A DNA stretch of 37,104 nucleotides from the NCBI RefSeq assembly GCF_003334315.1, contig NZ_QOWR01000047.1. One strand, written 5' to 3'. Below are positions 1 through 37,104 of the stretch, one piece after another; positions within the stretch are counted from its first letter, which is position 1, and every line of letters begins with the position of its first letter. Source of the DNA: Escherichia coli (lineage in GTDB: Bacteria > Pseudomonadota > Gammaproteobacteria > Enterobacterales > Enterobacteriaceae). Both the position numbers and the translations under genes were made by a program. The notes beneath the pieces are model-generated. The model did not search any database and was not told the origin of the DNA. It saw only the letters and a program-made list of their open reading frames with translations.

Positions 1-108
1 AGGCAGCACCTGGCACGGCTGGGACGGAAGTCGCTGTCGTTCTCAAAATCGGTGGAGCTGCATGACAAAGTCATCGGGCATTATCTGAACATAAAACACT
101 ATCAGTAA
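1..108 (+). CDS. insB: IS1 transposase InsB, C-terminal fragment (5' partial)
   Basis: Frame 1 from position 1 translates [35 protein letters not shown]-stop, which I recognise as the InsB C-terminus; stop codon at 106-108. Confidence 0.75.
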
Positions 109-123
109 GTTGGAGTCATTACC
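1..123 (+). mobile_element. IS1 insertion sequence, terminal ~123 bp including terminal inverted repeat (element continues off the left edge)
   Basis: Positions 1-123 match my recollection of the IS1 right end (...CTGAACATAAAACACTATCA-TAAGTTGGAGTCATTACC) almost base for base; element terminus ...GGAGTCATTACC ends at 123. No search run. Confidence 0.85.
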
Positions 124-198
124 GAAGGTGCGTTATATTAAACGCGCTTGCTATAAGAATATTTTACTCATGAGTGAGAATCTGGTTATTTATTACCC

Positions 199-438
199 TT
201 AACCATTATCGACCACGATATTGCTTTTACGTAACAGTGGGCAATCTGTTATCCCCAAGAAACCACTTTTAGTGTGCAAGTATTGTACCGTGCTGGTGCC
301 TCTGGCAGTCAGATAGGTACATTGCAAACCTAATCCTGCGGCATTCTCTTTGCTTCCAATCAAAACGCCATATCCGCTGAGTAATAATCCTATCCATACC
401 AGTGCTATCAGCATAACTGTGCGAATGATGAATCGCAT
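199..438 (-). CDS. yobH: small inner-membrane protein YobH (79 aa)
   Basis: ORF track 79 aa, hydrophobic N-terminus (MRFIIRTVMLIALVWIGLLLSGYGVLIG); position divergent from mgrB as in K-12. Confidence 0.8.
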   Translation of the reverse strand: MRFIIRTVMLIALVWIGLLLSGYGVLIGSKENAAGLGLQCTYLTARGTSTVQYLHTKSGFLGITDCPLLRKSNIVVDNG

Positions 439-596
439 TACAACCTCTTCTCTTTTTATGTTCGCTTAATCGTAGCGGCAATATGCGCTGAAGCAAGCTA
501 CTCATTCCGAAAAAGCACGAATATCGACATAGTTAGGCGCTGTTTAACTAACGCATGCTAGTTTAATGACATAAGGTAGGTGAAGCGGAGATTGGA

Positions 597-740
597 GTGA
601 AAAAGTTTCGATGGGTCGTTCTGGTTGTCGTGGTGTTGGCTTGCTTGTTGCTTTGGGCGCAGGTATTCAACATGATGTGCGATCAGGATGTACAATTTTT
701 CAGCGGAATTTGTGCCATTAACCAGTTTATCCCGTGGTGA
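597..740 (+). CDS. mgrB: MgrB, 47-aa membrane peptide, PhoQ feedback inhibitor
   Basis: Manual translation from GTG at 597: [47 protein letters not shown]-stop (TGA 738-740). Below the 60-aa cutoff of the ORF track. Confidence 0.9.
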
Positions 741-814
741 TATCATTTTTTCAGCACTAGATTTTCTTCCTCTCCAGCAGTGGTAGAATAGCGCCTCTAC
801 TCAGAGGTGGTGAA

Positions 815-1102
815 ATGAACGAAGTTGTAAATTCAGGCGTGATGAACATTGCGTCTTTGGTTGTATCGGTGGTGGTTCTTCTTATCGGGCTCATCTTGTG
901 GTTTTTTATCAATCGTGCCAGTTCTCGGACTAACGAACAGATTGAACTGCTTGAGGCGTTGCTGGATCAGCAAAAACGTCAAAATGCACTGTTACGTCGT
1001 TTGTGCGAAGCAAACGAACCTGAGAAAGCAGATAAAAAGACCGTTGAGAGTCAAAAATCGGTTGAAGACGAAGATATTATTCGTCTGGTCGCCGAACGAT
1101 AA
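815..1102 (+). CDS. yebO: small membrane protein YebO (95 aa)
   Basis: ORF track 95 aa with a single N-terminal TM segment and charged C-terminal tail; synteny mgrB-yebO-yobF-cspC. Confidence 0.85.
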   Translation: MNEVVNSGVMNIASLVVSVVVLLIGLILWFFINRASSRTNEQIELLEALLDQQKRQNALLRRLCEANEPEKADKKTVESQKSVEDEDIIRLVAER

Positions 1103-1770
1103 TCCTTCCTCAATCTTGAGTAACCCCGTCGTTGAAGGGTTACTCAATTCATCCTGATTATACGCACTGCCATGGTGCAACTGCTTCAAATTAAAACTCT
1201 GGTCTGACTTCAAATAATTATCATATTATTTATTTGCGTAACGGGATATCAGAAAAAGATATTTTCCTCATTAATTTATTAGGATGTTTACATCGGATTT
1301 GTGATTAAGCGTGGTATTATTTATTAGCGAAATGTTTCTCTCTTGATTTTTTGCTCATTCATCAATTTTTCTTATTTTAAATTTTCAATCCCTTTGGGGA
1401 TTGACTTCTCTTTAGGGTAATTGATAGCCGTTAACTGACTGTTTTATGAGAAAAAGTGATATAACTTTTTATTCATTGCATAGCAAAAAATGTGATATTG
1501 CACGCACTATGTAATAACTTCTCCCACTGGCCTGGAACAACTGAACTTATTGAACTATGTTAGAAACTACGCCAGTTTAAGTATCTGCCTGAACTGGCAA
1601 GGTTAAGCACAATGATATATCGGCGCGTATTCCGTTGCATAAGTGTGCAAAAAAAGTGGAAGACGTATCGAGATTTGTGCGTCTGATCGAGACATGTTTA
1701 AAAATGGCTTGCCATAATTAACGTTGTATGTGATAACAGATTTCGGGTTAAACGAGGTACAGTTCTGTTT

Positions 1771-1914
1771 ATGTGTGGCATTTTCAGTAAAGAAGTCCTG
1801 AGTAAACACGTTGACGTTGAATACCGCTTCTCTGCCGAGCCTTATATTGGTGCCTCATGCAGTAATGTGTCAGTTTTATCTATGTTATGCCTGCGGGCGA
1901 AGAAAACAATCTAA
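1771..1914 (+). CDS. yobF: YobF, 47-aa small protein co-transcribed with cspC
   Basis: Manual translation from ATG 1771: [47 protein letters not shown]-stop (TAA 1912-1914); 12 nt upstream of cspC. Confidence 0.85.
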
Positions 1915-1926
1915 GGAATTTTTCAA

Positions 1927-2136
1927 ATGGCAAAGATTAAAGGTCAGGTTAAGTGGTTCAACGAGTCTAAAGGTTTTGGCTTCATTACTCCGGCTGATGG
2001 CAGCAAAGACGTGTTCGTACACTTCTCCGCTATCCAGGGTAATGGCTTCAAAACTCTGGCTGAAGGTCAGAACGTTGAGTTCGAAATTCAGGACGGCCAG
2101 AAAGGTCCGGCAGCTGTTAACGTAACAGCTATCTGA
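1927..2136 (+). CDS. cspC: cold-shock-domain protein CspC (69 aa)
   Basis: ORF track protein [37 protein letters not shown]... carries the RNP1 motif KGFGFI of the CspA family. Confidence 0.95.
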
Positions 2137-2182
2137 TCGAATCCACTGATCTGAAGTGTGAATACGCTTCAATCTCGCTATA

Positions 2183-2208
2183 AAGCCTCGTCGAATGCGA
2201 GGCTTTTT
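2183..2208 (+). terminator. intrinsic terminator downstream of cspC
   Basis: Hairpin GCCTCG-loop-CGAGGC followed by TTTTT (2204-2208). Confidence 0.6.
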
Positions 2209-2301
2209 ACTATGCTTTATCTTCGCTCCTGGCGTTCGGATATTTGCCCGCCGCGTGATTCGCGTTACACTTGCGGCCTTTAGTATCCTGCCGGAGTTGT
2301 C

Positions 2302-3111
2302 ATGTCTTTTTCCTGTCCACTTTGCCATCAGCCTCTTTCGCGTGAAAAAAACAGCTATATCTGTCCCCAGCGACATCAGTTTGATATGGCGAAAGAAGGG
2401 TATGTCAATCTGCTGCCCGTTCAGCATAAACGGTCTCGTGATCCGGGCGACAGCGCGGAAATGATGCAAGCACGCCGCGCATTCTTAGATGCCGGACATT
2501 ATCAGCCGCTGCGTGATGCAATTGTCGCCCAACTGAGGGAACGGCTTGATGATAAGGCCACGGCGGTGCTGGATATTGGCTGTGGTGAAGGGTATTACAC
2601 ACACGCATTTGCCGATGCGTTGCCCGAAATCACCACGTTTGGTCTGGATGTTTCGAAGGTAGCGATAAAAGCGGCGGCGAAACGCTATCCGCAGGTCACT
2701 TTTTGTGTCGCTTCCAGCCACCGTTTGCCGTTTTCCGATACCAGTATGGACGCCATAATACGTATTTACGCGCCGTGTAAAGCAGAAGAATTAGCACGAG
2801 TAGTGAAGCCCGGCGGCTGGGTCATTACTGCCACGCCGGGACCGCGACATTTGATGGAGCTGAAGGGGCTGATTTACAATGAAGTACATCTTCATGCACC
2901 TTATGCCGAACAACTGGAAGGTTTTACATTACAGCAGAGTGCGGAGTTGTGTTATCCGATGCGTCTTCGCGGTGATGAAGCCGTCGCATTATTGCAGATG
3001 ACGCCGTTTGCCTGGCGTGCGAAGCCAGAAGTCTGGCAAACACTGGCAGCAAAAGAAGTGTTCGACTGCCAGACGGACTTTAATATTCACCTCTGGCAGC
3101 GTTCTTATTAA
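2302..3111 (+). CDS. rlmA: 23S rRNA (guanine745-N1)-methyltransferase RlmA
   Basis: 269 aa; N-terminal Cys4 zinc ribbon (CPLCHQPL...CPQRHQFD) and SAM-binding motif [10 protein letters not shown] visible in the translation. Confidence 0.9.
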
Positions 3112-3674
3112 CCGTGGAAGTGCGTCCAGAGGATCTGGACGCCGATGCCGATCAGTACCAGCCCGCCGAGAATTTCCGCTTTTTTCCCAATAATTGAGCC
3201 GATAAAGCGACCAACCATCATCCCTAATGTTGACATAATCAAGGTTGCACAACCAATGGCCAATGCGGTCGCGATAATGTTGACCTGCAGGAAAGCAAGA
3301 CCAACACCCACAGCCATGGCATCCAGGCTGGTGGCAATCGCGGTGGTTACCAGTAGCCAGAAACCGTGTCGACGGCGCGGCTCTTCATCTTCATCATCTG
3401 CGCCACGAAAACCCTCAATAATCATTCGCCCGCCGAGGAATATCAGCAGCACAAACGCAATCCAGTGGTTCCATTCAAGGACAAACCGGCTGGCTAACAT
3501 GCCCATTCCCCAGCCGATCAGCGGCGTCAGGGTTTCGACGGCACCAAAAATAAGGCCGGTTCGCAATGCTTCAGAAAATTTCGGTTTATGGAGGGTGGCA
3601 CCTTTACCGATTGATGCAGCAAATGCATCCATCGACATACCAAACGCAAGAAGAACAGTAGCAGTGATATTCAT
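3108..3674 (-). CDS. mntP: manganese efflux pump MntP (188 aa)
   Basis: Start placed at the internal ATG (plus 3672-3674) giving [21 protein letters not shown]..., which is 188 aa; the 206-aa track ORF extends 18 codons upstream. Multi-pass membrane protein with an acidic loop ([14 protein letters not shown]). Confidence 0.88.
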
Positions 3675-3689
3675 GACAATGTCCTGACC

Positions 3690-3900
3690 GGGGTATCCAT
3701 AAAACACATCATCGCCCCCAGCAAACATGCATACATGAACAACAAGCCGCGATGGTTTTCGCGTTCATGCAGGCATAGCGATTGATGTGCATATGGTCTC
3801 GCCTGACTGAAAGCATTCAGTCCGTACGTGCCACGTTTTGCAACGAGTATGTTGACACGTACATTTCCGGAATCTGGAAATCGGCTACTCCCCAAATGAG
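3690..3900 (-). promoter_or_regulatory. probable yybP-ykoY (Mn2+) riboswitch in the mntP 5' leader
   Basis: The minus-strand leader contains GGGGAGUAG (plus 3885-3893) followed by UGUCAACAUACUC ... CUUUCAGUCAGGCGAGACC, motifs I associate with this riboswitch class; E. coli mntP is known to carry one. Boundaries are approximate and the fold was not computed. Confidence 0.55.
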
Positions 3901-4037
3901 GGCGCAACCTTAACATATTTTGAGAATATAAAACAACTGTTGGAATATATTATTTCATTGCTTTATTGATAACGATTTACATTTAGATTTATATATCAAT
4001 GAAACGTTAAAATAAATAACAAATAAGGGAAGAGGTA

Positions 4038-4097
4038 ATATAGCCTAAGCTATGTCTGATTATTAAAAATACACTAAACATAGCTTTGGCTAAATTC
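4038..4097 (-). promoter_or_regulatory. two MntR-operator-like palindromes upstream of the mntP promoter
   Basis: ATAGC-CTAA-GCTAT palindrome at about 4038-4055 and AAACATAGC-TTTG-GCTAAATT at about 4077-4097, resembling the MntR operator as I recall it (AAACATAGC...GCTATGTTT). Confidence 0.4.
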
Positions 4098-4102
4098 ATA
4101 AC

Positions 4103-4561
4103 TTATTGAGTTGAAACGAGAAGCTTATAAATTTTTTCCAGATCGTCGATATTTCGAACGCGGATTAACAGCCGACGCTGTTCTAATTGCATCACCAACA
4201 CGCCATCTTCCGACAAGTTCATCGCTTTGATTCGGCTATATTCAATCCAGACATTGGCGAAGAAAAAACCTTTTTGTTTAAAGATGATCTTCGGAACGCG
4301 GATCCAGAATATATAAAAACCCATCAGAGCCAGTGCGCTTAATAACCATGTCGTTATTAACGCACCATGATTCGTGACGTTGTTATAGATAAGAATGACA
4401 ATCAATCCGACGAAGATAACGCTATCGATGCGACCACGCCGGAGCAAAGGAATTGCCAGCAGGGTGGGGCCATTACGGCGGGGCATGATGAACTGATCGT
4501 AGATCGCGAAGGCCAGGAGTGCGGCGATGAAAAGAATCAGTACCAGGTCCGTGATTGTCAT
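4103..4561 (-). CDS. yobD: inner-membrane protein YobD (152 aa)
   Basis: ORF track 152 aa with several hydrophobic segments; sits between mntP and manZ as in K-12. Confidence 0.85.
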
Positions 4562-4573
4562 TAATCCTCCAGA

Positions 4574-4600
4574 TAAAAAAACGGGGCCAAAAGGCCCCGG
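4574..4600 (-). terminator. intrinsic terminator downstream of manZ
   Basis: Minus strand reads GGGGCC-UUUU-GGCCCC followed by a run of seven U. Confidence 0.6.
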
Positions 4601-4615
4601 TAGTGTACAACAGTC

Positions 4616-5476
4616 TTACAGTCCCAGCAGGCCGCAAGCGTAACCAGCGATACCGATGACGAAGAAGCCAACGATGATCCACAGCGGGTTAACTTTTTTG
4701 CGCAGTAGCCACATACAAGCAAAGGTCAGCAGCAGTGGTACCAGGCCTGGCATTAACTGGTCCAGAATAGTCTGGACAGTAGTAACGTGTTCTTTGCCCG
4801 TCTGGTCAGTAATGCGAGAGACAACCAGCGGGATGTTGACATGTGTCCACTTGTTAACCAATGCCCCCATGACAAACAGGCCGAGGATAGACGCCCCTTC
4901 CGTCAGTTTTTGCAGGAAGCCACCACCCATATCTTTAACGATATCGATACCTTTGGAGTAACCATACGCTACGCCGTAGTAACGGGTTGCCAGACGCACC
5001 AGGTTAAACAGGATGAAGAACAGCAGCGGACCTAACAGGCTGCCGCTCATCGCGATACCGGCACCCAGTGCTGCAAATACCGGACGTACGGTTCCCCAGA
5101 AGATCGGGTCGCCTACACCAGCCAGTGGCCCCATCAAACCGACTTTGATACCGTTGATAGCACCGTCGTCGATCTCTGCGCCATTAGCACGCTGTTCTTC
5201 CAGCGCCAGGGTTACGCCGAGAATCGGCGCAGCCACGAACGGCTGGGTGTTAAAGAACTCCAGGTGACGGCGAATAGCTTGTTTACGAGCTTCGTTGTTC
5301 TCAGGGTAGAGGCGACGAATTGCCGGTACCATAGAGAAGCAGAAACCCAGTGCCTGCATACGTTCGAAGTTCCATGAACCCTGGAAGAGGTTAGAACGCA
5401 GGAAGACGCCACGAATATCACTTTGAGTGAGTTTTTTCTCGGTGGTAGTTTGAGTTGTATCAACCATTTCGCTCAC
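4616..5476 (-). CDS. manZ: PTS mannose transporter subunit IID, ManZ
   Basis: 286-aa ORF MSEMVDTTQTTTEKKLTQSDIRGVF...; third gene of the manXYZ order. Confidence 0.95.
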   Translation of the reverse strand: MSEMVDTTQTTTEKKLTQSDIRGVFLRSNLFQGSWNFERMQALGFCFSMVPAIRRLYPENNEARKQAIRRHLEFFNTQPFVAAPILGVTLALEEQRANGAEIDDGAINGIKVGLMGPLAGVGDPIFWGTVRPVFAALGAGIAMSGSLLGPLLFFILFNLVRLATRYYGVAYGYSKGIDIVKDMGGGFLQKLTEGASILGLFVMGALVNKWTHVNIPLVVSRITDQTGKEHVTTVQTILDQLMPGLVPLLLTFACMWLLRKKVNPLWIIVGFFVIGIAGYACGLLGL

Positions 5477-5479
5477 CTG

Positions 5480-6280
5480 TTAGTCCAGTTCGTTATCGAG
5501 ATCGTTGTTACCAGCTGCCTGAGCAGGCGCACCGGCTACGCGGTTGTATTTCGGGCTAAGTTGGATGTAGAGCACTGCCATAACAGTACCAATCACACCC
5601 AGAGCAACCAGGTTAAAGTTGGTGAATGCTGCGGTTACGAAGCCGAGGTAGAAGAACGGCATCAGGTAGCCAGCACGCATCATGTTGATAACCATCGCAT
5701 AACCAACCACCACGATCATGCCACCGGCGATATTCAGACCATTGGTCACCACTTCCGGAATCGCATTCAGCATGTTCTGTACTTCGCTGGTACCAACAGA
5801 CAGCGCAACGATGACGGCCGGAATAGCCACACGCATTGCTTGCAGGAACAGAGAAGAAACGTGGATCCAGGAAATCGCTGTCAGGTTGCCGTTATCAGCA
5901 GCCTTATCCGCAGCGTGCTGGAAAGCAACGGTAATAGTACGAACGATGATGGTCAGTACCTGGCCCGCAGCGGCCAGAGGGATTGCCAGTGCGATACCTG
6001 CACCAATGCTCTGATGACCTGCGATAACCAGAATGGTAGAAATGATAGAAGCCAGAGCGGCGTCAGGCGCAACTGCAGCACCGATGTTCATCCAGCCCAG
6101 CGCGATCATTTCCAGCGTACCACCGATAATAATACCGGTTTTCATATCCCCAAGAACGATACCCACCAGGGTACACGCGATTAGCGGACGGTGAAACTGA
6201 AATTCATCGAGGATTGATCCCATACCTGCGATACAGGCTACGATAAATACCAGCACAATTTGAAGAGTGGTAATCTCCAT
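5480..6280 (-). CDS. manY: PTS mannose transporter subunit IIC, ManY
   Basis: 266-aa polytopic membrane protein MEITTLQIVLVFIVACIAGMGSILDEFQFHRP... Confidence 0.95.
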   Translation of the reverse strand: MEITTLQIVLVFIVACIAGMGSILDEFQFHRPLIACTLVGIVLGDMKTGIIIGGTLEMIALGWMNIGAAVAPDAALASIISTILVIAGHQSIGAGIALAIPLAAAGQVLTIIVRTITVAFQHAADKAADNGNLTAISWIHVSSLFLQAMRVAIPAVIVALSVGTSEVQNMLNAIPEVVTNGLNIAGGMIVVVGYAMVINMMRAGYLMPFFYLGFVTAAFTNFNLVALGVIGTVMAVLYIQLSPKYNRVAGAPAQAAGNNDLDNELD

Positions 6281-6342
6281 TGTACTTCTCCTGTTTACGT
6301 AAGACTTAAGTGTGAAAACTGAGTGATAATCAACACAATACG

Positions 6343-7314
6343 TTACTTATCGATTTTGCTGATCAGATCCATCATTTTCAGTTTCGGATCGGTGGAAACC
6401 TTACGGACTTCCAGCTCAATACCGCGCGCATTCAGTTTCTTGAACGCCTCGATATCTTTTTCATCAACCGAAACCGCGTTATTCACCTGGGTTTTACCCT
6501 GACGGAATGCCATACCACCGACGTTAACAGAGGTGATTTTCACGCCGCCTTCAACGAGACGCTCTACATCTGTTGGGTTGGTAAATAACAGCATTACGCG
6601 TTCGCCAGCATATTTCGGGTTGTTGTAGACGCGAATCATTTTGGCAACATCAACTACGTGTGCTGTTACGCCCGGAGGTGCAACCTGGGTGAGCAGTGTC
6701 TTACGAACGGTATCCGCAGCCACTTCATCACTAACAACAATAATACGGGAGACATTGGTTTCTTTGGTCCAGCGGGTGGCGACCTGACCGTGAATCAGAC
6801 GGTCGTCGATACGCGCAAGGCCAATAACCATGTAGTCGTTTGGCCCCATTGGTTTTGCCGGAGTTGGAGCCGCTTTTGATGCTGCGGCAGCGGGTGCTGG
6901 CGCGGCTTTTTCAACCGGTTTGGCTTTCAGTGCTTTCACGCCTTCACGGCCTGTTTCTACTGCCAGCGCAACCAGTTCATCAAAGCTTGGGTCATCATCA
7001 CGAGCCATTAACGTTTCCACGAGCATTGGAATGTTAACGCCTGCAATGACTTCATAATGCTCTTTGTCGACGACAATGCGGCTGGCAGCATTGAACGGGC
7101 TGCCTCCCCATGTATCAACGAGAAACAGCACGCCTTTAGTGGTGTCGAGTTTTGCCAACTGAGCGTTGTACTTTTCAATCAGCGTTTCGGCATTTTCACC
7201 TGGAACGAAATCGATCCAGCCGACGTTTTCCTGCTCGCCTAACAGCATTTCTGCCGTTTTAAGCAACTGCTCTGCAGCCCAACCATGTGTGCCTATAACA
7301 ATAGCAATGGTCAC
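6343..7314 (-). CDS. manX: PTS mannose transporter subunit IIAB, ManX
   Basis: 323-aa ORF MTIAIVIGTHGWAAEQLL... with Ala/Pro-rich linker (KAAPAPAAAASKAAPTPAKP) between the IIA and IIB domains. Confidence 0.95.
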   Translation of the reverse strand: MTIAIVIGTHGWAAEQLLKTAEMLLGEQENVGWIDFVPGENAETLIEKYNAQLAKLDTTKGVLFLVDTWGGSPFNAASRIVVDKEHYEVIAGVNIPMLVETLMARDDDPSFDELVALAVETGREGVKALKAKPVEKAAPAPAAAASKAAPTPAKPMGPNDYMVIGLARIDDRLIHGQVATRWTKETNVSRIIVVSDEVAADTVRKTLLTQVAPPGVTAHVVDVAKMIRVYNNPKYAGERVMLLFTNPTDVERLVEGGVKITSVNVGGMAFRQGKTQVNNAVSVDEKDIEAFKKLNARGIELEVRKVSTDPKLKMMDLISKIDK

Positions 7315-7776
7315 TTGCTACCTCCTTTATTATCGTTAACACCTCAACGTGCCAGATGTATTTTTGAATCGTCGTCCACAATCGAATCGATTCAGATAAG
7401 GGCTACAACCAAAAACCCCTGCGTTTCGCGATTTATTTTAGATATCGAAAAAATTATTTTATGTGATGAAGATCCGTAATTTAACTTTCGATTAGCAGAA
7501 ATTTCGAAAGGTAAAATATCCTTGTCACATTCGTTTGCAAAGGAAGGTAAATCTTTGCCAAATCAGAGGCGTCTCTGATATGTTTAACTCCCGTTTAACA
7601 ACCATGGAGTATAGGGCAGTAGCCCGCAGTATGGATCGTCACCGACGTCATTTCAGCATCAGGCCTTTTAACGCCTGCCTTTCTGGCACTCTATGCCGCA
7701 CCTTTCGTTTGCATTTTGTCGTTACGCCTGCATTATTTCTGGCGTCGAATAGCTATTCCTTAAGCAGGAGCTTGTC

Positions 7777-9333
7777 ATGGAATTCTTAATGGACCCCTCA
7801 ATTTGGGCGGGGCTACTCACGCTTGTTGTTCTCGAAATTGTGCTGGGTATCGATAACCTGGTCTTCATCGCCATTCTTGCTGACAAACTGCCGCCAAAAC
7901 AACGCGATAAAGCGCGTTTGCTGGGGTTATCACTGGCGCTGATTATGCGTCTGGGGCTGCTGTCGCTGATTTCATGGATGGTCACGCTGACCAAACCGCT
8001 ATTTACCGTCATGGATTTCTCCTTCTCCGGACGCGACCTGATTATGTTGTTCGGGGGGATATTCTTGCTGTTCAAAGCAACAACCGAACTGCATGAACGG
8101 CTGGAAAACCGCGATCATGATTCCGGCCACGGTAAAGGCTACGCCAGTTTCTGGGTGGTCGTCACACAGATTGTCATCCTTGACGCCGTCTTCTCGTTGG
8201 ATGCGGTAATTACTGCAGTAGGGATGGTTAACCATCTGCCGGTGATGATGGCGGCGGTAGTGATTGCGATGGCGGTTATGTTGCTGGCATCCAAACCGCT
8301 GACGCGATTCGTTAACCAGCACCCCACGGTGGTGGTGCTCTGTCTGAGCTTCCTGTTAATGATTGGTCTGAGTCTGGTGGCAGAAGGTTTCGGTTTCCAC
8401 ATTCCGAAAGGTTACCTGTATGCCGCGATTGGCTTCTCGATCATCATCGAAGTGTTTAACCAGATTGCGCGTCGCAACTTTATTCGTCACCAGTCGACTT
8501 TGCCGCTGCGAGCGCGTACTGCCGATGCCATCCTGCGTTTGATGGGCGGGAAACGTCAGGCCAATGTTCAGCACGATGCCGATAACCCGATGCCGATGCC
8601 GATCCCGGAAGGTGCATTTGCCGAAGAAGAACGTTACATGATTAACGGCGTACTGACGCTGGCGTCGCGTTCTCTGCGCGGGATCATGACGCCGCGCGGT
8701 GAAATAAGCTGGGTTGACGCTAATCTCGGGGTCGATGAAATCCGCGAGCAGCTGCTCTCCTCACCGCACAGCCTGTTCCCGGTATGTCGCGGTGAACTGG
8801 ATGAAATCATCGGAATCGTACGTGCTAAAGAACTGCTGGTGGCGCTGGAAGAGGGCGTTGATGTGGCGGCGATTGCTTCGGCGTCTCCGGCGATTATCGT
8901 CCCGGAAACCCTCGATCCGATCAACCTGCTGGGCGTGCTGCGTCGCGCTCGCGGGAGCTTTGTTATCGTGACCAACGAGTTTGGTGTGGTACAAGGCTTG
9001 GTCACGCCGCTGGATGTGCTGGAAGCCATTGCGGGTGAATTCCCGGACGCTGACGAAACGCCGGAAATCATTACTGATGGTGACGGCTGGCTGGTAAAAG
9101 GCGGTACAGATTTGCATGCCTTGCAGCAGGCGCTTGATGTTGAGCACCTTGCCGATGACGATGATATCGCGACGGTCGCGGGCCTGGTGATCTCGGCAAA
9201 TGGTCACATTCCCCGTGTGGGCGATGTGATTGATGTAGGGCCACTGCATATCACCATCATTGAAGCCAATGATTATCGTGTTGATCTGGTTCGCATTGTT
9301 AAAGAGCAACCGGCGCACGATGAAGATGAGTAA
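7777..9333 (+). CDS. yoaE: TerC-family membrane protein with CBS and CorC/HlyC domains, YoaE
   Basis: 518-aa ORF; N-terminal polytopic membrane domain plus soluble C-terminal half; divergent from manX as in K-12. Confidence 0.9.
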
Positions 9334-9336
9334 GCG

Positions 9337-10935
9337 TTAACGTAACGGCATAATGGGCGTGATATGTCCATTATGCCGGGCGGGCGGCGGTTGGCTGCCC
9401 GCCAGCCATTTGGGAAAATCACGTAGCGGCATCGGCTGTGCGTACAAATACCCTTGCAAAATATGCACGCCATGACGGCGCAAATACTTCGCCTGTTCTT
9501 GCGTTTCCACGCCCTCCGCCACCAGTTCAATATTCAGTCTTTGCCCCAGCGCGATGATGATATCGGTCACCGTCGAGTTAACCGCGTCAGAACCTATAGC
9601 TGCGGTAAATGACTTATCAATTTTCAGCACGTCAGGACGTAATGTTTCAAGCCAGGAAAATGAACTGTTGCCGGTGCCGAAGTCATCAATCGCCAGTTTG
9701 ACGTTTTTACGATGTAGCTCGCGGGCAATCCGATAATCAACATCCAGTAAGGCATCGCGTTCGGTGATTTCGAGGATCAGTTGCTGAATCGGGTGAGCGC
9801 TAAACCAGTACTGATTGAGATCTTTTATCAGCACACCACGGCGAAAATGGCTGGGTGCGACGTTAATGCCAACATGAAACTGACTACTCATCGGGAAAAC
9901 ATGGCGCTGACGAATGGTTTCTGCCATCACATAGCGGGTCAGTGGCACAATTAAATGATGTTCTTCCGCGATAGGAATAAACACATCCGGTGAAATCCAG
10001 CCCTGACGCGGATTGTTCCAGCGCAGCAAAATCTCTACACCAATACATTGCTGGCTGCGCGCATTAAGCAAAGGCTGACAGAACAATTCGAACTCATGTT
10101 GCGCCAGGCCCAGATTGATTTCGCGGGAAAAGCTCATCCGGTAAGCGGTCGCCAGCCAGGCGATGTAGCCCACCAGTAAACTTAGCAGCACCGCCAGCGG
10201 TAATTGTGTTGGAAGATAGTGCCATGCCAGCGCCGTAGCCCCCGGACCATTAACGTTAATGGTAAAAGGAAAGCGTTGCGAAGAAACCTGATAGTTTTCA
10301 TTGTCTTCAGGTTGCGGAAGGGAATCTACCAGCCCATTACCATAGAGCAAATGCCGTTTGTCCACCGTCAGGCTGGCGCTACTGATTTGCGGCAGTTGTG
10401 GCTCAAGGAGCATTGCCGTCAGTAAGTCGATGTTAATCATCTCCATGACCCCAGCATTGCTACTGCCCGCTGCAGGCGTCCATTGAATCAAAACCGGACT
10501 GCCTTTAATCAGGGCACGGTCGATCGTCAGGCGTAAAAGTGGTTGCGGTGCAGGAAGTTCAGCCAGAATGTCCACGACGGGCACATTGCGATAACCAAAA
10601 ATGCTGGAGCAATAGAGTGTGCCGTCTTGCACCAGGCCAATGGATCGCACAGTTTGGAGTTTTGCCGCCTGTTTACGTAATGGCAAATGGGCGACAGAGC
10701 AGGGCAGACCAATCAGCGGAAGCAAGACTTCGCTACCTGCCTGTAGGGGAAGCAGTACTTTATCTAATTCCTCTACAGCGTGATTGGCGAATTGTACTAC
10801 CCGTTGTTGATTTAAGTTACGCTGTGAAATAAATCGCACGCTCAGGGTCGAAGCGAGCGTAACGAGTGCGCAAATCGTACAAACAATCATTCGATTACGG
10901 CGATAGGTTTTAATGATCCGTTGTGCTTTTTGCAT
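9337..10935 (-). CDS. pdeD: c-di-GMP phosphodiesterase PdeD (YoaD), membrane sensor with EAL domain
   Basis: DDFGTG motif (LAIDDFGTGNSSFSWL) typical of EAL domains; start placed at the second in-frame ATG (MQKAQRII..., 532 aa) rather than the 542-aa maximum; start choice is uncertain. Confidence 0.85.
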   Translation of the reverse strand: MQKAQRIIKTYRRNRMIVCTICALVTLASTLSVRFISQRNLNQQRVVQFANHAVEELDKVLLPLQAGSEVLLPLIGLPCSVAHLPLRKQAAKLQTVRSIGLVQDGTLYCSSIFGYRNVPVVDILAELPAPQPLLRLTIDRALIKGSPVLIQWTPAAGSSNAGVMEMINIDLLTAMLLEPQLPQISSASLTVDKRHLLYGNGLVDSLPQPEDNENYQVSSQRFPFTINVNGPGATALAWHYLPTQLPLAVLLSLLVGYIAWLATAYRMSFSREINLGLAQHEFELFCQPLLNARSQQCIGVEILLRWNNPRQGWISPDVFIPIAEEHHLIVPLTRYVMAETIRQRHVFPMSSQFHVGINVAPSHFRRGVLIKDLNQYWFSAHPIQQLILEITERDALLDVDYRIARELHRKNVKLAIDDFGTGNSSFSWLETLRPDVLKIDKSFTAAIGSDAVNSTVTDIIIALGQRLNIELVAEGVETQEQAKYLRRHGVHILQGYLYAQPMPLRDFPKWLAGSQPPPARHNGHITPIMPLR

Positions 10936-11065
10936 GCGGGCCACCCTGTAAGCGTATGGCGACAAACGCCTGACGCAACAGTGGAAGTGTAGTGGGGAAT
11001 ATTACAGCAGACGAGAAAGCGGGTATAAATTCGCCCATCCGTTGCAGATGGGCGAGTAAGAAGTA

Positions 11066-12430
11066 TTAGTCACACTGGACTTTGATTGCCAGACCACCGC
11101 GTGAGGTTTCGCGGTATTTGGCGTTCATGTCCTTACCGGTTTCGTACATCGTTTCGATGACCTTATCCAGCGAGACGCGCGGTGCACTGGTGCGGTGCAG
11201 AGCCATCCGTGCGGCGTTAATCGCCTTCACAGAGGCAATGGCATTACGCTCAATGCACGGCACCTGAACCTGCCCTGCAACCGGGTCGCAGGTTAAACCA
11301 AGGTTGTGTTCCATGCCAATTTCCGCCGCCACGCAAACCTGTTCCGGGCTACCGCCCAGCAGTTCTGCAAGACCCGCAGCAGCCATTGAACAGGCAACAC
11401 CCACTTCGCCCTGGCAACCAACTTCCGCACCGGAAATAGAGGCGTTCATTTTATACAATGCACCAATCGCGCCCGCTGCCATAAAGTAACGGGTATAGAT
11501 GTCCGGGCTGACCGATTCAATAAAGTGGTCATAGTAAGCCAGCACTGCCGGAACGATACCGCAGGCACCGTTGGTTGGCGCAGTTACCACACGACCACCG
11601 GCGGCGTTTTCTTCGTTAACTGCCAGCGCAAACATGTTTACCCAGTCAATGACATTCATCGGATCGTTAGACAGTTTATCGCTGGAAACTAACATCCGGC
11701 GCAGGGCAGACGCACGACGTGGCACGCGCAGCGGGCCTGGCAGTACACCTTCGGTGTTCATCCCGCGATCGATACATGCCTGCATGGTTTGCCAGACATG
11801 CGCGAAATACTCGTCGATCTCTTTCTTGCTGTGCAGCGCCAGTTCGTTCTGCATAGCGAGACCAGACAGCGAATAGCCGGTTTCATTACAGTACGCGAGC
11901 AGTTCGGTGGCAGATTTGAACGGATACGGCACGCTCACTTCGTTGGCAGCATCCTGACCAAAGTGTTCTTCATCGACGATAAAACCGCCGCCGATGGAAT
12001 AATAAGTTTTGCTGTAGACGACTTCATCGCCGTTATAGGCGTGGATTTGCATACCGTTTTCATGCAGCGGCAGGTTGCCGTTATGAAAACGCATCCCGTT
12101 GTCGCGCGGGAAATCCACTTCATGCCGTCCCTGTGCCAGCAGCAGACGTTCGCGCTCTTCTACGTCGCGAATAAAACCGGGAATACTGTCGATATCCACG
12201 GTGGCAGGTTCGTTACCTGCAAGACCCATAATAATGGCGATATCGGTGTGGTGGCCTTTACCCGTCAGCGACAGTGAACCATAAACGTCCACGGCAACGC
12301 GAGTAACGCTATCCAGTAAGCCTTTTTCGACCAGATCATCGACGAACTGTTTACCCGCCTTCATAGGCCCTACGGTATGGGAAGATGAGGGACCAATCCC
12401 CACCTTAAACATGTCGAATAGACTAATCAC
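11066..12430 (-). CDS. sdaA: L-serine dehydratase 1, SdaA
   Basis: 454-aa [32 protein letters not shown]... Confidence 0.95.
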
Positions 12431-12613
12431 GATAATACTCCTGACAAGGTGACTGGACTTCCAGTAACGAACTAATAACAGCGCATAGTGTAAGAGGGAA
12501 CGCGGCGACTGGCTTAACTATTCACATGAATTAAACTAATCAAAAACCGCGATTTAACTAATATTGCGATGATTGTCTCAAGTAGTGTTTTGTAGATGTA
12601 AAGATAAGTATAG

Positions 12614-13192
12614 TCAGGGTTTCACACCAATTTGCAGCGCCAGCTCACGAATTATGCATGCGGTCATTCCCCATACAAAATACTGTTCGTACCAGGACAG
12701 CCATACCCGATGTGAATCGCCACGGCGGTAGATATCTAAAGGGTGATAACGACCCAGATGTAATGCCTGGGCGAGCGGCATTTCAAACACCGCCGAGACT
12801 TCATCTTCACTGGCGCGATACGGCAGATCGGGCGGGATAATGCCGACCACTGGGGTTACCTGATAGCCAGTTACGCTATCGACGGGCGGCAGCACGCCGA
12901 TAACTTCAACGGCGGAAGGCGGTATAGCGACCTCTTCTTCAGCTTCGCGCAGCGCGGCGGCGATAACTGATGCGTCCGTGTCATCGACTGCACCTCCAGG
13001 GAATGCCACTTGTCCAGCGTGTTTACGCAGATGAATTGAACGCTGAGTCAGCAACAACCCCGGTTGCGGTCGACGGACGATGGGGATTAACACGGCAGCC
13101 TGACGATGATTTAGGGTTTCCCGGTTAATTTGCGGGCGCAAAAGTTGAAAGCGAGATAAAAAATCATCAAGCGTCAGGCTACGGTATTCCAC
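12614..13192 (-). CDS. nudL: Nudix CoA pyrophosphohydrolase NudL (YeaB)
   Basis: 192 aa; Nudix box visible ([25 protein letters not shown]). Confidence 0.9.
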
Positions 13193-13195
13193 GTC

Positions 13196-14557
13196 TTACT
13201 TCTCCAGTTGGCGTAATATCTTATTAACTTTATCAAAAGTTTCCTGATATTCCGCTTCTTCCTGGCTATCGGCGACAATTCCACCGCCCGCAGAGCAGTA
13301 TATTTGTCCGTTAATGGCAGTCAGCGTGCGGATAGTAATGCTGGTATCCATGTTGCCGCAAAAGCTCAAATAGCCAATGCTGCCGCACCAGGCATTACGT
13401 CGCTGCGGTTCCAGTTCGTCGATAATTTCCATAGCCCGTACTTTCGGAGCCCCGGTTATTGAGCCACCAGGAAAAGCTGCGCGCAGCAGATCGCTGGCGT
13501 GTAACTGTTCTGGTAGTCGCGCCGTTATAGTGCTGACCAGATGATGCACGGCAGGGAAGGGTTCCACCACGAAGAGCTCTGGTACTTTTACCGAACCGGC
13601 TACGGCAACACGACCGATATCATTACGCATTAAATCGACAATCATCAGATTTTCGGCACGATCTTTCGCTGAGTTCGCCAGTTTTTCTGCTTGTTTGCTA
13701 TCTTCCTGAGGATCGGGCAGGCGTGGTAGCGTGCCTTTAATCGGGCGGGTCTGGATTTCACTATTATCACAAAGAATAAACCGCTCTGGCGAAAGGCTTA
13801 AAATTGCACCCTGTTCAAGACGTAAAAAAGCGCTAAATGGCGCGCGGTTGGCCTGATTAAGCTGAAGGAATGCCTGCCATTCATCGCCAGAATAGGTCGC
13901 ATGAAAACGCTGGGCGAGATTCACCTGATAGCAATCACCGCTGTGCAGATATTCCTGTACCTGGCGAAATTTTTCGCCGTACTGCTCGCGGGTCATATTG
14001 GATTGCCAGTCGGAAGTGAGCGTGAAATCTTCCTGCGGCGAGAATTGCTGGCTTTCCAGCCAGGCCCGACGGGCATTGACATCATTATGACTCAGCAAAG
14101 AAACTGTATGACGCTGGTGGTCGACAATGAGCGCCCAATCGTAGATACCCACTGCCATATCCGGCAGAACGATATCTTGTTCCGCAATTTCTGGCAGTGA
14201 CTCAAAACGGCGGCCCAGATCGTAGCCAAACAACCCCAGTGCGCCGCCCTGAAATGGCAAATCTTCGTTATGCGTTGGGCGAATGTCTGCGCGATCCAGC
14301 ACCTGCTGGAGCACCTGTAGCGGGTCATCAGTGGTCGTTGTGCGTTTTTCGCTTTCACTAACAACGGTTTCTTTACCGAAAGTGGTTAAAGTGCAAATCG
14401 GATCGGCGACCACAATATCAAAGCGGCTATACGGATGATCGGCATAGCCGGAGTGTAAAAGCATCGCCCACGGCAGGTGGCTTAAGCGGGAGAAATAAAA
14501 TTCAGCGGCGTCCTGACGCCAGGGTAAAGTAATCACAGCGGGAGATAACGTCTTCAT
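13196..14557 (-). CDS. pabB: aminodeoxychorismate synthase component I, PabB
   Basis: 453 aa; chorismate-binding motif RPIKGTLPR; 3 nt upstream of nudL. Confidence 0.95.
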   Translation of the reverse strand: MKTLSPAVITLPWRQDAAEFYFSRLSHLPWAMLLHSGYADHPYSRFDIVVADPICTLTTFGKETVVSESEKRTTTTDDPLQVLQQVLDRADIRPTHNEDLPFQGGALGLFGYDLGRRFESLPEIAEQDIVLPDMAVGIYDWALIVDHQRHTVSLLSHNDVNARRAWLESQQFSPQEDFTLTSDWQSNMTREQYGEKFRQVQEYLHSGDCYQVNLAQRFHATYSGDEWQAFLQLNQANRAPFSAFLRLEQGAILSLSPERFILCDNSEIQTRPIKGTLPRLPDPQEDSKQAEKLANSAKDRAENLMIVDLMRNDIGRVAVAGSVKVPELFVVEPFPAVHHLVSTITARLPEQLHASDLLRAAFPGGSITGAPKVRAMEIIDELEPQRRNAWCGSIGYLSFCGNMDTSITIRTLTAINGQIYCSAGGGIVADSQEEAEYQETFDKVNKILRQLEK

Positions 14558-14630
14558 CAGTCCTGACTCTACTGGCTATGTGCCGGGTAGCATGAAATAA
14601 TTAGCGCCAACAATTTAGCAGGAGTTAACA

Positions 14631-14810
14631 ATGTTTGCAGGTTTACCTTCACTCACCCATGAACAGCAGCAAAAAGCTGTCGAGCGGATCCAGGAACTGA
14701 TGGCACAAGGGATGAGCAGCGGCCAGGCAATCGCGCTGGTGGCAGAAGAGCTGCGTGCCAACCACTCCGGCGAGCGAATCGTGGCGCGTTTTGAGGATGA
14801 AGACGAGTAA
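14631..14810 (+). CDS. yoaH: UPF0181 small protein YoaH (59 aa)
   Basis: Manual translation [59 protein letters not shown]-stop; the track shows only an antisense 66-aa ORF here. Confidence 0.8.
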
Positions 14811-14868
14811 CACACTAATCCGTATCGATTTCGTTATAGAAGCCGATGAACATTTGATTGTGAGAAAA

Positions 14869-14901
14869 AGGACGCTTTTTATATGTGATTAAAAGCGTCC
14901 T
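14869..14901. terminator. hairpin between convergent yoaH and yoaC (possible bidirectional terminator)
   Basis: Perfect 11-bp inverted repeat AGGACGCTTTT / AAAAGCGTCCT with U-rich stretches on both strands. Confidence 0.5.
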
Positions 14902-14929
14902 GACCCATTTATGCTGATATAAATTTAAC

Positions 14930-15229
14930 TCAGACCAGTGCTTTTAGTTCTTCCTGCATATATGTTGAAAAGTATTCAGGATTTTTAATCACAGAGCGTT
15001 CACCTGTCTCCATTTTTTTTGCCCATCCAACCATTTTTTCCGTGAACCCAGGGTTCCAGCCTTCCTGGTCAGCTCGCGCTGTAATATCAGCGGCACTCGC
15101 GGGTACTCCCAGTTCTTTTAAATATTTAAAGATTCCCTTCGCCGTGCTTTCATTCATCGAACTTGGTGTTGGCGCTGATACATCCATGGCACCAATGAAA
15201 TCCAGGGCTTTATCTATTACAGCAGGCAT
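14930..15229 (-). CDS. yoaC: DUF1889-family protein YoaC
   Basis: Track ORF is 119 aa; start placed at the internal Met (MPAVIDKALDFIGAM...) giving 99 aa, the K-12 length as I recall it; start uncertain. Confidence 0.7.
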   Translation of the reverse strand: MPAVIDKALDFIGAMDVSAPTPSSMNESTAKGIFKYLKELGVPASAADITARADQEGWNPGFTEKMVGWAKKMETGERSVIKNPEYFSTYMQEELKALV

Positions 15230-15651
15230 ATTCTTATCCTTAAAATTAACCATGTTATCGATAAGACTATATATGACCTTAATTTGCATCTAATATCAAA
15301 GGGATTATAACGATATGGCACGAGTTAACCTGTTGACATTCAGGTGTTTTAAAGGTAGCAGCTCATGGTGTGTTATCCAGTAAGATGGAGAAATTTAACG
15401 GTCAGTCCTCACGCTATAACCAGATTATTCAGCTAAGAAAGAAAACCAGAGTTGCTAGTCAGAGGGCGAACACAACGGCATGGTTATGGTTATTTATATA
15501 GTTAGTTTTATAGATAAAATTGAAATTATAAAAATAAATAATGAATTAGCAGGAGCATCAACAGGTAATATCTTAATCTCTGGTCGATTTATGTTAAACC
15601 GACCAGTATTATCGATAAATTATCGTCTGACTTATTTTGCTTCGATAAAGC

Positions 15652-15996
15652 TTACACCGCAGCCACAATCTTAATTTCAACTTTATACTTCGGGTTCATC
15701 AAACCCGCTTGTACCGTGCAGCGCACCGGCGCATGACCCGCGACAACCCAGGCATCCCACGCTTTATTCATCGCCGCGAAGTCGTTTTTATCGGCCAGGA
15801 AAATGGTGGCATCCAGAATGCTCGATTTATTGCTGCCCTGTTTTTCCAGCACGGCATCAATCTGCGCCAGCGTGTTGGCGGTTTGCTCAAAGGCATCGGC
15901 GTCGAGGTTTTCCGGTACACCAGTGTAGTAGAGCGTGTTGTTGTGGATTACCACATCAGACCAGCGGGCTTCAGCATCGATACGAACGATAGTCAT
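15652..15996 (-). CDS. yoaB: RidA/YjgF-family protein YoaB
   Basis: Start at MTIVRIDAEARW... gives 114 aa; the adjacent in-frame Met one codon upstream is equally possible. Confidence 0.85.
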   Translation of the reverse strand: MTIVRIDAEARWSDVVIHNNTLYYTGVPENLDADAFEQTANTLAQIDAVLEKQGSNKSSILDATIFLADKNDFAAMNKAWDAWVVAGHAPVRCTVQAGLMNPKYKVEIKIVAAV

Positions 15997-16127
15997 CATT
16001 TTGTCCTCATTATCCTTCCATTTTCGTGCTGCAAAGACTGCCACAATGTGAGGTCGCCGTCACCACTTCAACTGGCGAAAGCGCCCTCATCCTGACATAA
16101 TCCCTGTTCAAATCAACAGGGGGTAGT

Positions 16128-18038
16128 GTGACGGACGATTTTGCACCAGACGGTCAGCTGGCGAAAGCGATACCAGGCTTTAAGCCGCGAGAACCACAGC
16201 GACAGATGGCGGTAGCCGTCACCCAGGCGATAGAAAAAGGCCAGCCGCTGGTGGTGGAAGCAGGAACCGGTACGGGCAAAACCTACGCTTACCTGGCTCC
16301 TGCGCTGCGGGCGAAAAAGAAAGTCATTATCTCGACCGGCTCAAAAGCGTTGCAGGATCAGCTCTACAGCCGCGATTTGCCAACAGTCTCAAAGGCATTG
16401 AAATATACGGGCAACGTGGCGCTGCTGAAAGGGCGCTCAAACTACCTCTGCCTCGAACGTCTCGAACAGCAGGCGCTGGCGGGGGGCGATCTGCCGGTAC
16501 AAATCTTAAGCGATGTGATCCTGCTGCGCTCCTGGTCTAATCAAACAGTCGATGGTGATATCAGCACCTGCGTCAGCGTGGCGGAAGATTCACAGGCGTG
16601 GCCGCTGGTCACCAGCACCAACGACAACTGTCTTGGCAGCGACTGCCCGATGTATAAAGATTGCTTTGTGGTCAAAGCACGTAAAAAAGCGATGGACGCC
16701 GATGTGGTGGTGGTAAACCATCATCTCTTTCTGGCGGATATGGTGGTTAAAGAGAGTGGATTTGGCGAACTGATCCCGGAAGCGGACGTCATGATCTTCG
16801 ACGAAGCCCACCAGCTACCGGACATTGCCAGCCAGTATTTTGGTCAGTCACTCTCCAGTCGACAACTGCTCGACCTGGCAAAAGACATCACCATCGCCTA
16901 CCGCACCGAATTAAAAGACACCCAGCAGTTACAAAAGTGCGCTGATCGTCTTGCCCAGAGTGCGCAGGATTTTCGTCTGCAACTCGGTGAGCCAGGTTAT
17001 CGCGGTAACCTGCGTGAGCTGTTAGCTAATCCGCAAATTCAGCGGGCATTTTTACTGCTCGATGACACCCTGGAACTTTGTTATGACGTGGCAAAACTGT
17101 CACTGGGGCGTTCCGCCTTGCTGGATGCGGCATTTGAGCGCGCCACGTTGTATCGCACACGGCTGAAGCGGCTAAAAGAGATCAATCAGCCGGGCTACAG
17201 CTACTGGTACGAATGCACTTCGCGCCATTTTACTCTGGCTCTCACGCCGCTCAGCGTGGCGGATAAATTCAAAGAGTTAATGGCGCAAAAGCCCGGTAGC
17301 TGGATCTTCACCTCAGCAACGCTGTCGGTGAACGACGATCTGCATCATTTCACCTCGCGGCTTGGGATAGAACAGGCGGAGTCGTTGCTATTGCCAAGCC
17401 CGTTTGATTACAGCCGCCAGGCGTTACTCTGTGTGCCGCGCAATCTGCCGCAAACCAACCAGCCAGGTTCTGCTCGCCAGTTAGCGGCAATGCTGCGACC
17501 GATCATCGAAGCTAACAACGGTCGTTGTTTTATGCTTTGTACCTCGCACGCCATGATGCGCGATCTGGCCGAGCAGTTCCGCGCTACCATGACGCTTCCC
17601 GTTTTGTTGCAGGGGGAAACCAGTAAAGGCCAACTGTTGCAGCAGTTTGTCAGTGCCGGTAATGCGCTTCTTGTGGCAACCAGTAGTTTCTGGGAAGGGG
17701 TGGACGTGCGTGGCGATACATTGTCATTGGTAATTATCGACAAATTGCCGTTTACCTCGCCGGATGATCCACTGTTAAAAGCGCGCATGGAAGATTGTCG
17801 TTTGCGCGGTGGCGACCCGTTCGATGAAGTGCAACTACCAGATGCCGTCATTACTCTCAAACAGGGGGTAGGGCGACTGATTCGCGACGCCGACGATCGT
17901 GGCGTGCTGGTGATTTGTGACAATCGGCTGGTGATGCGTCCTTACGGCGCGACGTTTCTCGCCAGTCTGCCGCCCGCGCCACGCACCCGTGACATTGCCC
18001 GTGCGGTTCGTTTCCTTGCGATACCATCCTCCAGGTAA
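16128..18038 (+). CDS. yoaA: DinG-family ATP-dependent DNA helicase YoaA
   Basis: 636 aa; Walker A (AGTGTGKT), DEAH box (FDEAHQ) and Fe-S cysteine cluster (CLGSDCPMYKDCF). Confidence 0.9.
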   Translation: MTDDFAPDGQLAKAIPGFKPREPQRQMAVAVTQAIEKGQPLVVEAGTGTGKTYAYLAPALRAKKKVIISTGSKALQDQLYSRDLPTVSKALKYTGNVALLKGRSNYLCLERLEQQALAGGDLPVQILSDVILLRSWSNQTVDGDISTCVSVAEDSQAWPLVTSTNDNCLGSDCPMYKDCFVVKARKKAMDADVVVVNHHLFLADMVVKESGFGELIPEADVMIFDEAHQLPDIASQYFGQSLSSRQLLDLAKDITIAYRTELKDTQQLQKCADRLAQSAQDFRLQLGEPGYRGNLRELLANPQIQRAFLLLDDTLELCYDVAKLSLGRSALLDAAFERATLYRTRLKRLKEINQPGYSYWYECTSRHFTLALTPLSVADKFKELMAQKPGSWIFTSATLSVNDDLHHFTSRLGIEQAESLLLPSPFDYSRQALLCVPRNLPQTNQPGSARQLAAMLRPIIEANNGRCFMLCTSHAMMRDLAEQFRATMTLPVLLQGETSKGQLLQQFVSAGNALLVATSSFWEGVDVRGDTLSLVIIDKLPFTSPDDPLLKARMEDCRLRGGDPFDEVQLPDAVITLKQGVGRLIRDADDRGVLVICDNRLVMRPYGATFLASLPPAPRTRDIARAVRFLAIPSSR

Positions 18039-18095
18039 TTTGTTACGGAGTATGGTATGATGCGCGCCTTTTTATTGATCTAAGCACGAAGACCC

Positions 18096-18791
18096 ATGCG
18101 AATTCTGGCTATCGATACCGCGACAGAGGCCTGCTCTGTCGCCCTGTGGAACGACGGTACTGTCAACGCTCATTTTGAGCTTTGCCCTCGTGAACATACT
18201 CAACGAATCTTACCGATGGTGCAGGATATCCTGACCACCAGCGGAACTTCCCTGACTGATATTAACGCTCTGGCTTACGGGCGCGGCCCCGGTAGCTTTA
18301 CTGGCGTGCGCATTGGTATTGGCATCGCGCAAGGGCTGGCGCTTGGCGCGGAATTACCGATGATTGGCGTCTCCACGCTAATGACGATGGCGCAAGGGGC
18401 GTGGCGCAAAAACGGCGCAACCCGCGTGCTGGCAGCCATTGACGCGCGAATGGGCGAAGTTTACTGGGCCGAATATCAGCGTGATGAAAACGGTATCTGG
18501 CACGGTGAAGAAACCGAAGCCGTACTCAAACCCGAAATCGTCCATGAACGAATGCAACAGCTTTCCGGCGAATGGGTGACGGTAGGGACGGGCTGGCAAG
18601 CTTGGCCGGATCTCGGTAAAGAGAGCGGGCTGGTTTTGCGCGATGGCGAAGTGTTACTGCCTGCTGCTGAAGATATGCTGCCGATTGCGTGTCAGATGTT
18701 TGCTGAGGGTAAAACGGTGGCGGTGGAACATGCCGAACCGGTTTATTTACGTAACAACGTCGCATGGAAGAAACTTCCGGGCAAAGAATGA
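18096..18791 (+). CDS. tsaB: tRNA t6A37 biosynthesis protein TsaB (YeaZ)
   Basis: 231-aa [24 protein letters not shown]..., the inactive Kae1/TsaD paralogue. Confidence 0.9.
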
Positions 18792-18830
18792 ATCTTAAGA
18801 GTATGCCCTGAGAAAAAAAGGAGTCGCACC

Positions 18831-19412
18831 ATGGCGGTTCAAAAGAATGTTATCAAAGGCATACTGGCAGGTACGTTTGCGCTAATGCTGAGCGGTTGTG
18901 TCACTGTGCCGGACGCCATTAAAGGCAGCAGTCCCACGCCGCAACAAGATTTAGTTCGGGTGATGAGTGCGCCGCAGCTGTACGTTGGTCAGGAGGCACG
19001 CTTTGGTGGCAAAGTGGTTGCGGTACAAAACCAGCAAGGGAAAACTCGCCTGGAAATTGCTACCGTACCGCTGGACAGCGGAGCCAGACCGACGCTGGGA
19101 GAACCTTCTCGCGGTCGCATTTATGCCGATGTGAACGGTTTTCTGGACCCGGTGGATTTCCGTGGACAACTGGTTACGGTAGTCGGGCCAATCACTGGTG
19201 CGGTTGACGGCAAAATCGGCAATACGCCCTATAAATTTATGGTGATGCAAGTAACGGGTTACAAACGTTGGCATTTAACCCAGCAGGTGATTATGCCGCC
19301 TCAGCCGATTGATCCATGGTTTTATGGCGGTCGTGGCTGGCCCTATGGCTACGGCGGATGGGGCTGGTATAATCCCGGCCCCGCGAGAGTACAAACAGTT
19401 GTAACTGAATAA
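18831..19412 (+). CDS. yeaY: Slp-family outer-membrane lipoprotein YeaY
   Basis: 193 aa; lipobox LMLSGC near the N-terminus and Gly/Trp/Tyr-rich C-terminus. Confidence 0.85.
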
Positions 19413-19433
19413 TTGCTTGTTTTTAAAGAAAAA

Positions 19434-19458
19434 GAAACAGCGGCTGGTCCGCTGTTTC
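19434..19458 (+). terminator. weak hairpin downstream of yeaY
   Basis: GAAACAGCGG-CTGGT-CCGCTGTTTC stem-loop, but with a poor U-tract. Confidence 0.35.
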
Positions 19459-19527
19459 TGCATTCTTACGGTAAAGATAAAAATAAATAGTGACGCGCTT
19501 CGCAACCTTTTCGTTGGGTAATTATCA

Positions 19528-19544
19528 AGCTGGTATGATGAGTT
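19528..19544 (+). promoter_or_regulatory. FadR-operator-like site in the fadD promoter
   Basis: AGCTGGTATGATGAGTT, about 70 bp upstream of the fadD start, resembles the FadR consensus as I recall it (ANCTGGTCNGACNTNTT). Confidence 0.45.
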
Positions 19545-19616
19545 AATATTATGTTAACGGCATGTATATCATTTGGGGTTGCGATGACGACGAACACGCA
19601 TTTTAGAGGTGAAGAA

Positions 19617-21302
19617 TTGAAGAAGGTTTGGCTTAACCGTTATCCCGCGGACGTTCCGACGGAGATCAACCCTGACCGTTATCAATCTCTGGTAGATATG
19701 TTTGAGCAGTCGGTCGCGCGCTACGCCGATCAACCTGCGTTTGTGAATATGGGGGAGGTAATGACCTTCCGCAAGCTGGAAGAACGCAGTCGCGCGTTTG
19801 CCGCTTATTTGCAACAAGGGTTGGGGCTGAAGAAAGGCGATCGCGTTGCGTTGATGATGCCTAATTTATTGCAATATCCGGTGGCGCTGTTTGGCATTTT
19901 GCGTGCCGGGATGATCGTCGTAAACGTTAACCCGTTGTATACCCCGCGTGAGCTTGAGCATCAGCTTAACGATAGCGGCGCATCGGCGATTGTTATCGTG
20001 TCTAACTTTGCTCACACACTGGAAAAAGTGGTTGATAAAACCGCCGTTCAGCACGTAATTCTGACCCGTATGGGCGATCAGCTATCTACGGCAAAAGGCA
20101 CGGTAGTCAATTTCGTTGTTAAATACATCAAGCGTTTGGTGCCGAAATACCATCTGCCAGATGCCATTTCATTTCGTAGCGCACTGCATAACGGCTACCG
20201 GATGCAGTACGTCAAACCCGAACTGGTGCCGGAAGATTTAGCTTTTCTGCAATACACCGGCGGCACCACTGGTGTGGCGAAAGGCGCGATGCTGACTCAC
20301 CGCAATATGCTGGCGAACCTGGAACAGGTTAACGCGACCTATGGTCCGCTGTTGCATCCGGGCAAAGAGCTGGTGGTGACGGCGCTGCCGCTGTATCACA
20401 TTTTTGCCCTGACCATTAACTGCCTGCTGTTTATCGAACTGGGTGGGCAGAACCTGCTTATCACTAACCCGCGCGATATTCCAGGGTTGGTAAAAGAGTT
20501 AGCGAAATATCCGTTTACCGCTATCACGGGCGTTAACACCTTGTTCAATGCGTTGCTGAACAATAAAGAGTTCCAGCAGCTGGATTTCTCCAGTCTGCAT
20601 CTTTCCGCAGGCGGTGGGATGCCAGTGCAGCAAGTGGTGGCAGAGCGTTGGGTGAAACTGACCGGACAGTATCTGCTGGAAGGCTATGGCCTTACCGAGT
20701 GTGCGCCGCTGGTCAGCGTTAACCCATATGATATTGATTATCATAGTGGTAGCATCGGTTTGCCGGTGCCGTCGACGGAAGCCAAACTGGTGGATGATGA
20801 TGATAATGAAGTACCACCAGGTCAACCGGGTGAGCTTTGTGTCAAAGGACCGCAGGTGATGCTGGGTTACTGGCAGCGTCCCGATGCTACCGATGAAATC
20901 ATCAAAAATGGCTGGTTACACACCGGCGACATCGCGGTAATGGATGAAGAAGGATTCCTGCGCATTGTCGATCGTAAAAAAGACATGATTCTGGTTTCCG
21001 GTTTTAACGTCTATCCCAACGAGATTGAAGATGTCGTCATGCAGCATCCTGGCGTACAGGAAGTCGCGGCTGTTGGCGTACCTTCCGGCTCCAGTGGTGA
21101 AGCGGTGAAAATCTTCGTAGTGAAAAAAGATCCATCGCTTACCGAAGAGTCACTGGTGACTTTTTGCCGCCGTCAGCTCACGGGATACAAAGTACCGAAG
21201 CTGGTGGAGTTTCGTGATGAGTTACCGAAATCTAACGTCGGAAAAATTTTGCGACGAGAATTACGTGACGAAGCGCGCGGCAAAGTGGACAATAAAGCCT
21301 GA
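19617..21302 (+). CDS. fadD: long-chain-fatty-acid--CoA ligase FadD
   Basis: Start placed at in-frame TTG 19617 ([14 protein letters not shown]...) giving 561 aa; AMP-binding motif [12 protein letters not shown]. Confidence 0.93.
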
Positions 21303-21320
21303 GCGTTAAGTCAGTCGTCA

Positions 21321-21347
21321 GACGCCGGTTAATCCGGCGTTTTTTTT
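21321..21347 (+). terminator. intrinsic terminator downstream of fadD
   Basis: ACGCCGG-TTAAT-CCGGCGT hairpin followed by seven T. Confidence 0.6.
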
Positions 21348-21371
21348 GACGCCCACTAAAGAGAAAACAAT

Positions 21372-22499
21372 TTGAATTACCAAATGATTACCACGGACGA
21401 TGCGCTGGCTTCTTTGTGTGAAGCCGTCCGTGCCTTTCCGGCGATAGCCCTGGATACTGAATTTGTTCGTACGCGCACTTATTACCCGCAGCTGGGGTTG
21501 ATTCAACTTTTCGATGGCGAGCATCTGGCGCTAATCGATCCACTCGGGATCACCGACTGGTCACCGCTGAAAGCGATCCTGCGCGATCCGTCCATCACAA
21601 AATTTCTCCATGCAGGCAGTGAAGATCTGGAAGTGTTCCTCAATGTCTTTGGCGAATTACCACAACCCTTGATTGACACGCAAATCCTTGCTGCCTTCTG
21701 CGGACGCCCGATGTCATGGGGTTTCGCTTCCATGGTGGAAGAGTATTCCGGCGTTACGCTGGACAAGAGTGAATCGCGCACCGACTGGCTGGCCAGACCG
21801 CTGACCGAACGTCAGTGTGAATACGCAGCGGCGGATGTCTGGTATCTGTTACCGATCACCGCCAAGCTTATGGTAGAAACGGAGGCCTCCGGCTGGCTAC
21901 CTGCGGCGCTGGATGAATGCCGCCTGATGCAAATGCGTCGTCAGGAAGTCGTTGCGCCGGAAGATGCCTGGCGTGATATCACCAATGCCTGGCAATTACG
22001 CACACGCCAACTGGCCTGTCTGCAACTGTTAGCCGACTGGCGACTGCGCAAGGCGCGAGAGCGCGATCTGGCGGTGAACTTTGTCGTGCGTGAAGAGCAT
22101 TTGTGGTCGGTAGCGCGTTATATGCCGGGAAGTTTAGGCGAACTGGACAGCCTGGGTTTATCCGGTAGCGAAATCCGCTTTCACGGTAAAACGCTGCTAG
22201 CGCTGGTGGAAAAAGCGCAGACATTGCCGGAAGATGCCTTACCGCAGCCGATGCTTAACCTGATGGACATGCCGGGTTATCGTAAAGCGTTTAAAGCGAT
22301 TAAGTCGCTGATTACTGACGTGAGCGAAACGCATAAGATCAGCGCCGAATTGCTGGCATCGCGTCGGCAAATCAACCAACTGCTGAACTGGCACTGGAAA
22401 CTGAAACCGCAGAACAATTTGCCGGAGCTGATTTCCGGCTGGCGTGGTGAGCTGATGGCGGAAGCATTACACAATTTATTGCAGGAATATCCGCAGTAA
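21372..22499 (+). CDS. rnd: ribonuclease D
   Basis: 375 aa beginning at TTG 21372 (MNYQMITTDDALASLCEAVRAFPAIALDTEF...); DEDD-exonuclease ALDTEF motif; rnd is known to use a UUG start. Confidence 0.9.
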   Translation: MNYQMITTDDALASLCEAVRAFPAIALDTEFVRTRTYYPQLGLIQLFDGEHLALIDPLGITDWSPLKAILRDPSITKFLHAGSEDLEVFLNVFGELPQPLIDTQILAAFCGRPMSWGFASMVEEYSGVTLDKSESRTDWLARPLTERQCEYAAADVWYLLPITAKLMVETEASGWLPAALDECRLMQMRRQEVVAPEDAWRDITNAWQLRTRQLACLQLLADWRLRKARERDLAVNFVVREEHLWSVARYMPGSLGELDSLGLSGSEIRFHGKTLLALVEKAQTLPEDALPQPMLNLMDMPGYRKAFKAIKSLITDVSETHKISAELLASRRQINQLLNWHWKLKPQNNLPELISGWRGELMAEALHNLLQEYPQ

Positions 22500-22505
22500 A
22501 ATCTT

Positions 22506-22548
22506 CCGAAGCCGGACTGGGCGCGCTCAGCGCCACATCCGGCTTCGG
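22506..22548. repeat. REP-like palindrome between convergent rnd and yeaX
   Basis: CCGAAGCCGGA ... TCCGGCTTCGG perfect 11-bp arms around a GC-rich loop. Confidence 0.4.
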
Positions 22549-22552
22549 CAAA

Positions 22553-23518
22553 CTACAAATCCAACACCAGGCGTTTACCCTTCGCACGCGAACAACAGAT
22601 CAACATACTTTGCTGGCTGGCACGCTCTTCATCGCTAAAATATTGATCCCGATGGTCAGCTTCACCTTCCAGTATTGCTGTTTCGCAGGTTCCGCATACC
22701 CCTTCACGACATAAACATTCCACTTTCGCGGCTTTATTATTTTCAATAACCTGCAAAATAGTCATCTCTTCCGGCACCACAAACTCTTTTCCGGAACGGG
22801 CAAGCACCAGGGTAAAGGCATCGCCGGTTTTGTCTTCGATAGCAAATTGCTCAAAGTGCAGCGTATCGGCGGCGATGTCCAGACGCGCAGCTTCACTTCT
22901 TACCGCTTCAATTAGCGCCTCGGGGCCACAGGTATAAACGTGTGTGCCAGGTTCGATATCCGCCAATAATCGCGCTAATTCCAGTCGTGTTCCGGTTGAT
23001 GAGTGATGCAAGTGAACTTTCTCAGCCTGCGGATGCTGGACTAGCTCATCACGAAATGCGCAACTTTCTGGATTTCGCGAGCAGTAATGTAGCTGCCAGT
23101 CGACGTCGCTGTGTTGCAGCTCTGCCATGTGCGACAGGAAAGGGGTGATACCAATACCGCCCGCGATAAACAGATGCTTTCTGGCTGAGGGAATTAGCGC
23201 AAACAGGTTATTAGGCGTTGAAATCGTTAACCGATTGCCCACTTTTACCTGCTGATGCAAAAAGCGGGAACCGCCGCGCGAGTTTTCCTCCAGCCGAACG
23301 GCAATCTGATAACAAGAGGTGTCATGCGGCGAACTCAGTAGTGAATACGCATTGCTGTACTGGTTATCACCATCGCTCATCTGCACAATGACGTGACTTC
23401 CTCCGGTAAACGCAGGTAATGGTTTGCCATCGGTTGCCACCAGCGTGAAGCGTTTCACCTGTTCGGTAAGGGGTTCAACCTGGCTCACCTGTACTTCAAA
23501 CATTTGATAGTCTGACAT
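22553..23518 (-). CDS. yeaX: carnitine monooxygenase reductase subunit YeaX (CntB-like)
   Basis: 321 aa; C-terminal plant-type 2Fe-2S ferredoxin motif CREGVCGTCETAILEG. Confidence 0.88.
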   Translation of the reverse strand: MSDYQMFEVQVSQVEPLTEQVKRFTLVATDGKPLPAFTGGSHVIVQMSDGDNQYSNAYSLLSSPHDTSCYQIAVRLEENSRGGSRFLHQQVKVGNRLTISTPNNLFALIPSARKHLFIAGGIGITPFLSHMAELQHSDVDWQLHYCSRNPESCAFRDELVQHPQAEKVHLHHSSTGTRLELARLLADIEPGTHVYTCGPEALIEAVRSEAARLDIAADTLHFEQFAIEDKTGDAFTLVLARSGKEFVVPEEMTILQVIENNKAAKVECLCREGVCGTCETAILEGEADHRDQYFSDEERASQQSMLICCSRAKGKRLVLDL

Positions 23519-23573
23519 TGCTGTACTCCATCAAAAATCAGCCCAGCGGCGGAAAATACCGCCGCCGATGTCA

Positions 23574-24698
23574 TTAGTCCTTAAACACCTGCGCCAGCAG
23601 ATTATGGAAATGGGCGATACCATGTTCGGAAATGCCACTACCGCTACTGTCGGCCATGATGCGCCCCTGACCACGATAGCCACGCGATTTCAGCCCTTTC
23701 TGTACGCTTTCAACCAGACGTAAATCTTCCGGACGGAACACATCGCGATACCACTCAATCAGCGATTTTTGCTCGTCGGTTAACTCTTCATTGGTGAAGT
23801 AAATATCGTAGTTTTGCAGGGTAGTTTCAGAATCCACCGGGAATTCATAAATGACCGTCATCATCCCTTTGATCGGGGTGACGTTCAGCATCGTGCACGG
23901 CCACAGCCAGAAACCGTGGAATGCCGCATCCGTACCCTCTTCAAATTTAAACGACTGTTCGGACGGTTTGGCGAAACCGTATTGCAGCGTCCAGTTACCG
24001 TGCATGGTGTGCCAGTAACGATCAACCTGTACGGAGTCGGAGAAACCTGGATGCGCCGGACCACAGTGATAGCACTCGAGATAGTTATCGACAATGTTCT
24101 TCCAGTTGGCAGGCGTGCGGGTGGTAAAGCGGGCCGCCAGTTTCAGATCGTGGACTTCCGGGCAGGCTTCCAGCACTTTCGCGCCCAGGCCGGGTAATTG
24201 ATCTTCTACGCTGGTGGCGTTGGGGTCCATGTTGATGAAGACGAATCCGGCATATTCTTCCAGACGCACCGGAACCAGTTGCGCTTTGTCGCTATCGAAA
24301 TTGGCGACGTTTTCGCAGTTACGTGCATGGGCCAGGTTGCCATCGAGTTTGAATGCCCATGCGTGATACGGGCAGGTAATCACATTTTTTGCTTTTCCTT
24401 CACCGCTCAACAACTGATGACCACGGTGCGGACACACGTTATAGAACGCGCGCAAAACCTTATCACGACCGCGTACCAGCACGATGCTTTCGCCAATGCT
24501 CTCACGCGTCACATAATCATTGGCATTCGCCAGTTCGCTGCTGTGAGCGACGCAAATCCAGCTTTTGGCGAAGACGTTCTCTTTTTCGTGTTCAAACGCG
24601 TTCTGATCGGTATAAAAACGGGCAGGAATGGTCCACGCCTCTTGCGGGTTAGCGCAAAAATTTTCGGGTAGTACAAAGTCAGGGCTCAGATTGCTCAT
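23574..24698 (-). CDS. yeaW: carnitine monooxygenase oxygenase subunit YeaW (CntA-like, Rieske)
   Basis: Rieske motif CPHRGHQLLSGEGKAKNVITCPYHAW; start at the internal ATG (MSNLSPDFVLPENF..., 374 aa) rather than the 414-aa maximum. Confidence 0.88.
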   Translation of the reverse strand: MSNLSPDFVLPENFCANPQEAWTIPARFYTDQNAFEHEKENVFAKSWICVAHSSELANANDYVTRESIGESIVLVRGRDKVLRAFYNVCPHRGHQLLSGEGKAKNVITCPYHAWAFKLDGNLAHARNCENVANFDSDKAQLVPVRLEEYAGFVFINMDPNATSVEDQLPGLGAKVLEACPEVHDLKLAARFTTRTPANWKNIVDNYLECYHCGPAHPGFSDSVQVDRYWHTMHGNWTLQYGFAKPSEQSFKFEEGTDAAFHGFWLWPCTMLNVTPIKGMMTVIYEFPVDSETTLQNYDIYFTNEELTDEQKSLIEWYRDVFRPEDLRLVESVQKGLKSRGYRGQGRIMADSSGSGISEHGIAHFHNLLAQVFKD

Positions 24699-24729
24699 AG
24701 GGATACCTTTATCGTTAGGATGATGGCGC

Positions 24730-26175
24730 TCAGTTGTCGCCTTTGAATACGGTTCCCGCAGGGAGCACTGGCGTTTTTTCCAGGGCTTCAACCGGTGTCT
24801 GCGGGAGATAATGTTCAACTTGATGAGCCGGAATGTCGGCGTAATCCTGTTTCAGCCAGCGAATAAACCCGCCGACTTTCACCAGTAAAATGACGAGGAA
24901 GGGAAGGGCTGTGAGCACGACGGTGGTTTTCATCGTTTCCAGCGAAGCACCGGTAAACAAGATGGAAAGCGGGATCAGAGTGATCACCACGCACCAGAAA
25001 AGACGCAGCCCACGGTCAGGATCGTCACCTTCCTGGAGATTACGCGTACTGGTCGCCGCCATGGTGTAGGCCACTGCATCCATATGCGAGGCAAGGAAAA
25101 TAATCATCACGCCCAGGTATGCGGCGAGGAACAATTTACCGGCTGGCAACGACATCAGAACTTGCTGTACAGCTGTTTCGCCGCCCAGTGTTTCCAGCAC
25201 CTGTGGGACGTTGATTACGCCATTGATAAACTGATGAATGGCATAGCTTTCCATTACGCCAAAGAAGAACCAGCAACCGACGGTGCTGCCGAGGATCAGT
25301 CCCCAGATAACTTCTTTAATCTTACGACCGCGGGAAACGCGGGTGACAAACATTGCTACGCCAGGGGTGTATGAGATCCACCACAGCCAGTAGAAAACGG
25401 TCCAGTTGCGGGTAAATGAACCATCGCCAAGCGGATCGGTGAATAAGCTCATTTGCAGGAAGTTTTGCGTGGTCAGGCCGATGGCATTGATGATGCTGTT
25501 GGTAATAAATTCGGTTGGGCCGACAATCAGCACCAGTAATGGCAGCAGGAACGCGCCCCAGCCAACCATTTTGCTCAGACGTTGCAAACCGTTGTTGATA
25601 CCAATCCACGAGCTTAGGCAAAAAATGCCGCCGGAAAGCAGGATCACAAATGCCTGCACGGTGAAGTTATCGGGTAAACCGGTCAGCGCGGAAAGCCCAC
25701 GGGTAAAGGTTGCTGCGGTAACAACAAGGGAAATGGTCAGTGCGCCGACAGTGGCGATCAGGAACATCAAATCGACCAGTTTTCCCCATGGGCCTTGCGG
25801 GCGAACGCCGGTAATAGCAGCAATAATGCCGGAAAGGCTCAGACCTTTGTTTTTCCGCACATGAAAGTGATAAGCCATGATTAATGAGGCCAGCGTATAA
25901 GTTGCCCAGGCGCTGATGCCCCAGTGGAAGAAAGAGTAGGGAACGCTAAATTCGAGTGCCTGTTGTGAACGCGGTGCGATATTTAATCCAGGCGTTTGAT
26001 AATAATAGGCCCATTCAGCAACCCCCCAATAAAGCGTAGAAGAACCTAAACCGGCACAAATAAACATAAACAGCCAGGAGAGCGTGCTGTATTCCGGTTT
26101 TCCTTCGCCAAGACGAATATTGCCGTATTTACTGGTGGCTAAATAAATCACCAGTCCCATTGCCAGCAAAACCAA
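24730..26175 (-). CDS. yeaV: BCCT-family transporter YeaV
   Basis: 481 aa; the segment [22 protein letters not shown] aligns with the CaiT/BetT region I recall; the first codon is TTG (plus 26173-26175) with a stop 16 codons upstream. Confidence 0.85.
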
Positions 26176-26319
26176 TACCTGTACGGCGGAACCTAACGTA
26201 CGCGTAACAAAATTTGCATGTTACATAAATTAAACAATTAAGAATACGGAAAGCCATAAAACACGAAACGGAAACAATAAAAGGTGAAATGACGCAGGTT
26301 ATTTACTGCAAAGAACGAA

Positions 26320-26346
26320 TAAAAAAACCGCGTCAGTGACGCGGTT
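26320..26346 (-). terminator. intrinsic terminator downstream of dmlA
   Basis: Minus strand reads ACCGCGT-CACTG-ACGCGGT followed by seven U. Confidence 0.55.
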
Positions 26347-26365
26347 CAAATAAACTGGTTTGACC

Positions 26366-27451
26366 TTAACGCAAAATAATTTTGCAAATCGCGTCGGCAA
26401 CCTGTGGCGTGGTGGCATTGCCTTTCATATCAGGTGTTTTCGGCCCGTGAGCAATCACTTCTTCAATTGCTGCCAGAATACCGTTATGCGCTTGCTGGAA
26501 ACGCTCATCGCCATTGCCGAGAAAATCGAGCATCATTGCCCCGGCCCAAATCGTGGCGATAGGGTTAGCAATATTTTTCCCGTAGATATCCGGCGCGGAA
26601 CCGTGGACAGGCTCGAAGAGCGACGGGAAAGTGCGTTCCGGATTCAGGTTGGCGGATGGGGCAATGCCAATGGTGCCGGTGCAGGCCGGGCCAAGATCGG
26701 AAAGGATATCGCCAAACAAATTGGACGCCACCACCACATCGAATCGTTCCGGCTGCATCACAAAACGCGCGCAGAGAATATCAATATGCTGCTTGTCCCA
26801 GCGGATCTCCGGGTAATTCTCGGCCATTGCTTCCACTCGCTCATCCCAGTACGGCATGCTGATGGCTAAACCGTTCGATTTAGTGGCAGAAGTTAGCGTC
26901 TTACGTGGGCGGCTTTGCGCAAGTTCGAAGGCATAACGCAAAATGCGATCGACACCACGACGCGTAAATACCGATTCCTGAATGACGACTTCATGCTCTG
27001 TACCTTCATTCACTCTACCGCCGAGCGAGGAATATTCGCCTTCGGTGTTTTCCCTGACCACGTAAAAATCGATGTCGCCAGGCTGTTTTCCCGCCAGCGG
27101 GCAGGGAACGCCAGGAAAGAGACGAACCGGGCGCAGGTTGACGTACTGGTCGAATTCACGACGAAATTTCAGCAGCGAACCCCACAACGAAATATGGTCC
27201 GGAACGGTATCCGGCCAGCCGACGGCACCAAAATAGATGGCGTCGAAACGGCTAAGTTGCTCATGCCAGTCGTCCGGCATCATTTTACCGTGATGGCTGT
27301 AATACTCGCAGCTCGCCCACTCCATTTGCTCAAAACTCAAGGCGAAGCCCCAGCGCTCAGCGGCAGCCTGTAACACGCGAATCCCTTCAGGAAGGACTTC
27401 TTTGCCAATCCCGTCTCCCGGGATCGCAGCAATACGCATCGTTTTCATCAT
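26366..27451 (-). CDS. dmlA: D-malate dehydrogenase (decarboxylating) DmlA (YeaU)
   Basis: 361-aa ORF MMKTMRIAAIPGDGIGKEVLPEG..., isocitrate/isopropylmalate dehydrogenase-like N-terminus. Confidence 0.9.
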   Translation of the reverse strand: MMKTMRIAAIPGDGIGKEVLPEGIRVLQAAAERWGFALSFEQMEWASCEYYSHHGKMMPDDWHEQLSRFDAIYFGAVGWPDTVPDHISLWGSLLKFRREFDQYVNLRPVRLFPGVPCPLAGKQPGDIDFYVVRENTEGEYSSLGGRVNEGTEHEVVIQESVFTRRGVDRILRYAFELAQSRPRKTLTSATKSNGLAISMPYWDERVEAMAENYPEIRWDKQHIDILCARFVMQPERFDVVVASNLFGDILSDLGPACTGTIGIAPSANLNPERTFPSLFEPVHGSAPDIYGKNIANPIATIWAGAMMLDFLGNGDERFQQAHNGILAAIEEVIAHGPKTPDMKGNATTPQVADAICKIILR

Positions 27452-27553
27452 TGGGTTCTCACTTCCTGACCATCAAAATTGACAACATCACCATCCTATA
27501 ATTGACTGAAAAGGAATTAATCCCCGTAACTGGTGAAACATAAAACACGAATC

Positions 27554-28477
27554 ATGAATAATTTACCGCTGCTGAATGATTTGCGCGTCTTTATGCTGGT
27601 GGCTCGCCGGGCTGGTTTTGCCGCCGTGGCGGAAGAACTGGGCGTTTCACCGGCGTTCGTCAGCAAGCGCATCGCCTTGCTGGAGCAAACGCTAAACGTG
27701 GTGTTGTTACACCGCACCACCCGCCGCGTCACCATTACCGAAGAAGGAGAGCGGATTTATGAATGGGCGCAGCGGATTTTGCAGGATGTCGGTCAGATGA
27801 TGGACGAACTTTCTGACGTGCGTCAGGTGCCGCAGGGGATGCTGCGTATTATCAGCAGCTTTGGTTTTGGACGACAGGTGGTGGCTCCGGCGTTATCAGC
27901 GCTGGCGAAGGCGTATCCGCAACTGGAATTACGTTTTGATGTGGAAGACCGACTGGTCGATTTGGTCAATGAAGGTGTCGATCTCGATATTCGCATTGGC
28001 GATGACATCGCCCCTAATTTAATCGCCCGCAAACTGGCGACCAATTACCGTATTCTCTGCGCGTCGCCGGAATTTATTGCGCAACATGGCGCGCCGAAAC
28101 ATTTAACCGATCTTTCTGCATTGCCGTGCCTGGTCATTAAAGAGCGCGATCATCCTTTTGGTGTCTGGCAATTACGCAATAAAGAAGGCCCCCATGCGAT
28201 TAAAGTCACCGGCCCACTGTCGTCTAATCATGGAGAAATTGTCCATCAGTGGTGTCTCGATGGGCAGGGGATTGCTCTGCGTTCCTGGTGGGATGTTAGC
28301 GAAAACATTGCCAGTGGTCATTTAGTGCAAGTGCTACCGGAATATTACCAGCCAGCGAACGTCTGGGCCGTTTATGTTTCAAGGCTGGCGACGTCAGCGA
28401 AAGTGCGGATAACGGTAGAATTTTTACGCCAGTATTTTGTCGAGCACTACCCGAATTTTTCACTGGAGCATGCCTGA
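27554..28477 (+). CDS. dmlR: LysR-family regulator DmlR (YeaT)
   Basis: Start at ATG 27554 (MNNLPLLNDLRVFMLVARRAGFAAVAEELGVSPAFVSKRI, an HTH) giving 307 aa; divergent from dmlA. Confidence 0.85.
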   Translation: MNNLPLLNDLRVFMLVARRAGFAAVAEELGVSPAFVSKRIALLEQTLNVVLLHRTTRRVTITEEGERIYEWAQRILQDVGQMMDELSDVRQVPQGMLRIISSFGFGRQVVAPALSALAKAYPQLELRFDVEDRLVDLVNEGVDLDIRIGDDIAPNLIARKLATNYRILCASPEFIAQHGAPKHLTDLSALPCLVIKERDHPFGVWQLRNKEGPHAIKVTGPLSSNHGEIVHQWCLDGQGIALRSWWDVSENIASGHLVQVLPEYYQPANVWAVYVSRLATSAKVRITVEFLRQYFVEHYPNFSLEHA

Positions 28478-28534
28478 TTAATGATTCAATTATCGGGTTG
28501 ATATCAGGTTAAAACCTGATTTTCTCCTTTCTAA

Positions 28535-29242
<708 letters not shown>

Positions 29243-29323
29243 TGCTTTCAGCCCGCGTTGTCGCGGGCTTCCCATCTATAATCCTCCCTGATTCTTCGCT
29301 GATATGGTGCTAAAAAGTAACCA

Positions 29324-29348
29324 ATAAATGGTATTTAAAATGCAAATT
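29324..29348 (+). promoter_or_regulatory. NsrR-operator-like inverted repeat upstream of yeaR-yoaG
   Basis: AAATGGTATTT-A-AAATGCAAATT approximates the 11-1-11 NsrR site as I recall it; yeaR-yoaG is a known NsrR/NarL target in E. coli. Confidence 0.35.
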
Positions 29349-29414
29349 ATCAGGCGTACCCTGAAACGGCTGGAATAAACCGTTTTCAGCGCATTCACCG
29401 AAGGAGGGAAAAGG

Positions 29415-29774
29415 ATGCTTCAAATCCCACAGAATTATATTCATACGCGCTCAACGCCTTTCTGGAATAAACAAACTGCACCTGCCGGAATATTCGAACG
29501 TCATCTTGATAAAGGAACGCGCCCGGGGGTTTACCCACGCCTTTCCGTTATGCATGGGGCGGTCAAATATTTCGGCTACCCTGATGAACACAGTGCAGAG
29601 CCTGATCAGGTGATCCTTATCGAAGCGGGGCAGTTTGCGGTGTTCCCTCCAGAAAAGTGGCACAACATTGAAGCCATGACTGACGATACTTATTTCAACA
29701 TTGACTTCTTCGTGGCTCCTGAAGTCCTGATGGAAGGTGCGCAACAACGGAAAGTCATTCATAACGGGAAATGA
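29415..29774 (+). CDS. yeaR: DUF1971 protein YeaR
   Basis: 119-aa ORF MLQIPQNYIHTRSTPFWNKQTAPAGIFERH... Confidence 0.85.
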   Translation: MLQIPQNYIHTRSTPFWNKQTAPAGIFERHLDKGTRPGVYPRLSVMHGAVKYFGYPDEHSAEPDQVILIEAGQFAVFPPEKWHNIEAMTDDTYFNIDFFVAPEVLMEGAQQRKVIHNGK

Positions 29775-29777
29775 ATC

Positions 29778-29960
29778 ATGGGCAAAGCAACGTATACCGT
29801 GACCGTCACCAATAACAGCAATGGCGTTTCTGTCGATTATGAAACAGAGACGCCGATGACTTTGCTGGTGCCAGAAGTGGCGGCTGAAGTGATAAAAGAT
29901 CTGGTGAATACCGTACGTTCTTATGACACGGAAAACGAACATGATGTTTGTGGTTGGTAA
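29778..29960 (+). CDS. yoaG: DUF1869 small protein YoaG (60 aa)
   Basis: 60-aa ORF starting 3 nt after the yeaR stop. Confidence 0.8.
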   Translation: MGKATYTVTVTNNSNGVSVDYETETPMTLLVPEVAAEVIKDLVNTVRSYDTENEHDVCGW

Positions 29961-30107
29961 TTATCACTGATCGTTGATGGCGCAATTTCTGCGCCATCGC
30001 AAAAAAAACCTCCGTGATGCTCGTCACAAATCTTGCCCTCCCGATGTTGTGCTATGCTTTTTATCAGCGACTAACCCGCTAATGCAAAACAGATAAGTGA
30101 GGAAACA

Positions 30108-30356
30108 ATGGGCATTCTGTCATGGATTATTTTTGGGCTTATTGCCGGTATTCTGGCGAAGTGGATCATGCCAGGTAAAGATGGCGGTGGATTCTTTATG
30201 ACTATCCTGCTGGGGATAGTCGGTGCCGTAGTCGGCGGATGGATCAGCACGCTGTTTGGCTTTGGTAAAGTCGATGGCTTCAATTTTGGCAGCTTCGTGG
30301 TTGCCGTTATTGGTGCGATTGTCGTGCTATTTATCTACAGGAAGATTAAAAGTTAA
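30108..30356 (+). CDS. yeaQ: GlsB/YeaQ/YmgE-family small membrane protein YeaQ
   Basis: 82 aa with Gly-rich TM helices (MGILSWIIFGLIAGILAKWIMPG...). Confidence 0.85.
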   Translation: MGILSWIIFGLIAGILAKWIMPGKDGGGFFMTILLGIVGAVVGGWISTLFGFGKVDGFNFGSFVVAVIGAIVVLFIYRKIKS

Positions 30357-30369
30357 CGCTTAAATTGCA

Positions 30370-30405
30370 CAAAGGCTGCACACAGGCAGCCTTTGCTATT
30401 TTTTA
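30370..30405 (+). terminator. intrinsic terminator downstream of yeaQ
   Basis: CAAAGGCTGC-ACACAG-GCAGCCTTTG stem-loop followed by TATTTTTT. Confidence 0.6.
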
Positions 30406-30414
30406 GAGGTGACG

Positions 30415-30489
30415 TTACCACCATCCCAGCTCAGTGCCGAGTACGACAATAATCGCCACACCCATCATAATAATCGTTGTTTTTTTCAT
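30415..30489 (-). CDS. yoaJ: YoaJ, 24-aa hydrophobic peptide
   Basis: Manual minus-strand translation MKKTTIIMMGVAIIVVLGTELGWW-stop; too short for the ORF track. Confidence 0.7.
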   Translation of the reverse strand: MKKTTIIMMGVAIIVVLGTELGWW

Positions 30490-30491
30490 CT

Positions 30492-30590
30492 TTATGCTCC
30501 CGGGGCAGCATAGCCGCCAATAAAAAACCATGCTAAAAATACGACCGCTGTAATGAAGATTACAACCGGAAAAATAATACCGATTCGCAT
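30492..30590 (-). CDS. yoaK: YoaK, 32-aa hydrophobic peptide
   Basis: Manual minus-strand translation MRIGIIFPVVIFITAVVFLAWFFIGGYAAPGA-stop, immediately upstream of yoaJ. Confidence 0.7.
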   Translation of the reverse strand: MRIGIIFPVVIFITAVVFLAWFFIGGYAAPGA

Positions 30591-30622
30591 GTTATCACCA
30601 ATCAAAAGGATGTGAATACGCC

Positions 30623-31648
30623 TCAGGAATGTAGCGCTGGATGCGCGACAAAAGGTGTTTTCTGTTTGTGTTTTTTCTCCTGATACATCGCAATATCGGC
30701 AGCATGCAGGGCACTGTCTGCATCGGTTGTTTCAGGATCGACTTCTACTATGCCAAGACTGGCACCGGGATAATACAAATCAACATCACCTAAGTGATAT
30801 TCTCCACGTATTTGCTGCTGAATGCGTTCTCGCAGCGACGAAATATCCGCATTCTCGTTGTTTAGTGAAACAACTAAAAACTCATCACCGCCGAGACGAC
30901 CAATAACTTCGCCATTTTGCTGGAGCGTATTAAGGCGCTCGCCAACCTGAATGAGAAACAGATCGCCACTATTATGACCAAAACGATCATTGATTAATTT
31001 GAAGTTATCCAGATCGATAAACGCGATCATTATCTTATGGTTAAGATGCCGGGCGAGGGAAAACAGTGTCGTCAGATTTTCAAAAATCGCCCGCCGATTC
31101 GGTAGCCCGGTTAACGAGTCGGTATACGATTGCGCAATCAGCGCAGCATTGGCTTCGCGCAGCTGTTCAACCAGTGCCTCTTTTTGAATATATTGTGCAA
31201 TCAGTCCGGCGAATAACTGTAAAACCTGTTCCGCGCGTTCACTCCACTGGCGCTTCTCACTGCTGGCGGCGCAAAGCGTGCCATAGAATGATCCATCCGG
31301 TAAGTGAATTGGCGTGCTCAGAAATGTGGTGATGCCAAGATTGCGTGCCGCAATACAGTCACCCCAACGGTCGGGGACTTCATCGCTGAAAAAGCAGTTT
31401 TCATCAATGGCGCGTTTGCATAACGAGTAATCCCACGAGACGGTAAAATTCTCCGGGATGTGCATTTTCTGGCTGTTACGGGCAAACATAATATGCTGCA
31501 GGCGCGCTTCGACATCCACTTTGGTCAGGTAGGTTGATTCCATATCAGTGACCATTTCCAGCATCTCCAGAAGCTGTCGGACCAGACTTTCCAGTGACTG
31601 TTCTTTGGCAAGGGATTGCGAGACGCGGGCGATAATCTGATCTGACAC
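30623..31648 (-). CDS. dgcP: diguanylate cyclase DgcP (YeaP), GAF-GGDEF
   Basis: GGDEF motif (RLGGDEFLVVSL); start placed at GTG (plus 31646-31648) giving 341 aa rather than the 384-aa maximum. Confidence 0.85.
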   Translation of the reverse strand: MSDQIIARVSQSLAKEQSLESLVRQLLEMLEMVTDMESTYLTKVDVEARLQHIMFARNSQKMHIPENFTVSWDYSLCKRAIDENCFFSDEVPDRWGDCIAARNLGITTFLSTPIHLPDGSFYGTLCAASSEKRQWSERAEQVLQLFAGLIAQYIQKEALVEQLREANAALIAQSYTDSLTGLPNRRAIFENLTTLFSLARHLNHKIMIAFIDLDNFKLINDRFGHNSGDLFLIQVGERLNTLQQNGEVIGRLGGDEFLVVSLNNENADISSLRERIQQQIRGEYHLGDVDLYYPGASLGIVEVDPETTDADSALHAADIAMYQEKKHKQKTPFVAHPALHS

Positions 31649-31830
31649 GGAACAACTCCAGGATACGGCGGGTAAATGCTGATTATTTAATCTTTGCAGG
31701 CATGATAAAACATCATCAACAAAGATGAAACAAGACGTAATATGTTTTGAGTGAATGTAATAAAAATAGTGCTGCAAAACAAAACGATACCGCGATACTC
31801 TAATCTTGGATAAATATGTGAGATCAATAA

Positions 31831-32085
31831 ATGAAAATTATCAGTTTTGTTCTGCCTTGCTTGCTGGTCCTGGCTGGTTGTTCAACCCCTTCTCAGCCAG
31901 AAGCACCTAAACCGCCGCAGATTGGTATGGCAAATCCGGCGTCGGTCTATTGCCAGCAGAAGGGCGGGACGCTCATTCCAGTGCAGACAGCGCAAGGGGT
32001 CAGCAACAATTGCAAATTACCGGGCGGTGAAACGATTGATGAATGGGCATTGTGGCGGCGTGACCATCCGGCTGGTGAAAAATAA
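31831..32085 (+). CDS. yoaF: DUF333 lipoprotein YoaF
   Basis: 84 aa with lipobox LVLAGCS. Confidence 0.85.
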   Translation: MKIISFVLPCLLVLAGCSTPSQPEAPKPPQIGMANPASVYCQQKGGTLIPVQTAQGVSNNCKLPGGETIDEWALWRRDHPAGEK

Positions 32086-32106
32086 CCGCCGGATGCTGTA
32101 CTAAAA

Positions 32107-32454
32107 TCACAAGCTACGTAGCCAGTCGGCCAGCACCAGCGCATGGTTCTGCGTGGTGTTTTTTGCTGAGTAGAGCAGGGTCAGCGGCTGTTTTTTGGCG
32201 ATGTCCGCCAGCCGCTTTCCTTCTTGCTCGTGTTGCGCCAGTTCTGCAAGATATTGCTCGCGAAAGGTTGCATAATCGACGACTTCGCCGTGAAAGGCTT
32301 TGCGCAGTTCCGTTGACGGCGTGATTTCTTTATCCCACTCATCAAGGGCTAAATCGGTTTTTTTGATACCGCGCGGCCAGAGGCGGTCGACCAGTATGCG
32401 ATAACCATCGCTCTGTTCAGCCGGATCATAAACGCGTTTGCACTGAATATTCAT
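32107..32454 (-). CDS. yeaO: DUF488 protein YeaO
   Basis: Start at the internal ATG (MNIQCKRVYDPAEQSDGYRI...) giving 115 aa. Confidence 0.85.
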   Translation of the reverse strand: MNIQCKRVYDPAEQSDGYRILVDRLWPRGIKKTDLALDEWDKEITPSTELRKAFHGEVVDYATFREQYLAELAQHEQEGKRLADIAKKQPLTLLYSAKNTTQNHALVLADWLRSL

Positions 32455-32508
32455 CGTGTTTGTTCTCCCTTTCACGCATGATTTGTTACGTCACTATAGC
32501 ACCGGATA

Positions 32509-33690
32509 TTAGCGAATTTCTTTGTCTCTCCCGGCGCAAAGTCCGAAAATCGCCATCAGTAGTGAAAGTATGGCAACACCCATAAGTGGTACAGACCAGT
32601 TACCGTTAGCATCGTGTATTTTACCCATCAGCGGCGGCCCACAGGCTGCCAACAAATACCCGACGGATTGTGCCATCCCCGAGAGTGCCGCCGCCTGATG
32701 CGCAGAACTAGCCCGCAGACCAATGAACGTCAACCCCAGTATCATTGTTGCGCCGGAACCAAAACCGAAAAGCAGAGTCCAGGTGATCGCGTGCGCTGGC
32801 ATAAAGCAGAGCCCAACCGCGCCCACTGCGCACATCAAGGCAACGAACGCTGCAATACCACGCTGATCTTTCACATGATGTAAGAAAAGTGGGATCAGCA
32901 AACCGGGTGCTGCTGTGGCTAGTTGCAGCAAACCATGCAGTGAACCCGCCTGTGCTTCGCTATAGCCGTGACTGATGAGGATCGCCGGAAGCCAGCCAAT
33001 AATCACGTAATAGACCAGTGAGTTGATCCCAAGAAACAATGTGACCTGCCAGGCAAGCGGCGAACGCCAGATACCCCGAGTATGTAAGGCGCGCGAGGTA
33101 CTCAAATTTGCATGTTGTTGACTTCGCCACTGTGGCAGCCATAAAAAAAGAGCCAGCAGAGGAAAACACATCAGCATGAGCAACGCGCCTTGCCAGCCAA
33201 AACCGTTCAAAGCCAGCGGCACGACCATAGCCGATCCCAGTGCCGCTGCAGCTCCCATTGTCAGGGAATATGCGCCGGTAAGTCTGGCGACGGAATGAGG
33301 GAAATCGCGTTTAATTAATCCTGGCAGTAAGACATTGCCTAATGCAATCCCACCGCCAATGACCGCTGTACCGCCAAATAATAAGTAAGGCGAAGGGAGA
33401 GAGCGAATTGCGATACCAGCACAGATCAAAAGTAACGCGGCAAACAGGCTACGTTCCATACCAAAACGTCGCGCTACCGGGGCAGCCAAAGGTGAGATTA
33501 GCGCAAAGGCCAATAATGGCAGGGTGGTCAATAAGCCGGTTTGCGCTGTCGTCAGCGAGTAAGCGGAACGAATCGTATCCAGTAACGGTGCTGCGCCGGT
33601 AAAGGTGACGCGTAATGTTGTGGCAATCATCAGAATGCCAGCGATAAGGACAATCCTGTTTTTGCCGCTTAATGAAGTTGAACAGGTCAT
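32509..33690 (-). CDS. nimT: MFS transporter NimT (YeaN)
   Basis: 393-aa polytopic ORF; divergent from the AraC-family gene as in K-12. Confidence 0.88.
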   Translation of the reverse strand: MTCSTSLSGKNRIVLIAGILMIATTLRVTFTGAAPLLDTIRSAYSLTTAQTGLLTTLPLLAFALISPLAAPVARRFGMERSLFAALLLICAGIAIRSLPSPYLLFGGTAVIGGGIALGNVLLPGLIKRDFPHSVARLTGAYSLTMGAAAALGSAMVVPLALNGFGWQGALLMLMCFPLLALFLWLPQWRSQQHANLSTSRALHTRGIWRSPLAWQVTLFLGINSLVYYVIIGWLPAILISHGYSEAQAGSLHGLLQLATAAPGLLIPLFLHHVKDQRGIAAFVALMCAVGAVGLCFMPAHAITWTLLFGFGSGATMILGLTFIGLRASSAHQAAALSGMAQSVGYLLAACGPPLMGKIHDANGNWSVPLMGVAILSLLMAIFGLCAGRDKEIR

Positions 33691-33786
33691 ATGCTTCTCA
33701 TTGTTACAAACGAGGCTGTACCTTACCGTTTTTATTGTTATGTTGAATCAAGCTAAAATGACAAATTATCGCTAAGTTCGGACAAA

Positions 33787-34608
33787 ATGATGCACAGGTT
33801 GAATCTCAATGGCTATGAACCCGACCGACACCATGAAGCCGCGGTCGCATTTTGTATTCACGCCGGAACGGATGAGTTAACCAGTCCTGTACATCAGCAC
33901 CGCAAAGGACAGCTGATACTGGCGCTACATGGTGCAATTACCTGTACGGTGGAAAATGCTTTGTGGATGGTGCCGCCACAATATGCGGTTTGGATACCGG
34001 GCGGGGTGGAACATAGCAATCAAGTAACAGCTAATGCTGAACTCTGTTTTCTGTTTATCGAACCCAGCGCAGTGACAATGCCGACAACATGTTGCACATT
34101 GAAAATATCGCCCTTATGCCGGGAATTAATTTTAACCCTGGCAAACAGGACGACGACTCAGCGTGCTGAGCCAATGACCCGCAGATTAATTCAGGTCCTG
34201 TTTGATGAACTCCCTCAGCAGCCACAACAACAGCTGCACCTGCCCGTTTCTTCTCATCCTAAAATCCGCACGATGGTGGAGATGATGGCGAAAGGGCCTG
34301 TCGAGTGGGGGGCATTGGGGCAATGGGCTGGCTTTTTTGCGATGAGTGAACGCAATCTTGCCCGACTGATAGTAAAAGAGACGGGGTTGAGTTTTCGCCA
34401 GTGGCGTCAGCAGTTACAGCTGATTATGGCGCTTCAGGGATTAGTGAAAGGCGATACTGTACAGAAAGTTGCTCATACGCTGGGGTATGATTCAACAACG
34501 GCCTTTATTACTATGTTTAAGAAAGGCCTGGGGCAAACGCCAGGCCGATATATTGCGAGATTAACTACTGTTTCCCCACAATCAGCGAAACCAGACCCGC
34601 GGCAATAA
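33787..34608 (+). CDS. nimR: AraC-family regulator NimR (YeaM)
   Basis: 273 aa; cupin-like N-terminal half and C-terminal AraC-type HTH region. Confidence 0.88.
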
Positions 34609-35011
34609 GCGGCCCAACCGGTACGCCGCGAAACAGCGCTACGCCTAAAACAGTGCCTACCAGCAGCCCGGCGACCAGTTGCGGCTGGCTGCCCATTAAC
34701 GTCACGCCGCGCCCACCCAGCCAGGAGACAATCACGCCTACTGCAATCGCCACCAGTGATTTCCAGTTCAGAAACGAGTGAATCAAGGTTGAGGGCGGTA
34801 GCGTCCCGCTGGCGATGGGGGCCATAACGCCAATCGTCAGAATGATTATCCCGATACTTAGCCCCTGTTTTTCAATCCACGGAAAAAAGGTGCTTAACGG
34901 TGTGACGCGGACAATGATTAACACCAGAATTGAAACGGCGACAGTGGTGTTATGACTGATAAAGCCCAGCGCAGCTAACCCGAGCAGGATCAGCAAAGTG
35001 ACATCAAACAT
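34565..35011 (-). CDS. yeaL: UPF0756 membrane protein YeaL
   Basis: 148-aa polytopic membrane ORF; its 3' end overlaps the 3' end of nimR by 44 nt. Confidence 0.85.
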
Positions 35012-35112
35012 CGTGGTTTCCTTGCCAAAAAATAATAAGCCTGCTTACTTTACGCTTGCTGCAGGAAGGAAGTAGAAAATCTTTACGTTTTTTGCATAAA
35101 AAATCAGGCGAA

Positions 35113-35130
35113 CTGTCATCAAACTGCCAT
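35113..35130 (+). promoter_or_regulatory. Pho-box-like direct repeat upstream of yoaI
   Basis: CTGTCAT-CAAA-CTGCCAT, about 50 bp upstream of the yoaI ATG, approximates the PhoB box as I recall it (CTGTCAT-A(A/T)A(T/A)-CTGTCA(C/T)). Confidence 0.4.
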
Positions 35131-35180
35131 TTGTGCACGCTAACAATAACGTGAAAACAGCTATCTCCCGGGGGCATGCT

Positions 35181-35285
35181 ATGAACGATCAAATGTTTGT
35201 CGAGACACTGATTATCACGTCATCGTTTTTTGCCATTGCTGTTGTACTGGTTTTGTCCGTTCTTCTTATCGAACGGACCGGCTAG
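35181..35285 (+). CDS. yoaI: YoaI, 34-aa hydrophobic peptide
   Basis: Manual translation [34 protein letters not shown]-stop (TAG 35283-35285). Confidence 0.7.
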
Positions 35286-35789
35286 TTACGCAGTGCGGCG
35301 GAAATTGACCAGTTCTGGTTGCGCAATGCGCAAATAATCCGCGGTTTTCAAAATAACGGATTTATCCAGCATGCCTGCATTGAAGGCGATTTCATCAAAT
35401 CGTTCGAAGAGTAGAGGGTCGGCAACCAGTTTGAGTTTTGGATGGAAGCTGAAAGGGGGGATCGCGCCGAAGACACAGCCTGTGAGTTCATCGACTTCCG
35501 CCGGGCTGGCCAACGAAGCGCGTAATCCGCCTATATGGCTGGCGAGTTGGCTCAGATCGGCCTGTTGATCGGCTGCGAGGATCGCCAGAACATGTTGATT
35601 TACGCCATTGCCTTTGACTTTACATACCAGTGCCTTAGCACCCTGGCCTAGAGCGGTGCCACGAATTTCTGACACCGCTTCACATTTACCTACCGCTTCA
35701 TGGGTAACGACGCGGAAGTCAGCACCTTCTTGTGATAATAAAGCGATTAACCGCTGATGCGTCACGCTTCCTTTAGCCATTTCAGTCAT
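35286..35789 (-). CDS. yeaK: YbaK/ProX-type aminoacyl-tRNA deacylase YeaK
   Basis: 167-aa ORF; its stop codon abuts the yoaI stop. Confidence 0.85.
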   Translation of the reverse strand: MTEMAKGSVTHQRLIALLSQEGADFRVVTHEAVGKCEAVSEIRGTALGQGAKALVCKVKGNGVNQHVLAILAADQQADLSQLASHIGGLRASLASPAEVDELTGCVFGAIPPFSFHPKLKLVADPLLFERFDEIAFNAGMLDKSVILKTADYLRIAQPELVNFRRTA

Positions 35790-35831
35790 TTCACGCTCCT
35801 GAGATTACAAGCAAACAACCACAGAAGGTTA

Positions 35832-37027
35832 TCATGAACGGCTGTTTTTGTTCTGCTTATTGACATATAAACGCTCATCGGAAGCTTTATACGCATCATG
35901 TAACGTATCGTTTTCTTTCATCGCGTAAATACCGGAAGAGAAGCCGATCTCTTTCTGCGGCGCGATATGTTGCAGACGTTTTTCGATACGTTCAGGCAGT
36001 TGTGCTGCAATTTGCGGCGTCGAATCGACAAGAATGATGCAGAATTCATCGCCACCGAGTCGGATGGCATAATCACTTTTACGAATCGACTGTTTAATCG
36101 CCTGAGCTAATAACGTAATCGCTAAATCCCCCTCCTGATGACCGAGGGTGTCATTTATTTGCTTTAACTTGTCCATGTCAATAGCAATAAACATCACCGA
36201 AGAACCGGATTGCACCAGTTTCTGCAACCGCTGCTCCAGTTCAGGGGTTAAAATTTTGCGATTATACAGTCCAGTCATCGCATCACTAATATTTTCTCGC
36301 GACACATTTTGGTATAAACGGAAGTGCATCCGCACCATATTCAGCAAAATTAACGCCGTCAAAATCCAGAACAGAACGCTTTTCCACGAAGACGTGATAA
36401 AGTAAAGAATATCAATGGATAACGAGACACGAATGCCGCCCGGTAAGTCATGGACGTAACTGACATACTGGAACAGATTATCTTCGCTCTGGTTGATGAT
36501 AATGTCGCGCCCCGAATCGGTATCGGTTAGCGTGACATTGAGAAAACGCCAGAGGAGAGGGCGGTCATGAGTATAAAAGATATTCCGCAGATTGTTTTTG
36601 TTAATATCCAGCAGCACAATCCCTTTTAGCTGCCCTGCGACATATACCGGCGTCAGCAAACTCATCACGTTCTGTTTAGTACGCTGATCCTGGTAAATGC
36701 TCGACAATACGGTACGCCCGGTAAATACCTTTTCAATATCTTTGCGATCGATGCCAATACTTCCTGACTGCAGGAAGGACCAGTTATTCATCGCAAAGTA
36801 TTCAACATTAACCGGCTCATAAAAATAGACATAGCGGTCATTGAGATCGAGATAATAGTGAAATTTCTCTTCGGCCATCCCAAGACCTGAACCGTAATCA
36901 TCCTGGTGGCGGTTGCCTTCCACTGCCTGATCAAAAGCGGGTAATAGTGCTGCAGCTTCCACAATTGTGTCGCAGTCAGTGGATGCGGTTTGTAGTGTGC
37001 CGCGTAAGCCCGGGTATTTATGGGCAG
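35832..37027 (-). pseudogene. dgcJ: diguanylate cyclase DgcJ (YeaJ), 5'-truncated by an IS insertion
   Basis: GGDEF motif (RLGGDEFCIILV) and one TM segment. The ORF cannot extend upstream: stops occur in all three minus frames within 37039-37067, and the first 12 codons of the 410-aa track ORF are IS-derived. About 398 native codons remain versus about 496 aa recalled for K-12; a periplasmic-type sensor region with no upstream TM or signal peptide. Confidence 0.7.
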
Positions 37028-37104
37028 TGGATTGGCCCCTATATTTCCATACACTTTTTATCACTTAACCCATTACTGGTTCGCCGCCGCAGATATTCCC
37101 GTGG
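37028..37104 (-). mobile_element. IS3-family (IS2-like) insertion sequence, terminal 77 bp (element continues off the right edge)
   Basis: Minus strand reads ...PREYLRRRTSNGLSDKKCMEI-stop then GGTTAAGTGATAAAAAGTGTATGGAAATATAGGGGCCAATCCA, close to the IS2 OrfB C-terminus and right inverted repeat as I recall them (roughly 85% similar by eye, not identical). Terminus at plus 37028. Confidence 0.75.

Follow-up and report, generated by a model that had tools for sequence, protein, structure and literature searches.

Insertions of IS elements and deletions at the mgrB locus cause colistin resistance in Klebsiella pneumoniae (PMC10492301), and surveys of such resistance in Klebsiella were all that a literature search on yobH, kdgR and IS1 returned. 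In IS-free Escherichia coli genomes, as seen in O104:H4 2009EL-2071 (L002) and HS30-1 (L004), the neighbourhood is arranged as kdgR (plus strand), a spacer, yobH (minus strand), mgrB (plus strand) and yebO. O104:H4 and HS30-1 have a kdgR-yobH spacer of 142 bp, and K-12 has one of 143 bp, so the distance of about 80 bp given for K-12 in the initial annotation of the DNA studied here was an underestimate. In L002 the wild-type spacer extends from 2934 to 3075, kdgR ending at 2933. Here we analyse a stretch of E. coli DNA of 37,104 nucleotides (the window), which carries a strain-specific IS1 insertion polymorphism in this non-coding spacer. The finding is routine and belongs to ordinary biology.

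IS1 insertions described in the same neighbourhood

Complete E. coli genomes were searched with the right end of IS1, or with its reversed left end, joined to flanking sequence, which recovered all those that have IS1 adjoining this flank. The following comparators were found:

MDK6L1 (NZ_CP081324.1): IS1 at a site 1 nt from that of the window, same orientation as in the window, 9-bp duplication AAGGTGGCG
Isolate 12 (CM194533): IS1 19 bp nearer yobH, same orientation as in the window, duplication CGCGCTTGC
E8: IS1 at +41 from the kdgR stop, opposite orientation, duplication TTTATTTA
55989 (NC_011748.1): IS1 98 nt inside kdgR, opposite orientation, duplication CGTTTCTCT
88COLEC: IS1 between yobH and mgrB (L015, 1937-2704), same orientation as in the window, duplication AACGCATGC

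All of the inspected copies (five of five) are 768 bp long, are bordered by a duplication of 8-9 bp and have kdgR on their far side. Isolate 12 (NZ_CM194533.1; L003, 2076-3295) carries two IS elements in a single 142-bp spacer, namely an IS30 inside the kdgR terminator hairpin and, 60 bp further on, the IS1 listed above. The complete IS1 of 88COLEC stands directly upstream of mgrB, is absent from the window, and could correspond, in E. coli, to the mgrB promoter disruptions of Klebsiella; judging by its name, the strain may come from work on colistin. Three further complete genomes, 2015C-3121, EC5 and 98190, gave matches that suggest an IS1 in the yobH-mgrB interval as well.

The IS1 terminus at the left end of the window

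The window opens with the following features:

1-123, plus strand: right-hand 123 bp of an IS1 of the IS1A type, 100% identity, cut on its left side by the start of the window
1-108, plus strand: 3' end of insB, comprising the last 35 codons and the TAA stop; the translation in frame +1 is the InsB C-terminus
101-123, minus strand: right terminal inverted repeat of IS1 (IRR), GGTAATGACTCCAACTTACTGAT, an exact match of 23 bp

The element at the left end is the right terminus of an ordinary IS1. The initial annotation had recognized positions 1-123 as such from the InsB C-terminus and the terminal inverted repeat, and alignment bears this out, with 123 of 123 positions identical to copies of the IS1A family found on many E. 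coli chromosomes and plasmids. A search of the whole window with the terminal-repeat pattern of IS1 gave a single match, at 101-123 on the minus strand and without mismatch, where none was expected from 100 shuffles. Two features that characterize the IS1 family are present in the window: an IRR of about 23 bp that closes the element, and an insB (DDE_Tnp_IS1) frame that ends just inside it. A complete element of about 768 bp would also have a left inverted repeat, insA and the -1 frameshift site, all of them to the left of the 123 bp that the window contains. In public contigs, the identical 35-amino acid InsB product carries the domain PF03400 DDE_Tnp_IS1. Compared with the IS1 copies of the comparators, positions 1-123 are identical at 122 of 123 positions in four (L001, L015, L017 and L018) and at 117 of 123 in isolate 12 (L003). 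Only the site of insertion of the element is specific to the strain.

On either side the window ends a short way into an IS terminus, of IS1 on the left and of an IS3-family element on the right, so the simplest reading of the window is a draft contig broken at repeats. Short-read assembly would have broken at the multicopy repeat, which would explain why the window starts inside IS1, and the right end would have arisen likewise. Contigs of this kind abound in public collections: in the draft contigs L010, L012, L013 and L014, bases 1-125 are the IS1 right end, such starts are very common, and the index of the collection lists the 35-amino acid InsB fragment for 11,099 blocks, a systematic signature of assembly. 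The insertion is a strain marker that may serve for typing or for closing the assembly, and it matters little otherwise.

The insertion point

To the right of the element, the sequence continues with these features:

124-198: distal 75 bp of the kdgR-yobH spacer, wild-type, identical to L002 3001-3075 and to HS30-1
199-438, minus strand: yobH, intact, 79 amino acids, from the list of open reading frames; L001, L002 and L004 have YobH (WP_001211011.1) at an equal offset
597-740, plus strand: mgrB, intact, 47 amino acids, from the same list; its upstream region is wild-type

Positions 124-198 of the window correspond to positions 68-142 of the wild-type spacer, and since these are its distal 75 bp, the end of IS1 falls 67 nt downstream of the position of the kdgR stop codon in IS-free genomes. 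The right end of the element abuts spacer nucleotide 68, 75 nt before the yobH stop codon. Identity to many IS-free genomes is 100% over 124-600. The initial annotation had placed the IS1 terminus on the kdgR side of yobH and 75 bp from the yobH stop; both statements agree with the flank, which is the kdgR-yobH spacer of IS-free genomes, and with the gap of 75 bp (124-198) that precedes yobH at 199-438.

The annotation had further offered two readings, an IS1 inserted in or beside the 3' end of kdgR, or a loss of kdgR by IS-mediated deletion. Of the two positions named in the first reading, only the second is tenable: IS1 lies beside the gene, 67 nt past its stop, and not in it, since the flank is spacer. 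A disruption of the kdgR::IS1 type is thereby eliminated, because the end of the element abuts spacer positions 68-142 and not kdgR coding sequence. The residues EGALY followed by a stop, which had been noticed in the plus frame at 124-141 and tentatively taken for the residual 3' end of the target gene, are indeed present. They are, however, a chance translation of plain intergenic sequence, because KdgR ends in GYHDYPF followed by its stop in four of four references translated, and because 124-198 is unaltered spacer. This interval matches the 142-bp spacer allele (L002, HS30-1) exactly and contains no gene remnant, which rejects EGALY as a C-terminus of KdgR or a relic of its gene.

The junction between IS1 and the spacer appears to be specific to this strain. 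None of 5,426 complete E. coli genomes has it, its exact 28-nt form (GGAGTCATTACCGAAGGTGCGTTATATT) had no match in GTDB representative genomes or in metagenome contigs, and the 30-amino acid open reading frame that spans it (110-202) had no record in a protein look-up. As the IS1 piece occupies the outermost bases of the window, a position liable to mis-joins, an assembly artefact might be suspected, in which the 123 bp were wrongly attached to the contig end and no IS1 is truly adjacent to yobH. We regard such an artefact as highly improbable, since IS1 and spacer meet precisely where the inverted repeat ends (...CATTACC/GAAGG, the slash marking the join), as transposition predicts and unlike a random chimera. 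Genuine IS1 insertions also lie 1-27 bp from this junction in three complete genomes.

Simple insertion or rearrangement

The best reading of the junction, and a likely one, is a simple intergenic insertion, by transposition of a complete IS1 into the spacer. The element would be a full 768-bp IS1 of the IS1A type, inserted between the convergent genes kdgR and yobH, with insA-insB' parallel to kdgR and pointing towards yobH. Transposition would have duplicated the target, and one copy of the duplication is predicted in the window:

124-132: GAAGGTGCG, putative right copy of a target-site duplication of 9 bp; the flank begins with these 9 bases, which equal L002 3001-3009, and duplications in the comparators are 8-9 bp long

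The DNA to the left of the element can be predicted accordingly. The left junction would read ...AAAGTTGAAGGTGCG/GGTGATGCTGCC..., with GAAGGTGCG duplicated and an intact kdgR beyond; it may also be written ...AAAGTTGAAGGTGCG/GGTGATGC..., where kdgR and its terminator would both be intact. The sequence to the left of IS1 would be ...AAAGTTGAAGGTGC(G), and the contig end on the kdgR side would be expected to show ...CATGAGAAAAATAAAGTTGAAGGTGCG and then GGTGATGCTGCCAACTTACTGAT.

Deletions of neighbouring DNA and recombination between IS1 copies are known for this element. After an adjacent deletion, or after an IS1-IS1 recombination leading to deletion or inversion, the DNA on the left would no longer be the kdgR side, and kdgR, possibly together with yebQ, htpX and more, would have been lost or moved. 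The right junction would look exactly alike after such events, and the window begins inside IS1, hence without the left flank. The IS elements of the strain also look active, dgcJ containing a second IS junction that is strain-specific, and a median of about 10 IS1 places per E. coli genome offers substrates for recombination. The loss of kdgR is nevertheless the less likely branch, because the IS1 copies of all five comparators are simple insertions, each of them complete, with a target duplication and with kdgR on its far side. Moreover, all comparators examined have kdgR, yebQ and htpX next to the spacer, 5,405 of the 5,426 genomes have no interruption in it, and no rearrangement is seen to the right of the junction. 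Taken together, these observations make a deletion or rearrangement unlikely. If kdgR had been removed or displaced by IS1, the KdgR regulon (kdgK, kdgT, eda), and with it the catabolism of KDG and hexuronates, would be derepressed; nothing points in this direction.

Alternatively, the IS1 end could belong to a longer insertion bounded by IS1, for instance a composite transposon or plasmid DNA integrated at this place. IS1A copies with exactly these 123 bp are common on plasmids (13,289 plasmid places), and the second IS of the window, similar to ISEc36/27, is likewise mostly plasmid-borne. All comparator insertions at this locus are, by contrast, single 768-bp elements, and an insert of this kind has a small probability, well below that of a deletion.

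Spacer hairpins and transcription ends

Under a simple insertion, kdgR would be intact on one side of the element, as yobH and mgrB are on the other. For either strand, folding of the wild-type spacer RNA gives two hairpins (z -4.3 and -4.9). The first, an 11-bp stem followed by UAUUU, comes directly after kdgR and is probably the kdgR terminator. The second is a longer imperfect nested palindrome, with the outer arms CATGAGAAAAATA and TATTTTACTCATG and an inner stem of 9 bp. A terminator scanner found no match in the spacer; the hairpin loop, at 13 nt, exceeds the limit of the scanner, and the hairpins are those given by folding. No Rfam family matched within 1-600.

The end of IS1 lies about 25 nt beyond the kdgR-proximal hairpin, at the 5' foot of the inner stem of the second one. 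The insertion would thus split the second hairpin and part yobH from the U-rich tract and the kdgR-proximal hairpin, and for this reason transcripts of yobH would probably extend into the IS1 terminus before terminating. In the 3' region of yobH in the window, the wild-type fold is gone (z -1.6). The functional consequence of the insertion is likely to be little or none.

The window and MDK6L1 independently have their IS1 at the 5' arm or foot of the inner stem, and isolate 12 has its copy at the 3' arm. The small hairpin was considered as a recurrent target, or hot spot, of IS1. Three spacer insertions among some 60,000 chromosomal IS1 places (58,561-63,883, depending on the query) are about what chance would give for 142 bp of a 5-Mb genome and are too few for a target preference; the idea is unsupported, and weaker than the reading in which kdgR is lost.

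The mgrB gene

In view of the Klebsiella lesions, inactivation of mgrB by an IS element, of the type that leads to colistin resistance, was considered and rejected: mgrB is intact at 597-740, its upstream region is wild-type, and IS1 lies beyond yobH. The gene that is clinically relevant when disrupted by IS elements in Klebsiella is thus unaffected here, and no gene is visibly altered at this end of the window.

The remainder of the window

The genes downstream of mgrB are intact as well. From 124 to 25000 the window is about 100% identical to HS30-1 and to many other E. coli genomes, and from 124 to 37028 it is collinear with HS30-1, with 11 mismatches. The sole structural difference is an IS1 of HS30-1 itself, in yeaV. 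This gene, which encodes a BCCT transporter, is intact in the window (24730-26175, minus strand) and split by an IS1A in HS30-1 (L004, 28607-30865), a further strain-specific IS1 polymorphism of the region.

A second IS terminus closes the window:

37028-37104: terminus of an IS3-family element, ISEc36/ISEc27-like, in dgcJ; collinearity with HS30-1 ends at 37028, and the last 77 nt match elements of the ISEc36/ISEc27 family with 100% identity

Elements annotated as ISEc36/ISEc27 occur in only 78 of the 5,426 complete E. coli genomes, mostly on plasmids, and the junction between dgcJ and the IS3-family element was not found among these complete genomes. The dgcJ gene occupies 35832-37027 on the minus strand, and its diguanylate cyclase is probably inactivated, since the element is inserted after about codon 98. 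The chimeric open reading frame of 410 amino acids at the right end of the window (DgcJ') had no record in the protein look-up. A DgcJ' version of 348 amino acids with an internal start is common for unrelated reasons, dgcJ being split in other lineages.

Three known RNA features were also seen in the window. The manganese (yybP-ykoY) riboswitch upstream of mntP (3805-3901, minus strand) scores 41.8 bits against an Rfam gathering score of 45 and is missed at the default setting. A cspA-type thermoregulator at 1751-2211, over yobF-cspC, and sroD at 21261-21346 are detected normally.

Comparison with known insertions

With respect to the element, the window has its closest relative in the IS1 of E. 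coli (IS1A/IS1R type, IS1 family): the visible 123 bp, the IRR and the InsB C-terminus are all alike, and the strain-specific site of insertion alone differs. With respect to the site, the closest known case is MDK6L1, which has a full 768-bp IS1 in the kdgR-yobH spacer and in which kdgR and yobH are both intact. MDK6L1 differs from the window in having the K-12-type spacer allele, with an extra G and 3 further SNPs in 75 bp, in the start of its flank (AAGGTGGCG versus GAAGGTGCG in the window), and in one base of the element (CAA versus CAG in the last codon). Since the start of the flank, the spacer allele and one base of IS1 differ, the insertion in MDK6L1 is an independent event. In 55989, unlike in the window, kdgR itself is split by IS1 and its C-terminus is altered, which is the case that the initial annotation had imagined. 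The mgrB lesions of Klebsiella pneumoniae affect the same neighbourhood, kdgR-yobH-mgrB-yebO, and involve the same class of mobile elements (PMC10492301), whereas mgrB of the window is intact.

Follow-up and report, generated by a model that had tools for sequence, protein, structure and literature searches.

The small membrane peptide MgrB of Escherichia coli K-12 (b1826, YobG, "PhoQ kinase inhibitor") inhibits the kinase PhoQ in a negative feedback (PMC2789325), and its residues K2, K3, W20, C28, D31, F34, G37, C39 and W47 were found to be important by mutagenesis (bioRxiv 10.1101/438515). The promoter of the Salmonella gene yobG (= mgrB) was analysed by DNase footprinting and contains a PhoP box in direct orientation, aCAGTTActcctGGTTTAa, 12 nt from a -10 element TAATTT, with one PhoP-dependent transcription start 5 nt past the -10 and a 26-nt leader; a second PhoP box, GTTTTTAGGAATGATTCAC, lies further upstream in reverse orientation (Zwir 2012 and Table 1 therein, PMC3335776). 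In E. coli, the mgrB promoter served as a positive control in EMSA (PMC8355897). A genome scan with the strict PhoP consensus listed yoaE and never mentioned mgrB (PMC5775216).

YobF of K-12 (b1824; PF10736, DUF2527; "DUF2627" in PGAP) was detected by ribosome profiling, and its translation increases under heat shock or low Mg2+ with its mRNA unchanged. On fractionation the peptide is found with the membranes, and the growth defect of a yobF deletion at low Mg2+ was rescued by the wild-type gene and not by a copy in which the ATG was changed to TAA (PMC11429745). The yobF-cspC operon is repressed by OxyS, which pairs near the yobF Shine-Dalgarno sequence (PMC10965054). RegulonDB lists an RpoD promoter upstream of yobF that is overlapped by an RpoN site, and an RpoN gSELEX peak has been reported between yobF and yebO (PMC8743547). 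Small translated ORFs located in the leader of a downstream gene have been described for MgtL before mgtA and YoaL before yoaE/mgpA (PMC12421838). Here, we describe mgrB, yobF and their surroundings in an E. coli contig in relation to these systems.

Gene content and small genes

The window (the whole 37,104-nt stretch of DNA analysed here) is E. coli chromosome and is matched by 5,426 of 5,426 complete genomes. The genes in its first 3 kb are, in this order, yobH (199-438, minus strand), mgrB (597-740, plus strand), yebO (815-1102), yobF (1771-1914, plus strand), cspC (1927-2136, plus strand) and rlmA (2302-3111), which is the K-12 arrangement. The MgrB, YobF, YebO, CspC and YobH proteins are 100% identical to their K-12 MG1655 products, and RlmA differs from K-12 by a single residue (Y in place of the K-12 H, in ...LHAPYAEQ...), which is the sole protein difference across the six genes compared.

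A preliminary description of this DNA had placed two 47-aa genes in the cspC neighbourhood, mgrB with a GTG start and yobF, and had stated that both fall under a 60-aa cutoff and translate to the known peptides. Both genes were recovered at these positions in our ORF list (yobF with an ATG start), the neighbourhood was correctly named, and the translations are those of b1826 and b1824. Since both genes are annotated by PGAP/RefSeq in ordinary E. coli genomes, their absence from the ORF track is explained by the 60-aa cutoff only. The preliminary description was right about this cutoff and left uncounted five further annotated K-12 genes of <60 aa in the window, all of them identical to K-12: yoaL (7631-7789, plus strand, 52 aa; the leader ORF of yoaE/mgpA), yoaH (14631-14810, plus strand, 59 aa), yoaJ (30415-30489, minus strand, 24 aa), yoaK (30492-30590, minus strand, 32 aa) and yoaI (35181-35285, plus strand, 34 aa). 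The cutoff therefore hides at least 7 annotated genes in this 37-kb window. We conclude that mgrB and yobF are bona fide, intact and ordinary E. coli small genes that have long been known.

mgrB and its promoter

The mgrB gene comprises 47 codons and a stop, with a Shine-Dalgarno sequence GGAG (587-590, plus strand) located 6 nt before the GTG start. We aligned the locus with its orthologs in Salmonella, Klebsiella, Citrobacter, Leclercia, Cronobacter and Atlantibacter (7 genera including Escherichia), and both the GGAG and the GTGAA at the gene start are kept in all of them. The MgrB protein matches the NCBIfam equivalog model NF007635 with 89.9 bits (cutoff: 40) over residues 1-47 of 47, and Pfam PF13998 with an E-value of 2.8e-18. 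It carries each of the nine residues listed above, and its layout is that expected of the family: lysines at the N-terminus, a single transmembrane helix that includes W20, and C28, D31, F34, G37, C39 and W47 in the periplasmic tail; the periplasmic motif MCDQDV.FFSGIC.IN..IPW is common to the 7 genera. The yobH/mgrB/yebO context typical of the family is conserved. Relative to K-12, the gene has the same GTG start and the same site between yobH and yebO, and the DNA is identical between 499 and 585, covering the PhoP box and the -10 described below. Single-base changes were found at 499 and 585 upstream of the gene, and one synonymous change was found at 648; all are neutral. A further difference from the K-12 locus is an IS1 end situated 75 nt past the yobH stop in the window.

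PhoP sites were searched for with a 17-mer consensus, KGTTTA-N5-KGTTTA, i.e., (T/G)GTTTA-N5-(T/G)GTTTA. The preliminary description had proposed that a TGTTTA at 541-546 is half of a PhoP box and had found no convincing second half-site at the canonical spacing. The first part of this proposal stands and the second does not: the PhoP motif scan, which had been suggested there as a check, returned a full 17-mer at 530-546 (plus strand; TAGTTA-GGCGC-TGTTTA) with 2 mismatches. The half-sites are TAGTTA at 530-535 (4/6 consensus positions) and TGTTTA at 541-546 (6/6), separated by a spacer of the canonical 5 nt, so that TGTTTA is the promoter-proximal repeat and its partner TAGTTA lies upstream. 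With TAGTTA as its first repeat, this box escapes a strict (T/G)GTTTA-N5-(T/G)GTTTA scan, and the published strict-consensus scan that lacks mgrB thus explains why the box had not been completed; the partner had probably been sought downstream of TGTTTA. A literal literature search for the box sequence returned nothing relevant.

An extended -10 element is located at 556-564 (plus strand), with TG at 556-557, a C, and TAGTTT at 559-564. The gap between the box and the -10 hexamer is 12 nt (547-558) and the box is in direct orientation; with 12 nt between a putative box and an extended -10, the elements are arranged as in PhoP class II promoters. Across the 7 genera, A529, G532, T533 and A535 around and within the upstream repeat and G542-A546 (GTTTA) in the downstream repeat are invariant, as are T556, G557, T559, A560 and T564 of the -10, and the 5-nt spacer of the box varies freely. 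The footprinted Salmonella yobG box and -10 align exactly with 530-546 and 559-564, respectively, and by this alignment the predicted box at 530-546 is orthologous to the footprinted one. Transferring the mapped Salmonella start through the same alignment predicts that transcription of mgrB begins at 570 (C570, ± 1-2 nt; plus strand), which would give a 5' UTR of ~27 nt.

In both the E. coli and the Salmonella ("architecture II") promoter the box is direct, its first repeat is degenerate, (T/C)AGTTA, and its second follows the consensus; both also have 12 nt between the box and a weak TA...T -10, and a short leader. The two differ in that the second repeat begins with T in E. coli and with G in Salmonella and that the spacer is GGCGC in E. 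coli and CTCCT in Salmonella; the deviation in the first repeat of the E. coli box resembles the Salmonella "S2" submotif (PMC3335776). Matches to the PhoP consensus with ≤2 mismatches occur in this window at a background rate of 2.6e-4 per position per strand, a frequency at which the match at 530-546 is by itself weak, and we base the case for the predicted mgrB box on position, conservation and orthology. Loose matches (≤3 mismatches) number 126 in the whole window versus 85 expected, an excess that is uninformative on any single site and was therefore not counted as evidence.

A possible second PhoP box of mgrB, in reverse orientation, is found at 497-515, reading CTTTTTCGGAATGAGTAGC on the minus strand. 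It aligns opposite the Salmonella upstream box GTTTTTAGGAATGATTCAC with a weak match, and its ATTCC..AAA core is partly kept in the 7 genera. The E. coli version is more degenerate (TTTTTC/GAGTAG) than that of Salmonella (TTTTTA/GATTCA), and we retain it as a candidate.

yobF and the cspC leader

The yobF gene comprises 47 codons and a stop and lies inside the cspC mRNA leader, with 12 nt between its stop and the cspC ATG, the same gap as in K-12, from whose YobF the window has zero differences. YobF matches Pfam PF10736 with an E-value of 2e-30 (residues 1-38 on the 38-position model), its homologs carry the same domain, and in 9 other genera, too, yobF directly precedes cspC in the same orientation. 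CspC matches NCBIfam NF008190 with 170 bits. A consensus scan identified a sigma-70-like promoter at 1689-1718 (plus strand; GAGACA, 18 nt, CATAAT, with TG at 1710-1711), which is predicted to serve yobF-cspC; positions 1700-1715 are invariant or almost so in 10 genera. Sigma-54 -24/-12 elements were sought by eye in 1700-1715 and in 1528-1566, and the spacing is unfit in both. A GAGG at 1754-1757 (plus strand) stands 13 nt before the yobF ATG, an unusually long distance, is invariant in 10 genera and falls within the published OxyS pairing area.

The 668-bp spacer between yebO and yobF (1103-1770) is AT-rich (GC 0.35). In Cronobacter, Atlantibacter, Leclercia and Serratia the same gap holds a gene for a ~330-aa protein of the metallo-beta-lactamase fold (PF12706/PF13483). 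The reading of the spacer as a remnant of this gene was rejected, as tblastn found no remnant in E. coli, Salmonella or Klebsiella. Separately, a block at 1528-1566 (CTGGAAsAAsyGAAsTTrTTGArCTATGkTArAAA), ~200 nt upstream of yobF, is common to E. coli, Salmonella and Klebsiella, with the rest of the spacer around it divergent and AT-rich; the TGnTAGAAA within this block could be a distal extended -10.

RF01766, the Rfam model for cspA, covers both leader and coding sequence and matches 1751-2211 with 135.7 bits (gathering threshold: 78), a score that derives mostly from the cspC coding part, the leader being aligned with low posterior probability. In this alignment a small hairpin in the 3' end of yobF (UGCC-UGCG-GGCG, 1888-1899, plus strand) falls on the GCC-gaaa-GGC hairpin that the model has in the cspA leader. 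The corresponding RNAalifold columns (170-173/178-181) show invariant GC, CG and CG pairs and a loop that varies. The cspA mRNA leader/thermoregulator thus resembles the yobF-cspC arrangement in that a CspA-family gene is preceded by a long leader and that a GCC-loop-GGC hairpin stands ahead of the Shine-Dalgarno sequence. To our knowledge the cspA leader, unlike that of cspC, contains no translated ORF. MgtL and YoaL, both Mg2+-related leader ORFs, share with yobF that they are translated small ORFs in a leader; unlike the leader-peptide scheme, YobF has its own phenotype in trans (PMC11429745).

Insertion sequences and other features of the window

The window starts inside an IS1 element, of which it holds the C-terminus of InsB and, up to 123, the right inverted repeat (...GGAGTCATTACC). 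This IS1 (1-123) sits between kdgR and yobH, 75 nt past the yobH stop. In strain MDK6L1 an IS1 junction lies 1 nt from that of the window, and in the window the K-12 run GGTGGCG is shorter by a single G. Since the junctions are 1 nt apart and the G is missing, this suggests independent IS1 insertions at a hot spot between kdgR and yobH. In many other E. coli genomes (including a W3110 derivative) the right end of an IS1 abuts AGATTTCGGG, equivalent to window position 1737/1738, which is 33 nt upstream of the yobF ATG and downstream of the predicted -10 (1713-1718); because it lies downstream of this -10, an IS1 at that position should separate yobF-cspC from its native promoter.

Elsewhere in the window, a near-perfect PhoP box with one mismatch, TGTTTAACTCCCGTTTA, is located at 7581-7597 (plus strand), with TATAGG 12 nt and the yoaL ATG 33 nt downstream of it. 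This is the known yoaE box, demonstrated in Shigella flexneri by EMSA and DNase footprinting (PMC5775216). With the mgrB box and the yoaE box, the window contains two PhoP-controlled promoters. A PhoP-like 17-mer with one mismatch at 4064-4080 (minus strand), far upstream of mntP, is probably a chance match. The leader of mntP (region 3675-4102, minus strand) is described as a yybP-ykoY Mn2+ riboswitch. An Rfam scan of the whole window at gathering thresholds returned cspA and sroD only, and no riboswitch in the mntP leader; the sroD sRNA (21261-21346, plus strand) is a full-length match of 115.2 bits in the expected rnd-fadD region.

Proposed mechanism and alternative explanations

We are highly confident in a joint explanation in which mgrB is controlled by a PhoP class II promoter and feeds back on PhoQ, and yobF is translated within the cspC leader. 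Under low Mg2+, PhoQ would phosphorylate PhoP, and phosphorylated PhoP would bind the direct repeat at 530-546, which would replace the -35 element, and activate mgrB in class II fashion. RNA polymerase would be recruited to the extended -10 (556-564) and would begin transcription from ~570. The 47-aa MgrB would then insert in the inner membrane with its N-terminus in and C-terminus out and inhibit the PhoQ kinase, closing a negative feedback loop. For yobF, the scheme would have it as the first cistron of a yobF-cspC transcript, within a long cspC leader of the cspA type, and translated in E. coli into a 47-aa membrane-associated peptide. The ORFs, the identity to K-12, the family membership and the conserved promoter anatomy come from the present analysis; PhoP binding in Salmonella, the inhibition of PhoQ, the translation and phenotype of YobF and the repression by OxyS are taken from the literature.

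Short ORFs are common (53 ORFs of ≥20 aa within the first 3 kb), and the frame of mgrB, of yobF or of both might be a chance one that merely resembles a known peptide. We give this virtually no credence and regard it as refuted by the complete identity of both products to K-12 proteins encoded at the syntenic position and by the curated NCBIfam and Pfam models, which match MgrB and YobF above cutoff; orthologs of the two genes are moreover present in 7-10 genera. Hardly more probable, for mgrB, is a PhoP box formed by TGTTTA (541-546) and a partner downstream of it in place of TAGTTA. AGTTTA at 560-565 does look like a half-site, but the two repeats would be 19 nt apart from start to start, where the consensus has 11, a 17-mer beginning at 541 has no match at ≤3 mismatches, and the hexamer overlaps the conserved -10 (TAGTTT, 559-564). 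Klebsiella has TATCCT and Leclercia TAACCT there, which keep the -10 positions and lose the half-site, and the box footprinted in Salmonella is the upstream pair (PMC3335776). AGTTTA 560-565 was therefore rejected as a PhoP partner on account of its wrong spacing, its overlap with the -10 and the lack of conservation of the half-site.

The alternative that bears on yobF overlaps in part with the joint explanation: yobF may be conserved mainly as RNA, as a cis-acting segment of the cspC leader, with the peptide, or at least its C-terminal half, evolutionarily incidental. The gene would then be an upstream ORF that is translated and can vary freely in its 3' half. Csp autoregulation, sRNA or RNase sites, or translational coupling to cspC are the roles named for such a segment. 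Ten genera, Serratia and Brenneria among them, have nearly the same DNA from ~1700 up to the ATG of cspC, so that nucleotide conservation reaches ~70 nt upstream of the yobF ATG, and the Rfam cspA leader and coding sequence model covers the yobF region. We computed the mean pairwise divergence by codon position (1/2/3). In the 7 genera it is dominated by third positions in cspC (0.004/0.004/0.155), in mgrB (0.225/0.098/0.435, a typical coding pattern) and in yebO (0.254/0.105/0.565). In contrast, yobF codons 1-37 have no third-position excess in either the 7-genus set (0.054/0.036/0.036) or the 10-genus set (0.086/0.080/0.064). The end of the yobF ORF is variable. The product has 47 aa in Escherichia, Salmonella, Citrobacter and Leclercia; it is shorter in Enterobacter (44 aa), in Serratia, Brenneria and Atlantibacter (38 aa each), in Yersinia (26 aa) and in Klebsiella (24 aa; in K. 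pneumoniae, codon 25 is TAA in place of TAT), and longer in Cronobacter (56 aa). The DNA downstream of these stops stays similar between genera, and only residues 1-37 of YobF are shared across genera. With its flat codon profile and variable ORF end, the DNA therefore looks constrained as a cspC leader beyond or instead of the peptide. Against a mainly RNA-level role, E. coli YobF has been detected, fractionates with membranes and complements the low-Mg2+ defect only with an intact ATG (PMC11429745), and all genera examined keep the frame over the N-terminal 24-37 residues. An RNA structure found no support: compensatory changes were seen in 0 of 54 pairs predicted by RNAalifold in the yobF-cspC leader, and shuffled sequences fold as well as the E. 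coli leader does (MFE z = +1.65); with so little variation between the sequences, this speaks neither for nor against a structure. We consider conservation mainly as RNA a possibility to be kept in mind, though a somewhat doubtful one. The lack of a third-position excess in yobF weakens the view that it is conserved for the peptide alone and leaves its membership in the YobF family intact. The most economical reading is that the yobF stretch is translated and may, as part of the cspC leader, also be under nucleotide-level constraint.

Biological meaning

Both mgrB and yobF were already known genes, and nothing in them is new; they are textbook cases of small genes lost to length cutoffs and carry little weight as a discovery. 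The one less routine feature is the flat codon profile of yobF, which hints, in a modest and testable way, that the cspC leader holds sequence-level information beyond the peptide. If yobF is indeed kept chiefly as a cis-acting part of this leader, the yobF/cspC leader would serve two functions, one through its RNA and one through the peptide.

Follow-up and report, generated by a model that had tools for sequence, protein, structure and literature searches.

The long spacer between yebO and yobF-cspC in Escherichia coli: probably a composite intergenic control region

The Spacer and Its Conservation

The window considered here is a stretch of 37,104 nucleotides from Escherichia coli (NCBI RefSeq assembly GCF_003334315.1, contig NZ_QOWR01000047.1), in which yebO ends at position 1102 and yobF starts at 1771, so that the spacer between them (1103-1770) measures 668 bp. 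The same layout occurs in the MG1655 annotation (669 bp) and in strain CP53, and of 5426 complete E. coli genomes all but two (5424) carry the spacer, at 95-100% identity. No annotated feature underlies it in the complete E. coli genomes compared or in the MG1655 RefSeq record. Its GC content over 1200-1500 is 27-31%, compared with 42-50% in the flanking genes. A preliminary description of this DNA had noted a 668-bp non-coding interval, a long AT-rich stretch, and the absence of any credible ORF; the coordinates, occurrence and composition given above agree with the first two of these claims, and the third has likewise held up. Twelve ORFs of 15-28 aa lie wholly within the spacer, including one (1612-1686) with AAGG 9 nt 5' of its ATG, which would favour a hidden small protein gene. 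Among E. albertii, other Escherichia, Salmonella, and Citrobacter, none of the 12 retains its start, frame, and stop beyond the effect of conserved promoter DNA; those that seem conserved overlap invariant promoter sequence and carry stop codons in Salmonella or Citrobacter. A 68-aa minus-strand ORF (1603-1809) also fails: it is no more than the reverse strand of the conserved yobF start and promoter DNA, and elsewhere neither its length nor its sequence is maintained. A small protein gene in the spacer is thus exceedingly improbable.

Conservation was assessed over a comparison set of 76 Enterobacteriaceae loci, with an identity profile drawn from 23 genera (22 besides its own). Identity is 0.07-0.25 at 1103-1282, reaches 0.5-0.7 in discrete islands, and is 0.86-0.99 from 1683 on. 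Between 1326 and 1650 the islands are common to genera at almost constant spacing, and 1673-1770 is nearly invariant. The features distinguished are:

1116-1147, plus strand: stem-loop at the 3' end of the mgrB-yebO transcript (11-bp stem, 10-nt loop, then AAUUCAUCC, no U-tract)
1152-1320, unstranded: AT-rich segment, unalignable between genera, at the site of an MBL-fold hydrolase gene of relatives (from identity and GC)
1326-1341, unstranded: island A, palindrome AGCGAAATGTTTCTCT, resembling a LacI-family (RbsR-type) operator (from conservation and the match to rbsD)
1353-1387, unstranded: island A', family consensus GCAGTGTCATCAAAATTTCATTATTTTGGTGCA, matched at 70% or more in 68/76 loci; the Escherichia copy is degenerate
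1385-1404, plus strand: terminator-like hairpin TCAATCCCTTTGGGGATTGA followed by CTTCTCTTTA, in Escherichia coli only (from a pattern scan)
1468-1499, unstranded: island B, a dyad of the GCATA-N2-TATGC type in most genera, matched at 70% or more in 53/76 loci; degenerate in E. coli
1533-1561, plus strand: island C, putative distal promoter (-35 TGGAAC at 1533-1538, 17-bp spacer, C at -13, -10 TATGTT at 1556-1561)
1635-1650, plus strand: island D, TTGCATAAGTGTGCAA, family consensus CGCATAACTGTGCAG, matched at 70% or more in 64/76 loci; holds an orphan RNA 3' end at 1646
1673-1737, plus strand: near-invariant core control region (identity 0.86-0.93 across 23 genera), with ATTTGTGCG at 1673-1681, GATC at 1685-1688, and the palindrome ATGGCTTGCCAT at 1705-1716
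1689-1718, plus strand: core promoter 1, GAGACA (1689-1694) with TG-n-CATAAT (1713-1718)
1709-1737, plus strand: core promoter 2, TTGCCA (1709-1714) with GATAAC (1732-1737)
1723-1770, plus strand: short yobF-cspC leaders, starting at 1744-1747 (E. coli) or at the equivalent of 1723 (Salmonella construct), with Shine-Dalgarno GAGG at 1754-1757

The 3' End of the mgrB-yebO Transcript

The mgrB-yebO mRNA has its 3' end in the first 50 bp of the spacer. A hairpin just after yebO had been described previously, with arms at 1118-1126 and 1137-1145 and an end at 1150; the whole stem occupies 1116-1147, ending at 1147, and has a free energy of -15.5 kcal/mol (z = -3.3), matched by 2 of 200 shuffled sequences. 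In published Term-seq data the yebO 3' ends classed as "primary" fall, under each of the three growth conditions, at 1908212 and 1908213 (window 1151 and 1150), which puts the RNA end 3-4 nt past the stem and agrees with the earlier implication that the hairpin is the yebO 3' end. The structure supplies the stable GC-containing stem-loop expected of a Rho-independent terminator; a U-rich tract is absent directly 3' of it, where the tail reads AAUUCAUCCUGA, and a terminator scan did not flag the site. Stable hairpins of unrelated sequence follow the yebO stop codon in loci that lack the MBL-fold hydrolase gene (median z -3.2, with z < -2 in 74%). Read-through has been documented by SMRT-Cappable-seq as a unit comprising yebO, yobF, and cspC (b1825, b1824, and b1823), and published mapping thus establishes both the yebO 3' end and transcription past it. 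The stem-loop, with no U-tract, may mark or protect the RNA end and is leaky, some transcripts running on into yobF-cspC.

An AT-Rich Segment at the Site of a Gene in Relatives

Immediately downstream, the segment 1152-1320 has an identity of only 0.07-0.35 to the 22 other genera, with many gaps, and its GC content falls to 27-35%; H-NS binding in the spacer is flagged in a published gSELEX table. In 30 of the 76 loci an ORF of 331-335 aa begins 13-51 nt past yebO. The label "MBL-fold" for this ORF derives solely from an HxHxDH-like motif and a weak NCBIfam match, the best hit being a sub-threshold "metal-dependent hydrolase" at 60.8 bits against a cut-off of 144. In species that carry the gene, the non-coding DNA before yobF still measures 444-552 bp (mostly 513-552). 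The ~170 bp after the yebO 3' end are AT-rich, fast-evolving DNA occupying the place where other Enterobacteriaceae have a hydrolase gene co-transcribed with yebO, and 1152-1320 is, judged from sequence comparison, most likely what remains after loss of that gene. Within Enterobacter the E. cloacae/hormaechei group presents a clean deletion of ~900-930 bp relative to E. mori, with the last 60-90 nt of the hydrolase gene left in place. Searches of the E. coli window for a remnant returned no match by tblastn (E-values up to 10) and only chance-level matches of 9-13 nt by blastn. As no remnant is detectable in E. coli, the case for loss, as opposed to gain elsewhere, rests on the distribution of the gene and on the Enterobacter example.

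Conserved Islands Upstream of yobF-cspC

The remaining ~450 bp would represent the upstream control region of yobF-cspC, in which conserved islands at near-constant distances are most likely protein-binding sites. It might be argued that only the yebO hairpin and the ~100 bp adjoining yobF have a function and that all other spacer DNA is neutral filler. Low GC content, reported H-NS binding, and the lack of annotation are consistent with such a view, as are the unalignable segment 1152-1320 and the degeneration of islands A' and B in E. coli itself. However, islands A, C, and D are retained in 64-73 of the 76 loci, across many genera and amid randomised flanks, and their distances to yobF are almost constant though the DNA between them varies. 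The non-coding DNA of 444-552 bp is moreover kept before yobF even where the extra gene is present. The idea of neutral filler is already disfavoured on these grounds, and we regard it as very unlikely.

Island A resembles an operator. Its core, CGAAACGTTT, occurs in 73/76 loci at -382 to -477 from yobF. The MG1655 copy, AGCGAAACGTTTCTCT, matches the MG1655 rbsD operator region, TCAGCGAAACGTTTCGCTGA, at 15/16 positions; the rbsD sequence is one which we take to be the RbsR operator. The window copy, with TG in place of the central CG, agrees with the rbsD site at 14/16, and copies from other genera at 12-14/16. The substitution in this strain is a rare C-to-T change at position 1333, the T allele being present in at most 78 of 5426 genomes. 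At one mismatch, at least one match to the island A 12-mer arises in 22 of 100 shuffled windows, and the case for island A is therefore its conservation and not the match itself. Island A is a putative LacI-family (RbsR-type) operator on these grounds, and its distance from the main yobF TSS (~420 bp) is unusual for a repressor. A published Salmonella study treats both RbsR and CspC and draws no link between them. Other regulators were compared by eye with elements of the spacer: a PurR site misfits at the outer GC positions, the fit to a Cra site is confined to a 10-bp core, and an NtrC site has the wrong half-site spacing. A minus-strand promoter reading into island A (ATGACA-17-AATAAA) is present in the family consensus and has been lost in Escherichia, Salmonella, and Citrobacter.

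Island A' follows island A at a spacing of 41-43 bp in 57 of 67 loci. PhoB-like direct repeats within it (14/18 by eye) were rejected as there is no -10 hexamer at the right distance. Island B lies at -291 to -306 from yobF and is probably a protein-binding site; a related motif is found in island D, 165-171 bp downstream in 37 of the 53 loci with a good match and 156-157 or 160 bp downstream in the rest. The terminator-like hairpin at 1385-1404 is probably a chance match: three such sites were found against 1.8 +/- 1.8 expected, conservation of the hairpin does not extend to E. albertii, and no Term-seq 3' end lies nearby. A terminator-like hairpin in a Salmonella locus (L084, 1127-1151) likewise occurs at chance frequency, is unrelated in sequence to the one at 1385-1404, and coincides with no mapped 3' end.

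Core Promoters and Short Leaders

Closest to yobF, the element ATTTGTGCG lies at -98 from the gene in nearly all loci. The pair TTGCCA-17-GATAAC is an RpoD promoter according to the published gSELEX study, and a pattern scan recovers GAGACA-18-CATAAT in both E. coli and Salmonella, with TAGACA-18-CATAAT as its relative in Lelliottia. The core region (1673-1737) also contains peaks from published sigma-S ChIP and RpoN gSELEX data. Two further assignments made by eye were discarded, namely a CRP site at ~1675-1695, whose right half-site agrees at 2/5 positions, and a sigma-54 -24/-12 element near the RpoN peak, whose spacing is improper. E. coli TSSs reported at 1907615-18 and 1907617 (1905641 in older coordinates) correspond to window 1744-1747 and give leaders of 24-27 nt, and the primer of a Salmonella reporter begins at GTTGTATG, equivalent to window 1723, for a leader of 48 nt. 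Pairing of OxyS and CyaR has been placed within 1723-1770 and the resulting regulation described. The promoters near yobF are established by published mapping; in the proposed scheme these two overlapping promoters would yield the bulk of the mRNA, with leaders of 24-48 nt that serve as targets of OxyS and CyaR.

Transcription Further Upstream

Island C resembles a promoter, and the start that it predicts (~1566-1569) is ~203 nt upstream of yobF. An element of this kind is found in ~72/76 loci at a position that predicts a start at -203. Its -10 hexamer is TATGGT, TATGTT, or TAAGGT in 63/76 loci and begins at -213 to -218 in most, C is present at -13 in 74/76, and TGGA(C/A)N stands 17 bp upstream of the -10 in ~65/76. 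By consensus the element is weak, as the E. coli sequence (TGGAAC-17-TATGTT) agrees with sigma-70 at 7 of 12 positions; the family sequence (TGGACG-17-TATGGT) agrees at 8/12, and island C falls below the pattern-scan threshold. Island D lies at -133 to -135 from yobF (median -135), and its distance from island C is 85-89 or 77 bp. By eye a CytR site in island D fits E. coli alone.

Published mapping bears on this part of the spacer in several ways. Term-seq reports an orphan 3' end at 1907716 on the minus strand (window 1646), 125 nt upstream of yobF, in the sheet for LB at OD600 2.0 only; its count of 264,852 compares with 46,490 at the yebO end and 3.06 million at the cspC terminator. In that study an orphan end was retained only when a dRNA-seq TSS lay upstream of the end and past the yebO stop codon, and retention of the end at 1646 therefore implies a TSS between the yebO stop codon and 1646 in E. 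coli, a position to which island C would conform. The Cappable-seq supplements list no coordinate within the spacer. In Salmonella 4/74, Tn5 and TSS coordinates can be reconciled only with a TSS 181-390 nt upstream of yobF; the paper is ambiguous, in that the coordinates of its Table 1 need a distal TSS, yet its reporter begins at the proximal site. A published RpoS gSELEX peak falls at approximately window 1618. Together these data are consistent with island C as a putative distal promoter, weak and probably sigma-S-assisted, which would account for both the Salmonella upstream TSS and the stationary-phase 3' end at 1646.

RNA-level features are less in evidence. An Rfam scan, which the preliminary description had proposed as a check, yielded no credible family within the spacer: on both strands of 1103-1770, with E-values up to 10, nothing attained its gathering score, CRISPR-DR25 scoring 22.1 bits (gathering score 36) at 1382-1408. 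A consensus fold of 55 sequences, from island C to 1646, contains only 2 base pairs, at an energy of -0.69. Compared with shuffled sequences, the 81-nt E. coli RNA has z -0.4, and the E. coli and Salmonella leaders have z -1.0 and -1.4. No U-tailed terminator hairpin is found at 1646; the end falls within a weak stem of 5 bp, with A7 after it, and the A7 tract and extended stem are specific to Escherichia.

The suggestion had been made that the spacer could hold a long 5' leader for yobF-cspC or an unannotated small RNA, and that it would fail if TSS data placed the promoter immediately upstream of yobF and left the remaining spacer untranscribed. The main promoters do adjoin yobF, and the rest of the spacer is nonetheless transcribed, as attested by published read-through, the 3' end at 1646, and upstream start sites, implied in E. 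coli and reported in Salmonella. What survives of the suggestion is transcription within the spacer, namely yebO read-through, the orphan 3' end, the implied upstream TSS, and the conserved island C; what speaks against it is the location of the main TSSs next to yobF and the want of an Rfam match, a terminator, or conserved RNA structure.

Under one account, stationary-phase transcripts from the distal promoter at ~-203 would be truncated or processed at 1646, thereby setting the distal flow into yobF-cspC; the controlling factor could be CspC itself, whose annotation is that of a transcription antiterminator. The restriction of the 1646 end to OD600 2.0, its strength (~9% of the cspC terminator signal), its inclusion in a 5'-UTR list that demands an upstream TSS, and the Salmonella TSS 181-390 nt from yobF are all compatible with a long regulated leader, as is that annotation of cspC, and long regulatory leaders are a known feature of the cspA family (RF01766). 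The end nevertheless has no hairpin and U-tract, the A7 tract and extended stem do not extend beyond Escherichia, the leaders fold no better than shuffled sequences and yield no consensus structure, and proximal promoters dominate every published map, so that this account is rather doubtful. The same 3' end and implied TSS, the C at -13 in island C, and an RpoS holoenzyme gSELEX peak ~50 bp away could instead reflect an independent, unannotated small RNA of ~80 nt (~1566-1646) acting in trans in stationary phase. This is the less probable of the two and is unlikely: such an RNA would have neither Rho-independent terminator nor U-tail, it matches no Rfam family and is not annotated in the MG1655 RefSeq record, and its body between islands C and D is unconserved, with the two-pair consensus and near-zero z-score given above. 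The end at 1646 could also be a decay intermediate of read-through RNA. A broader scheme, in which an Enterobacteriaceae-wide, sigma-S-assisted distal promoter gives rise to stationary-phase RNA (an ~80-nt species ending at 1646 or a long leader) and, with phased sites including the RbsR-like operator, adds growth-phase or sugar-responsive control of cspC, is offered tentatively and is likewise rather doubtful.

Significance

Taken as a whole, the spacer is probably a composite but ordinary intergenic control region, made up of the yebO 3' end, an AT-rich segment most likely left by gene loss, and the upstream control region of yobF-cspC, with no hidden gene. Most of this picture is already in the literature or in databases. 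Control of yobF-cspC probably extends ~450 bp upstream and not just over the ~100 bp next to yobF. The yobF-cspC genes are a recurrent target of adaptive mutation in ageing E. coli colonies, and in Salmonella succinate use is restrained by CspC; these two observations give control of yobF-cspC its practical interest. The island map names conserved sites that are open to mutation or binding tests and draws attention to a published, unexplained stationary-phase RNA end. The outcome is a refined annotation of a known promoter region and leaves the view of how such regions work unchanged.

Comparison with Known Systems

Several elements of the spacer have counterparts elsewhere. Like intrinsic terminators and stem-loops that protect 3' ends, the yebO hairpin is a stable GC-containing stem right after the stop codon with an RNA 3' end mapped 3-4 nt on; it differs in having no U-tract and in the read-through transcripts known to pass it. 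The putative operator of island A shares with the RbsR operator at rbsD a 16-bp palindrome with a central CG, the MG1655 copy agreeing with AGCGAAACGTTTCGCT at 15/16 positions, but it lies ~445 bp upstream of yobF and not over the promoter, most genera have a weaker right half (GTTTTT), and this strain has lost the central CG to mutation.

With the cspA family, whose 5' UTR is described by RF01766 (cspA thermoregulator), yobF-cspC shares a gene with a cold-shock domain and control at the RNA level upstream of it. The RF01766 model matches window 1751-2211 (yobF, cspC, and the terminator) at 135.7 bits against a gathering score of 78, a match owed to the coding sequence of cspC; across yobF the 5' part of the model aligns poorly, and within 1103-1750 the model has no match. 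The cspA leader is ~160 nt long, compared with 24-48 nt for the main yobF-cspC leader. The end at 1907716 is catalogued, for one growth condition, in the same way as the orphan and 5'-UTR 3' ends that arise from premature termination or processing, such as ChiZ and IspZ.

Long co-directional spacers with multiple promoters have been recognized by gSELEX, among them those of cydA (847 bp) and yobF (670 bp), the latter being this very spacer, for which more than one RpoD holoenzyme peak and H-NS binding were reported. The gSELEX study provides binding peaks only; to these the present analysis adds the island map, the position of the putative distal promoter, and the gene-loss context.

Organization of the yebO-yobF spacer

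The 668-bp spacer between yebO and yobF-cspC (1103-1770) is a known, busy promoter region that also contains the 3' terminus of the preceding operon. It belongs to the mgrB-yebO-yobF-cspC-rlmA region of E. coli, which makes up the first 3.2 kb of the window, has every gene on the plus strand, and is annotated in identical order in MG1655 and strain CP53. The window gene calls around the spacer are:

815-1102, plus strand, yebO
1771-1914, plus strand, yobF
1927-2136, plus strand, cspC

The spacer is found in 5424 of 5426 complete E. coli genomes, usually as a single copy and at 95-100% identity, and no annotated feature lies beneath it in the 20 records listed, in MG1655 or in CP53. Twelve ORFs of 15-28 aa fall wholly within it, none of which retains start, frame and stop in other Escherichia, Salmonella, and Citrobacter; those seemingly conserved overlap invariant promoter DNA. 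The absence of a credible ORF noted in the preliminary description is thereby confirmed, as is its long AT-rich stretch (GC drops to 27-31% over 1200-1500). Further upstream, window 1-119 is the right end of an IS1 (InsB C-terminus ...IKHYQ and stop, inverted repeat 97-119) inserted just downstream of yobH (199-438, minus strand). IS1 adjoins yobH in only 2 of the 5426 genomes, neither identical (96.7%, 92.6%).

The 3' end of yebO

A hairpin follows yebO directly, as previously described (quoted arms 1118-1126 and 1137-1145; -15.5 kcal/mol, z = -3.3), although its stem spans 1116-1147 and does not reach 1150. Published Term-seq tables for three growth conditions all list MG1655 1908212/1908213 as a "primary" 3' end of yebO; by sequence context these positions are window 1151/1150, 3-4 nt past the stem. 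The hairpin is no textbook intrinsic terminator, since its tail is not U-rich, and published full-length transcript data include a transcription unit that begins at the yebO start (1908567) and extends across yobF and cspC; the hairpin is thus leaky and the entire spacer is transcribed at some level. For comparison, 80 Enterobacteriaceae loci were fetched by YebO query, of which 76, the window included, were analysable. Where no extra gene occupies this position (46 related loci), a stable hairpin follows the yebO stop (median z -3.2), with sequence varying between genera, as would fit selection on structure rather than sequence.

Presence and loss of a putative hydrolase gene

The analysed loci fall into two spacer classes. 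Short spacers, mostly 590-745 bp, occur in Escherichia, Salmonella, Citrobacter, Klebsiella, Raoultella, the E. cloacae/hormaechei group, and others; long spacers, mostly ~1510-1580 bp, occur in Lelliottia, several Enterobacter species, Leclercia, Kosakonia, Phytobacter, Buttiauxella, Cedecea, and others. The long class harbours an ORF of 331-335 aa, present in ~30 of 76 loci (L009 3308-4303, L029 3310-4317, and 28 others), which matches the NCBIfam "metal-dependent hydrolase" at sub-threshold level only and is named a putative MBL-fold hydrolase from its HNHYDHLD motif. Because it starts mostly 13-31 nt, and at most 51 nt, past yebO, it probably shares a transcript with mgrB-yebO. Within 70 nt after it there is no stable hairpin (median z -0.06), and gene-bearing loci retain 444-552 bp (mostly 513-552) of non-coding DNA before yobF.

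Gene-less Enterobacter align to E. mori as far as the gene's first few bases and resume at its last 60-90 nt. The resulting clean deletion of ~900-930 bp (L053, L059, L069, L070, and L073 of the E. cloacae/hormaechei group vs. L034, E. mori) is, on these alignments, a clear case of the gene having been lost recently. No remnant of the gene was found in E. coli at the protein or DNA level; judging from position and distribution, 1152-1320 may be its decayed site.

Promoters adjacent to yobF

Reported yobF start sites include 1907615-18 (tagRNA-seq), 1905641 in older coordinates (a sigma-S ChIP-seq study), and 1907617 (full-length transcripts terminating at the cspC terminator). All of these correspond to window 1744-1747, giving a leader of 24-27 nt, and fit the TTGCCA-17-GATAAC promoter of an RpoD gSELEX study (TTGCCA 1709-1714, GATAAC 1732-1737). 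The leader of a Salmonella reporter construct begins at GTTGTATG, equivalent to window 1723 (48 nt). Most yobF-cspC mRNA therefore has a short leader. Pattern scanning gave a second promoter in E. coli and Salmonella, GAGACA (1689-1694)-18-TG-n-CATAAT (1713-1718), with the variant TAGACA-18-CATAAT in Lelliottia. Published sigma-S, RpoN, and NtrC binding is centred on these promoters, and the reported sites of OxyS and CyaR action lie close to the yobF ribosome-binding site. For RpoN, the published gSELEX peak is at ~1734, near which there is no proper -24/-12 element.

A palindrome, ATGGCTTGCCAT (1705-1716), shares bases with the -35 hexamer of the main promoter and hardly varies among the 76 loci (at least 95% per column). 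A GATC at 1685-1688, 20 bp upstream, is likewise almost invariant, and both look like binding or methylation sites. Separately, the cspA thermoregulator Rfam model matches 1751-2211 at 135.7 bits; this is no evidence for a thermosensor, as the alignment rests mainly on cspC coding sequence and terminator, the 5'-UTR half of the model aligning poorly across the yobF ORF.

Conserved islands upstream of yobF

Identity between E. coli and 22 other genera rises toward yobF, with conserved blocks ("islands") in the otherwise unconserved DNA.

Identity profile and conserved islands
1103-1282, identity 0.07-0.25
Conserved islands, identity 0.5-0.7
1683-1742, identity 0.86-0.92
1743 onward, identity 0.93-0.99
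1326-1341, island A, AGCGAAA(C/T)GTTTCTCT
1353-1387, island A', family consensus GCAGTGTCATCAAAATTTCATTATTTTGGTGCA, Escherichia copy degenerate
1468-1499, island B, dyad GCATA-N2-TATGC in most genera
1531-1568, island C, promoter-like block
1635-1650, island D, consensus CGCATAACTGTGCAG

Island distances to yobF are near-constant. Island D matches in 64 of 76 loci, where its position relative to the yobF ATG is -133 to -135 (median -135); ATTTGTGCG is at -98 in almost every locus. Spacing between islands C and D is 85-89 bp in 54 loci but 77 bp in 8, and between B and D it is 165-171, 156-157, or 160 bp. Consensus folding of the C-to-D segment over 55 distinct sequences gave no shared RNA structure (2 base pairs, -0.69). 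From spacing fixed in the absence of conserved sequence or RNA structure, we infer constraint at the DNA level, that is, by bound proteins. Within this variable segment sits a motif common to Escherichia, Salmonella, and Citrobacter only, GA(G/A)AATATATC (1612-1621 and equivalents).

Island A resembles an operator. In MG1655 it reads AGCGAAACGTTTCTCT and matches at 15/16 positions the sequence directly before rbsD, TCAGCGAAACGTTTCGCTGA, which we take to be the RbsR operator; its core, CGAAACGTTT, is retained in 73/76 loci. By this resemblance, island A is a candidate site for RbsR or a paralogue. The window strain carries T for the central C (position 1333) of MG1655 and most E. coli, an allele present in at most 78/5426 genomes; if a LacI-family protein binds here, the change at the central CG should weaken binding. 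Mutants in rbsR and cspC were both isolated in the Salmonella 4/74 study discussed below, which drew no connection between them.

Distal transcription and the small RNA question

Term-seq also reports an "orphan" 3' end, 1907716(-), only in the LB OD600 2.0 sheet, with 264,852 counts (in the same sheet, yebO end, 46,490; cspC terminator, 3.06 million). Its flanking sequence places it at window 1646, which precedes the main start by ~100 nt and yobF by 125 nt. It was retained in that study's list of 5'-UTR ends, from which ends with a stop codon as first upstream feature were dropped unless a dRNA-seq TSS lay within 200 bp, implying a TSS between the yebO stop and 1646. For Salmonella 4/74, the study, whose reporter used the proximal start, gives an upstream TSS at 1893683 and Tn5 insertions "in the 5' UTR" (1893511, 1893502) and "in cspC" (1893137). 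Mapped onto an S. enterica locus (yobF 1501-1644, cspC 1657-1866), these coordinates are mutually consistent only with a TSS 181-390 nt upstream of the yobF ATG.

Island C is a candidate distal promoter:

1533-1538, plus strand, putative -35 TGGAAC
1556-1561, plus strand, putative -10 TATGTT (17-bp spacer, C at -13)

The -10 is TATGGT, TATGTT, or TAAGGT in 63/76 loci, beginning at -213 to -218 in most, and C at -13 is present in 74/76. It is weak by consensus (7/12 for sigma-70). The predicted start, ~ -203 from yobF, would put all three Salmonella insertions where the authors state and precedes the E. coli 3' end by ~80 nt. RpoS holoenzyme gave a gSELEX peak at ~1618. In a published in vitro run-off array the forward-strand probe set of the spacer, IG1905616_1906284-f, was preferentially transcribed by sigma-S polymerase, as was a CFT073 ORF antisense to cspC; a minus-strand signal over 1103-1770 would be antisense to yobF, and the Term-seq tables list no antisense 3' end for the spacer.

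That the end at 1646 marks a discrete regulatory RNA has little support. The end and the implied upstream TSS would suit such an RNA, but the 81-nt product (1566-1646) folds no better than shuffles (z = -0.4), and the end lies inside a 5-bp stem followed by A7, an Escherichia-specific arrangement, with no hairpin and U-tail preceding it. The Rfam scan proposed earlier returned no small RNA or cis-element in the spacer. A 235-nt leader folds at z = -1.0 in E. coli and -1.4 in Salmonella. Most simply, the end arises from distal or read-through transcription by processing, pausing, or a roadblock. The long leader or small RNA envisaged in the preliminary description is thus borne out in part: upstream sense transcripts exist, yet most mRNA has a short leader and nothing has the features of a typical small RNA gene. 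Published TSS mapping places the main starts near yobF; the Salmonella coordinates and the Term-seq filter also require an upstream TSS.

The RpoD gSELEX study had already described the interval as a "670 bp spacer" bound by H-NS and showing several RNA polymerase peaks. To this are added the conservation map, the context of gene presence and absence, the candidate distal promoter of island C, and the operator-like palindrome of island A.

Follow-up and report, generated by a model that had tools for sequence, protein, structure and literature searches.

The mntP control region of Escherichia coli combines a Mn2+ riboswitch leader with two predicted MntR operators

The intergenic DNA upstream of mntP in the stretch analysed here (37,104 nt of E. 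coli chromosomal sequence, hereafter the window) is almost certainly the native regulatory region of E. coli mntP, in which two manganese-responsive layers are combined: a Mn2+ riboswitch of the yybP-ykoY family in the mntP leader and, further upstream, two palindromes predicted to be MntR operators. This control region has been published and is already known, and there is nothing new in the main observation. E. coli exports manganese mainly through MntP, and the dual control of mntP by MntR and the riboswitch, with Fur, H-NS and Rho in addition, has been in print since 2011–2015 and was refined through 2025. The K-12 element has been crystallised, probed and found to respond to Mn (PMC12153347, PMC11647493, PMC10197570), and selective binding of Mn2+ and Mn-dependent activation have both been reported for the K-12 sequence (PMC12153347, PMC10197570, PMC9603457, PMC11647493).

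The locus is the known E. coli mntP arrangement

The segment 3600–4150 is 100% identical to E. coli strain HS30-1, and the locus is present in 5,423 of 5,426 complete E. coli genomes. On the minus strand the order is manZ, yobD (4561–4103), a 428-nt intergenic region and mntP (3674–3108), the last of which begins with an ATG at 3674–3672 and is named 'manganese efflux pump MntP' in RefSeq.

3108–3674, minus strand: mntP coding sequence, the regulated gene, encoding a 188-aa manganese exporter (from the ORF list and from RefSeq, where both MG1655 and an E. coli record with 100% identity carry the annotation)

Alignment of the intergenic region with K-12 MG1655 revealed four SNPs, at 3985, 3979, 3814 and 3750, none of which lies at a conserved aptamer position, in a switch strand or in an MntR box. 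Two of them are the only differences from K-12 in the leader (nt 86, in the P4 loop, and nt 150, in the apical insert), and those at 3985 and 3979 fall inside a Fur-like promoter block. The original prediction, made from the sequence alone, had taken the region for a known E. coli mntP arrangement, and it is indeed the published K-12 element, identical to it at all conserved positions. The range then proposed, 3690–4100, holds nearly all of the element; the last ~15 nt of the leader, with the Shine-Dalgarno sequence (SD) and the start codon, fall outside it.

The mntP leader contains a covarying Mn2+ aptamer

Leader positions are counted from a +1 at 3899, the sole start that numbers the L1 and L3 adenosines as in PMC12153347 (A11 and A48, respectively). 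On this numbering the leader and the parts of its aptamer are as follows.

3675–3899, minus strand: mntP 5′ leader, 225 nt (nt 1 = 3899; window coordinate = 3900 − nt), with +1 placed from the A11/A48 numbering
3790–3898, minus strand: Mn2+ aptamer, a four-way junction (nt 1–110 fold), from the minimum free energy (MFE) structure of nt 1–112, covariation and an RF00080 match of 41.8 bits
Minus strand, aptamer helices: P1.1, nt 2–8/104–110; P1.2, nt 15–17/97–99; P2, nt 19–24/32–37
Minus strand, aptamer helices: P3.1, nt 38–44/70–76; P3.2, nt 55–58/63–66; P4, nt 78–84/89–95
3885–3893, minus strand: L1 5′ strand GGGGAGUAG, which includes A11 (3889), from sequence; nt 7–14 are invariant in 73 leaders
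3847–3856, minus strand: L3 block GUCAACAUAC, which includes A48 (3852), from sequence; nearly invariant in 73 leaders
3795–3800, minus strand: GAGACC, the L1 3′ strand and start of the P1.1 3′ strand, from sequence; invariant or nearly so in 73 leaders

Folded alone, nt 1–112 has an MFE of −38.5 kcal/mol, and the corresponding structure is a four-way junction with P1.1, P1.2, P2, P3 and P4, in which two coaxial legs (P1.1-P1.2-P2 and P3.1-P3.2-P4) are present. Another feature of the RF00080 family is found in the position of the element, directly 5′ of the Mn exporter gene mntP and on the same strand. Orthologous loci were collected with the MntP protein as the sole query, so the RNA itself was kept out of their selection; this yielded 80 loci, one genome per species, with 81–99% protein identity, from Escherichia, Citrobacter, Salmonella, Enterobacter, Klebsiella, Raoultella, Kosakonia, Cedecea, Buttiauxella and other genera. 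The 73 distinct aptamer sequences among them were evaluated against the 34 pairs of a crystal-structure-style model. We found that 95.8% of the aptamer pair cells in these 73 leaders were paired, versus 24–47% when the 3′ partners were slid by 1–3 columns, and that both sides had changed in 19 of the 34 pairs, versus 10.2 ± 1.3 in shuffles; by any of five measures, no shuffle out of 500 reached the observed value. Every one of the six aptamer helices contains at least one pair with a double change, and in P4 all seven pairs do. The conserved aptamer helices can form and are under selection.

These data bear out what had been proposed for the leader. Its predicted length of roughly 225 nt on the minus strand is 225 nt if +1 is 3899, and the three signature blocks of the yybP-ykoY family (GGGGAGUAG, GUCAACAUAC and GAGACC) were all found, together with the family architecture and covariation in all six helices. 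The helices, whose failure to form would have counted against the assignment, form in the MFE structure and are each backed by covariation among 73 orthologues, and in length, A11/A48 numbering and four-way junction the leader agrees with the published E. coli mntP leader.

The element scores below the curated Rfam threshold and is absent from automatic annotation

Scanning the whole window with Rfam 15 at gathering thresholds returned no riboswitch; only a cspA thermoregulator and sroD were reported. A permissive scan of the 551 nt at 3600–4150 matched RF00080 (Manganese, yybP-ykoY) on the minus strand from 3901 to 3805 with 41.8 bits, and since this is less than the curated gathering score of 45, the family did not appear in the gathering scan. 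The predicted family match is therefore clear in its E value (6e-10) and falls short in its bit score. The alignment covers the L1 5′ strand, P2, P3 and P4 and ends before GAGACC and the P1.1 3′ strand, and the long consensus insert in P4 of the model is deleted in it. As a calibration, 20 orthologous mntP loci were scanned; all 20 matched RF00080, at 35.5–57 bits, and 10 reached 45. The score in the window is thus what enterobacterial mntP leaders usually give, and the curated threshold is a marginal one for the subgroup; the shortfall is a limit of threshold and model sensitivity and no evidence against membership of RF00080.

RefSeq (PGAP) carries no riboswitch annotation at mntP in either HS30-1 or MG1655, in keeping with the expectation that no ORF-based track would show the element. 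An experimentally validated riboswitch is thus missed both by RefSeq/PGAP and by a gathering-threshold scan with Rfam 15, and, as half of the enterobacterial orthologues scanned fall under the threshold, pipelines that apply curated cut-offs systematically miss this subgroup. In some RefSeq genomes a 'hypothetical protein' is annotated over the leader.

Elsewhere in the window, the cspA thermoregulator match (RF01766, 135.7 bits, 1751–2211, plus strand) spans the leader and coding sequence of a cspC-like gene (ORF 1927–2136), and RF01766 was also matched beside mntP-rlmA in three orthologous loci. The small RNA sroD gave a full-length match (RF00370, 115.2 bits) at 21261–21346 on the plus strand. 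The TerC-family gene yoaE (518 aa; 7777–9333, plus strand) is found about 4 kb away from mntP; yybP-ykoY elements commonly control TerC genes, but the yoaE leader (7100–7900) had no RF00080 match even at E ≤ 1.

A covarying platform helix is followed by strands that may compete with P1.1

Between the aptamer and the start codon, the following elements were identified.

3705–3789, minus strand: platform hairpin, formed by helix H5 (nt 111–122 with 185–195) around a lineage-variable inner hairpin (nt 123–177), from covariation
3749–3760 (approximate limits), minus strand: 12-nt insertion at the tip of the inner hairpin (leader nt ~140–151), in E. coli sensu stricto only
3716–3722, minus strand: G-run GCUGGGG (nt 178–184), a candidate alternative or pseudoknot partner of nt 207–213
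3697–3701, minus strand: UAUGG (nt 199–203), predicted from the unconstrained MFE structure to compete for the P1.1 3′ strand (nt 104–108) and to extend H5 in the Mn-free state
3687–3693, minus strand: CCCCGGU (nt 207–213), complementary to the aptamer 5′ strand (nt 4–10) and to the G-run (nt 178–184)
3682–3685, minus strand: Shine-Dalgarno AGGA, 7 nt before the ATG, from sequence; G216 and G217 are conserved

H5 shows compensatory changes in 9 of its 11 pairs, with 97.2% of cells paired, and is the common core of a platform whose length from GAGACC to the ATG ranges from ~75 to 128 nt among orthologues; leader length as a whole varies by about 55 nt. Inside H5, an extra hairpin of variable sequence is found in Escherichia, Citrobacter and Klebsiella; Enterobacter, Kosakonia and other genera lack it. 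The 12-nt insertion at its tip is missing from E. albertii and further Escherichia lineages outside E. coli, whereas 5,422 of 5,426 complete E. coli genomes have an identity of 95% or more across the insertion region. The insertion makes a CGCG-AAAACCAU-CGCG mini-hairpin, one pair of which is disrupted by the K-12 A at 3750. A 'terminator' called by a scan at 3763–3748 was rejected as such: it is this E. coli-specific apical mini-hairpin of the platform and no conserved terminator.

Pairing of UAUGG with the P1.1 3′ strand is possible in 96.7% of cells, and CCCCGG (nt 207–212) can pair with UUGGGG (nt 5–10) in 100%. No covariation was seen for either of these competing OFF pairings among the 73 leaders, as both of the aptamer strands involved are invariant. 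Without constraints, the full leader reaches its MFE (−84.4 kcal/mol) in the P1.1-disrupted form, which is built on the competing pairings; with P1 enforced the value is −76.9 kcal/mol. The resulting cost of 7.5 kcal/mol would have to be met by Mn-dependent docking or kinetic trapping. Modelled SD accessibility goes from 0.12 to 0.32, a modest and context-dependent change that is not decisive. Co-transcriptional probing has indicated that, without Mn, L1 and P1.1 are disrupted once the transcript reaches ~205 nt and platform pairing takes their place (PMC12153347), and the UAUGG competitor and the P1.1-disrupted MFE structure agree with this riboswitching point. In the same probing no clear Mn-dependent change in reactivity was found at the ribosome-binding site (RBS).

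We propose that Mn2+ bound between loops L1 and L3 would lock the P1.1 switch helix, and that when Mn2+ is missing a platform segment would invade P1.1, with UAUGG taking the 3′ strand and so lengthening H5 and CCCCGG taking the 5′ strand. An mRNA whose P1.1 had been invaded would be poorly translated and open to Rho-dependent termination; the mode of RBS occlusion is one that we infer. Rho has been reported to terminate within the leader and early ORF, and Mn to relieve this in part by restoring translation (PMC11647493, PMC12360218).

The G-run offers a further partner for the segment next to the SD. It sits in the loop closed by H5, and nt 178–184 can pair with nt 207–213 in 99.4% of cells among the 73 leaders. 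Pair 178:213 is A-U in 59, G-U in 10 and G-C in 4 of these leaders, and pair 179:212 is C-G in 69 and U-A in 4; since the double changes all come from one clade (Cedecea/Buttiauxella; L069, L078, L079 and L083), they may reflect a single evolutionary event. Together, CCCCGG(U), the G-run and H5 could form an H-type pseudoknot, so that the aptamer 5′ strand, the G-run and the free state would enter a three-way competition, although we consider this rather unlikely and treat it as a lead to a pseudoknot or third conformer, not as a finding. No description of such a pseudoknot was found in the literature searched. A three-way competition would differ from the 'single helix' platform described in PMC12153347 and, if true, the pseudoknot could explain the lack of a simple Mn-dependent change at the RBS in probing.

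Two predicted MntR operators lie at a conserved distance from the mntP promoter

The upstream half of the intergenic region contains the following elements.

3907–3936, minus strand: putative core promoter, with a −35 of TTGTTT (3936–3931), an 18-nt spacer and an extended −10 of TGtTAAGGT (3915–3907)
3966–3990, no strand assigned: conserved upstream block and candidate Fur site, about −67 to −91, at least 90% conserved
4036–4057, no strand assigned: proximal MntR box TAATATAGCCTAAGCTATGTCT, centred at about −147, with a 15/18 match to the mntH operator
4076–4097, no strand assigned: distal MntR box AAACATAGCTTTGGCTAAATTC, centred at about −187 and 40 bp from the proximal box, with a 15/18 match to the mntH operator

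The reference for the MntR search was the validated mntH operator as read from MG1655, a perfect dyad (AAACATAGCCTTTGCTATGTTT), which was used as AAACATAGC-N4-GCTATGTTT with up to 3 mismatches on both strands of the window. Exactly two matches were found, at 4036–4057 and 4076–4097, where 0.01 were expected by chance, and none of 100 shuffles contained two. The core (ATAGC-N4-GCTAT, at most 1 mismatch) was then tallied in 78 distinct upstream sequences; both copies are present in 70 of the 78 and at least one in all of them, the core at the proximal offset being common to all 78. Relative to L1 the cores lie at −191 to −196 (with one outlier at −204) and at −149 to −154, with a spacing of 40–45 bp, and the 237 nt upstream held no further core match in the 78 sequences. 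In the footprint alignment the cores are at least 90% conserved and the spacers and flanks are variable. The suggestion that the two upstream palindromes resemble MntR operators has thus held up, as they are the only mntH-operator matches in the window and, in Enterobacteriaceae, are conserved and keep a fixed distance to the promoter. These observations support the prediction that both palindromes are MntR operators of mntP. Waters et al. reportedly showed two MntR sites upstream of yebN/mntP in 2011, and a ChIP-exo study yielded no MntR site data. The 19-nt inverted repeat and the microRNA-family matches at 4026–4107 follow from the presence of two copies of one palindrome, and the latter were discarded as artefacts of the operator inverted repeat.

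The mntH-derived pattern had no match within 3 mismatches at the MG1655 mntS promoter (mntS-mntR intergenic region). As mntS is reportedly repressed by MntR, this implies that its operator is less like the mntH dyad than are the boxes at mntP, and it left the mntH operator alone as the reference.

Activation of mntP by MntR has been described (PMC11647493, PMC9603457, PMC8632737), and in the model given in PMC8632737, citing Dambach et al. 2015, Mn-MntR and Fur relieve H-NS silencing of mntP. The tract around the MntR boxes has a GC content of 23–27%, which is consistent with this published model. Mn-MntR, together with Fur, would act from operators ~147 and ~187 bp upstream to lift the silencing that H-NS imposes on a weak extended −10 promoter.

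Within the promoter itself, the block at ~3937–3900 is 90–100% conserved in the 78 upstream sequences and, read relative to +1 = 3899, would comprise a weak −35 and an extended −10. A consensus promoter scan did not detect the putative core promoter at 3907–3936, and its own two candidates, with second hexamers ending at 4037 and 3944, were rejected as incompatible with +1 = 3899. The best match to the Fur consensus GATAATGATAATCATTATC in 3900–4102 is 13/19, which 391 of 2,000 shuffles equalled and which is no better than chance; across the window, 102 sites reach at least 12/19, and the block at 3966–3990 itself reaches 12–13/19. Binding of Fur at the mntP promoter has been reported (PMC8632737), and a Fur box at 3966–3990 is a candidate not established by sequence alone. 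A separate block at 4003–4010 (TTAACGTT) is at least 90% conserved across Enterobacteriaceae.

Alternative interpretations

A possible but less probable account of the leader is that it acts mainly as a Rho-dependent attenuator, in which Mn2+ restores transcription-translation coupling and unmasking of the RBS is minor. An increase in mntP of about 20-fold with bicyclomycin, Rho termination in vitro within the leader and early ORF, and only partial relief by Mn have been reported (PMC11647493), mntP is listed as a Rho antitermination riboswitch (PMC12360218), and both the small modelled change in SD accessibility and the lack of a Mn-dependent change in RBS reactivity (PMC12153347) point the same way. 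Such an attenuator would, however, refine the same element and not replace it; the relief of Rho is itself ascribed to translation being switched on, and translational fusions respond to Mn (PMC10197570, citing Dambach 2015). A translated upstream ORF (uORF) is far less plausible as the basis of control. AUG188, AUG191 and AUG200 are in one frame, which is closed by a UGA overlapping the mntP AUG, so that translational coupling could be imagined: in the window this stop and the mntP start together read AUGA, a G-run precedes AUG188, and 28 of the 73 leaders have this arrangement. The frame is nevertheless not conserved, with frames 2, 1 and 0 in 33, 20 and 20 leaders, and no mntP uORF was found described in the literature searched. 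A conserved uORF or N-terminal extension from AUG188/191/200 (3698–3712) was rejected on this scatter over all three phases among species. The conserved AUG is part of the anti-P1.1 strand UAUGG, which accounts for its conservation, and the three-AUG short ORF is probably a by-product of that sequence.

The two upstream palindromes could instead be regarded as the arms of an inverted repeat (4037–4055/4078–4096) that forms a terminating or stabilising RNA hairpin at the yobD 3′ end. The 19-nt arms are 89% complementary around a 22-nt loop, and the repeat begins 6 nt past the yobD stop codon and is followed by a T-rich tract. Yet both arms are dyads in their own right and match an unrelated operator, that of mntH, and a palindrome that occurs twice must yield two mutually complementary copies. 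The hairpin stem is AU-rich and a terminator scan was empty there, and conservation centred on ATAGC/GCTAT with variable spacers and loop is the pattern of a protein site. The distance from the repeat to the mntP promoter is also conserved. We therefore judge a hairpin in place of operators to be improbable, and the two roles are not mutually exclusive. As for the aptamer, chance resemblance to the riboswitch family would fit the absence of a gathering-level match in the window (41.8 bits against a curated threshold of 45), but an E value of 6e-10, orthologues at 35.5–57 bits of which 10 of 20 pass, covariation in all helices and identity at all conserved positions to the crystallised and probed K-12 element (PMC12153347) leave it virtually no likelihood, and it is refuted by the covariation and the orthologue scans.

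Comparison with known systems

The mntP (yebN) riboswitch of K-12 is the same element at the same locus, with identical aptamer helices, L1 and L3, a shared P2 and no functional difference. A crystal structure of the apo aptamer from K-12 mntP is available (PDB 4Y1M), as cited in PMC12153347, and the element is the one of Dambach et al. 2015. The riboswitch of E. coli alx, a TerC-family gene, belongs to the same family and organism and is likewise Mn-responsive and translational (PMC12153347, PMC10197570). Compared by description, the mntP element is distinguished from it by a covarying P2 and a mntP-type L3.

The Mn2+ riboswitches of L. lactis yoaB and X. oryzae control transcription terminators or other platforms. 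Their aptamers, whose crystal structures are cited in PMC12153347, have two coaxial legs and a four-way junction, as found here, along with L1/L3 docking, a cross-helix A-minor contact and P1.1 as the switch helix, the role proposed for it in mntP. Unlike theirs, the mntP platform consists of a long helix and anti-P1.1 strands beside the SD, with an overlay of Rho (PMC11647493).

Both mntP boxes have the 9-4-9 dyad of the mntH operator in common with it, each at 15 of the 18 specified bases. At mntH a single MntR site mediates repression (Patzer & Hantke 2001, as cited in PMC10197570), whereas mntP has two predicted sites 40 bp apart and ~150–190 bp upstream, which serve activation, reportedly by countering H-NS (PMC8632737). 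A further parallel is B. subtilis mneP/mneS, where several upstream MntR boxes activate a Mn exporter gene at high Mn (Huang et al. 2017, as cited in PMC8632737); mneP/mneS differ from mntP in an unrelated promoter and box sequence and in having three boxes, and mneP has no riboswitch.

Follow-up and report, generated by a model that had tools for sequence, protein, structure and literature searches.

A tight but ordinary convergent junction

The genes yoaE (mgpA) and pdeD face each other in Escherichia coli with three base pairs between their stop codons, which raises the question of whether their transcripts must run into each other's coding region and, if so, where the yoaE mRNA ends. We addressed this in a 37,104-nucleotide stretch of contig NZ_QOWR01000047.1, hereafter the window, whose positions are used throughout. 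The junction consists of the following features:

7777..9333, plus strand: yoaE (mgpA) coding sequence, 518 amino acids, from the ORF list, translation and annotation; product a TerC-CBS-CorC cation transport protein; stop TAA at 9331-9333
9334..9336, no strand: 3-bp spacer GCG between both stops, read from the sequence
9337..10935, minus strand: pdeD coding sequence, 532 amino acids, from translation and RefSeq annotation

Positions 9330-9339 read directly as G-TAA-GCG-TTA, with the TTA at 9337-9339 being the pdeD stop TAA of the minus strand. PdeD has Pfam CSS-motif (residues 43-240) and EAL (residues 273-501) domains. The earlier note had placed the two stops 3 bp apart on opposite strands, and sequence, open reading frames, RefSeq and MG1655 all agree. 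RefSeq boundaries in strain CP53, a 100% match to the queried stretch over 8800-9900, are identical (yoaE 7777-9333, plus; pdeD 9337-10935, minus), and MG1655 has the same layout (pdeD 1898427-1900025, yoaE 1900029-1901585). The junction is single-copy and occurs in 5,421 of 5,426 complete E. coli genomes, and identity over the surrounding 111 nt is 99% or higher in 4,700 of 5,424 genomes.

The 3-bp spacing is statistically unremarkable and common in E. coli. Stops lie no more than 3 bp apart or overlap in 4/9 convergent pairs of the window, the target included (rlmA/mntP, -4; yoaE/pdeD, +3; nimR/yeaL, -44; yoaI/yeaK, 0), and two further 50-kb samples of MG1655 gave 2/10 and 3/6 equally tight pairs. 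With the target left out, this amounts to 8/24 convergent pairs over the 137 kb sampled. The convergent order of yoaE and pdeD is kept across 80 Enterobacteriaceae loci while the exact gap drifts: the mode is 6 bp (32 loci), nine loci have 3 bp, and the extremes are an overlap of 24 bp and a spacing of 91 bp.

Overlapping transcripts and Rho-dependent read-through

The yoaE transcript begins upstream of a short leader ORF:

7555..7584, plus strand: promoter-like site of the yoaL-yoaE (mgpA) transcript, from a sigma-70-like scan
7631..7789, plus strand: yoaL leader ORF, from RefSeq annotation, with a 13-nt overlap with the yoaE start

The promoter-like match is TTGCCA-18-TATGTT with an extended TG. 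A published transcription start site for monocistronic b1816, at 1901769 on the reverse strand (SMRT-Cappable-seq, PMC6131387), maps to window position 7593. The yoaL product has been described as a leader peptide of mgpA, and Mg2+ induces yoaE expression (PMC12421838).

The stops are so close that every complete mRNA with a 3' UTR longer than 3 nt covers part of the other gene, and the two transcription units necessarily overlap; complete mRNAs with 3' ends inside the coding regions that nevertheless do not overlap are a logical impossibility. The overlap proposed earlier is thus upheld by the geometry, and also by an excludon catalogue and by yoaE read-through into antisense pdeD that is sensitive to the Rho inhibitor bicyclomycin (BCM). 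The pair pdeD-yoaE belongs to a set of 165 convergent excludons, each called in 50% or more of 58 MG1655 transcriptomes (PMC12288877). Membership, which we judged by literature look-up, requires that the transcripts of convergent neighbours overlap, as they do here; yeaK-yoaI, yeaL-nimR and yeaO-yoaF, also from this window, are in the same catalogue (PMC12288877).

DirectRNA-seq with and without BCM places Rho termination regions on both strands (PMC7815308, supplementary file 2), and composition marks a candidate Rho-loading site:

9450..9577, plus strand: candidate rut region, C-rich and G-poor, in yoaE sense, from composition
9585, plus strand: published Rho-score maximum in yoaE sense, opposite the pdeD coding sequence (PMC7815308, coordinate mapped)
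10919, minus strand: Rho termination region at the pdeD 5' end (PMC7815308; MG1655 1898443, plus strand, internal to pdeD)

Position 9585 corresponds to MG1655 1899777 on the minus strand and lies 252 nt beyond the yoaE stop. The Rho score there is 5.5 (p = 1.2e-6), and upstream/downstream reads on the yoaE strand were 51/9 without BCM and 103/100 with it, a peak of coarse resolution owing to 800-nt windows and low read counts (PMC7815308). At 1898443, reads were 113/18 without and 135/206 with BCM, with a Rho score of 9.6 (PMC7815308). In full-length reads yoaE forms a unit of its own, whereas pdeD belongs to a read-through unit with sdaA (PMC6131387); evidence that the pdeD transcript runs into yoaE is only indirect. 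Neither yoaE nor pdeD has a curated Term-seq end in supplementary files 1 and 3 of PMC7815308, both genes are absent from the TERMITe supplements, and the SMRT-Cappable-seq tables give start sites and operon membership without 3' ends (PMC6131387).

A double hairpin inside the end of pdeD

Immediately past the junction, the codons for the tail of PdeD encode two adjacent hairpins:

9340..9408, minus strand: PdeD C-terminal tail WLAGSQPPPARHNGHITPIMPLR, from translation, past the Pfam EAL model (which ends at residue 501)
9346..9378, plus strand: hairpin A, an inverted repeat with an 11-bp perfect palindrome CGGCATAATGG/CCATTATGCCG
9379..9403, plus strand: hairpin B, with a GC-rich 10-bp stem GGCGGGCGGC/GCTGCCCGCC

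Hairpin A starts 12 nt past the yoaE stop, inside pdeD, and coincides exactly with the pdeD codons R-H-N-G-H-I-T-P-I-M-P. On the yoaE-sense RNA it forms 15 bp, including two G-U pairs, and folds at -21.9 kcal/mol (z -5.8) against -16.0 on the minus strand. Hairpin B abuts hairpin A with zero spacer and is encoded by the LAGSQPPPA codons; its plus- and minus-strand folds reach -22.7 and -17.4 kcal/mol. The 58-nt module of both hairpins reaches -45.9 kcal/mol (z -6.7), and no shuffle was equally stable. The sixty-nt window 9346-9405 on the plus strand is the most stable of 14,818 such windows from both strands of the whole 37-kb stretch (-47.3 kcal/mol; mean -12.3, sd 4.7), and the eight other sampled tight convergent junctions reach only -18.8 to -33.2 kcal/mol. 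The candidate rut region (35-38% C, 18% G; C/G ~2.1 in 78-nt windows) is flanked by the hairpins on one side and the published Rho peak on the other.

A consensus terminator scan returned nothing at the junction. The hairpins fail that scan's loop and T-run rules and were therefore assessed by folding. In Rfam the element had no match at the gathering threshold, and permissive searching gave only chance hairpin matches, of which mir-2001 scored highest (22 bits; threshold 74). The statement in the earlier note that there is no intergenic terminator is right in that 3 bp is too short for any, but it misleads, as a strong, conserved double stem-loop begins 12 nt on.

REP/BIME elements are stable palindromes of extragenic type that block 3' exonucleases and stabilise mRNA 3' ends. 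A repeat of this kind was rejected here: the sequence occupies one place per genome (lowest, median and highest count all 1) with one match in the window, and, unlike REP/BIME, it does not resemble the REP consensus and is part of a coding sequence.

Selection on the structure

We replaced the codons of the PdeD tail by synonymous ones sampled from pdeD itself. The real plus strand folds at -47.6 kcal/mol against -27.1 for the recodings (z -4.4; 0/300 as stable), and the recoding z is negative at all 53 Enterobacteriaceae loci, with a plus-strand mean of -3.0. Synonymous recodings are far less stable; the peptide does not by itself produce the structure, and selection goes beyond the peptide. 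The PPPARHNGH peptide of the tail is itself conserved, so the dual constraint is not fully separable.

In the alignment, 80% of cells are paired; sliding the partner columns lowers this to 32-49%. Double-change cells number 43 against 22.5 in shuffles (0/500 shuffles reach 43), and G-U pairs, which the yoaE-sense RNA can accommodate, number 161 against 35 A-C pairs, or 94 against 33 with the E. coli G-U pairs excluded (15 pairs favour G-U and 4 favour A-C). The covariation counts and the G-U/A-C asymmetry are inflated by shared ancestry and possibly coloured by codon-position bias on the pdeD strand. Hairpin B of Enterobacter pairs in a register different from that of E. coli, through other synonymous Pro, Ala and Gly codons.

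The yoaE mRNA 3' end and its alternatives

We consider it probable that the hairpins at 9346-9403, overprinted on coding sequence, are stem-loops protecting the 3' end of a Rho-terminated yoaE mRNA, and the best explanation of the locus takes the abutting stem-loop pair, rather than the 3-bp spacer, as the functional feature of the junction. RNA polymerase transcribing yoaE would pass the stop codon and both hairpins, with little intrinsic termination expected there because no U-tract follows. Rho would then load onto the untranslated C-rich RNA around 9450-9577 and terminate transcription within ~250 nt, after which 3'-to-5' exonucleases would trim the RNA back to the hairpins, which would set and protect the steady-state 3' end. 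This end position, and exonuclease protection as the role of the hairpins, are our inference. Given a conserved double stem-loop and Rho ending the read-through, the stable antisense overlap with pdeD is probably short, ~70 nt, rather than open-ended.

Such an arrangement has precedent in Rho-dependent 3' ends that lie just downstream of stable stem-loops without U-tracts, with rut immediately downstream (PMC6061677). The yoaE junction resembles this class of Dar & Sorek 2018 in having a stable U-tract-less stem-loop just past the stop, a downstream C-rich stretch on the yoaE strand and BCM-sensitive read-through; by analogy, the 3' end would fall at the hairpin. Unlike members of that class (PMC6061677), the yoaE element is a double hairpin wholly within a convergent coding sequence and bound by pdeD codons.

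The hairpins could instead be a bidirectional intrinsic (Rho-independent) terminator located in pdeD that stops both transcripts, which we regard as unlikely. Convergent genes reportedly share bidirectional intrinsic terminators, as seen in SEnd-seq work. The junction is like these in having a palindromic hairpin that can fold on both strands, both hairpins are GC-rich stem-loops, and some relatives have an A-run on one side and a T-run on the other side of their hairpin-A homologue: L074 has an intergenic AAAAAAGGCATCACGGCC-GCCC-GGCCGTGATGCCTTATCTTT, and L022, L050 and L076 have CAAAATAACGGGC...GCCCGTTATG followed by T-rich sequence, A-run/T-run flanks being present in L074, L022 and L076. 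In E. coli, minus-strand hairpin A is followed by UUACGUUAACGCUUACU. However, the E. coli plus strand runs from hairpin A through hairpin B into AGCCAUUUGGG without a U-tract. The AGCCAUUU after hairpin B has 3 U in 8 and the minus-strand UUACGUUA after hairpin A has 4 U in 8, minus-strand hairpin A is also the weaker fold (-16.0 kcal/mol, with an 11-nt loop), and the consensus scan was empty at the junction. Read-through on the yoaE strand is Rho-dependent, and with BCM the downstream coverage equals that upstream (100 vs 103; PMC7815308), so the hairpins alone do not stop RNA polymerase on this strand.

There is a slim chance that the element serves pdeD, either because the tail peptide (PPP...HNGH) is selected or because pdeD mRNA is the target of the structure, which might, for instance, slow ribosomes as they reach the ORF end or shield the 3' end of that mRNA. 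The tail is well conserved over many genera (Escherichia, Salmonella, Citrobacter, Enterobacter and Kosakonia), minus-strand folds also beat synonymous recodings (mean z -2.5), and in Enterobacter-type loci the minus-strand z equals or exceeds that of the plus strand. A common E. coli variant of ST131, 9354 T>C, changes PdeD I to V and keeps pairing only on the pdeD strand, as a G-U pair, leaving a C-A mismatch on the yoaE strand. Against this, the peptide alone cannot account for the stability under synonymous recoding, the G-U pairs favour the yoaE strand, and ribosomes translating pdeD would melt a structure within the ORF. The hairpin also survives loss of pdeD: Intestinirhabdus (L051) is without the gene and has sdaA as the convergent neighbour, yet retains hairpin A as a 14-bp perfect stem with two compensatory double changes. 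Across loci the stop-codon position shifts by tens of nt while the hairpins stay. The tail is absent or replaced in the Klebsiella, Raoultella and Kluyvera orthologues, PdeD being short in Klebsiella-type genomes, but these tail-less orthologues retain a terminator on the yoaE side. A canonical hairpin and T-run follow yoaE on its own strand in L058, L063, L079 and L081; an automated single-hairpin classifier run on the 80 loci, noisy in that it chose long stems straddling hairpins A and B, confirmed canonical T-run terminators in L058, L079 and L081.

A regulatory role appears improbable, whether as an excludon in which induced yoaE transcription represses pdeD by antisense pairing, RNase III cleavage or polymerase collision, or as an sRNA source in which the hairpin module is a 3'-UTR-derived RNA (StyR-291). 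The pair is like other catalogued convergent excludons in the overlap of its 3' ends, but the listing derives from RNA-seq coverage alone and does not mention the embedded hairpins (PMC12288877), and the papers searched yielded neither expression nor RNase III data for the pair. Mg2+ induction of yoaE (PMC12421838) and the low transcription of pdeD, Rho-limited at its own 5' end (PMC7815308), would suit repression; tight convergent junctions are, however, common, and overlap by itself therefore implies no regulation. For an RNA product, an antisense cDNA is reported in S. Typhi (PMC2943607, PMC12421838): StyR-291, accession FJ746409, was cloned as a 61-nt antisense npcRNA candidate (PMC2943607), was located by PMC12421838, and is close in size to the 58-nt module. 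It gave no northern signal (PMC2943607) and no phenotype in complementation (PMC12421838), and the module is without the U-tail typical of Hfq-binding sRNAs. StyR-291 may be identical with the hairpins; we read it as a piece of the yoaE mRNA 3' end, and so as a possible direct trace of the protected structure, and not as a gene in its own right.

A DNA-level feature (protein site, cruciform or REP-like repeat) or a chance by-product is very improbable: hairpin A does form a perfect palindrome of 11 bp in the DNA, but no shuffle of the 58-nt module and no synonymous recoding of the tail matches the plus-strand stability, the strand-asymmetric G-U pattern points to RNA, and the element has no Rfam family match.

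Implications

That pdeD and yoaE overlap was already catalogued. What a protected 3' end of the yoaE mRNA would add is a strong RNA 3'-end structure overprinted on an opposing coding sequence, which is modestly interesting; the 3-bp spacing itself is of little importance. A more far-reaching reading, which we hold as speculation with little probability, is that the last 20 pdeD codons form a long-lived dual-coding module in which antisense overlap or StyR-291 couples Mg2+/envelope-stress-induced mgpA to the level of a c-di-GMP phosphodiesterase; the yoaE 3'-end structure would then have been captured by, or have co-evolved with, an extension of the PdeD frame. Terminator finders that are restricted to intergenic DNA, or that need U-tracts, overlook elements of this kind. 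The hairpins are kept by synonymous-site selection across Enterobacteriaceae, and synonymous changes in the pdeD tail may therefore not be neutral. Deletion of pdeD could likewise destabilise yoaE/mgpA mRNA, which would matter in view of the Mg2+-stress and virulence phenotype of MgpA in Salmonella.

Convergent stops of yoaE and pdeD

Positions 9325-9342 read ...GATGA G TAA GCG TTA ACG..., in which the TAA at 9331-9333 closes a 518-aa plus-strand ORF (7777..9333) and the TTA at 9337-9339 is the stop of a minus-strand ORF terminating at 9337. The same two boundaries define yoaE (mgpA) and pdeD in the RefSeq annotation of strain CP53, which matched the queried stretch 8800-9900 at 100%. The MG1655 layout was identical (pdeD 1898427-1900025, yoaE 1900029-1901585), with only 18 mismatches to the window over 3.5 kb. 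Of 5,426 complete E. coli genomes, 5,421 carried a single copy of the junction, and 4,700 shared ≥99% identity over 111 nt of it. Sequence, ORFs, RefSeq, MG1655 and the E. coli genomes therefore confirm the stop positions and 3-bp separation described in the earlier note.

This spacing is not unusual. Four of the nine convergent pairs in the annotated window had stops ≤3 bp apart or overlapping:

Tight convergent pairs in the window
3108-3111, rlmA/mntP, 4-bp overlap (-4)
yoaE/pdeD, gap of +3
34565-34608, nimR/yeaL, 44-bp overlap (-44)
35285-35286, yoaI/yeaK, 0-bp gap

Two 50-kb samples of MG1655 contained 2/10 (ypdC/fryA +2, yfeH/ypeB -4) and 3/6 (amiD/ybjS -4, ybjD/ybjX -4, ycaM/ycaN 0) tight convergent junctions, giving 8/24 for the window and both samples when the yoaE/pdeD pair was left out. 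Among 80 Enterobacteriaceae loci, fetched with the C-terminal half of YoaE as query, the convergent arrangement was kept while gap size drifted (mode 6 bp; 3 bp in nine; several overlaps), and gaps in the Klebsiella, Raoultella and Kluyvera group were mostly 33-91 bp. Two loci titled Chryseobacterium sp. 18061 (L022) and Chitiniphilus shinanonensis (L077) carried an Enterobacteriaceae-type yoaE (83-88% amino-acid identity), and L022 had pdeD too; these assemblies are probably contaminated or mislabelled.

Published transcription data

The pair pdeD-yoaE is among 165 convergent excludons called from RNA-seq coverage in ≥50% of 58 MG1655 transcriptomes, a list that also contains yeaL-nimR, yeaK-yoaI and yeaO-yoaF (PMC12288877), the last with a gap of 21 bp. 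DirectRNA-seq with and without the Rho inhibitor bicyclomycin (BCM) detected Rho termination on the yoaE strand in a region listed at 1899777 and categorised as antisense to pdeD, with upstream/downstream read counts of 51/9 without BCM and 103/100 with BCM (Rho score 5.5, p = 1.2e-6; PMC7815308 supplementary file 2). By coordinate mapping this is window position 9585, 252 nt beyond the yoaE stop. On the pdeD strand, a region at 1898443 (Rho score 9.6; 113/18 without and 135/206 with BCM; PMC7815308) maps to window 10919 (-), 16 nt inside pdeD, so most sdaA-derived transcription is cut off before traversing pdeD in LB. The same study (Adams 2021, PMC7815308) reported a Rho region at 1906268 (-), approximately window 3094, which it assigned to the interior of rlmA, antisense to mntP. 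Its supplementary tables gave no curated Term-seq 3' end for yoaE or pdeD.

SMRT-Cappable-seq resolved a monocistronic yoaE unit with a TSS at 1901769, as well as an sdaA-pdeD read-through unit (PMC6131387). The yoaE TSS corresponds to window 7593, shortly downstream of a promoter-like site at 7555-7584, and is followed by an ORF described as perhaps encoding an mgpA leader peptide that responds to Mg2+ (PMC12421838):

7631-7789, plus strand, yoaL leader ORF, overlapping the yoaE start by 13 nt

From the excludon listing, the BCM data and the full-length units, the conclusion that the convergent transcripts overlap therefore stands; the listing and the BCM-sensitive yoaE read-through into antisense pdeD had already put it in print. 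A regulatory function, as an excludon or an sRNA, may exist; overlap, however, occurs too often for regulation to follow from it.

A double hairpin beyond the yoaE stop

A consensus terminator scan called no terminator at the junction, in agreement with the earlier note, which had nevertheless overlooked a strong hairpin pair. Two inverted repeats lie directly downstream of the yoaE stop, and yoaE-sense RNA folds into two abutting hairpins:

9346-9378, plus strand, hairpin A, 15 bp including two G-U pairs, -21.9 kcal/mol
9379-9403, plus strand, hairpin B, 10 bp, -22.7 kcal/mol

The joint yoaE-sense fold reached -45.9 kcal/mol (z -6.7 vs shuffles); the pdeD-sense strand was weaker (A -16.0, B -17.4, both together -34.5 kcal/mol). 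In a 60-nt sliding fold of both strands of the whole window, 9346-9405 (+) was the most stable of 14,818 windows (-47.3 kcal/mol; mean -12.3, sd 4.7), and the next unrelated site, the rnd/yeaX intergenic terminator region, reached -36.9 kcal/mol. The eight other sampled tight convergent junctions (gap ≤3 bp or overlapping) gave only -18.8 to -33.2 kcal/mol, and local structure at rlmA/mntP, nimR/yeaL and yoaI/yeaK was weaker than at yoaE/pdeD. The hairpins had no family match in Rfam.

Both hairpins fall wholly within the PdeD C-terminal tail, past the Pfam EAL match (ending at residue 501/532). Hairpin A is exactly pdeD codons R-H-N-G-H-I-T-P-I-M-P and hairpin B codons LAGSQPPPA. The Pro-Pro-Pro run of this tail (PPPA; 9382-9390, minus strand) was conserved in most tail-bearing genera, and its bases also form one arm of hairpin B. 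Pro-Pro-Pro runs usually require EF-P for efficient translation.

Selection on structure

We recoded the PdeD tail (W to stop, 72 nt) with synonymous codons taken from each pdeD gene. The real E. coli plus strand folded at -47.6 vs -27.1 kcal/mol when recoded (z -4.4; 0/300 as stable), and the minus strand at -35.2 vs -21.4 kcal/mol (z -2.9; 1/300). Recoding z-scores were negative on both strands in 53/53 loci, with means of -3.0 (plus) and -2.5 (minus). In a 48-sequence alignment (A1) under the E. coli structure, 80% of cells were paired vs 32-49% with partner columns slid, and double-change cells numbered 43 vs 22.5 in shuffles, a value reached by 0/500 shuffles in counts that ignore phylogeny. 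One such covariation is E. coli AAT/ATT vs Citrobacter AAC/GTT. The pairing register of hairpin B differs between Enterobacter (CTGGCGGGG/CCCCGCCAG) and E. coli (GGCGGGC/GCCCGCC), a change that arises via different synonymous Pro/Ala/Gly codons.

Non-Watson-Crick cells comprised 161 G-U on the yoaE-sense strand vs 35 A-C, which are G-U on the pdeD strand. With the three E. coli G-U pairs left out, the counts were 94 vs 33, and 15 pairs favoured G-U and four A-C. This excess is only suggestive of action on the yoaE strand, as common descent and codon position may account for part of it. Plus-strand z-scores had no advantage over minus in Enterobacter-type loci. The substitution 9354 T>C, frequent in E. 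coli (e.g. ST131), changes PdeD I to V and favours the pdeD strand: where hairpin A had U-A, yoaE-sense RNA now has C-A and pdeD-sense RNA has G-U. It resembles a step on the way to the C-G pair of Citrobacter and Escherichia sp. L002. In strain EC-14-2-9, 4 nt are missing where hairpins A and B meet, and pdeD is annotated as frameshifted. A REP-like or DNA-level element was rejected because the sequence is single-copy and the G-U pattern strand-asymmetric.

Relatives without pdeD or its tail

Intestinirhabdus alba (L051) has lost pdeD and has sdaA as the convergent neighbour. It keeps a tail remnant (ARHSGQKPSAMPLR*) and a hairpin A that pairs perfectly over 14 bp (CGGCATAGCGGACG/TGTCCGCTATGCCG) and shows two compensatory double changes vs E. 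coli. A second locus lacking pdeD, L074, has a hairpin with A-like arms between A6 and a T-rich run, the arrangement of classical bidirectional terminators. PdeD stops soon after WLA in Klebsiella-type genomes, and four loci (L058, L063, L079, L081) carry a canonical hairpin and T-run on the yoaE strand. Since hairpins are kept or replaced across pdeD-less and short-PdeD lineages, what stays constant is the need of yoaE for a 3' structure, which some lineages place within the pdeD ORF and others beyond it. A role centred on the PdeD peptide or pdeD mRNA, in whose codons the hairpins lie, is weakened by the synonymous recoding, by persistence of the hairpin where pdeD is lost and by orthologues without the tail.

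Other features of the window

1751-2211, plus strand, cspA thermoregulator (Rfam, 135.7 bits), spanning yobF and the csp gene annotated cspE in CP53
3805-3901, minus strand, Mn2+ (yybP-ykoY) riboswitch in the mntP leader (41.8 bits; Rfam gathering score 45)
21261-21346, plus strand, sroD sRNA (Rfam, 115.2 bits), at the fadD 3' end upstream of rnd

The riboswitch scored just below gathering and therefore escaped the window scan run at default gathering thresholds. We take the cspE of CP53 to be cspC of K-12. A symmetric hairpin at 4026-4107, lying between the mntP leader and the yobD end, had chance matches to miRNA-precursor models on both strands and is probably a terminator or REP-type palindrome. 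The second strongest local structure (22491-22565, rnd/yeaX convergent intergenic region; ~-34 to -37 kcal/mol on both strands) resembles a classical bidirectional terminator or REP. Two N-terminally truncated pseudogenes are annotated in CP53, yeaV (24730-26211) and a diguanylate-cyclase-domain gene (35832-37104) that adjoins an IS5 transposase at the window end.

A model for the yoaE 3' end

Some relatives may plausibly carry a bidirectional intrinsic terminator, but in E. coli the BCM data contradict this reading, as does the lack of a U-tract: A is followed directly by B, and B by AGCCAUUUGGG. Because the scan made no call either, and downstream coverage equalled upstream coverage under BCM, the hairpins do not act as efficient intrinsic terminators of yoaE-strand transcription. 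Rho-dependent transcripts have precise steady-state 3' ends just downstream of stable U-tract-less stem-loops that guard against PNPase and RNase II, with rut sites directly downstream (PMC6061677). The yoaE 3' anatomy is that of this class, as the stem-loops precede a C-rich, G-poor stretch at 9450-9577 (C/G ~2.1) and the Rho peak at ~9585. On this match we propose that yoaE transcription would read through the hairpins, Rho would terminate it within ~250 nt, and the RNA would be trimmed back to the hairpins, leaving a stable overlap with pdeD of ~70 nt. StyR-291, a 61-nt Salmonella Typhi candidate RNA with no northern signal (PMC2943607) and no phenotype (PMC12421838), fits a protected yoaE 3' fragment by size and location.

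The closely spaced stops and overlapping transcripts are thus correct, ordinary and already catalogued. New here is a conserved double hairpin dual-coded with the PdeD tail, which adds a case of modest interest to a known class and probably forms the putative 3' end of the yoaE/mgpA mRNA.

Follow-up and report, generated by a model that had tools for sequence, protein, structure and literature searches.

Two DNA-binding proteins, YhaJ and YeiE, are already documented at the region upstream of yoaC in Escherichia coli. ChIP-seq of the LysR-type regulator YhaJ returned yoaC among its targets in both EHEC and UPEC, with peak-shape scores of 10.4 and 21.1 in EHEC and of 7.2 and 2.3 in UPEC (Connolly et al. 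2019, PMC6765310, SI Tables S3/S4). The predicted T-N11-A box is TTATAGATAAAATTGA in both EHEC and UPEC, and the table of that paper places it 66 bp from the peak centre, a distance that matches our own mapping (PMC6765310). The gene is listed five times in a four-strain data set (PMC7315121), and the authors of the earlier paper name yoaC among the known YhaJ targets and regulated genes (PMC6765310), while a yhaJ mutant of UPEC showed changed expression for none of the ChIP targets. Using ChIP-exo, Gao et al. (2018, PMC6237786) found that YeiE binds at yoaC on the upstream side of the RNA polymerase site, and their paper takes this gene as its example of an activating upstream mode. A further system to be compared is that of AT-rich islets silenced by H-NS, for which the 10-mer TCGATAAATT is quoted as a high-affinity nucleation site in E. 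coli (PMC7145609).

We analysed the AT-rich spacer between yoaB and yoaC in a 37,104-nt stretch of E. coli DNA (hereafter the window), where the gene order is pabB(-), yoaH(+), yoaC(-), yoaB(-) and yoaA(+). The spacer is 100% identical to that of strain CP53, the gene map agrees, and the DNA is E. coli chromosome. The features that define the locus are as follows.

14930-15229, minus strand: yoaC (DUF1889), the gene served by the spacer, 99 aa, GC 0.447, as annotated in RefSeq and K-12
15230-15651, minus strand: the yoaB-yoaC spacer, 422 bp, GC 0.332, consisting of the yoaB 3' region and the yoaC upstream control region
14811-15651, no strand assigned: the insert of low GC found only in Escherichia, 841 bp, GC 0.375, which fills exactly the interval from the yoaH (+) stop codon to the yoaB (-) stop codon
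14811-14865, plus strand: 5' remnant of a pentapeptide-repeat gene, of which E. coli sensu stricto has about 20 nt left, adjoining a deletion of some 450 bp
14869-14901, no strand assigned: bidirectional terminator hairpin of the convergent yoaH and yoaC (inverted repeat I3)

The sequence-only reading had set the left boundary of the spacer at 15290, based on a 119-aa open reading frame ending at 15289. This boundary has to be moved, as yoaC starts at 15229 in both the RefSeq and K-12 annotations, with a Shine-Dalgarno sequence AAGGA at 15237-15241, 7 nt 5' of its ATG. In both E. albertii and K. aerogenes, indels of 1 nt interrupt the in-frame extension upstream of this ATG, and the ATG of the extended gene is mutated in E. 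coli strain A33. The 119-aa and 107-aa starts of yoaC were thus ruled out by conservation. Since yoaC starts at 15229, the true spacer is 15230-15651, and since yoaB and yoaC are both on the minus strand with yoaB upstream, the spacer unites the yoaB 3' flank with the control region 5' of yoaC.

The strong AT-richness claimed for this stretch is real, since its GC content is 0.345 over 15290-15651, 0.332 over 15230-15651 and as low as 0.20 over 15480-15560, against 0.513 for the coding sequence and 0.50 for the whole window, and the AT-rich string that had been quoted as an example is present. However, it is unexceptional among intergenic DNA. Among the window's 31 intergenic regions with a length of 50 bp or more, the spacer is lowest in GC content, yet it is just slightly under their mean of 0.398. 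Several of these regions have values of 0.34-0.35, and two further 200-bp stretches of the window are more AT-rich. Among complete E. coli genomes, the spacer was found in 5412 of 5426, with 90-100% identity (at least 95% in all except 12); it is single-copy as a rule (median 1 place per genome) and carries no annotated feature. The AT-rich stretch is a real yet ordinary intergenic control region, largely known already. Elsewhere in the window, yeaV (24730-26211) is annotated as a pseudogene without its N-terminus in the present strain, and a truncated gene with a diguanylate-cyclase domain adjoins an IS5 transposase at the right end (35832-37104).

Comparison with sister genera shows where the spacer belongs. 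We examined loci with YoaH orthologues from Salmonella, Citrobacter farmeri, Klebsiella and Enterobacter; in all four, yoaC is missing, and a mere 0-7 bp separate the yoaH stop codon from that of yoaB. As yoaH and yoaB abut in these outgroups without yoaC, the segment 14811-15651 is an Escherichia-specific insertion. The abutting stops are found near position 3180-3200 of the respective loci (L022-L025), and with convergent stops this close, the two transcripts must end within each other's coding sequence in the four sister genera. A distribution scan with YoaC as the query and one genome per species recovered the order yoaA-yoaB-yoaC-yoaH-pabB solely in Escherichia, namely, in cryptic clades, E. 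whittamii, E. albertii and one divergent 'E. coli'. The insert is carried by six Escherichia loci, and the Escherichia spacers are 271-470 bp long (the longest, 470 bp, in E. albertii) with a GC content of 0.33-0.36. A check of conservation across the Enterobacteriaceae had been proposed for the spacer; it turned out to be lineage-specific and variable in length, rather than conserved everywhere.

Outside Escherichia, the homologues of yoaC lie in neighbourhoods unrelated to yoaA-yoaB-yoaH-pabB: beside fis/dusB in Buttiauxella, following a diol-dehydratase reactivase gene in Citrobacter, in K. pneumoniae following an MFS transporter gene, in K. aerogenes within a group of uncharacterised genes, and in Lelliottia at a locus without yoaB, yoaH and pabB. 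As in genomic islets, we thus see presence in a single lineage, an empty site in sister lineages and a patchy distribution of the cargo gene. A search within 14811-15651 for an integrase, a tRNA target or flanking direct repeats found none of these mobility signatures, the repeats there being short. We conclude that an 841-bp segment was inserted between the abutting yoaH and yoaB stops in an Escherichia ancestor, bringing yoaC with it.

The insert originally held a second gene, which has since been deleted in E. coli. Escherichia sp. E1V33 (L004, 3390-3842), E. whittamii and strain RMDEC465 (L033, 3097-3549) have an intact pentapeptide-repeat gene of 150 aa between yoaH and yoaC. This gene is present in the cryptic clades of Escherichia and in a small number of genomes that bear the label E. 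coli, RMDEC465 being an example. The gap between yoaC and yoaH ranges from 119 to about 550 bp across Escherichia, which suggests independent decay events, and the insert is evidently decaying. The terminator hairpin on this side of yoaC has folding energies of -17.0 kcal/mol on the minus strand (z = -5.5) and -15.5 kcal/mol on the plus strand (z = -3.7).

We then considered how the spacer itself is constrained, using an alignment of six Escherichia lineages and the pairwise diversity among seven E. coli strains. The two data sets agree on three parts, i.e., a hairpin segment, an AT-rich core and a conserved segment proximal to yoaC, within which the following features can be placed.

15580-15606, minus strand: yoaB 3' hairpin, stable, 46 nt past the yoaB stop codon
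15371-15575, no strand assigned: AT-rich variable core of about 205 bp, pairwise diversity 0.048
15304-15309, minus strand: perfect -10 hexamer TATAAT of the putative yoaC promoter, without a recognisable -35, with a predicted start near 15297
15230-15297, minus strand: yoaC leader, including the Shine-Dalgarno sequence AAGGA (15237-15241)

The pairwise diversity is 0.008 in the proximal 141 bp (15230-15370) and 0.021 in the hairpin segment, while third codon positions of the flanking genes have values of 0.02-0.08. When Escherichia species are compared, the core is rich in indels, and a deletion has removed about 190 bp of it in Escherichia sp. MOD1-EC7003. The core drifts at a near-neutral rate.

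The yoaB 3' hairpin folds with -16.3 kcal/mol on the minus strand (z = -6.1) and is weaker on the plus strand (-11.9 kcal/mol), and double compensatory changes maintain three of its nine base pairs across Escherichia species. Its stem is followed by AGAGAUUAAGAUAUUA, and there is no U-tract on either strand, hence it is no canonical intrinsic terminator. The hairpin is probably a 3'-end or terminator-like structure of yoaB. A perfect 10-bp palindrome, TTATCGATAA, occurs twice, at 15255-15264 in the yoaC leader and at 15609-15618 just past the yoaB hairpin, the two copies being 354 bp apart. The distal copy overlaps the H-NS-type 10-mer, and the pair is not conserved beyond E. coli and E. albertii. 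The two copies could be paired sites of a protein that dimerises or bridges, or could have arisen by chance in AT-rich DNA.

The proximal segment contains the elements expected of a promoter and leader. The TATAAT hexamer is identical in five of the six Escherichia sequences (GATAAT in E. whittamii), and a palindrome ACCTG-N8-CAGGT is located at 15328-15345. A promoter and terminator scan of the spacer found promoter-like sites no more common than in shuffled sequences and no terminator-like site; the scan overlooked the perfect -10 at 15304-15309 because this hexamer has no -35. We compared the leader (window 15230-15310) with the loci of yoaC homologues (L008-L021, L026 and L027), and found that it is conserved in Klebsiella, Buttiauxella, Citrobacter and Lelliottia, with DNA similarity ending about 25-80 nt 5' of the ATG. 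The yoaC homologues of six genera, in their unrelated neighbourhoods, have about 80 nt upstream in common, reading CTCTTTGATAT ... GGTTAATTTTAAGGATAAGA-ATG. No consensus RNA structure or covariation was found in the yoaC leader across the six genera. It seems that yoaC moves together with its own leader.

Against this anatomy we placed the published and predicted binding sites, which are as follows.

15508-15523, plus strand: published predicted YhaJ (LysR-type) T-N11-A box TTATAGATAAAATTGA, an exact match to the motif in PMC6765310
15337-15352, minus strand: promoter-proximal YhaJ-like box TTAAAACACCTGAATG, 13 of 16 positions identical to the published yhaJ/yhaK box
15612-15621, plus strand: H-NS nucleation 10-mer TCGATAAATT, an exact match, overlapping the distal palindrome TTATCGATAA (15609-15618)

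The TTATAGATAAAATTGA box sits inside the very string that had been quoted to illustrate AT-richness, and forms the middle of an AT-rich, imperfect palindrome of 52 bp with arms at 15490-15508 and 15523-15541. Two of the seven E. coli strains have an A-to-C polymorphism at 15514, within the box, which is poorly conserved beyond E. coli. The box has two mismatches to the idealised YhaJ dyad TCAA-N5-TTGA, and no site in the spacer matches this dyad with at most one mismatch. Moreover, it precedes the predicted start by about 210 bp and the ATG by about 280-295 bp, whereas LysR-type regulators usually have their recognition site near -65 and an activation site near -35. We mapped the CFT073 peak of YhaJ (2045235-2045664) to window positions 15370-15799, with centres at 15571-15589. 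Because of the 66-bp offset, the two mismatches and the lack of a good dyad site, the exact YhaJ contact site is uncertain. The segment ATAAAATTGAAATTA of the YhaJ box (15514-15528) is matched at 14 of 15 positions by the reverse complement of 15672-15686 at the 3' coding end of yoaB, and the CFT073 peak centres lie roughly between the two copies, a pair that might explain the offset between peak and motif.

The proximal box TTAAAACACCTGAATG overlaps the ACCTG-N8-CAGGT palindrome; together they extend from about -31 to -55 relative to the predicted start, the box itself from about -40 to -55. The sequence of this region, CCTGAATGTCAA, is conserved in five of the six Escherichia lineages. Matches to the yhaJ/yhaK box with at most three mismatches number two in the 37-kb window, against 0.4 expected, and both are within the insert. 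The other match, TTAAAAATCCTGAATA, has three mismatches and is located at 14973-14988 (-), within the yoaC coding region. The sequence at 15337-15352 may be a second YhaJ box.

Taken together, we consider it probable that the spacer joins the 3' end of yoaB to the region controlling yoaC, inside an 841-bp foreign insert, with its occupancy by YhaJ and YeiE already published. In this model, the hairpin at 15580-15606 would end or protect the yoaB transcript, next to an H-NS-type nucleation motif, and the AT-rich core of about 205 bp drifts near-neutrally and carries the YhaJ T-N11-A box (15508-15523). The conserved 140 bp (15230-15370) comprise the YhaJ-like box with its palindrome, the -10 without a -35 and the translation-initiation region. 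A perfect -10 without a -35 may mark an activator-dependent promoter, and YhaJ and YeiE, by occupying the region, would activate an otherwise weak yoaC promoter. The AT-richness would be a legacy of foreign origin and weak constraint, which may also recruit H-NS. The earlier suggestion of an H-NS-bound regulatory region is thus partly borne out: the published YhaJ ChIP-seq and YeiE ChIP-exo occupancy and the box match speak for a regulatory region, but the documented proteins differ from H-NS.

A reading in which the spacer is chiefly H-NS-bound, with nucleation at TCGATAAATT, spreading over the core, repression of yoaC and counter-silencing by YhaJ and YeiE, is possible, and we hold it only tentatively. 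The insert is of foreign origin and is lacking in four sister genera, with a GC content of 0.33-0.375 as against 0.50 for the window. The exact TCGATAAATT at 15612-15621 is the sole copy in the window and is conserved in all seven E. coli strains and in several Escherichia species, and the perfect palindrome TTATCGATAA stands at both ends of the spacer, 354 bp apart. However, the GC content of the spacer is barely under that of other intergenic regions, an AT-rich tract of 840 bp is less than H-NS filaments typically span, and the TCGATAAATT motif was spotted after the fact. Judged from these motifs, H-NS binding is a plausible addition to the YhaJ/YeiE control region described above, compatible rather than competing with it.

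It is also conceivable, albeit unlikely, that the core is a newly evolved distal operator specific to E. coli, at which YhaJ, and perhaps YeiE, would bind about 280 bp upstream, reach the proximal box through a DNA loop and counter H-NS nucleated at TCGATAAATT. If true, the locus would show in compact form how a core regulator can capture a foreign gene by drift in AT-rich filler. A less likely variant is a YhaJ-controlled non-coding transcript arising from the overlapping plus-strand promoter-like site.

That the core derives by decay from another gene or from a mobile element (a pseudogene, IS or MITE) brought in by the insert appears to us improbable. The insert is visibly decaying, with the neighbouring pentapeptide-repeat gene deleted in E. 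coli, and the length of the spacer varies among species, as such a remnant might lead one to expect. However, when seven Escherichia spacers were translated in six frames and compared with the loci of other genera, their fragments matched the shared yoaC leader and nothing else, and three open reading frames of the spacer have no NCBIfam match above cut-off. A YciY match of one spacer ORF scored 15 bits against a cut-off of 30 and was discarded as chance. Terminal repeats typical of mobile elements are also absent, and the spacer is single-copy in E. coli without genuine homology to plasmids or phages: a blastn search against both gave no phage match, and the matches in the plasmid collection were mislabelled chromosomes or yoaC homologues. 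The sequence-only reading had raised a decayed insertion as one option; this is right insofar as the spacer lies within the 841-bp Escherichia-specific insert that holds yoaC, but the spacer is not a remnant of an IS or repeat.

Still more doubtful is an unannotated sRNA, which had been raised as well. It would be a plus-strand transcript running from about 15527 to the hairpin at 15580-15606, or an RNA derived from the yoaB 3'-UTR. A sigma-70-like plus-strand site at 15493-15520 overlaps the YhaJ box, and the stable hairpin lies downstream of this promoter-like site. AT-rich foreign DNA often bears spurious promoters. However, an Rfam search of the spacer with E-values up to 10 gave chance-level matches only, far below the gathering scores, and with no Rfam match and no terminator-like site, an sRNA is unsupported. 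Furthermore, the promoter-like sites occur at shuffle frequency, the plus-strand form of the hairpin is the weaker one, and folding the 102-nt candidate gives a z of just -2.3. The core is unconstrained, with a diversity of 0.048 comparable to that of third codon positions and a deletion in one species, the hairpin alone being conserved; a literature search by the name of the intergenic region found nothing.

Finally, the reading that the 64-aa ORF (15480-15674, +) or the 43-aa ORF (15370-15501, +) is a real small protein is effectively refuted. Both are open in the window strain, and the former had been correctly noted in the spacer. However, a frameshift truncates the 64-aa ORF in K-12 and in the five further strains examined, so that it is open only in the window strain. 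Radical substitutions have built up in the 43-aa ORF, which is interrupted by a stop codon in strain A33, and neither ORF has a family match above cut-off or is conserved across species.

With the control region of yoaC thus preferred, the results are of limited reach. The region belongs to the E. coli core genome, its occupancy by YhaJ and YeiE is published, and it matters little beyond annotation. What is added here is modest, namely, the boundaries of the spacer, the recognition of the Escherichia-specific insert, and the location of the YhaJ box in the least constrained part of the spacer. The locus opens no new question, and is a small, handy case for how a foreign gene gets wired into host regulation.

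Compared with known systems, the spacer resembles other long intergenic control regions of the same window, such as the 668-bp yebO-yobF and the 428-bp mntP-yobD regions, which are alike in length and GC content (0.35-0.38) and in having a promoter, a leader and regulator sites; unlike these, it is missing from sister genera, and its distal half is weakly constrained. Like acquired AT-rich islets silenced by H-NS (with the proU-type motif TCGATAAATT), the insert is lineage-specific, low in GC and carries the exact 10-mer, but it is tiny (0.84 kb, one gene) and fixed in essentially all E. coli, and its H-NS site is putative. The nearest counterparts are the YhaJ target promoters of yqjF, ybiJ, yhaK and yhhW. 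Unlike theirs, the yoaC box is a poor match to TCAA-N5-TTGA, lies about 280-295 bp upstream of the ATG instead of adjacent to the promoter, and is embedded in fast-evolving foreign DNA, and the YhaJ dependence of yoaC is putative. Nevertheless, yoaC shares with these promoters the ChIP-seq occupancy by YhaJ, a T-N11-A box and a small target gene of unknown function.

Follow-up and report, generated by a model that had tools for sequence, protein, structure and literature searches.

The 17-bp sequence AGCTGGTATGATGAGTT, found upstream of fadD in the 37,104-nucleotide stretch of Escherichia coli DNA analyzed here (the window), is almost certainly the promoter-proximal FadR operator of E. coli fadD. 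This element is already known and belongs to the textbook picture of the gene. Its characterization within the E. coli fad regulon goes back to 1992, and it serves in fatty acid biosensors and synthetic switches. Our assignment was based on sequence identity to the characterized site, a statistically significant motif match, the location of the site among the promoter elements, and deep conservation. For FadR binding and its reversal by acyl-CoA, for the transcription start, and for the magnitude of the in vivo effect, we relied on the literature. A sequence-only reading of the window had pointed to a FadR-operator-like site in the fadD promoter. The 17-mer turned out to be the site contained in a published probe, and both a weight matrix and the conservation in 110 species agreed with this identification. 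The features of the region are listed in Table 1.

Table 1. Features of the yeaY-fadD region, in window coordinates
Feature	Position	Strand	Basis or remark
yeaY	18831..19412	+	Slp-family lipoprotein, 193-aa ORF; upstream border of the intergenic region; ORF list and RefSeq annotation
Hairpin after yeaY	19433..19459		11-bp stem, 5-nt loop; terminator scan
Distal published FadR site of fadD, GGCTGGTCCGCTGTTTC	19442..19458	+	Inside the fadD-FadR1-F probe; about -115 to -99
CRP-cAMP box, AGTGACGCGCTTCGCA	19489..19504	+	Centered at about -60.5, a class I activator position; 2 mismatches to TGTGA-N6-TCACA
Probable -35 hexamer, TTATCA	19522..19527	+	Inferred from the published start and the 16-nt spacing to TAATAT; 4/6 matches
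Promoter-proximal FadR operator of fadD, AGCTGGTATGATGAGTT	19528..19544	+	Sequence, published probe, matrix, conservation
Direct repeat GTTAA-N6-GTTAA, ArcA-box-like	19542..19557	+	2 matches in the window versus 0.07 expected
-10 region	19544..19552	+	Inferred from the position relative to the published start; TAATAT (19544-19549) or TATTAT (19547-19552)
fadD transcription start	19557	+	Published position, 60 bp before the start codon (PMC3460868, after Black et al. 1992); the base is A
fadD	19617..21302	+	Regulated gene, long-chain-fatty-acid--CoA ligase, 561 aa, TTG start; RefSeq annotation

The window was collinear with E. coli K-12, with an overall identity of 99.6%. The yeaY-fadD intergenic region (204 bp), together with the start codon, was 100% identical to that of K-12 MG1655, and a 351-bp query around the site found matches in all 5,426 of the 5,426 complete E. 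coli genomes, the features involved being yeaY and fadD. The FadD protein encoded in the window also showed 100% identity to K-12 FadD. Because of this identity, and because the K-12 annotation gives 561 aa, the start of fadD was placed at the TTG at 19617-19619. An in-frame ATG at 19551, which opens a mechanically called ORF of 583 aa inside the promoter, was rejected as spurious given the 561 aa of K-12 fadD. Across the species examined, the fadD start codon was TTG or GTG in 110 of 110 cases and ATG in none. Measured from the TTG, the 3' edge of the 17-mer lies 72 nt upstream and its 5' edge lies 89 nt upstream, so the distance of about 70 bp given in the sequence-only reading is true for the 3' edge. 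The part of the K-12 gene order that is collinear with the window did not include fadR, a gene that E. coli carries elsewhere.

The site was then compared with the published fadD operators. The electrophoretic mobility shift assay (EMSA) probe fadD-FadR2-F, a 36-nt oligonucleotide with the sequence GTAATTATCAAGCTGGTATGATGAGTTAATATTATG (PMC4259882, Table 2), had an exact and single match in the window, at 19518-19553, and this match contains AGCTGGTATGATGAGTT. The probe was shifted in a dose-dependent manner by wild-type FadR, and no shift was obtained with DNA-binding mutants (PMC4259882). A second probe, fadD-FadR1-F (GAAACAGCGGCTGGTCCGCTGTTTCTGCATTCT; PMC4259882, Table 2), likewise had a single exact match, at 19434-19466. 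Two FadR sites in the fadD promoter have been validated experimentally, with concordant EMSA and DNase I footprints, and FadR binding there was abolished by 25 to 50 µM oleoyl-CoA (PMC3460868). The two sites were reported to be 68 bp apart (PMC3460868); the gap between them in the window was 69 bp, a one-base difference in how the boundaries are defined. With an exact probe and an intergenic region 100% identical to that of K-12, the 17-mer does match a characterized FadR site. It is presumably the operator that Black et al. in 1992 called OD1. In that study, footprints at fadD were reportedly found from -13 to -29 and from -99 to -115, and the names OD1 and OD2 are said to come from there. 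These coordinates fit the window exactly if transcription starts at A19557.

How well the 17-mer agrees with the FadR motif was assessed in several ways. A review gives the consensus of FadR operators as a 17-bp imperfect palindrome, aaCTGGTCnGACC(T/A)Gtt, and the site matched 12 of its 16 specified positions (PMC9329746), which bears out the earlier statement that it fits the consensus at most positions. It is nevertheless a degenerate operator, with 4 mismatches to the 17-bp consensus and a poor right half-site (GATGAG versus GACCWG). A search of the whole window with the strict consensus AACTGGTCNGACCWGTT, allowing up to 3 mismatches, gave zero matches. Because the site has 4 mismatches, this search was too strict, and a weight matrix was therefore used; several genuine FadR sites would likewise fail the strict search. 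The matrix was built from five sites in the probe table of PMC4259882 (fadL sites 1 and 2, fadBA, fabA, and fabB), and both fadD sites were excluded from it. In this position-weight-matrix scan, which the sequence-only reading had proposed as a check, the 17-mer scored 13.7 bits and ranked 2nd of 74,176 positions on both strands.

Could such a match merely resemble the FadR consensus by chance and play no part in regulation? The 4 mismatches, and the failure to find the site when up to 3 were allowed, would fit this explanation, and so would the several matches of 10 to 13 bits that the five-site matrix gave inside coding regions of the window. Against it, matches as good as 13.7 bits are expected 0.33 times per 37-kb window and about 0.002 times per 204-bp intergenic region, and the core pattern CTGGTNNGANNNGTT, made of the positions common to the site and the consensus, occurred once in the window versus 0.09 expected. 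The identity to a FadR-binding probe and the constant position in all 110 species (see below) already refute chance, and its probability is next to nil.

The top match of the matrix in the window was found elsewhere. The sequence CTCTGGTCTGACTTCAA, at 1197-1213 on the plus strand, scored 16.9 bits, versus an expectation of about 0.05 such matches per window. Its CTGGTCnGAC core is perfect, and it is similar to fadL site 2, which has been validated. It lies between yebO and yobF, about 95 bp beyond the yebO stop codon and about 560 bp upstream of yobF. By its matrix score, this candidate FadR-like box would be stronger than the fadD site. A literature search for FadR together with yobF, cspC, or yebO found no direct link. 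Two RNA features were also recognized in the window with Rfam, both on the plus strand. The cspA thermoregulator family (1751-2211, 136 bits) covers the yobF-cspC region, and the small RNA SroD (21261-21346, 115 bits) overlaps the last fadD codons and the fadD-rnd intergenic region.

Next, the site was placed on the map of the fadD promoter. Relative to the published start at about 19557, the proximal site extends from -29 to -13 and the distal site from about -115 to -99. The proximal operator thus takes up the spacer that separates the -35 and -10 elements and touches the -10 region, a layout classically associated with the blocking of RNA polymerase. The -10 region was near-invariant in the 110 species, and TATTAT reads TATAAT in most of them. 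The probable -35 hexamer, TTATCA, was below the threshold of the sigma-70 promoter scan. The sole proposal of that scan, TTAATA-18-TATCAT at 19543-19572, was rejected: transcription from it would begin about 20 nt downstream of the published start, and its -10 element was only moderately conserved across species.

Other regulators also have sites in this promoter. A validated class I CRP site has been reported for fadD (PMC3460868), and it would correspond to the box listed in Table 1. The CRP pattern was not enriched over chance in the window (17 matches versus 15.7 expected); therefore, the assignment of the box rests on conservation and the literature. The ArcA-like direct repeat shares 3 bases with the 3' end of the operator, extends over the -10 region to the published start, and was nearly invariant across species. 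An ArcA site at fadD has been described that overlaps one of the FadR sites by one bp (PMC3460868), and the repeat is probably this site. Downstream of the start, the first 18 nt or so of the fadD 5' untranslated region (19558-19575) varied more than any other part of the intergenic region, in the aligned Escherichia sequences as well as across genera. This contrasts with the near-invariant block formed by the operator and the -10 region and with the conserved segment preceding the start codon (19575-19616).

The conservation of the operator was examined in a survey of species with one genome per species. The anchor was the conserved N-terminal coding sequence of FadD and not the site itself, and the survey yielded 110 usable regions upstream of fadD, from Enterobacteriaceae and, in a few cases, Erwiniaceae. 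In 110 of 110, the best match to the matrix, from which the fadD sites were excluded, was at the orthologous position, 84 to 90 bp upstream of the start codon. The mean majority fraction per column of the 110-species alignment was 0.98 for the site, versus 0.82 for the whole intergenic region, and the most conserved 17-nt windows of that region were those covering the operator, followed by the CRP box. The majority variant, AACTGGTACGCTGAGTT, was found in 94 of the 110 species; the variants seen in Escherichia differed from it at positions 2, 9 (the central one), and 11. In the aligned Escherichia sequences, variation in the 17-mer was almost absent, while the bases directly following the transcription start varied freely. 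There were two exceptions: one E. coli strain had a G-to-T change at position 2, and a record labeled E. coli, standing for another Escherichia species cluster, had a T-to-A change at the central position. Spacers between promoter elements are normally free to vary, and the conservation of the 17-mer therefore indicates a bound protein.

The distal site behaved differently. Its matrix score was 5.0 bits, a weak match at rank 68, and it lies in a hairpin with a predicted RNA folding energy of -21.6 kcal/mol (z = -3.8), which is probably the terminator of yeaY. The 5-nt loop of this hairpin, CTGGT, is exactly the core of the distal FadR site. Across species, the arms of the stem were conserved and the loop was variable, and the CTGGT core was kept in 24 of 110 species, belonging to Escherichia, Salmonella, Klebsiella, and a few other genera. 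Within E. coli, the core read CCGGT in both of the ST95-like strains aligned. A repressor site at about -100 has been called surprising in a review, which added that its role was never tested in vivo (PMC9329746). A variable core in a hairpin loop fits this remark on the -100 site (PMC9329746).

Published data on the relative strength of the two sites appear to disagree between two papers of the Feng laboratory. The 2012 paper describes a fadD "site 2" with a more than 10-fold-weaker affinity (PMC3460868), and the 2014 paper attributes a "relatively high affinity" to "probe 2," which contains the 17-mer (PMC4259882). No statement on how the two sites compare in affinity was found in the literature on OD1 and OD2 that was consulted, including PMC8187666. 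On sequence grounds, the matrix scores (13.7 versus 5.0 bits) and the conservation favor the proximal site as the stronger one.

This question bears on a further explanation, in which the conserved block would be mainly the core promoter together with the ArcA operator, FadR binding there would be secondary, and the distal site would carry out the regulation by FadR. In favor of this, the repeat GTTAA-N6-GTTAA runs from the 3' end of the site through the -10 region to the start; the numbering of the weaker site in the 2012 paper may mean the proximal one (PMC3460868); and repression of fadD by FadR is modest (PMC3460868), with a derepression of only 2- to 3-fold upon deletion of fadR (PMC3460868). 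However, the conserved block reaches upstream across all of the CTGGTA half-site (19530-19535), a segment outside both the ArcA-like repeat and the -10 region. The distal site, with its low score and a core kept in a minority of the species (24/110), is about 100 bp upstream of the start, and the probe with the proximal site was described as having a relatively high affinity (PMC4259882). We consider this explanation very improbable, and it was rejected, as was a chance likeness. The 17-mer is thus retained as the promoter-proximal FadR operator. As for the distal site, we make a tentative suggestion, which falls a little short of even chances: only the proximal operator may represent the ancestral, selectively maintained control of fadD by FadR in Enterobacteriaceae, and the distal site may have arisen in some lineages as a by-product of the yeaY terminator, with little or no regulatory contribution.

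The published data and the promoter geometry give the following mechanism. The imperfect palindrome is bound by a dimer of FadR, a winged-helix regulator of the GntR family. Judging from the geometry of the promoter, FadR bound from -29 to -13 would fill the spacer between the -35 and -10 elements and so exclude RNA polymerase. Imported long-chain fatty acids are activated by FadD, and the resulting long-chain acyl-CoA binds the C-terminal domain of FadR. FadR carrying acyl-CoA then leaves the DNA, and fadD is derepressed about 2- to 3-fold. Since the inducer acyl-CoA is made by FadD itself, this constitutes a positive feedback on fadD. Activation by CRP-cAMP through a class I site and anaerobic repression by ArcA add further layers of control to the same promoter.

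The analysis serves as a positive control, in that a reading made from sequence placed the site to the exact base, with coordinates in agreement with the published promoter map. The species survey adds a small refinement, namely, that the position of the proximal site is fixed across 110 species and that of the distal site is not. This contrast between the two sites is relevant to a point brought up by the 2022 review, namely, what the site at about -100 does in vivo (PMC9329746).

Compared with the proximal fadD operator of E. coli K-12 (Black et al. 1992; Feng & Cronan 2012, PMC3460868; Zhang et al. 2014, PMC4259882), the site in the window showed no difference: it is the same element in another strain, upstream of the same gene and at the same distances from the start codon and from the distal site. 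It shares with fadL sites 1 and 2, fadBA, and fabA/fabB the 17-bp layout, with a CTGGT or CTGAT left half and a GA(C/T) right half on either side of a central base (PMC4259882), and with the other fad genes the position of the repressor over the core promoter (PMC9329746). With respect to the number of FadR sites, fadD and fadL have two each and the other fad genes have one (PMC3460868). The right half-site of the fadD proximal operator is more degenerate than that of fadBA (ATCTGGTACGACCAGAT) or fadL site 1. Unlike at fadD, FadR activates rather than represses at fabA and fabB. The site CTCTGGTATGATGAGTC in the promoter of fadR, which we take to be an autoregulatory FadR site, belongs to a separate locus outside the window. 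It has 14 consecutive bases, CTGGTATGATGAGT, in common with the proximal operator of fadD (promoter sequence in PMC7041290).

Follow-up and report, generated by a model that had tools for sequence, protein, structure and literature searches.

A hairpin encoded between the convergent genes rnd and yeaX of Escherichia coli probably protects the 3' terminus of an rnd mRNA whose transcription is terminated by Rho, and probably descends from a REP; we put the probability of this reading, taken as a whole, at roughly two in three. The element belongs to a known class, within which it is ordinary, and a published supplementary table already lists the 3' end. It was analysed within a stretch of 37,104 nucleotides (the window), which belongs to the E. 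coli chromosome and is reversed relative to MG1655 (about 1.87-1.91 Mb).

The palindrome between rnd and yeaX

The element is a 43-bp imperfect palindrome at positions 22506-22548, which has no strand of its own and corresponds to an RNA hairpin of about 18 bp on either strand. It consists of a left outer arm, CCGAAGCCGGA (22506-22516), a central segment, CTGGGCGCGCTCAGCGCCACA, and a right outer arm, TCCGGCTTCGG (22538-22548). The outer arms form a perfect 11-bp inverted repeat, exactly as described in an initial annotation made from the sequence. That annotation had regarded the segment between the arms as a GC-rich loop, a description that we would replace: the 21 nt pair further to give an inner stem of 5-7 bp and a 5-nt apical loop (UGGGCGC / GCUCA / GCGCC.CA, 22518-22537), this being the lineage-variable part of the element, and there is an internal mismatch between the outer and the inner stem.

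The palindrome takes up 43 of the 53 intergenic bases between the stop codon of rnd (TAA, 22497-22499, + strand) and that of yeaX (TAG, 22553-22555, - strand). The identities of both genes were checked against MG1655. The rnd gene (21372-22499, + strand, TTG start, 375 aa) encodes RNase D, while yeaX (22553-23518, - strand) encodes the carnitine monooxygenase reductase subunit and has its stop codon within the rnd 3' UTR. At the start of rnd (21372-21383), RefSeq/PGAP genomes give a protein of 371 aa, whereas the MG1655, Salmonella and Citrobacter records use the upstream TTG and give 375 aa. An ORF of 71 aa that runs across the hairpin (22372-22587, - strand) was set aside as a mechanical ORF antisense to the 3' end of rnd.

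The initial annotation had suggested a calculation of fold energy as a check, and this bore it out, the stem being extremely stable. The minimum free energy (MFE) of the hairpin was -34.4 kcal/mol in the rnd sense and -36.9 kcal/mol in the yeaX sense, with a z score of about -7, and none of 200 shuffled sequences was equally stable. Among 7,411 sliding 50-nt windows across the 37 kb (mean -9.5, sd 4.1), the hairpin was the most stable, and the best 50-nt folds in three block-shuffled copies of the window (-26 to -30) were weaker.

The 3' end of the rnd mRNA

Published maps of RNA 3' ends place a terminus immediately after this hairpin. MG1655 coordinates are given here with the corresponding window positions. 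In the RNAtag-seq analyses of Bar et al. (2023; PMC10687069, Supplementary Data 2-4), the dominant rnd 3' terminus, classed as "Primary", lies at MG1655 1886807 (- strand), i.e., at window position 22556 on the + strand, 8 nt after the stem, so that the rnd 3' UTR is 57 nt long (22500-22556, + strand). This terminus was found in two independent RNAtag-seq data sets, with a signal of 0.86-0.89 and p <= 1e-14 in all 3+3 replicates (PMC10687069). The published peak (1886803-1886814) corresponds to a cluster of rnd mRNA 3' ends at 22549-22560 (+ strand), 1-12 nt after the stem. The fold that the same authors gave for the terminus is the same hairpin, at -34.3 kcal/mol, with a maximum U-tract of 3 (PMC10687069). 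Adams et al. (2021; PMC7815308), whose curated Term-seq lists cover three conditions, recorded no 3' end at the hairpin, so that the rnd terminus rests on RNAtag-seq analyses from one group. Neither rnd nor yeaX is mentioned in the TERMITe supplements.

The initial annotation had suggested a bidirectional terminator, which on the rnd side is supported neither by the sequence after the stem nor by the position of a reported Rho termination region. The GC-rich stem-loop of an intrinsic terminator is present, but it does not lead straight into a U-rich tract of 7-8 nt. The sequence past the stem is CAAACUAC on the rnd strand, in which a U-tract is absent and the first 8 nt contain a single U; on the yeaX strand it is AAGAUUUU, in which the only Us are distal. 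A consensus terminator scan called the element on neither strand. A region of termination on the rnd strand lies further downstream: Adams et al. (2021; PMC7815308, Supplementary file 2) reported a Rho termination region at MG1655 1886672 (- strand), antisense to yeaX, which corresponds to window position ~22691, ~143 nt past the stem. Reads upstream and downstream of 1886672 numbered 56 and 22 in untreated cells and 45 and 89 with bicyclomycin, giving a Rho score of 5.03 (p = 9e-8; PMC7815308); because this score is computed from 800-nt windows, the position of termination is coarse, and partial termination at the stem would be compatible with it. The 200 nt past the stem on the rnd strand (22549-22748, + strand), which include the Rho termination region, are C-rich, G-poor untranslated RNA antisense to yeaX and may be described as rut-like. 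Their C/G ratio of 2.0 is at the 99.9th percentile of the window, compared with 1.1-1.3 on the yeaX side, as would be expected where Rho loads.

There is thus, after rnd, a steady-state 3' end just past a stable stem-loop that has no U-tract, with a tract of C over G and Rho-dependent read-through downstream of the stem. We propose that RNA polymerase coming from rnd would pass the hairpin and enter the C-rich, G-poor untranslated RNA antisense to yeaX, where Rho would load on the C-rich tract and terminate transcription roughly 100-200 nt downstream of the hairpin. The 3'-to-5' exonucleases PNPase and RNase II would then shorten the tail until they were blocked by the -34 kcal/mol hairpin, and trimming would stop with a defined rnd 3' end 8 nt after the stem. 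With a terminus mapped to that position in two RNAtag-seq data sets, the suggestion in the initial annotation that the element might be an mRNA stabiliser was the better half of its functional guess, stabilisation being an effect that the hairpin may have. On the other strand, the hairpin is probably also a cap, as yet putative, of the yeaVWX mRNA. A 3' end 8 nt past the stem would also fit direct hairpin-dependent termination or termination driven by collision.

Peters and colleagues are said to have put forward, in 2012, the hypothesis that Rho-dependent transcripts carry protective stem-loops at their 3' termini. Dar and Sorek (2018; NAR, PMC6061677) described Rho-dependent transcripts with precise 3' ends just past stable stem-loops without U-tracts, which are trimmed by PNPase/RNase II; REPs made up only 24% of such stem-loops, and it was proposed that the type of terminator can switch by the gain or loss of Us (PMC6061677). 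The rnd hairpin resembles the members of this class in that there is no U-tract, the 3' end lies a few nucleotides past the stem, C exceeds G downstream, and read-through is sensitive to bicyclomycin. It differs from them in being unusually long and stable and in lying also within the 3' end of a convergent transcript, that of yeaX; moreover, trimming of the rnd tail by PNPase/RNase II, as well as any stabilising effect on the rnd mRNA, is something that we infer.

Two other accounts of the 3' end have to be weighed against a protective stem-loop. One is that the hairpin belongs with the non-canonical bidirectional terminators of Ju et al. (2019) and would pause the polymerases transcribing rnd and yeaX, so that head-on and trailing collisions would release them without Rho or a U-tract. 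As described (Ju et al., 2019; Wang et al., preprint 10.1101/2022.10.23.513370), such terminators are Rho-independent pausing hairpins that do not look like intrinsic terminators, and their effect depends on traffic, which has to be two-sided and has more effect at highly expressed pairs of genes. The rnd hairpin is likewise a pausing-type hairpin unlike an intrinsic terminator; it lies between convergent genes and fills the space between them, it is equally stable on both strands, and the rnd 3' end at +8 is sharp. It departs from the class as described in that a bicyclomycin-sensitive region follows just downstream on the rnd strand, and in that no yeaX-strand terminus appears at the hairpin in the parts of the TRS tables that cover LB or minimal medium (PMC10687069). 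The hairpin is also still carried by about 1,341 genomes that lack yeaVWX, and we regard release by collision as unlikely. The other account is that the element is a weak intrinsic (Rho-independent) terminator serving mainly yeaX, with the stem followed on the yeaX strand by AAGAUUUUA, and that its effects on the rnd side are incidental. The yeaX-sense RNA does have four Us within 9 nt of the stem, to which weak pairs could extend the stem, and in related genera this position is occupied by true bidirectional intrinsic terminators. Against this, the proximal part of the tract contains no U, the consensus scan called the site on neither strand, the hairpin persists where yeaX has been deleted, and a common E. 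coli allele (see below) breaks a pair in the yeaX-sense hairpin while keeping a G-U pair in the rnd-sense one. A terminator of yeaX as the primary function therefore seems to us quite unlikely, and we retain the protective stem-loop of rnd as the preferred reading.

Several other features of the RNA were noted in the course of this analysis. Upstream of rnd, a match to the sroD sRNA (Rfam, 115 bits) was found at 21261-21346, at the 3' end of fadD and 26 nt before the TTG start of rnd, with an intrinsic terminator at 21320-21342 followed by a T run; sroD is not among the ncRNAs given in the MG1655 feature table used here. A very strong Term-seq 3' end (score 36,548) was also recorded at MG1655 1887883 (- strand; Adams et al., 2021; PMC7815308), corresponding to window position ~21480, ~108 nt inside the rnd ORF, and suggests that transcripts are terminated prematurely or processed near the start of the gene. 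The second most stable local fold of the window (-33.6 kcal/mol) is at 9337-9410, where there are two adjacent hairpins, GGCATAATGG...CCATTATGCC and GGCGGGC...GCCCGCC. They lie just past the stop codon of an ORF of 518 aa (7777-9333, + strand) and within the 3' end of a convergent ORF of 542 aa (9337-10965, pdeD by its coordinates). A Rho termination region has been reported at MG1655 1899777 (- strand), or window position ~9586 (Adams et al., 2021; PMC7815308); because this region comes after the hairpins, the locus may share the layout of rnd, i.e., a hairpin and then Rho. The cspA thermoregulator model was matched in full at 1751-2211 (+ strand; Rfam, 135.7 bits), at the locus of a cold-shock-protein paralogue. 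Two further inverted repeats were noted, one at 4037-4096 with AT-rich 19-nt arms that are 89% complementary and a 22-nt spacer, and one at 14869-14901, AGGACGCTTTTTAT / ATTAAAAGCGTCCT, with a 5-nt spacer.

Relationship to REPs

REPs are dispersed repeats, with hundreds of copies per genome. They are defined as imperfect palindromes of 30-40 nt with a conserved GTAG at the foot, and both the GTAG and the mismatch in the stem are needed for binding and cleavage by TnpA(REP) (PMC3333891). The initial annotation had called the element REP-like, a description that holds for its resemblance, and probably for its ancestry as judged from orthologues in E. marmotae and E. albertii, but not for membership of the family. 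With respect to architecture, the element is an imperfect palindrome of 43 nt with a stem mismatch and an extragenic 3' location between convergent genes. In common with the E. coli REPs (Y, Z1, Z2) and BIMEs, it is GC-rich and has a GCCGGA...TCCGGC foot. REPs have been reported both as partial Rho-dependent terminators and as mRNA stabilisers.

Membership can be judged most directly from copy number. Of 5,426 complete E. coli genomes searched by BLAST, 5,424 carried the element, each at one site, and an apparent second place per genome proved, in a local BLAST with the same database size, to be the match of the palindrome to itself on the other strand. As a positive control, the REP Y consensus was found in the same search at at least 40 places in every E. 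coli genome. The further copies that the initial annotation had proposed to look for were thus not found, there being one site per genome; of the two observations that it had named as telling against its proposal, i.e., uniqueness in the genome and an unstable stem, only the former was made. No GTAG was found 5' of the foot of the palindrome in either orientation, CGAA (22507-22510, in the left arm) standing in its place. The sole GTAG nearby (22553-22556, - strand) overlaps the stop codon of yeaX and is 4 nt from the stem.

Similarity searches gave a consistent picture. We built REP profiles (nhmmer) from 33 palindromic units harvested in 250 kb of MG1655, against which the E. coli element scored 3.6-6.3 bits, which is noise, compared with 12-30 bits for degenerate REPs and more than 30 for canonical ones. 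Under the permissive BLASTN settings used by Ton-Hoang et al., no other part of the window matched Y, Z1 and Z2 as well as the element did, at 21.4 bits (E = 8.5); seven other places in 287 kb also attain that score. There was no Rfam match at the element at the gathering score; at a relaxed threshold, naRNA4 (a model derived from REP325) matched with 13.3 bits, compared with a gathering score of 59.5, and this match was absent from the orthologue loci. The copy of the MG1655 record NC_000913.3 used here contains no REP feature anywhere, even for REP325, so that the missing annotation at this site carries no weight. A search for the arms (CGAAGCCGGA-N8-38-TCCGGCTTCG) over 100,044 species genomes, E. 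coli not being among the genomes reached, gave among the matches listed at least 120 singletons in unrelated phyla, many of them ordinary terminators, and no repeated family; because the arms occur sporadically in unrelated phyla, they are generic. The element differs from REPs and BIMEs in being single-copy, in lacking the GTAG head, in its noise-level profile score, in having an 11-bp outer stem that extends over the former head, and in the absence of BIME pairing. As it stands in E. coli, it is not a member of the REP family.

A different result was obtained with orthologues. The 3' flanks of rnd were taken from relatives, and the hairpin region was aligned (alignments A2 and A3). An alignable hairpin was present at the same place in E. 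albertii (GTAAGCCGGACTGGGCGCAACTAGCTTCGCATCCGGC), E. marmotae (GTAAGCCGGACAAGGTGCGTTATGCGCTGCATCCGGC) and Escherichia sp. E4385; a Z1 unit of MG1655, for comparison, reads GTAGGCCGGATAAGACGCGTCAAGCATCGCATCCGGC. The hairpins of E. marmotae and E. albertii fit the REP consensus (GTAAGCCGGA...GCATCCGGC) from end to end. Against the E. coli REP profile, the E. marmotae hairpin scored 19.5-19.7 bits, end to end, and the hairpins of E. marmotae and E. albertii each scored 30.2 bits against positions 1-37 of the Z1 consensus, although in 287 kb a single other site, in coding sequence, attained the same 30.2 bits by permissive BLAST, so that nominal E-values for likeness to REPs are optimistic. As a matched null we used 120 unrelated hairpins with the same 10-bp arms, taken from the arm search, for which the maxima were 5.5 bits (profile) and 21.4 bits (BLAST). 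The orthologues are therefore recognisable as REPs by profile and Z1 scores that lie above those of the matched null.

The alignment also suggests how the REP head may have been lost. Alignment A3 shows CG in E. coli at columns 14-15, where E. marmotae and E. albertii have GT. Each of the E. coli changes at the G and T of the REP head creates a Watson-Crick pair with an unchanged base in the right arm, and together the two substitutions lengthen the outer stem from 8 to 11 bp. The E. coli hairpin is thus most likely, as judged from these sequences, a REP in degenerate form, which lost its head when two substitutions extended the stem across it. A covariation analysis of seven Escherichia sequences found that 90% of cells pair, with zero two-sided changes and a score no better than that of shuffles; because there is no two-sided compensatory change, it could be the sequence rather than the structure that is conserved. 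We suppose that a single REP unit was present downstream of rnd in an ancestor of Escherichia, and that in E. coli the GTAG head would have been lost to the two stem-lengthening substitutions, leaving what would now be a fixed, non-mobile element of the 3' UTR. For the fuller history, in which an ancestral REP of the mobile type, GTA[G/A]GCCGGA...GCATCCGGC, after rnd was captured and reshaped, with the head that a transposase recognises overwritten and the stem lengthened from 8 to 11 bp in E. coli and with independent interior deletions that kept the fold elsewhere, we judge the odds to be about even.

Variation of the hairpin in Escherichia

Alleles within E. coli, and deletions within the genus, bear on what is retained. 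A common E. coli allele has a change of C to T at 22546, giving a G-U pair in the rnd-sense RNA (-32.3 kcal/mol) and a C-A mismatch in the yeaX-sense RNA (-30.6 vs -36.6 kcal/mol), which hints, though weakly, that constraint acts on the rnd transcript rather than on that of yeaX. A 36-nt allele, found in about 1,341 E. coli genomes, has an internal deletion of 7 nt (CGCCACA) and a hairpin of -31.9 kcal/mol, while in Escherichia sp. E4385 there is an internal deletion of 13 nt and the hairpin is still stable, at -21.8 kcal/mol. The 7-nt and 13-nt deletions are independent, and both left a stable hairpin; indeed, a stable hairpin is kept in every Escherichia orthologue. The 36-nt allele occurs where yeaVWX-dmlA has been deleted, and the hairpin persists there. 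In E. coli BH100 (locus L002, 1550-1910) and about 1,341 others, yeaV, yeaW and dmlA have been lost together with the greater part of both yeaX and dmlR, and ~30 nt of the 3' end of yeaX remain, with pseudogene fragments of dmlA and dmlR, beside leuE.

These results allow two further accounts to be assessed. If the element were a functional E. coli REP of the present day, it would be recognised by TnpA(REP) and share the roles of REPs at the level of DNA. Its REP-like architecture and location would suit this, as would its standing as the best permissive BLAST match in the window and the sub-threshold match to naRNA4; however, its single copy stands against the at least 40 places per genome of the REP control, its foot lacks the GTAG that TnpA(REP) binding and cleavage require, its profile scores are within noise, and its BLAST score is shared by those seven other places. 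The tests of copy number, GTAG and profile largely refute a current REP, which we consider very unlikely. A palindrome that arose by chance and has no function might be entertained on the grounds that, by our own estimate, about 0.2 perfect 11-bp inverted repeats with a short spacer are expected in 37 kb, and that the same arms turn up sporadically in unrelated phyla. This is hard to reconcile with a stability far beyond that of shuffled sequences, with fixation in E. coli and retention across Escherichia species through independent deletions, or with a mapped RNA 3' end that adjoins the hairpin, and we regard a chance origin without function as extremely improbable. A protective 3' stem-loop of rnd, probably derived from a REP, is the reading that we carry forward.

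Probable turnover of the 3' end of rnd

Hairpins are also found after rnd in other species, with different neighbours. In Salmonella enterica (rnd><minE) and C. freundii (rnd><dmlA), bidirectional terminators composed of an A-tract, a stem and a T-tract lie after rnd, and in E. fergusonii (rnd><L,D-transpeptidase gene) a GGCCCGC hairpin is followed by Ts. The Salmonella and C. freundii terminators are similar to the E. coli element in being GC-rich hairpins in the same position after rnd, between convergent genes. Their stems are preceded by an A-tract and followed by a T-tract, whereas the E. coli element lacks both on the rnd side and, on the yeaX side, shows no more than a distal UUUU. In C. 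amalonaticus (locus L132, 2629-2672) the hairpin after rnd has a REP-type foot, GCCGGATG...CATCCGGC, with no GTAG and no T-tract; considered as a REP it was rejected, with a score of only 2.2 bits against the REP profile. When set beside the terminator of C. freundii, it means that the type of 3' hairpin differs within one genus. The post-rnd hairpins of other genera are not homologous to that of E. coli. Because canonical terminators are found at the same place in Salmonella and C. freundii, the presence of a hairpin after rnd appears to be constant and its type to change, and the contrast between Salmonella or Citrobacter and Escherichia illustrates the switching of terminator type proposed by Dar and Sorek (2018).

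In practice, these findings matter mainly for annotation: the appropriate label is 3'-end hairpin of the rnd mRNA, together with a 3' UTR of 57 nt overlapping the yeaX stop codon, and the labels REP and intrinsic terminator should be avoided. Both the decay of a REP and the turnover of terminators follow ideas of Dar and Sorek (2018), and for that reason would not surprise specialists. The locus provides a clean example of a REP decaying into a unique 3' UTR structure that is invisible to REP searches, and of a gene at whose end neighbouring genera have a U-tract terminator and Escherichia has a Rho-dependent hairpin. If its reading as a fossil REP is true, the locus would document the stepwise conversion of a REP into a fixed stabiliser of a 3' UTR and, for one gene, the turnover between intrinsic and Rho-dependent 3' ends.

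Follow-up and report, generated by a model that had tools for sequence, protein, structure and literature searches.

A 225-bp deletion as the probable origin of the short, TTG-started yeaV in K-12/B-type Escherichia coli

The yeaV gene of the E. coli contig analyzed here (the window, 37,104 nt) raises the question of whether its 481-codon open reading frame, which begins with TTG, is a genuine short BCCT transporter gene or the remnant of a longer one. The gene belongs to the known E. coli carnitine-to-trimethylamine (TMA) gene cluster yeaV/yeaW/yeaX, and the window holds the surrounding carnitine-cleavage cluster (dmlR | dmlA - yeaV - yeaW - yeaX) in its K-12/B-type allelic state. The features of the locus are as follows.

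22553..23518, minus strand: yeaX, intact carnitine monooxygenase reductase subunit (CntB-type), 321 aa (open reading frame, Pfam, RefSeq name)
23574..24698, minus strand: yeaW, intact carnitine monooxygenase oxygenase subunit (CntA-type Rieske), 374 aa (open reading frame, Pfam, 6Y8J match)
24730..26211, minus strand: yeaV remnant, a 5'-truncated BCCT gene (O157:H7 alignment, translation, RefSeq/PGAP extent, NF007412)
24730..26175, minus strand: yeaV open reading frame as annotated in K-12, 481 codons, TTG start (list of open reading frames)
26212..26213, no strand: junction of the 225-bp deletion (pairwise alignment to O157:H7)
26209..26237, minus strand: putative ancestral yeaV promoter, damaged (proposed from site scoring and cross-genus conservation)
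26213..26310, minus strand: conserved intergenic block upstream of the transporter gene, retained (four-way intergenic alignment)
26325..26347, minus strand: intrinsic-terminator-like hairpin after dmlA (terminator scan; hairpin kept in other genera)
26366..27451, minus strand: dmlA, D-malate/3-isopropylmalate dehydrogenase (open reading frame, RefSeq name)
27554..28477, plus strand: dmlR, divergent LysR-type regulator (open reading frame; RefSeq coordinates transferred from the annotated locus L002)

The initial annotation of this DNA, made without database searches, had recognized a BCCT transporter beside a CntA/CntB-type carnitine monooxygenase pair, and this identification is borne out by a full-length match of YeaW to A. 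baumannii CntA (PDB 6Y8J), by the domains of YeaX and by the RefSeq names of both proteins (carnitine monooxygenase subunits). The longest open reading frame of yeaW spans 23574..24818 on the minus strand, with the real ATG at 24698 according to RefSeq and the CntA alignment. The Rieske motif noticed in YeaW is C89-x-H91...C109-x2-H112, followed by an ExxHxxxxH stretch in the mononuclear-iron region (E208/H211/H216), and Pfam places Rieske and Ring_hydroxyl_A domains on the protein. Residues 4-371 of YeaW align to 21-389 of CntA, the whole length, at E=4.7e-196, and the next-best Rieske oxygenases reach only about 1e-32; judged by sequence, YeaW is a close homologue of this structurally solved carnitine oxygenase. 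The ferredoxin motif reported for YeaX is likewise present (C270-x4-C275-x2-C278...C308/309, within Pfam Fer2) and follows FAD_binding_6 and NAD_binding_1, the order of a three-domain reductase. The nearest solved structures are of the phthalate dioxygenase reductase type (PDR, 2PIA, E=1e-55 over residues 9-321), and by this similarity YeaX is a phthalate-dioxygenase-reductase-type FNR and 2Fe-2S partner of YeaW. In the published enzymology YeaW/YeaX, with O2 and NAD(P)H, turn L-carnitine into trimethylamine and malic semialdehyde, and activity of the E. coli proteins is reported in PMC6200775 and PMC11353897. At residue 67 the YeaW of the window has Ser where MG1655 and O157 have Ile (I67S; 58 of 5426 genomes have the S67 allele), and carnitine-to-TMA cleavage by this allele is a prediction.

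The A. baumannii cluster is described in PMC11353897 as carR, mdh, bcct/Aci01347, hyd, cntA, msadh and cntB. In E. coli, dmlA is part of the same conserved cluster and corresponds as an orthologue to the MDH step of carnitine degradation in Acinetobacter; dmlR is orthologous to carR. The order LysR, D-malate dehydrogenase, BCCT, Rieske oxygenase, reductase is common to A. baumannii and E. coli, with 45/72/56/72/52% identity reported there for the five shared proteins. Unlike that of A. baumannii, the E. coli cluster is without hyd and msadh, and in the window the transporter is truncated besides. In the Klebsiella, Pseudomonas, Citrobacter-type and E. lignolyticus loci an Iso_dh gene lies directly upstream of the BCCT gene, a LysR gene occupies the dmlR-equivalent position (4/4) and an aldehyde dehydrogenase gene separates cntA from cntB. 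No such aldehyde dehydrogenase gene is found in the window, where the gap between yeaW and yeaX is 55 nt, and the complete Acinetobacter-type set (LysR, D-malate dehydrogenase, BCCT, CntA, malic semialdehyde dehydrogenase, CntB) is thus not present; the absence of malic semialdehyde dehydrogenase from the E. coli cluster is also stated in PMC11353897. The hairpin at 26325..26347 separates dmlA from the yeaV transcription unit, and the block at 26213..26310, which is conserved in an alignment of the E. coli, Citrobacter-type, E. lignolyticus and Klebsiella intergenic regions, is probably a regulatory region. An Rfam scan of the leader and region for a riboswitch or other known RNA gave no match.

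Pairwise alignment of the window to E. coli O157:H7, whose full-length yeaV has the same genomic position and neighbours, revealed 225 bp absent from the window at 26212/26213, corresponding to 5314..5538 of the intact comparison locus (L001). The lost segment comprises 97 nt upstream of the ATG (a leader with an AGGAG ribosome-binding site) and 128 nt of coding sequence, namely the ATG and yeaV codons 1-43, so that relative to the O157:H7 allele the window is without these codons, the leader, the ribosome-binding site and part of a putative -10 box. Full-length E. coli YeaV has 536 aa (WP_000987525.1) and begins MMSNVKKKDVPLISISLVAILFIAAALSLFPQQSADAANAIYT, a start absent from the window. From codon 44 onward the ancestral frame is preserved through to the stop: codons 44-55 are retained only as untranslated sequence, the TTG of the 481-codon frame is ancestral Leu56, and the encoded protein is identical in amino acids to residues 56-536 of the O157:H7 protein. 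The stop noted 16 codons upstream of the TTG is confirmed as a TAA at 26223-26221 by translation of the upstream DNA. We searched upstream of the TTG for an alternative start or a frameshifted N-terminus and found stops in all three frames and no TM1-like segment; a start further upstream exists in other strains only and not in the DNA of the window. The junction has a 1-nt ambiguity (T). Repeat-mediated deletion was considered and rejected, as the overlap at the junction is only 1 nt and the copies of a 15-nt direct repeat in the intact leader do not lie at the deletion ends.

That two length variants exist could by itself also mean that the short form is ancestral and that the 225 bp found elsewhere are a secondary insertion or N-terminal extension. 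This reading is refuted by the segment itself, which codes for an N-terminus with homologous counterparts in orthologues of many genera, which contains no repeats or mobile-element features, and whose leader and ribosome-binding site are alignable with three other genera (the Citrobacter-type, E. lignolyticus and Klebsiella loci); we regard it as extremely improbable. Orthologues of 528-550 aa from Klebsiella, Enterobacter lignolyticus, Citrobacter/Salmonella, Shimwellia, Serratia, Yersinia, Xenorhabdus, Pseudomonas, Cupriavidus, Aeromonas and Helicobacter keep the N-terminus and align across it with conserved positions. The NCBIfam equivalog NF007412 is a 536-position model, covered from 1 to 536 by the O157 protein and from 56 to 536 by that of the window, which scores 969 bits (cut-off 647) over this partial length. 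On the alignment of these orthologues, the long form of yeaV is ancestral.

Nor is the truncation a sequencing or assembly artefact of the window, an explanation to which we assign a negligible likelihood, as the identical 44-nt junction occurs in 1439 of 5426 complete E. coli genomes (~27%), including the K-12 derivatives MC4100, BW25113 and J53, and the annotation of BL21(DE3) has this truncated allele too. The recurrence of one junction in so many independent complete genomes means that the truncation is neither chance nor assembly error. The 225-bp segment is kept in 2930 of the 5426 genomes (~54%), and in about 1058 (~19%) the whole dmlR-dmlA-yeaVWX block is absent. Strain HS-02, considered as an independent deletion allele, was set aside because it looks like a low-complexity assembly error.

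The initial annotation had also put the missing part of the transporter at roughly 55 N-terminal residues containing the first membrane region, relative to CaiT/BetT, and the comparisons show this figure to be exact. CaiT (the E. coli L-carnitine/gamma-butyrobetaine antiporter; PDB 2WSX, 3HFX), DddT, BetP and BetT share the BCCT/LeuT fold with YeaV, a fold of twelve helices in which TM1-TM2 precede inverted five-helix repeats, TM3-7 and TM8-12 (PMC11323884). The alignment of full-length YeaV covers CaiT residues 27-504 (E=8e-70) and DddT residues 14-498 (E=3e-100); that of the window protein begins only at CaiT chain residue 67 and DddT residue 61, leaving TM1 and the start of TM2 of these carriers with no counterpart. 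An AlphaFold model of full-length YeaV (pLDDT 76.6, pTM 0.80) places helices at 10-29 (TM1) and 31-69 (a periplasmic helix and TM2). These comparisons give a complete ten-helix core, TM3-TM12, without TM1 and without about 8 of the 23 residues of TM2 (48-55), and a helix is therefore indeed missing. By its profile the window protein belongs to the BCCT family: it scores 548 bits against TIGR00842 (cut-off 407.55), PF02028 is recorded on all homologues, and the TM8 Trp motif (WTxFYWxWW) is present as WTVFYWLWW at window residues 258-266, invariant across orthologues. The N-terminus of the remnant YeaV is hydrophobic and followed by K/R residues, and could insert with the N-terminus outside.

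The ancestral ATG is preceded by AGGAG (-7.4 kcal/mol, spacing 6-9 nt); the corresponding values are -3.8 kcal/mol at spacing 0 for the TTG at 26175, and -3.3 to -3.9 kcal/mol for the other in-frame starts of the remnant. A tolerant position-weighted sigma-70 scan returned TTGTTT-N17-AATAAT as the top site in the O157, Citrobacter-type and Klebsiella intergenic regions and as the second-best in that of E. lignolyticus, and the site sits in the cross-genus conserved intergenic block. In the window the -35 TTGTTT (26237..26232) is retained and the -10 AATAAT has become AATTTT (26214..26209), with a fall in score from +5.15 in the intact allele to -1.12. A stricter consensus scan (9/12 threshold) found no promoter-like site in either allele. 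The left breakpoint probably cuts into the -10 of the promoter candidate that is best conserved, with putative damage to the promoter; the conserved upstream block is retained, and transcription may therefore persist. YeaV is listed as a CRP target by genomic-SELEX (PMC3105977), and a search for TGTGA-N6-TCACA gave 26 matches against 25.5 expected, no more than chance.

It might nevertheless be that the 481-aa, TTG-started product is a genuine, functional shorter BCCT transporter, composed of ten core helices and a shortened TM2 and expressed from retained or cryptic signals. The MG1655 RefSeq record annotates yeaV as an intact CDS (b1801, a 481-aa "putative transporter"), and none of the four deletion-allele strains examined (window, MG1655, 4/2-1, BL21) has an interruption in the frame. 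The LeuT-fold core as defined in PMC11323884 is complete with its Trp motif, the conserved upstream block is still there, and a second TTG (26169) has AGGTA at 6-nt spacing, a site no worse than that of yeaW itself. Against these points, TM1 and a full TM2 with invariant residues occur in every orthologue examined, the trimer interface of BCCT proteins is formed in part by the periplasmic end of TM2 (PMC11323884), the match to the curated equivalog is partial, and PGAP treats the same extent in strains 4/2-1 and BL21(DE3) as a pseudogene ("incomplete; missing N-terminus"). The TTG used as a start is no more than an internal Leu codon that the deletion exposed, a strong ribosome-binding site and the putative -10 have been lost, and IS1 insertions have entered the remnant in HS30-1 and ET734. 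The deletion alleles compared differ by up to 7 synonymous and 0 non-synonymous changes; of the seven variable yeaV sites, four have states also seen in the intact O157 allele, and the three private to BL21 lie within about 110 nt. This variation probably reflects recombination or older polymorphism, and because the polymorphisms are shared with intact alleles its synonymous-only character is not evidence of selection. There remains the support from untargeted metabolomics of K-12 knockout and overexpression strains, in which yeaV-dependent changes, including carnitine depletion on overexpression, suggested yeaV-dependent uptake (PMC10971958); this evidence is tentative, and altogether we consider a functional short YeaV unlikely.

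We conclude, with a probability of roughly 85%, that yeaV in the K-12/B-type carnitine cluster is short and TTG-started because a 225-bp deletion took the gene start, the first membrane helix and probably the promoter. A single deletion runs from inside the putative -10 box to codon 43; it took the putative transcription-start region, 5' leader, AGGAG site, ATG, the whole of TM1 and the periplasmic helix leading into TM2, and left YeaW (Rieske oxygenase) and YeaX (flavin/2Fe-2S reductase) intact. The annotated 481-aa YeaV is the longest open reading frame left over. Its start is the TTG inside TM2, the first codon able to serve as one downstream of a stop that comes from intergenic DNA now fused upstream. 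We infer that the truncated transporter would not be made, or would be made poorly and without 1.4 helices, that transcription of yeaW/yeaX from the native promoter would be weakened, and that the carnitine pathway would be largely silent in deletion-allele strains.

Several published observations bear on these expected consequences. According to PMC11353897, growth on carnitine is not seen with BL21, B or K12, carnitine monooxygenase activity was not detectable in BL21 extract, and its authors, searching GEO expression data by hand, saw no condition in which cntA was substantially transcribed. Induction of yeaV and yeaW at growth transitions is reported for O157 Sakai, a strain with the intact allele (PMC2241611). 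No E. coli allele includes a malic semialdehyde dehydrogenase gene, and the lack of growth on carnitine is therefore not attributable to the deletion alone. We did not retain whole-cell TMA production by K12 as evidence: the entry "K12 +" in a review table (PMC6200775) cites Rath 2017 (PMC5433236), where, in the text on K12, its DNA served solely as a qPCR standard.

The gene cluster and its enzymology are established, and the NCBI pipeline already flags this yeaV allele as a pseudogene; the truncated yeaV is ordinary, already-catalogued gene decay. A full-text literature search on yeaV/yeaW/yeaX found no mention of the truncation in the passages accessible. K-12 knockout or overexpression clones, or K-12/B/BL21 cultures, were used to infer the function of YeaV or the cntA operon in PMC10971958 and PMC11353897, and in the accessible text of these papers we found no mention of the 5'-deleted allele in those strains.

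The truncated yeaV matters as a caveat for work on K-12/BL21-type laboratory strains. UniProt, like the MG1655 reference record, lists YeaV as intact at 481 aa, and TCDB has a YeaV entry. Transport by the 481-aa protein, should it occur, would show by a natural example that a BCCT carrier can dispense with TM1. Three genotypes segregate (intact, 5'-deleted, cluster absent), and the capacity to convert carnitine to TMA is therefore unreadable from species identity or the presence of yeaW alone. More tentatively, K-12 and B may be naturally occurring mutants in which a deletion has taken the promoter and 5' end of the carnitine monooxygenase operon, in which case strains with the intact allele may express it and make TMA from carnitine aerobically, and deletion-allele and cluster-less strains would not. 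Should this speculative proposal be true, counting cntA/yeaW genes would mislead as an estimate of gut TMA potential, as would conclusions on "E. coli" drawn from K-12 or BL21.

This part of the E. coli chromosome has fadD and rnd on its plus strand, and the ORF list and the RefSeq annotation of matching genomes place the following genes in it:

22553-23518, minus strand, yeaX
23574-24698, minus strand, yeaW
24730-26175, minus strand, yeaV (extent of the ORF)
26366-27451, minus strand, dmlA
27554-28477, divergent from yeaX, yeaW, yeaV and dmlA, dmlR

Positions 22400-26500 had at least a partial match in 5426/5426 complete E. coli genomes, and MG1655 differs from the window at 7 of these 4101 positions. 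The genes rnd and yeaX converge, and between their stop codons sits an 11-bp perfect inverted repeat (22506-22548, CCGAAGCCGGA ... TCCGGCTTCGG, spacer 21 nt) that resembles a REP-type palindromic element or a terminator common to both genes.

The initial annotation was right to read the trio as a BCCT transporter with a CntA/CntB-type carnitine monooxygenase pair. YeaW contains the Rieske motif it had noted (C89-x-H91...C109-x2-H112), followed by E208/H211/H216, and has Pfam Rieske and Ring_hydroxyl_A domains; its alignment with the Acinetobacter baumannii carnitine oxygenase CntA (structure 6Y8J, E=4.7e-196) spans the whole protein. YeaX has flavin-binding and NAD-binding Pfam domains and, as proposed, a plant-type 2Fe-2S domain at its C-terminus, and resembles phthalate dioxygenase reductase (2PIA, E=1e-55). 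The Rieske domain of the window YeaW carries Ile67Ser (position 24499, codon 67), where MG1655, BL21 and O157 have Ile and A. baumannii CntA has Val; only 58/5426 genomes have Ser67, and they apparently form one sub-lineage that includes strain HS30-1. The window YeaX has Asp95Asn relative to MG1655 (position 23236, codon 95), and seven residues separate it from O157 YeaX; across E. coli strains YeaX varies far more than do YeaW and YeaV, which show 0-1 amino-acid differences.

The yeaV ORF begins with TTG at 26175, and translation of the upstream DNA bore out the earlier remark that a stop lies 16 codons upstream: a TAA occurs at exactly that distance, and the remaining two frames are closed too. 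In the genome survey many E. coli gave a match of 4326 bp rather than 4101 bp, and alignment with O157:H7 revealed that the window lacks 225 bp between 26213 and 26212, a clean gap whose position is ambiguous by one base. What was lost is the 97 nt preceding the ATG, the initial 128 nt of coding sequence (codons 1-43) and, with them, CCCAGGAGATGACTC-ATG. Twelve ancestral codons (F44-V55) persist 5' of the TTG, where a stop within the intergenic sequence now fused to them cuts them off, and the TTG itself corresponds to Leu56 of the ancestral protein. The O157:H7 gene is 1611 nt long and encodes 536 residues, so the approximately 55 N-terminal residues thought to be missing from YeaV are exactly 55. 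The oddity of this gene is therefore explained by a lineage-specific 225-bp deletion common to standard laboratory strains.

Sequence comparison identifies the 536-residue form as ancestral. Homologs from Klebsiella, E. lignolyticus, Citrobacter/Salmonella, Shimwellia, Serratia, Yersinia, Xenorhabdus, Pseudomonas, Cupriavidus, Aeromonas and Helicobacter are 528-550 residues long, cover 92-100% of the 536-residue query and align through the N-terminus, where D9, L12, P31, A38, T46, G50 and Q54 are (near-)invariant. Alignment with three other enterobacterial genera extends through the leader, ribosome-binding site and start, and in the 536-position NCBIfam equivalog NF007412 the window protein occupies 56-536 and the O157 protein 1-536.

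BCCT transporters have 12 helices, with an inverted-repeat core of TM3-7 and TM8-12, and in the trimer the periplasmic side of TM2 touches the neighboring protomer (PMC11323884). An AlphaFold model of full-length YeaV from a 25-sequence alignment (pLDDT 76.6, pTM 0.80) predicts helices at 10-29 (TM1) and 31-69, and the hydrophobic stretch between R47 and K71, read directly from the sequence, marks TM2. Whether the core fold is complete had been posed as a check on the missing N-terminus: the window ORF does keep the whole core, including the TM8 motif WTVFYWLWW, but lacks TM1 and about 8 of the 23 TM2 residues. It aligns with CaiT only from residue 67 and with DddT only from residue 61, whereas full-length YeaV aligns from residues 27 and 14, respectively.

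The AGGAG before the ancestral ATG pairs with the anti-Shine-Dalgarno at -7.4 kcal/mol (spacing 6-9 nt), compared with -3.8 kcal/mol at zero spacing for the annotated TTG and -3.3 to -3.9 kcal/mol for the further in-frame starts TTG 26169, ATG 26160 and GTG 26151. Upstream, an AT-rich intergenic block (26213-26310) is strongly conserved in four enterobacterial genera (E. coli, Citrobacter-type, E. lignolyticus and Klebsiella) and probably represents a promoter and regulator-binding region; it contains the conserved sequences CACCTTTTATTGTTTCC..GTGTTTTAT...AATTGTTTAATTTATGTAAC, and its conservation far exceeds that of the leader that follows. Within it, TTGTTT-N17-AATAAT occupies the same aligned position in all four regions and ranks first among sigma-70-like sites in three of them and second in the other, making it a candidate yeaV promoter, although a stricter built-in promoter scan reported nothing in either allele. 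The left end of the deletion falls inside this putative -10, converting AATAAT to AATTTT (score +5.15 to -1.12). A terminator-like hairpin after dmlA is conserved in other genera, which argues that yeaVWX is normally its own transcription unit. In the intact allele, a direct repeat of 15 nt (TA[AC]C[AC]TGCAAATAAT; 5491-5505 and 5535-5549 in the O157:H7 locus L001, 44 nt apart) has one copy overlapping the putative -10 and the other within the leader. Other genera do not conserve the second copy, and the deletion is not flanked by the repeat.

Distribution of yeaV alleles among 5426 complete E. coli genomes
225-bp segment kept: 2930 (54.0%)
Exact deletion junction: 1439 (26.5%)
Cluster absent: about 1058 (19.5%)

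The two allele counts total 4369, against 4368 operon-carrying genomes, and 1415 of the 1439 junction matches agree with the 44-nt junction sequence at every position. Deletion carriers include the K-12 derivatives MC4100, BW25113 and J53, and BL21(DE3). PGAP labels the allele "incomplete; missing N-terminus", while the curated MG1655 record keeps the 481-residue CDS as intact. Strain A37 exemplifies absence of the cluster: between rnd and leuE it has only dmlA and dmlR fragments of ~156 nt and ~168 nt (L004 7101-7642, equivalent to window ~22500-28500), and the dmlR-dmlA-yeaVWX block was therefore lost as one, which fits the five genes forming one functional module. In strain HS-02 (L010 2600-2670) the leader is intact and a low-complexity A/T/C-rich stretch stands in for yeaV codons ~10-43; the most likely cause is a fault of assembly or basecalling, not another deletion of independent origin.

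In the outgroup loci (Klebsiella, Pseudomonas, Citrobacter-type and E. lignolyticus) the order is LysR / Iso_dh - BCCT - Rieske - Aldedh - reductase, matching the Acinetobacter carnitine pathway as described in PMC11353897: carnitine is cleaved to TMA and malic semialdehyde, MSA-DH oxidizes the semialdehyde to D-malate, and a DmlA-like dehydrogenase then turns the D-malate into pyruvate. The ~482-residue aldehyde dehydrogenase of these loci, the malic semialdehyde dehydrogenase of the pathway, is encoded where E. coli has a yeaW-yeaX gap of only 55 nt (23519-23573), so that no E. coli allele of the cluster is complete. PMC11353897 likewise states that msadh is missing, and reports no growth of BL21, B or K12 on carnitine, no detectable carnitine monooxygenase in BL21 extract and, from a manual search of GEO data, no conditions with substantial cntA transcription. 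Of these three strains, K-12 and BL21 have the deletion allele; sections 3.13-3.14 of the paper do not mention the truncation. O157 Sakai has the intact allele, and its yeaV and yeaW show induction at growth transitions (PMC2241611).

The deletion and the sequence it removed are directly demonstrated. We infer that expression and transport are lost in the deletion allele, which is most likely a decayed operon: the transporter would be crippled or not made, and yeaW and yeaX, themselves intact, would be poorly transcribed. That the 481-residue YeaV still works seems to us improbable, but its core is intact, its ORF is uninterrupted in four deletion-allele strains, the conserved intergenic block is retained, and untargeted metabolomics of K-12 knockout and overexpression strains reported yeaV-dependent changes, among them depletion of carnitine on overexpression (PMC10971958). 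Variation in the truncated gene is synonymous only, which does not point to selection, since the intact O157 allele has the same states at most of the variable sites. IS1 is inserted within or beside the already truncated yeaV of two deletion-allele genomes among those listed, HS30-1 (H1) and ET734 (L011 2594-3290), consistent with its being dispensable.

The gene cluster, its enzyme pair and the lack of msadh have all been published, and the RefSeq pipeline already recognizes the truncated allele; this is ordinary gene decay and not a new kind of system. The decay most likely represented by the deletion allele is a caveat for studies of YeaV or of carnitine-derived TMA in K-12 or BL21.
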